A stretch of DNA of 10,854 nucleotides from Candidatus Omnitrophota bacterium (GTDB lineage Bacteria; Omnitrophota; Gorgyraeia; JABMRG01; JAFGKX01): NCBI GenBank assembly GCA_020354945.1, contig CP070655.1, positions 952,448-963,301 of the forward strand, given 5' to 3'. A program made the translations under genes and the position numbers. A model generated the notes under the pieces. The model did no database searches. It saw only the letters and a list, made by a program, of their open reading frames with translations, and was not told the DNA's origin. Positions 1 to 10,854 of the stretch are shown here, one piece after another. The first letter of the stretch is position 1; every line of letters starts with the position of its first letter.

Positions 1-135
1 CATCTTTTTGATGTGAGAGAATTTTCAAAACGAGGCGTGATGCTTACCCCAGCAGTAATAATAGATGGCGAGATTGTAACCTCAGGCAAGATTCCTACTG
101 TTGATGAGTTAAAGGAGCTCGTTTCTAAGAAGTAA
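1..135 (+). CDS. 3' part of a small thioredoxin-family protein (MTH895/Thioredoxin_3-like redox-active disulfide protein), truncated by the window edge
   Basis: Not in the ORF track. Frame 1 reads HLFDVREFSKRGVMLTPAVIIDGEIVTSGKIPTVDELKELVSKK* (TAA 133-135). The GVMxTPAxxIDG...GKIP pattern is typical of the C-terminus of this family, which often lies next to ars genes. Confidence 0.8.
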   Translation, partial: HLFDVREFSKRGVMLTPAVIIDGEIVTSGKIPTVDELKELVSKK

Positions 136-147
136 ATAGGGGGTTTT

Positions 148-366
148 ATGCCGATATATGAATATTATTGTCAGGATTGCGAGAAAAAGTTCAATATAAA
201 GGCAACTATCCAAGAGAAGGGAAAGGGCCTAAAAGTAAATTGTCCAGAATGCGGGAGCGGCAAGGCAATTCAACTCTTAGGGAATTTCTTCACTTTTCCT
301 AAAGGTAAAGGTTCTAATTCTGGCGGTTGCTGCGGGACGAATTCAACTCCCGGCTGTTGTGGATAA
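148..366 (+). CDS. FmdB-family zinc-ribbon protein (CxxC...CxxC) with a Cys-rich tail
   Basis: MPIYEYYCQDC...CPECGS is the FmdB/CxxC_CxxC_SSSS signature. The tail is GGCCG...PGCCG. An SD-like AGGGGG lies just upstream of ATG 148. Confidence 0.85.
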   Translation: MPIYEYYCQDCEKKFNIKATIQEKGKGLKVNCPECGSGKAIQLLGNFFTFPKGKGSNSGGCCGTNSTPGCCG

Positions 367-396
367 TATAATTGCCGCAATGGAAGTTTTGAAAAA

Positions 397-1155
397 ATGG
401 AAGCTAAAAAGATAAAACAGGCCGTAAAAGAAAATTATGCAAAAATAGCCAAAGAAAATACATCATGCTGTCCTGCCTGTGCACCATGTGTGACCGACAT
501 AATAGAACAAGCCAGAGCCATTGGTTATTCGCAGGCAGAACTAAAGAGAATACCAAGCGAAGCTATTATGGGTTTGGGCTGTGGAAATCCTACTGCGTTA
601 GCAAATTTGAAACCCGGTGAGGTTGTTCTGGACCTGGGTGCAGGTGCCGGGATAGACGTTTTCCTGGCTGCTAATAAAGTTGGAGGAAAAGGCAGAGTGA
701 TTGGCATTGATATGACCCCGGAGATGATTCAAAGGGGCAAAGAGATTGCTAAAAAGAACGGATATAAGAATGTAGAATTCAAACTTGGCGAGATTGAAAT
801 TTTGCCTGTAGAGGATGAATCTATCGATGTCATACTAAGCAATTGTGTAATTAATCTCTCTCCGGATAAACTGAAGACCTATAAAGAAGCTTATCGCGCG
901 TTAAAGCCCAAGGGCAGGATATTAATTTCTGACTTGGTTGCAGAAGGTAAATTACCAAAAAAGATTAGGGAAAGTTTTGACGCTTGGACAGGATGTATTG
1001 CAGGAGCGTTGGATAAGAATAAATATCTTAAGACAATAAAACAAGCTGGTTTTAAGGACGTTAGGGTTGTCCATCAGGCATCATTTTACTATCAAGGAAT
1101 GCCCAAAGCGCTGAGAGGGAAAATCACAAGTATTAAAGTTAAAGCATATAAATAA
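397..1155 (+). CDS. arsM: Arsenite (As(III)) S-adenosylmethionine methyltransferase
   Basis: SAM motif VLDLGAGAGID. ArsM-type cysteine motifs: N-terminal SCC, GLGCGNP, SNCVINL and WTGCIAGA. Confidence 0.9.
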   Translation: MEAKKIKQAVKENYAKIAKENTSCCPACAPCVTDIIEQARAIGYSQAELKRIPSEAIMGLGCGNPTALANLKPGEVVLDLGAGAGIDVFLAANKVGGKGRVIGIDMTPEMIQRGKEIAKKNGYKNVEFKLGEIEILPVEDESIDVILSNCVINLSPDKLKTYKEAYRALKPKGRILISDLVAEGKLPKKIRESFDAWTGCIAGALDKNKYLKTIKQAGFKDVRVVHQASFYYQGMPKALRGKITSIKVKAYK

Positions 1156-1178
1156 TCTTGAGAATGTGCGTAAGGGGT

Positions 1179-1200
1179 GTGCCAAGGGAGATCTTGGCAC
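1179..1200 (+). other. Perfect 8-bp inverted repeat forming an RNA hairpin downstream of arsM
   Basis: GTGCCAAG (1179-1186) and CTTGGCAC (1193-1200) are exact reverse complements. A G-U pair (1187/1192) would close a GAGA GNRA tetraloop. No U-tract follows directly, so it is not a canonical intrinsic terminator. Confidence 0.6.
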
Positions 1201-1236
1201 GTGGTTAAGCAACTTACATGATCTCTTGCGTTTCTT

Positions 1237-1265
1237 TTGCCTTTTTGAGATGAAAGTGATATAAT
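1237..1265 (+). promoter_or_regulatory. Sigma70-type promoter for the membrane-protein gene
   Basis: TTGCCT (1237-1242), 17-bp spacer, TATAAT (1260-1265), with an extended -10 TG at 1257-1258. SD GAGG at 1275-1278 precedes ATG 1284. Confidence 0.7.
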
Positions 1266-1283
1266 CAAAAAAAAGAGGTTAAT

Positions 1284-1673
1284 ATGGAAACTCCGATATT
1301 TATCGCCAGGATTTTTGGCCTGTGTTATCTAATTATTGGAGCAGGTTTTATGTTTAACCGTAAGGCCTTTCAGAAGGTAATGGGCGATTTCTGTAAAAAT
1401 GCAGCACTGGTCTTTTATGGTGGCGTGCTTGCGCTTGTTATTGGAGTTGTAATTATCCTAACCCATAATGTATGGGCGGCTAACTGGACTGTAATAATTA
1501 CAATCATAGGTTGGCTAGCACTCATCAAAGGTATATGGATAATTGTCTTTCCAAATACGGTGTCCAAATTCATGCAAGCTTACCAGAGAAACAAAAGCCT
1601 GCTAATGGTTCATTCAATTTTTGTGCTTATCTTTGGCGCTGTTCTGACCTTTTTTGGATTTTTTGCAGGATAG
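1284..1673 (+). CDS. Small integral membrane protein of unknown function (about 4 TM helices)
   Basis: 129 aa with four hydrophobic stretches and the motif HNVW...W..IITIIGWLALIKG...FP. It has a good SD and its own promoter. Confidence 0.8.
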   Translation: METPIFIARIFGLCYLIIGAGFMFNRKAFQKVMGDFCKNAALVFYGGVLALVIGVVIILTHNVWAANWTVIITIIGWLALIKGIWIIVFPNTVSKFMQAYQRNKSLLMVHSIFVLIFGAVLTFFGFFAG

Positions 1674-1678
1674 AGCGC

Positions 1679-1707
1679 TTTACGTAATAGCAAATTCTTT
1701 ATATAAT
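1679..1707 (+). promoter_or_regulatory. Sigma70-type promoter driving a short leader or sRNA
   Basis: TTTACG (1679-1684), 17-bp spacer, perfect TATAAT (1702-1707). The predicted start is near 1714. The -10 box is bracketed by the inverted repeat AGCAAAT-N14-ATTTGCT. Confidence 0.55.
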
Positions 1708-1713
1708 TTATTT

Positions 1714-1821
1714 GCTTCTGTAAGGCAATACGCACTAAACTCCTCCAAGAAGCTACGAAAACCGTCTGATTGGGGGAGCCAGCATTTAACAGCCCCAAGC
1801 AGATTTTGCTTGGGGTTTTTT
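1714..1821 (+). ncRNA. Candidate structured RNA (riboswitch/attenuator leader or stand-alone sRNA), family not recognised
   Basis: Lies between a predicted promoter and an intrinsic terminator. It has a 9-bp stem CTCCTCCAA (1740-1748)/TTGGGGGAG (1770-1778) whose 3' strand can alternatively pair with the terminator 5' strand CCCCAA (1793-1798). No convincing + strand ORF overlaps it. Confidence 0.4.
1792..1821 (+). terminator. Rho-independent terminator
   Basis: Stem GCCCCAAGCA (1792-1801)/TGCTTGGGGT (1807-1816) with a 5-nt loop, then a T run at 1816-1821. Confidence 0.85.
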
Positions 1822-1891
1822 AGTTTACGGAGTATAATCTTAGCATAAATATCGCCATGATGAAACTAAACCTTATTAGACAAAAAAATTC

Positions 1892-1919
1892 TTTAAAATT
1901 TTAACGAATTATGTATAAT
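1892..1919 (+). promoter_or_regulatory. Possible sigma70-type promoter directly upstream of mdh
   Basis: TTTAAA (1892-1897), 16-bp spacer, TATAAT (1914-1919), with an upstream A-tract. The region is AT-rich, so a chance match is possible. Confidence 0.45.
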
Positions 1920-1965
1920 TAAATACTAAATACGGATCGGTTGAAAGGATTTGGAAGGAGCTGTT

Positions 1966-2898
1966 ATGAAAAACAAGGTATCTGTAATTGGCGCCGGAAG
2001 AGTAGGAGCCACTGCAGCCCAGTATATTGCTGAAGATGAACTGGCTGATGTGGTAATGGTAGATATTGTAGAGGGTTTGCCTCAGGGAAAATCCCTGGAT
2101 CTTCTGGAGGCCGGCCCGATTAGGGGATTTGATAGTATCCTATCAGGAAGCAACGATTATAAAGATACCGCTAATTCAGATATTGTAGTTATCGCTGCCG
2201 GGCTGGCTAGAAAACCAGGCATGAGCAGGGAAGAGCTATTAATGAAAAATTCTGAAATTATTAAATCTATTACCGACAAGGTGGTTAAGGAATCTCCCAA
2301 TTGTATTATTATAGTGGTTAGTAACCCCTTAGATGTTATGACCTATTTATGCTGGAAACTCAGCGGATTTTCACCAAAAAGGGTATTGGGCATGGCCGGC
2401 ACCTTAGACTCTGCTCGGTTCAGGGCATTTGTGGCTAAGGAATTGAATGTTTCTGTAAAAGATACCCAGGCCCTTGTATTAGGCGGGCATGGCGATTCTA
2501 TGGTTCCTTTGCCTAGATACTGCACTGTTTGCGGGATACCAATAACAGAATTAATCCCAAAAAAAAGAATAGACAGCATTGTGGAAAGGACCCGAAAGGC
2601 CGGCGGAGAGATAGTTGATTATCTTAAGACAGGGAGCGCCTACTATTCCCCCGGCGCTTGCGCAGCGGAAATGGTTGAGGTAATATTAAAAGACAAGAAA
2701 CGCCTGCTGCCATGCGCGGCATATTTAAACGGTGAATATGGGTTGAAAGACGTTTATGTAGGGGTTCCCGTAATTTTAGGCGCTTCCGGGGCAGAGAGAA
2801 TCGTAGAAGTAGACCTGACAAAAGAAGAGAAGAATGCATTACATGCCTCTGCAGAGATAGTGAAAAAGAATATAGCAAAATTAGGAGAATGTGTATGA
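1966..2898 (+). CDS. mdh: Malate dehydrogenase (LDH-like, NAD-dependent)
   Basis: Rossmann motif GAGRVG, VDIVEG, substrate loop [11 protein letters not shown] (Arg specifying malate), LDSARF and GGHGD. The start was moved from TTG 1951 to ATG 1966 because SD GAAGGAG sits at 1954-1960. Confidence 0.95.
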
Positions 2899-4139
2899 TG
2901 AAGTTTGATAAGATCCGGATTCCAAAAAAAGGTGAAAGGATAGAGGTTCGAGACAATAAACTTTCTGTGCCGGATAATCCTATTGTACCATTTATTGAAG
3001 GAGATGGAGTTGGCCCGGATATTATGAGAGCATCACGCAGGGTGTGGGACGCTGCAGTTGAGAGGGCCTATAAGGGAAAAAGGAAAATCCTCTGGTGCGA
3101 AATATATGCAGGCCAGAAAGCTAAAGGCATATACGGTGAGGTCTTACCGAAAGATACCATAAATGCCATTGGACATTTTATCGTAGCTATTAAAGGGCCT
3201 TTGATAACTCCGGTTGGCGGTGGATATAGAAGCCTCAATGTGGCTATGCGCCAGACCCTGGATCTATATGCCTGCGTAAGGCCAGTAAAATATTATTCAG
3301 GGGTGCCAAGTCCCGTAATCCACCCGGAGAAAATGGATATGGTTATAGTTAGAGAGAATACAGAGGATGTCTATGCCGGGATTGAGTGGCCGCAGGGAAG
3401 TTCTGAAGCAAAGAAGGTTATCTCGTATTTGAATAATGAATTTGGCGCAAAGATTAGAGAAGATTCCGGAATAGGAGTAAAACCTATAAGTATATACGCT
3501 ACTAAACGCCTGGTAAAAAAGGCCGTTAAGTATGCCATAGATAAAAAAAGAAAGAGTGTAACACTGGTTCATAAAGGCAATATTATGAAGTTTACCGAAG
3601 GCGCTTTCAGGGATTGGGGCTATGAGGTGGCTAAAGAAGAATTTGGCGACAAGACTATTACCGAGACGCAGCTTTGGGAAGAGTATAATGACAGGATACC
3701 TGAAGGAAAGATTCTGATTAATGATAGAATAGCCGATAGTATGTTTCAGCAGATTCTGACCAGGGCAGATGAATATGATGTTATTGCCCTGCCTAACTTA
3801 AATGGCGACTATCTCTCTGATGCCTGCGCAGCCCAGGTGGGCGGCTTGGGGATGGCTCCCGGCGGCAATATTGGAGACTTTGTAGCTCTTTTTGAAGCCT
3901 GTCATGGCGCAGCGCCTAAATATGCCAATATGGATAAGGTGAACCCAAGCGCCCTTATACTTTCCGGCGTGATGATGATGGATTATCTTGGCTGGGATGA
4001 TGCAGCGAGGCAGGTTGAGAAAGCCCTGGAGGCGGCCATAAAAGGAAAAAAGGTAACCTATGACCTTCATAGATTAATGAAAGGAGCCACTTTATTAAAA
4101 ACATCTGAATTTGCCTCAGCTGTAATTGAGAATATATAA
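2895..4139 (+). CDS. icd: NADP-dependent isocitrate dehydrogenase (E. coli-type homodimeric)
   Basis: Motifs [40 protein letters not shown] and [13 protein letters not shown] determinants are in HGAAPKY...KVNP and VTYDLHR. SD AGGAG at 2883-2887 favours ATG 2895, an ATGA overlap with the mdh stop. Confidence 0.95.
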
Positions 4140-4981
4140 TGAGAAAGATAGATACCCAAAAGATTACCGAAGTAGTTAAAAGATTATGCATGGAGGCAAA
4201 CTACTATTTAGGTGATGATATTGTGAAAGCACTCAAGAAGGCACAAAGAATAGAAGAATCTCCTATTGGCAAGGAAATTATAAAACAAATATTGGAAAAT
4301 TCTCAGATTGCCAGGAAAGAAAAACTACCAATATGCCAGGATACGGGTTTTGTGGTAGTCTTTTTAGAATTGGGGCAAAAGATAAATATTACAGGCGGCG
4401 AGCTTTATGAGGCTATAAACGAAGGGGTAAGGCAGGGATACAGGTCAGGATTTTTGCGAAACTCTATTGTTAAAGACCCTTTAAAAAGAGAGAATACCGG
4501 CGATAATACCCCGGCAGTGATTCATACTGAAATAGTAGCGGGAGATAAATTAAAGATAACGGTTGCTCCTAAGGGTTGCGGCAGTGAGAATATGAGTGAA
4601 ATTAAAATGATGAGTCCTTCGGATGGAATTTGCAGAGTAGTAGATTTTGTAGTTGATAGGGTGAATCGCTCCGGCGGAAATCCCTGTCCCCCAATTATAG
4701 TTGGGGTAGGAATTGGGGGAACATTTGAAAAATGTGCCCAGCTGGCAAAGCAGGCTTTATTAAGAACCGTAGGAATAAGGAATCCCGATTCCTTTTACGC
4801 CGATTTGGAGAAAAGGCTCCTAGAGAAGATAAATAATTTAGGCATAGGCCCGATGGGATTAGGGGGAAGAGTAACCGCCCTGGATGTGTTTGTAGAAACA
4901 TACCCTTGCCATATAGCCGGTTTGCCTGTGGCAGTGAATATCCAGTGCCACGCTGCCAGGCATAAGGAAGCAGTGATATAA
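4139..4981 (+). CDS. Class I fumarate hydratase / tartrate dehydratase family Fe-S hydro-lyase, alpha subunit
   Basis: Cluster-ligand motifs ICQDTG, NPCPP and IQCHAAR, plus KGCGSEN. TAATG overlap with icd. The mdh neighbourhood favours fumarase. Confidence 0.9.
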   Translation: MRKIDTQKITEVVKRLCMEANYYLGDDIVKALKKAQRIEESPIGKEIIKQILENSQIARKEKLPICQDTGFVVVFLELGQKINITGGELYEAINEGVRQGYRSGFLRNSIVKDPLKRENTGDNTPAVIHTEIVAGDKLKITVAPKGCGSENMSEIKMMSPSDGICRVVDFVVDRVNRSGGNPCPPIIVGVGIGGTFEKCAQLAKQALLRTVGIRNPDSFYADLEKRLLEKINNLGIGPMGLGGRVTALDVFVETYPCHIAGLPVAVNIQCHAARHKEAVI

Positions 4982-5527
4982 ATGATAAAACTTACTACGC
5001 CTGTTACTAATAATGATATAGAAAAATTAAAAATAGGAGATAATGTGCTATTAAGCGGGCTAATATACACAAGTAGAGATGCAGCCCATAAGAGATTAAA
5101 AGGACTTCTGGATAAGGGGGAAGAGTTGCCGATTGACATTAGGGGCCAGATGATATATTATGTAGGCCCGACTCCGGCAAGGCCGGGTAAGATAATCGGT
5201 TCTGCCGGCCCTACTACCAGCTACAGGATAGATCCTTATGCTCCTCCCCTTCTTGCTAAAGGCTTAAAAGGTATGATAGGAAAAGGGCCTCGCGGCGAGG
5301 AAGTAATCGAGGCGCTTAAAAGATATAAGGCTGTTTATTTTGTTGCAGTCGGCGGTGCAGGAGCTCTAATTGCTAAATGCATAAAAAAGGCAAGTATTGT
5401 TGCTTATCCGGATTTAGGCCCGGAGGCTATACGCTGTTTAGAAGTCAAGAATCTCCCTTTAATCGTAGCAAATGATTGTTACGGTCAGGATTTATTTAAG
5501 GAAGGAGTGAAAAGATACCGAAAATGA
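4982..5527 (+). CDS. Class I fumarate hydratase / tartrate dehydratase family Fe-S hydro-lyase, beta subunit
   Basis: Motifs TSRDAAHKR, GPTTSYR, MIGKG, GGAGAL and DLGPEA. It starts immediately after the alpha-subunit stop. Confidence 0.9.
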   Translation: MIKLTTPVTNNDIEKLKIGDNVLLSGLIYTSRDAAHKRLKGLLDKGEELPIDIRGQMIYYVGPTPARPGKIIGSAGPTTSYRIDPYAPPLLAKGLKGMIGKGPRGEEVIEALKRYKAVYFVAVGGAGALIAKCIKKASIVAYPDLGPEAIRCLEVKNLPLIVANDCYGQDLFKEGVKRYRK

Positions 5528-6717
5528 TGTCTTTAGCAAAAAGGGCAAAAAACATTACCGCTTCTCCTACCCTGGCCATATCAGCCAAGGCGAAGGAAAT
5601 GCGAAAAAAAGGAGTAGAGGTTATTAATTTTAGCGCAGGAGAACCGGACTTTGATACCCCTGCCTTTATCAAACAAACGGCTATCTCTGCCATAGAAGAG
5701 GGTTTTACCAAGTATACCCCGGCTTCAGGAATAAATGAATTAAAAGAAGCAGTAATAGCCAAGCTTCATAGAGATAATAACCTTGATTATAGCATCAATC
5801 AGGTGATTGTATCTTGCGGCGCAAAGCATTCTATATACAACTGTCTGCAGGCAATATGCAATCCCGGCGATGAGGTAATTATATTTTCCCCTTATTGGGT
5901 AAGTTATCCGGAAATGATAAAATTGGCAGGGGCTCAACCCATTGTTGTAAACACCAAAGAGGAGGATGGATTCCTGCCCTCGGTTTCTTCTCTGGCATCG
6001 GCTATTTCTAAAAAGAGTAAAGCTATGATTATTAACAGCCCATGCAATCCCTGCGGTTGTGTATATCCGGGGAAATTGTTAAGGGAAATATCTAAATTTG
6101 CTCTAAAGAATAATTTATTGGTAATTTCTGACGAGATATATGAGAAAATAATCTTTGATTCTAACAAGCACATTAGCATCGCTTCTTTAGGAGAAGATAT
6201 AAAAAATCGCACTCTGGTTATAAACGGGGTATCCAAGACTTATGCCATGACAGGATGGAGAATTGGTTATACGGCCGGGCCTGCTGATATTATAAAGGCC
6301 ATGTCAAATATTCAGTCGCATTCAACCTCAAACCCGAACTCTATTGCCCAAAAAGCCAGCGCAGAGGCTTTAAAGTGCGCTCAGGGAGAAGTTTCAAAAA
6401 TGGTGGCAGAGTTTGAAAGAAGAAGGAATTTTATAGTGGAAAGATTAAAAACATTTGATAGAATTAGTTTTCACAAGCCGGATGGCGCGTTTTATCTGTT
6501 TTTAAATATCGGTTCTTTTTTTGGCCAAAGGCTGAAAGCAAGAGACATTAAAAATTCTGTGGATTTCGCCGATTATTTATTAGAACAAGGGAAGGTAGCA
6601 GTAGTGCCCGGGTCTGCCTTTGGAGCAGATAGATATATCCGCATATCCTTCGCAACTTCCATAGAGGATTTAGGCAAGGGATTAGACAGGATAGAAACTG
6701 CGGTGTTTAAAAATTGA
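5524..6717 (+). CDS. aspC: PLP-dependent class I aminotransferase, probably aspartate aminotransferase (subgroup Ib)
   Basis: Motifs GEPDF, GAKHS (Lys associated with acidic substrates in subgroup Ib), NSPCNPCG, SDEIY and the PLP lysine motif SKTYAMTGWRIG. ATGA overlap with the previous gene. The start could be 5524 or 5527. Confidence 0.88.
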   Translation: MMSLAKRAKNITASPTLAISAKAKEMRKKGVEVINFSAGEPDFDTPAFIKQTAISAIEEGFTKYTPASGINELKEAVIAKLHRDNNLDYSINQVIVSCGAKHSIYNCLQAICNPGDEVIIFSPYWVSYPEMIKLAGAQPIVVNTKEEDGFLPSVSSLASAISKKSKAMIINSPCNPCGCVYPGKLLREISKFALKNNLLVISDEIYEKIIFDSNKHISIASLGEDIKNRTLVINGVSKTYAMTGWRIGYTAGPADIIKAMSNIQSHSTSNPNSIAQKASAEALKCAQGEVSKMVAEFERRRNFIVERLKTFDRISFHKPDGAFYLFLNIGSFFGQRLKARDIKNSVDFADYLLEQGKVAVVPGSAFGADRYIRISFATSIEDLGKGLDRIETAVFKN

Positions 6718-6730
6718 GAAAGGTAAGAAA

Positions 6731-8509
6731 ATGACCAAGCGCTCAAAAAAGAAAAGATATAAATTGAAAGAAGTGAAGGAGCCAAATCTATTTCGCGATA
6801 TCTTCCCATATTCTGAAGTCCCCAAGATGGTCTTTGACCATAAGACAGTACCGCAGGGCCTTCCCAGAGATATCTGGATTACATGCACTACTTTTAGAGA
6901 CGGCCAGCAGGCCAGGCCACCTTATACAGTGAAGCAAATAACAGATCTATATGAGTTTTTACATAGGCTGGGAGGGCCAAAGGGAATAATCAAACAGAGT
7001 GAGTTTTTTCTTTATAGTAAAAAGGACCGTGAGGCAGTAGAAAAATGTTTAGAAAAAGGATATCAATACCCTGAAATTACCGGTTGGATAAGAGCTAATA
7101 AAAATGATTTTCAACTGGTGAAAGAGATGGGGTTAAAGGAAACAGGAATCCTTACCTCTTGTTCTGACTACCATATTTTCCTGAAGCTAAACAAAAATAG
7201 AAAGACCGCTATGGAAGCGTATTTGGATGTGGTAGGCGCTGCGCTGGAAGGAGGAATCATACCACGCTGCCATTTAGAAGATATTACTCGGGCAGATATG
7301 CAGGGATTTGTTCTCCCCTTTGTCCAGGAACTTATGAAAATGTCAAAAGAATCCAAAATTCCCATAAAGATAAGGCTCTGCGACACGTTAGGATATGGCG
7401 ATCCTTACCTAGGAGTAACGCTTCCTCGAAGCATTCCTAAGCTGATCCATACTATTATTCATGAAGGGGGTGTCCCTAAAGAAAGATTAGAATGGCACGG
7501 GCACAATGATTTTCATAAAGTGCTTATTAATGCCTCCACAGCATGGTTGTATGGATGCGCAGCAGCCAATGGAGCACTTTTAGGATTTGGTGAACGCACC
7601 GGCAATCCCCCTATCGAAGGTTTGGCGATAGAATATATAGGTTTAAGAGGCAAAACTGACGGGATGGATACCACAGTAATTACCGAAATAGCGGAGTATT
7701 TTCAAAAAGAGATAGGTGCTGTTATTCCGGCAAATTACCCTTTTGTCGGCTCATCGTTTAATACCACCAGGGCAGGGATACATGCTGACGGGGTTTTTAA
7801 GCATGAAGAAATTTATAATATCTTTGATACCACCAGACTGCTAAACCGTCCTTTGAGAGTTACTGTTACTGACAAATCCGGCCTGGCAGGGATAGCTTAC
7901 TGGATAAATTCATATTTAGGGCTTAAAAATGAGCAGAAGATAGATAAGCGCCATCCAGGAATTGCGGCTATGGCTGAATGGGTCAAACAGCAGTATACAG
8001 AGGGAAGGACTACCAGTATTTCTGATGAAGAGATGCTGATGGAGGCGCGAAAGCATTTACCTCAGTATTTTGAATCAGACCTTGACCGTATAGAGAAGAA
8101 GGCAGAAGAGCTAGCCACTGCTCTAATTGAGGATATTAAGGATGATGAAAGGATTATATCAATGGACCCATCTACTGCTGAGCCATTCCTGGAAAGAATA
8201 GCCAGAGAAGACCCTTTTATGCAATTTCTTTACATAGTGGATACAAAAGGCAAAAAGATTACCAGGAATATTACTCAGTTAGAAGATAAGGAAGAATTTG
8301 AGAGAAAAGGCTTAAATTCAGACTTCTCTAACCGAGAATGGTTTATAGCCCCAATGAAAAATGGCAAGATTTACGTGAGTAAACTTTATACCTCTAAAAT
8401 TACAGGAAAGTTGTGCATAACGGTTTCTGCGCCTATAATAAATAAAAAAGATGAAATAGTAGGGATTTTTGGCATTGATATGAAATTTGAGGACTTAGCG
8501 AAATTATAA
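6731..8509 (+). CDS. Re-citrate synthase-like DRE-TIM metallolyase (LeuA/HMGL-like) with a C-terminal Cache/PDC-like domain
   Basis: TTFRDGQQ, TGWIRA, ETGILTSCSDYHIFLKL, RCHLEDITRAD, EWHGHNDF and GERTGN are typical of the Clostridium/Syntrophus Re-citrate synthase group. The last roughly 140 aa contain DFSNREWF...YTS..TG...ITVSAPI...IVGIFGID, a Cache-like pattern. It sits in an operon with icd and mdh. Confidence 0.85.
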   Translation: MTKRSKKKRYKLKEVKEPNLFRDIFPYSEVPKMVFDHKTVPQGLPRDIWITCTTFRDGQQARPPYTVKQITDLYEFLHRLGGPKGIIKQSEFFLYSKKDREAVEKCLEKGYQYPEITGWIRANKNDFQLVKEMGLKETGILTSCSDYHIFLKLNKNRKTAMEAYLDVVGAALEGGIIPRCHLEDITRADMQGFVLPFVQELMKMSKESKIPIKIRLCDTLGYGDPYLGVTLPRSIPKLIHTIIHEGGVPKERLEWHGHNDFHKVLINASTAWLYGCAAANGALLGFGERTGNPPIEGLAIEYIGLRGKTDGMDTTVITEIAEYFQKEIGAVIPANYPFVGSSFNTTRAGIHADGVFKHEEIYNIFDTTRLLNRPLRVTVTDKSGLAGIAYWINSYLGLKNEQKIDKRHPGIAAMAEWVKQQYTEGRTTSISDEEMLMEARKHLPQYFESDLDRIEKKAEELATALIEDIKDDERIISMDPSTAEPFLERIAREDPFMQFLYIVDTKGKKITRNITQLEDKEEFERKGLNSDFSNREWFIAPMKNGKIYVSKLYTSKITGKLCITVSAPIINKKDEIVGIFGIDMKFEDLAKL

Positions 8510-8514
8510 ACGAT

Positions 8515-9216
8515 TTGAATATCACTATAACTTATGTTAATCAATTACATAATAAAAGCCTGAAATCAGGATGGGGATTTTCCTGCCTAATCGAGTATTT
8601 AGATAAAAAAGTCCTTTTTGATACAGGCGACAGTCCTGAAAAACTTTCATTCAATTTAAGCATTTTAAATATAAATCCCAAAGATATCAACGCAGTAGTT
8701 TTATCTCACAATCACTCAGACCATACCGGGGGCCTGGAAGCTGTTATTGACAAAAATAAAAATGTTGCGCTCTATTTCCCTAAAAGCTTCCCTAAAAATT
8801 TTAGAGAAAAAATTAAAGCGATAGGAGCAAAACCTTACCCGGTAACTGAAATGGTAAACATCAGCCCGCAGATTTTTGCAGGCCCGCAGATGAACGGATT
8901 CGGGCCCAAAGAGATTCCTTTGGCACTCCAATCAGATAAGGGAACCTGTATAATTACAGGCTGCGCCCATCCCGGGATTTTAAAGATGGTCAAAACAGTT
9001 AAGGAAAAATTAAATAAGAATATCTATTTAGTTATGGGTGGTTTTCACCTTGAGTTTTTTTTAGGAACAAGGAGGATAGTGGAAGGCTTTAGAAAGATAG
9101 GAGTTGTAAAGGTTGCACCCTGCCATTGTACCGGCAAAAGGCCAATCAATCTATTTGAGGATGAATTCAAGAAAGATTTTATTAGAGTCGGAACAGGATT
9201 AAAATTGGAGGTATAA
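8515..9216 (+). CDS. MBL-fold metallo-hydrolase (COG1237 / DHPS-like family)
   Basis: Motifs WGFSCLIE, LFDTG, SHNHSDHTGG (HxHxDH), GCAHPG, GGFHL and PCHCTG. The TTG start has no clear SD, so the start is uncertain. Confidence 0.85.
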   Translation: MNITITYVNQLHNKSLKSGWGFSCLIEYLDKKVLFDTGDSPEKLSFNLSILNINPKDINAVVLSHNHSDHTGGLEAVIDKNKNVALYFPKSFPKNFREKIKAIGAKPYPVTEMVNISPQIFAGPQMNGFGPKEIPLALQSDKGTCIITGCAHPGILKMVKTVKEKLNKNIYLVMGGFHLEFFLGTRRIVEGFRKIGVVKVAPCHCTGKRPINLFEDEFKKDFIRVGTGLKLEV

Positions 9217-9217
9217 A

Positions 9218-9439
9218 ATGAGAGATAAGGTAGAGTCTGCATTAAATAAGATAAGGCCGAATCTTCAGGCAGATGGCGGAGATGTAAAACTGCTAGAGGT
9301 TACTTCAGATGGGGTGGTAAAAGTAAGATTGACCGGAGCCTGCGGTGGTTGTCCAATGGCTCAGATGACCCTCAAAGCAGGCATAGAGAAAGCGATAAAA
9401 CAAGAAGTACCAGAAGTAAAAGAAGTTATTGCAGTATAG
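9218..9439 (+). CDS. Stand-alone NifU/Nfu-domain Fe-S carrier protein
   Basis: IRPNLQADGGDV...LTGACGGCP CxxC motif, with SD GGAGGT upstream. Confidence 0.92.
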   Translation: MRDKVESALNKIRPNLQADGGDVKLLEVTSDGVVKVRLTGACGGCPMAQMTLKAGIEKAIKQEVPEVKEVIAV

Positions 9440-9448
9440 AAGGAAATA

Positions 9449-10615
9449 ATGCCCAAAGACCCTATATGCGGAATGGATGTACGCGAAACTTCCGCCCTAA
9501 AGCTAACCAAGGACGGCAAGACCAATTATTTTTGCAGTGAGCATTGTCTGAAAAAGTTTGCCAAACAGAATGGCATAAACGATAAAGAAGTAGCGACCTG
9601 TTTAGTGCAGCCAAAGACAAAATGGTACAAAAATAAGGTAATAATAATAGCTTTTCTCTTAATATTGATTTCTGTTTTATCATATATTGTGCCTATTTTA
9701 GAGCCTTTTAGAAAATCCTTACTTATGTATTTTCGCAGGATCTGGTGGGCTATTTTGCTTGGATTGGTCCTTGGCGGCATTATAGACCGTTTTATACCAC
9801 GAGAATATGTTTCCCATATTCTTGCAGGGCCCCAGAAGAAAACTATATTTTATTCTGTAATACTCGGGTTTTTTATGAGCGCATGCAGCCACGGTATTTT
9901 AGCACTTTCAATTGAATTGCACAGAAAGGGTGCATCAAACCCCGCAATAATAGCTTTTCTTTTGGCCAGCCCATGGGCGAATTTTCCCTTGACTGTAATG
10001 CTCATAGGTTTCTTTGTCCTTAAGGCATTATATATTGTAGTTTGTGCCCTGATTATTGCAATTATAACTGGTTTTATATTTCAGTTTCTTGAATCAAGGG
10101 GCCTGATAGAAATCAACAAAAATATTAAAGAAACAGCAGAAGGATTTTCTATGCTAAAAGACTTAAAAGAAAGATTCAAGTCATATAAGGCAACGCCTAA
10201 AGCAATAGCGCAAGATATAAAAGGTGTATTTTCCGGTTCAATTTCTCTGGCAAATATGGTATTGTGGTGGATATTGATAGGCATGGGTTTGGCTAGTTTA
10301 GCAGCTGCCTATATACCACAGAATATATTTCAAAATTATATGGGGCCTACAGCCTTAGGATTATTTGTAACTTTAATAGTTGCTACTATAATGGAGGTAT
10401 GCTCAGAAGGGACAGCGCCACTTGCTTTTGAGATATACAGACAGACCGCGGCATTGGGCAACGCATTTGTATTTTTAATGGCAGGCGTAGTCACAGACTA
10501 TACCGAGATAGGCCTGTTATGGCATAATGTTGGAAAAAAGACAGCAATCTGGCTGCCTGTAATTACAGTCCCGCAGGTAATAGTTTTGGGTATATTGGCA
10601 AATATAATATTTTAA
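9449..10615 (+). CDS. ArsP/DUF318-like permease with an N-terminal YHS (TRASH) metal-binding domain
   Basis: The N-terminus KDPICGMDV...YFCSEHCLKKF is a YHS signature. The body has about 8-9 TM segments in two pseudo-repeats, with ACSHG...AFLLASP and VCSEG...VFLMAG. Confidence 0.85.
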   Translation: MPKDPICGMDVRETSALKLTKDGKTNYFCSEHCLKKFAKQNGINDKEVATCLVQPKTKWYKNKVIIIAFLLILISVLSYIVPILEPFRKSLLMYFRRIWWAILLGLVLGGIIDRFIPREYVSHILAGPQKKTIFYSVILGFFMSACSHGILALSIELHRKGASNPAIIAFLLASPWANFPLTVMLIGFFVLKALYIVVCALIIAIITGFIFQFLESRGLIEINKNIKETAEGFSMLKDLKERFKSYKATPKAIAQDIKGVFSGSISLANMVLWWILIGMGLASLAAAYIPQNIFQNYMGPTALGLFVTLIVATIMEVCSEGTAPLAFEIYRQTAALGNAFVFLMAGVVTDYTEIGLLWHNVGKKTAIWLPVITVPQVIVLGILANIIF

Positions 10616-10616
10616 A

Positions 10617-10854
10617 ATGCTAAAAATAGAGAATTTAACTGTTAAAGTATCCGGAAAGGAAATCTTGACAGGCATAAACCTTGAGATTAAAAAGGGGCAT
10701 AGATTAGCACTCCTTGGGCCTAATGGTTCAGGTAAGACCTCACTTCTTATGGCTATAATGGGCTTTTCTGATTATAAAATTACTCAAGGAGACATTATAT
10801 TTAAAGGCAAAAGAATAAATGACCTATCTATTGATGAACGCGCCCGCTTAGGCA
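10617..10854 (+). CDS. sufC: ABC ATPase, SufC-like, 5' part truncated by the window edge
   Basis: Not in the ORF track. It reads MLKIENLTVKVSGKEILTGINLEIKKGHRLALLGPNGSGKTSLLMAIMGFSDYKITQGDIIFKGKRINDLSIDERARLG. Walker A is GPNGSGKT, and IMG...Y...G.I.F.G and ERARLG are typical of SufC. Confidence 0.8.
   Translation, partial: MLKIENLTVKVSGKEILTGINLEIKKGHRLALLGPNGSGKTSLLMAIMGFSDYKITQGDIIFKGKRINDLSIDERARLG

Follow-up and report, generated by a model that had tools for sequence, protein, structure and literature searches.

A putative Re-citrate synthase of Candidatus Omnitrophota ends in a cytoplasmic Cache module with a conserved, probably ligand-sensing pocket

The gene at 6731..8509 of the analysed window, a stretch of 10,854 nucleotides from contig CP070655.1 of a Candidatus Omnitrophota bacterium (assembly GCA_020354945.1), encodes a putative Re-citrate synthase of 592 aa that carries a single Cache/PDC module at its C-terminus. 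All genes and protein features described below are located on the + strand. The product, as translated in the list of open reading frames, belongs to the DRE-TIM (HMGL-like) synthases and consists of three parts, namely the catalytic barrel (aa 50-322, 6878..7696; Pfam HMGL-like, E 1e-25), a helical linker equivalent to the subdomains of LeuA and HCS (aa 323-446, 7697..8068), and the Cache/PDC domain (aa 447-592, 8069..8506; with the stop codon, span 8070-8509). The helices of the linker are predicted, and its weak match to Pfam HCS_D2 (aa 340-369, 17.2 bits) stays under the cut-off. On balance, we favour the interpretation that this protein is the Re-citrate synthase of the cell and that its Cache module acts as a ligand-sensing allosteric domain.

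The initial annotation had recognized a soluble Cache/PDC-like domain in the cytoplasmic C-terminus of the enzyme, and the fold is borne out by several comparisons. The Pfam family MCP-like_PDC_1 (PF22673) matches aa 491-590 with 58.5 bits (E 1.1e-15), which exceeds the curated gathering score of 27. The dCache_1 profile (PF02743) covers aa 447-589 with 44.9 bits, just below its cut-off of 45, and the match spans only profile positions 22-155 of 240, equivalent to one module. The region of about 146 aa thus has the size of one PDC module rather than that of the two tandem modules of a double Cache domain. When the C-terminal 153 aa were modelled alone with AF2, the structure was obtained with a pLDDT of 93.4 and a pTM of 0.86; it shows the PDC layout of a long N-terminal helix (module residues 11-31, about aa 450-470) and a subsequent mixed alpha/beta core. 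A Foldseek search with this model placed KinD on top (E 5e-9), followed by Tlp3, DctB, CitA, DcuS and PctA. In the VIA comparison the Z scores were 15.2 for KinD, 13.3 for DctB, 13.2 for CitA and 13.1 for Tlp3, with WalK also in the range from 15.2 to 13. The module-alone model, the Foldseek E-value and the Z score of 15.2 place the Cache match beyond chance. Matches of the module in the ESM Atlas were confined to fragment or PDC-sensor clusters. The prediction of a homodimer from two copies of the isolated module gave a score of 0.01 (mark 0.42), a value that says nothing either way.

In prokaryotes, Cache domains are regarded as the principal sensors on the outside of the cell, usually inserted between membrane helices, whereas the module investigated here terminates a soluble enzyme. 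No membrane segment was detected in the 592 aa, the maximal Kyte-Doolittle mean over 19 residues being 1.07 compared with the customary value of about 1.6, and the N-terminus of the synthase is strongly basic and devoid of a hydrophobic core. Because the protein lacks a hydrophobic segment, the module is located in the cytoplasm. The best structural and sequence match, KinD of Bacillus subtilis (PDB 4jgo/4jgp, pyruvate-bound; 142 aligned residues in VIA, rmsd 3.9; profile E 3.8e-11), is by contrast an extracytoplasmic double Cache domain on a histidine kinase. A parallel in terms of architecture is YkuI of the same species (PDB 2bas), which is likewise cytoplasmic and combines an enzyme-like (EAL) domain with a C-terminal Cache/PAS-like module; its N-terminal domain is unrelated and the match is weaker (VIA Z 10.7; Pfam YkuI_C 17.6 bits, under the cut-off of 26).

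The module contains a conserved set of residues. Its N-terminal half comprises F532-x-x-R535-x-W537 followed by F538 (8324..8341), the C-terminal half the loop Y553-x-S555-x-x-T558 together with the strand C562-x-T564-x-S566 (8387..8422) and D583 (8477..8479). The R-x-W element (R535-E-W537), a Tyr 16 residues behind the Trp and an Asp 30 residues behind this Tyr are found exactly where the initial annotation had placed them. R535, W537 and F538 as well as the complete loop and strand motifs are unchanged in 121 close homologues, and D583 is present in 120 of them, the remaining one having a gap. In 41 diverse Cache-bearing enzymes (“long forms”), W537, F538 and D583 are found without exception and R535 in 38; the residues of the predicted pocket are fixed over a range of 33-64% module identity. 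The alternating pattern of Y553, S555 and T558 and of C562, T564 and S566 suggests that these residues line the floor of the predicted pocket.

A comparison with PctA provides an indication of what this pocket may bind. R535, W537, Y553 and D583 align with R126, W128, Y144 and D173 of PctA, which leaves only one of the five AA_motif positions unmatched. In Gumerov et al. [quoted passage not shown] The spacing in the synthase falls within this published range. The first residue of the motif, Y121, aligns with Ser530, and the AA_motif is therefore incomplete, in agreement with the first Tyr having been reported as absent; relatives have Asp, Glu, Thr or Ser at the corresponding position, modules of the MCP type Lys or Arg. 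The similarity to the dCache_1AA sensors PctA, Tlp3 and Mlp37 thus comprises four motif positions and the fold of their membrane-distal module, but these sensors have two modules, flanking membrane helices and Y121. We infer that the pocket, with the general form F/W-x-x-R-x-W-F ... Y-x-S-x-x-T ... C-x-T-x-S ... D, would accommodate a small intracellular metabolite that carries an amino group in addition to a carboxylate. Glutamate, the end product of the pathway, and aspartate would be the leading candidates, and the module is probably a ligand-sensing allosteric domain for such an amino-acid-like compound.

The similarity to KinD raises the alternative of a ligand that is a carboxylic acid but lacks an amino group (pyruvate, oxaloacetate, 2-oxoglutarate or citrate, for example); the module would then tune the enzyme to the level of its substrate or product. 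The known signals are pyruvate for KinD, C4-dicarboxylates for DctB and citrate for CitA; KinD ranks first by profile, Foldseek and VIA, with DctB and CitA next at Z scores of 13. Moreover, KinD has the Y-x-S-x-x-T motif, and its R131, the residue that is altered in the R131A entries, aligns with R535; in place of W537 it has a Phe. However, the pyruvate-binding KinD has an Ala at the position of D583, the counterpart of PctA D173 that is retained in all 41 diverse long forms and in 67 of 68 MCP-type modules, and Y553 corresponds to the amino-binding Y144 of PctA. We hence regard a ligand without an amino group as unlikely and prefer an amino-acid-like one.

The nearest relatives of the module outside the enzymes are chemoreceptors whose cytoplasmic C-terminus is formed by this module. 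Among the 150 matches listed, 83 were longer, and 68 of these, all ending with the module, belong to the MCPsignal proteins; 45 of the 68 have no hydrophobic segment. Examples are WP_173085831.1 of Fundidesulfovibrio magnetotacticus and proteins from MAGs of Deferribacterales and Desulfovibrio. Their modules belong to the same subfamily as that of the enzyme (mostly 25-35% identity, up to 42%), are attached via the N-terminal helix and have a nearly identical pocket, with R535 in 65, W537, T564 and D583 in 67 each, and Y553, S555 and C562 in all 68 proteins. Differences pertain to the output, which is an MCP signalling hairpin, and to position 532, where the receptors have a Trp and the enzyme a Phe. 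None of the open-access papers and bioRxiv preprints listed for cytoplasmic chemoreceptors deals with this module, as judged from titles and the first lines of the abstracts. The co-option of a chemoreceptor module that had been proposed in the initial annotation is consistent with this relationship, but its derivation from an extracytoplasmic sensor is not, since the module of the chemoreceptors is already cytoplasmic and C-terminal. It seems to represent a subfamily of its own among the intracellular Cache sensors, which would also serve as the C-terminal input of soluble or hairpin-anchored chemoreceptors.

The fusion of the synthase with a Cache module is present in thousands of database sequences, and all carriers seen are anaerobes. 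The 120 best homologues have a length of 582-613 aa and all contain PF00682, PF02743 and PF22673. Among the 80 best loci at the species level, 41 have a long form; they represent at least eight phyla and include Thermodesulfobacteriota/Syntrophales, which substantiates the earlier supposition that the fusion may not be unique and occurs in deltaproteobacteria. The other 39 loci, among them the whole Bacillota clade, harbor enzymes without the module (“short forms”); those of the clostridial type end at about aa 435-450. In the tree the short forms are interleaved with the long ones, which rules out a single clade of Cache-bearing enzymes; in contrast, a single, well-supported branch separates the enzyme-borne Cache modules from the MCP-borne ones. 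A separate Cache ORF, as expected for a split form, was absent from the fetched flanks of all 39 loci with a short form. In the database, four short proteins (154-162 aa) start with Met and span the module; they may be stand-alone forms or fragments. Moreover, one lentisphaerial enzyme of 556 aa (locus L036), which was counted as short, is nested within the clade of long forms and retains about 50 residues of the module helix; it looks like a case of recent decay of the module. No publication on a fusion of citrate synthase and Cache was found in the open-access literature or on bioRxiv.

Given that 39 of the 80 loci lack the module, it is dispensable for catalysis and may matter little. The scattered distribution would also be compatible with a module that binds no ligand at all and, having been inherited from a sensor, now serves in oligomerisation or stabilisation, all the more as the C-terminal domain of LeuA also dimerises, as its Pfam name indicates. 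A mere scaffold is nevertheless distinctly unlikely, considering that the residues of the predicted pocket, beyond those of the core, are fixed over the entire range of module identity and that the same pocket is found in chemoreceptors, where the module can only serve as an input. The conservation of the pocket rather argues for the sensory role favoured above.

The assignment of the catalytic part is based on its motifs, its genomic context and its phylogenetic position. The motifs R56-D57 and E254-W-H256-G-H258-N-D, presumably involved in the binding of metal and substrate by analogy with the structures of LeuA and HCS, are unchanged in an alignment of 67 homologues, so that R56, D57, H256 and H258 of the HMGL-like domain are invariant. 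The gene is the last one of an operon with malate dehydrogenase (mdh, 1951-2898), isocitrate dehydrogenase (icd, 2889-4139), the alpha and beta subunits of fumarate hydratase (4139-4981 and 4982-5527), and aspartate aminotransferase (aspC, 5524-6717), all assigned with Pfam and NCBIfam. The genes from mdh to aspC (1951..6717) have the same orientation as the synthase gene and are tightly spaced or overlapping; a terminator-like hairpin (1791-1817) and a promoter-like site (1892-1919) are located 5' of mdh. The gene of the isocitrate dehydrogenase adjoins the homologue in 15 of the 80 loci. A Si-citrate synthase (PF00285) was not detected in the single-contig genome of 1.14 Mb, which is 89% complete, whereas the control gave a signal in 13 of 14 genomes. 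LeuA_dimer (PF08502) has no Pfam match in the synthase, but is present together with HCS_D2 in all three other HMGL-like proteins of the genome, in line with the earlier statement that the related LeuA and CimA use another C-terminal domain. The operon from mdh to aspC, the lack of a Si-type enzyme and the LeuA_dimer-containing paralogues indicate that the gene most likely encodes a Re-citrate synthase with a presumed Re stereochemistry.

Re-citrate synthases (EC 2.3.3.3) have reportedly been characterised in Clostridium kluyveri and Syntrophus aciditrophicus (Li et al. 2007; Kim et al. 2013, as cited in PMC12016533 and PMC8027424). The Omnitrophota enzyme groups with short forms of the clostridial type and with long forms of Syntrophales in a single clade, and its catalytic part has 58-67% identity with the short forms of Bacillota, which possess the same DRE-TIM/HMGL-like domain but no Cache module. 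For the enzyme of a Syntrophus sp., 119 of the 120 best relatives showed a Cache match in Pfam, and the characterised synthase of S. aciditrophicus is for this reason probably a long form, too. None of the NCBIfam models names the synthase, as all 19 listed families score far under their cut-offs. The best match is the homocitrate synthase NifV (TIGR02660, 131 bits), which might be taken as evidence for a homocitrate- or citramalate-like synthase with a module that senses the product of the respective pathway. We give this alternative little credence, because the NifV match is far below the cut-off of 462.9, the gene resides in a TCA operon of a genome in which no other citrate synthase was found, the three paralogues cover the LeuA/CimA-type roles, and the enzyme groups with short forms of the Clostridia type, with some members of the clade, including long forms, being named “citrate (Re)-synthase” by JGI. 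A redox or thiol sensor based on C562, linking enzyme activity and taxis to oxygen or the redox state, would agree with the oxygen sensitivity of Re-citrate synthases, with the anaerobic lifestyle of all carriers seen and with the presence of this Cys in all 121 close homologues and all 68 MCP-type modules, but it is highly improbable, since seven of the 41 diverse long forms have Ile, Ala, Thr or Val instead of C562 whereas R, W, S, T and D are retained, and since a lone buried Cys in a strand corresponds to no known redox motif.

The favoured Re-citrate synthase with a sensory module can be outlined as follows. The protein would be a Claisen condensase akin to the synthases of homocitrate and isopropylmalate; it would condense acetyl-CoA and oxaloacetate and thus head the branch that leads to 2-oxoglutarate and glutamate. 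LeuA and CimA belong to the same catalytic superfamily and likewise consist of a barrel, a helical linker and a C-terminal accessory domain, which is, however, LeuA_dimer instead of Cache/PDC, and they are subject to feedback by the end-product amino acid. More generally, the related synthases that catalyse the entry step of Leu, Ile and Lys biosynthesis are each inhibited by the amino acid in which the pathway ends. In the synthase of Omnitrophota the Cache module would take the place of LeuA_dimer and be joined to the enzyme through its long N-terminal helix. Occupancy of the pocket may then be relayed along this helix and across the linker until it reaches the catalytic dimer, where feedback inhibition would be the most likely effect. 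The full-length AF2 model is poor in the barrel and the linker (pLDDT 67.7, pTM 0.46; pLDDT below 50 for aa 324-376), so a path between the domains cannot be traced in it. The signalling of dCache_1AA sensors, according to Gumerov et al. 2022 (PMC8915833), proceeds via the C-terminal transmembrane helix, whereas the output of the enzyme must exit by the N-terminal helix.

The finding places a Cache domain, welded to an enzyme of central metabolism, inside the cell in at least eight phyla of anaerobes. The Re-type citrate synthase represents the entry to glutamate in many strict anaerobes, syntrophs and uncultured lineages, and if the module binds a metabolite, it would provide a handle on the regulation of this step. 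It would also imply that allosteric feedback arose more than once among DRE-TIM enzymes, on the basis of unrelated folds, and would predict the signal that is read by the cytoplasmic chemoreceptors with the same pocket. [quoted passage not shown] Such a shared sensor would be the first Cache domain to control a metabolic enzyme allosterically, and the end-product feedback of LeuA, CimA and homocitrate synthase would thereby have been reinvented independently of the fold.

Two observations concern the surroundings and the naming of the gene. A gene for an MBL-fold hydrolase (8515..9216; Pfam Lactamase_B) begins 5 nt past the stop codon of the synthase, and it adjoins the homologue in none of the 80 related loci. 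Many enzymes of this kind are labelled “histone-lysine N-methyltransferase” in NCBI records, a designation that hides a citrate synthase from metabolic reconstructions.

The open reading frame at positions 6731-8509 of the window, located within a series of genes on the plus strand, codes for a protein of 592 aa. Its HMGL-like DRE-TIM barrel (aa 50-322; Pfam E 1e-25) is complemented by a C-terminal match to MCP-like_PDC_1 (PF22673; aa 491-590; 58.5 bits, cut-off 27), the only one in the genome, and by a match to dCache_1 (aa 447-589) that reaches 44.9 bits against a cut-off of 45 and spans only profile positions 22-155 of 240. The initial annotation had proposed a Cache/PDC-like domain at the C-terminus of a DRE-TIM enzyme, and this assignment is borne out by Pfam, AlphaFold2 and Foldseek; the respective nucleotides 8070-8509 cover aa 447-592 and the stop codon. 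The maximal 19-residue hydropathy mean of the protein is 1.07 and its N-terminus is basic, thus indicating the lack of a membrane segment and of a signal-peptide-like core, in agreement with the original description. The full-length AlphaFold2 model (67 homologues) is mediocre (pLDDT 67.7, pTM 0.46; block means of 74-92 for residues 441-580). The last 153 residues modelled alone (57 short relatives) reach a pLDDT of 93.4 and a pTM of 0.86, and the model starts with a long N-terminal helix that leads into an alpha/beta core. The best Foldseek match in the PDB is the sensor domain of the sporulation kinase KinD (E 5e-9 to 2e-8, TM 0.62-0.66), with Tlp3, DctB, CitA, DcuS, PctA/PctC and the YkuI C-terminal domain next in rank. 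KinD (Z 15.2, 142 residues, rmsd 3.9) also leads in an independent all-against-all structure comparison, ahead of WalK (Z 14.2), DctB (13.3), CitA (13.2) and Tlp3 (13.1). The predicted structure identifies aa 447-592 as a single Cache/PDC module rather than a double Cache.

The synthase gene is preceded on the plus strand by tightly spaced or overlapping genes for malate dehydrogenase, isocitrate dehydrogenase, two fumarate hydratase subunits and aspartate aminotransferase, with a terminator-like hairpin and a promoter-like site immediately ahead of mdh. The genome, a single contig of 1.14 Mb with 89% completeness, contains no match to the Si-citrate synthase family PF00285, which is detected in 13 of 14 control genomes. 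Three of its four HMGL-like genes exhibit the ordinary LeuA/CimA layout (HMGL-like, HCS_D2 and LeuA_dimer), the fourth being the synthase gene. Relatives without the module (short forms) from Lachnospiraceae, Clostridium, Peptococcaceae and Paenibacillus share 58-67% identity over the catalytic part, some relatives with the module (long forms) bear the JGI label "citrate (Re)-synthase", and icd adjoins the homologue in 15 of the 80 best loci (five of the 41 with a long form and ten of the 39 with a short form). Together these observations make it highly probable that the gene encodes the Re-type citrate synthase of the cell, with a presumed stereochemistry and a presumed direct link to the assayed enzyme. 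The Re-citrate synthases of C. kluyveri and S. aciditrophicus have reportedly been characterised in earlier papers. None of the NCBIfam models claims the protein; the best one is NifV with 131 bits versus a cut-off of 462.9. Neighbouring reading frames overlap at the start codons of icd (10 nt with mdh, 2889-2898), fumA (1 nt with icd, 4139) and aspC (4 nt with fumB, 5524-5527), which is consistent with translational coupling across the operon. The genome lacks a match to a long aconitase and harbors two aconitase-family large-subunit genes of LeuC/homoaconitase size (~414-439 aa; G000:C1:451188-452393 and 921346-922341), one of which presumably serves citrate isomerisation.

A word-indexed search revealed at least 7,998 relatives of the enzyme, and the best 120 of them are all 582-613 aa long and all combine PF00682, PF02743 and PF22673. 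With each species represented by a single genome, a relative is encoded at 595 of the 600 pattern matches, of which the top 80 loci were retained. The module HMM matches in frame with the synthase in 41 of these loci and in no frame of the fetched flanks of the other 39. The 41 long forms are found in Omnitrophota, Nitrospirota, Thermodesulfobacteriota (Syntrophales, Desulfobacterales and others), Armatimonadota, Lentisphaerota, Elusimicrobiota, Spirochaetota and Auribacterota, the 39 short forms in Bacillota (a clade of 28 rows), Firestonebacteria, Binatota, Victivallis and also in Omnitrophota, Armatimonadota and Auribacterota. Eight of 201 sampled Omnitrophota genomes harbor an orthologue (E <= 1e-60), three of them, including that of the window, as long and five as short form. 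For a Syntrophus sp. enzyme, 119 of its 120 top-ranking relatives show a Cache Pfam match. Given the 41 loci in many phyla and the Syntrophus sp. relatives, the fusion is widespread, not limited to this genome and already visible in database domain annotations; the initial annotation had rightly pointed to similar long forms in deltaproteobacteria. Many long forms (P0013, P0016, P0019, P0021, P0026, P0039, P0073 and others, P0279, and many of the relatives of the Syntrophus sp. enzyme) are named "histone-lysine N-methyltransferase" at NCBI and one record reads "triose-phosphate isomerase". The domain content fits neither name, and both look like propagated misannotations that hide a citrate synthase. 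Eight long forms designated as Syntrophales or "deltaproteobacteria" in their record titles (loci L019, L020, L022, L023, L024, L033, L042 and L046) share a conserved Glu/Ala/Lys-rich tail of ~27 residues behind the module, with a Trp-containing end motif in six of them; those of other lineages have short acidic tails. Four database proteins of 154-162 aa (P0124, P0129, P0131, P0134) start with Met and cover the complete module, N-terminal helix included; these could be either free-standing Cache proteins or fragments from gene calling.

Long and short forms are interleaved in a phylogeny built from the catalytic columns alone (84 rows and 401 columns; quick LG+G4; root placed on the three paralogues), which takes seven to eight state changes, at least four of them forced by well-supported branches. 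A single clade of all long forms, a group named after the tree had been seen, was rejected by the AU test (delta lnL 307.5, p 4e-38). In the module tree (134 columns, weak inner forks) one branch with an SH-aLRT of 99 separates all 42 enzyme-borne from 67 chemoreceptor-borne modules. Most simply, the module was fused once and thereafter repeatedly lost or laterally exchanged, with a tentative distinction between gain and loss owing to an ambiguous root. A Lentisphaeria orthologue of 556 aa (L036:5944-7614) is nested within a long-form clade and retains the start of the module's helix, but no Cache match was found in any frame, which looks like a recent decay of the module.

With the 153-residue module as query, a full HMMER scan yielded 530 hits at E <= 1e-3 among 1.84 billion cluster representatives. 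The Pfam scan covered the 83 hits of at least 240 aa among 150 listed ones. MCPsignal proteins account for 68 of the 83 and carry the module at the extreme C-terminus behind the signalling hairpin, for example in Fundidesulfovibrio magnetotacticus, Desulfovibrio and Deferribacterales. The remaining ones are three HMGL-like fragments or long forms, nine proteins with Cache families only, one with Fer4_20 plus the module and two without family. A hydrophobic segment is absent in 45 of the 68 MCPsignal proteins, 21 have hydrophobic stretches outside the last 250 residues (mostly one to three within the first ~50), and in two the sole stretch lies inside the last 250 residues, with positions taken in the module's own strand. 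Judging from this placement, the module is already an intracellular C-terminal sensor in the chemoreceptors. The proposed co-option of a chemoreceptor module gains comparative support from these nearest relatives and is refined in that the donor was not extracytoplasmic. The pocket is nearly fixed in this chemoreceptor family with a single Cache module behind the MCP signalling domain (n=68, a subset of P0156-P0271), of which we know no characterised member. The Fer4_20 protein (P0128, 241 aa), whose additional domain occurs in glutamate synthase small-chain-like proteins, is 62% identical over module residues 47-153; it is a metagenomic singleton on a 2.5-kb contig and may be a fragment or chimera.

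Pocket residues were compared in three sets, namely 121 close homologues that are 61-95% identical, 41 diverse long forms whose modules share 33-64% identity, and 68 chemoreceptor modules. R535, W537, F538, Y553, S555, T558, C562, T564 and S566 are invariant in the close homologues, and D583 is present in 120 of 121, with one gap. Among the diverse long forms W537, F538, S555, T564 and D583 are conserved in 41/41, T558 in 40, R535 in 38, S566 in 36, Y553 in 35 and C562 in 34. The chemoreceptors share Y553, S555 and C562 in 68/68, W537, T564 and D583 in 67, R535 in 65, F538 in 57 and S566 in 50 cases, and have Thr (47) or Ser (20) at position 558. Position 532 is Trp in 64/68 chemoreceptor modules and Phe in the close enzyme homologues. 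The predicted pocket is far better conserved than the remainder of the module. C562, T564 and S566 alternate on one strand and should therefore face the same side of the sheet, which we infer to be the pocket floor.

The initial annotation had placed the module near the dCache_1 amino-acid motif with the first Tyr missing, and its residues R535-E-W537, Y553 and D583 are all in place. In the comparison of the module profile with PDB sequences, R535, W537, F538, Y553 and D583 align with PctA R126, W128, Y129, Y144 and D173, and PctA Y121 with Ser530, so that the likeness holds and the motif is incomplete. R535 also aligns with KinD R131, the residue altered in the R131A entries. According to Gumerov et al. 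[quoted passage not shown] The module has four of these five positions at the right spacing; the motif itself was defined on double-module extracellular domains. Defining features of dCache_1 and dCache_1AA were tested and are lacking, hence the module belongs to neither family; it may nevertheless work like an amino-acid-sensing Cache.

The sensor fold of this soluble enzyme occupies the slot where its paralogues have an allosteric domain, and the same pocket is the sole input domain of cytoplasmic chemoreceptors. Together with the pocket conservation this suggests that the module would bind an intracellular metabolite and modulate the synthase, and a ligand-sensing regulatory role is accordingly rated as probable. 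The related synthases at the head of Leu, Ile and Lys biosynthesis are subject to inhibition by their own end products, the product of this branch would be 2-oxoglutarate and hence glutamate, and the gene directly upstream encodes an aspartate aminotransferase. Glutamate and aspartate are thus the leading candidates, with inhibition as the likeliest sign. An amino-acid-like ligand is a tentative assignment, towards which the four motif positions lean together with the difference to pyruvate-binding KinD, which has Ala instead of Asp at the position of D583. A plain carboxylate, such as the pyruvate bound by KinD, is rather unlikely. A purely structural module would match the common short forms that do without it, and is improbable given the conservation of its pocket. 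A thiol or redox role of Cys562, the residue fixed in all chemoreceptor modules and replaced in seven of the 41 diverse long forms, is very improbable. Regarding signal transfer, PMC8915833 describes the canonical exit via a transmembrane helix C-terminal to the Cache domain. The C-terminus of the long forms is free or has a short acidic tail, so that a signal would have to reach the barrel by way of the N-terminal helix (~aa 450-470) and then the helical linker (aa 323-446); the chemoreceptors attach the module in the same way via its N-terminal helix.

The enzyme family, the Cache fold and their combination are all present in public databases, and a search of open-access papers and bioRxiv retrieved none on the synthase-Cache combination or on cytoplasmic Cache modules of enzymes. 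A DRE-TIM synthase with a Cache module as accessory domain is a clear exception to the view of Cache as an "extracellular sensor", and one that can be tested. In its predicted role the fusion would be relevant to how a central pathway is controlled in many anaerobes.

An MBL-fold hydrolase gene (8515-9216) starts 5 nt past the stop codon of the synthase gene; none of the 80 related loci has such a gene beside the homologue, thus the pairing is local. The window also contains a SAM methyltransferase with a Cys-rich N-terminus (CC-x-x-C-x-x-C; 397-1155), which we take to resemble arsenite methyltransferases, and an ArsP_1-family permease fused to an N-terminal YHS metal-binding domain (9449-10615).
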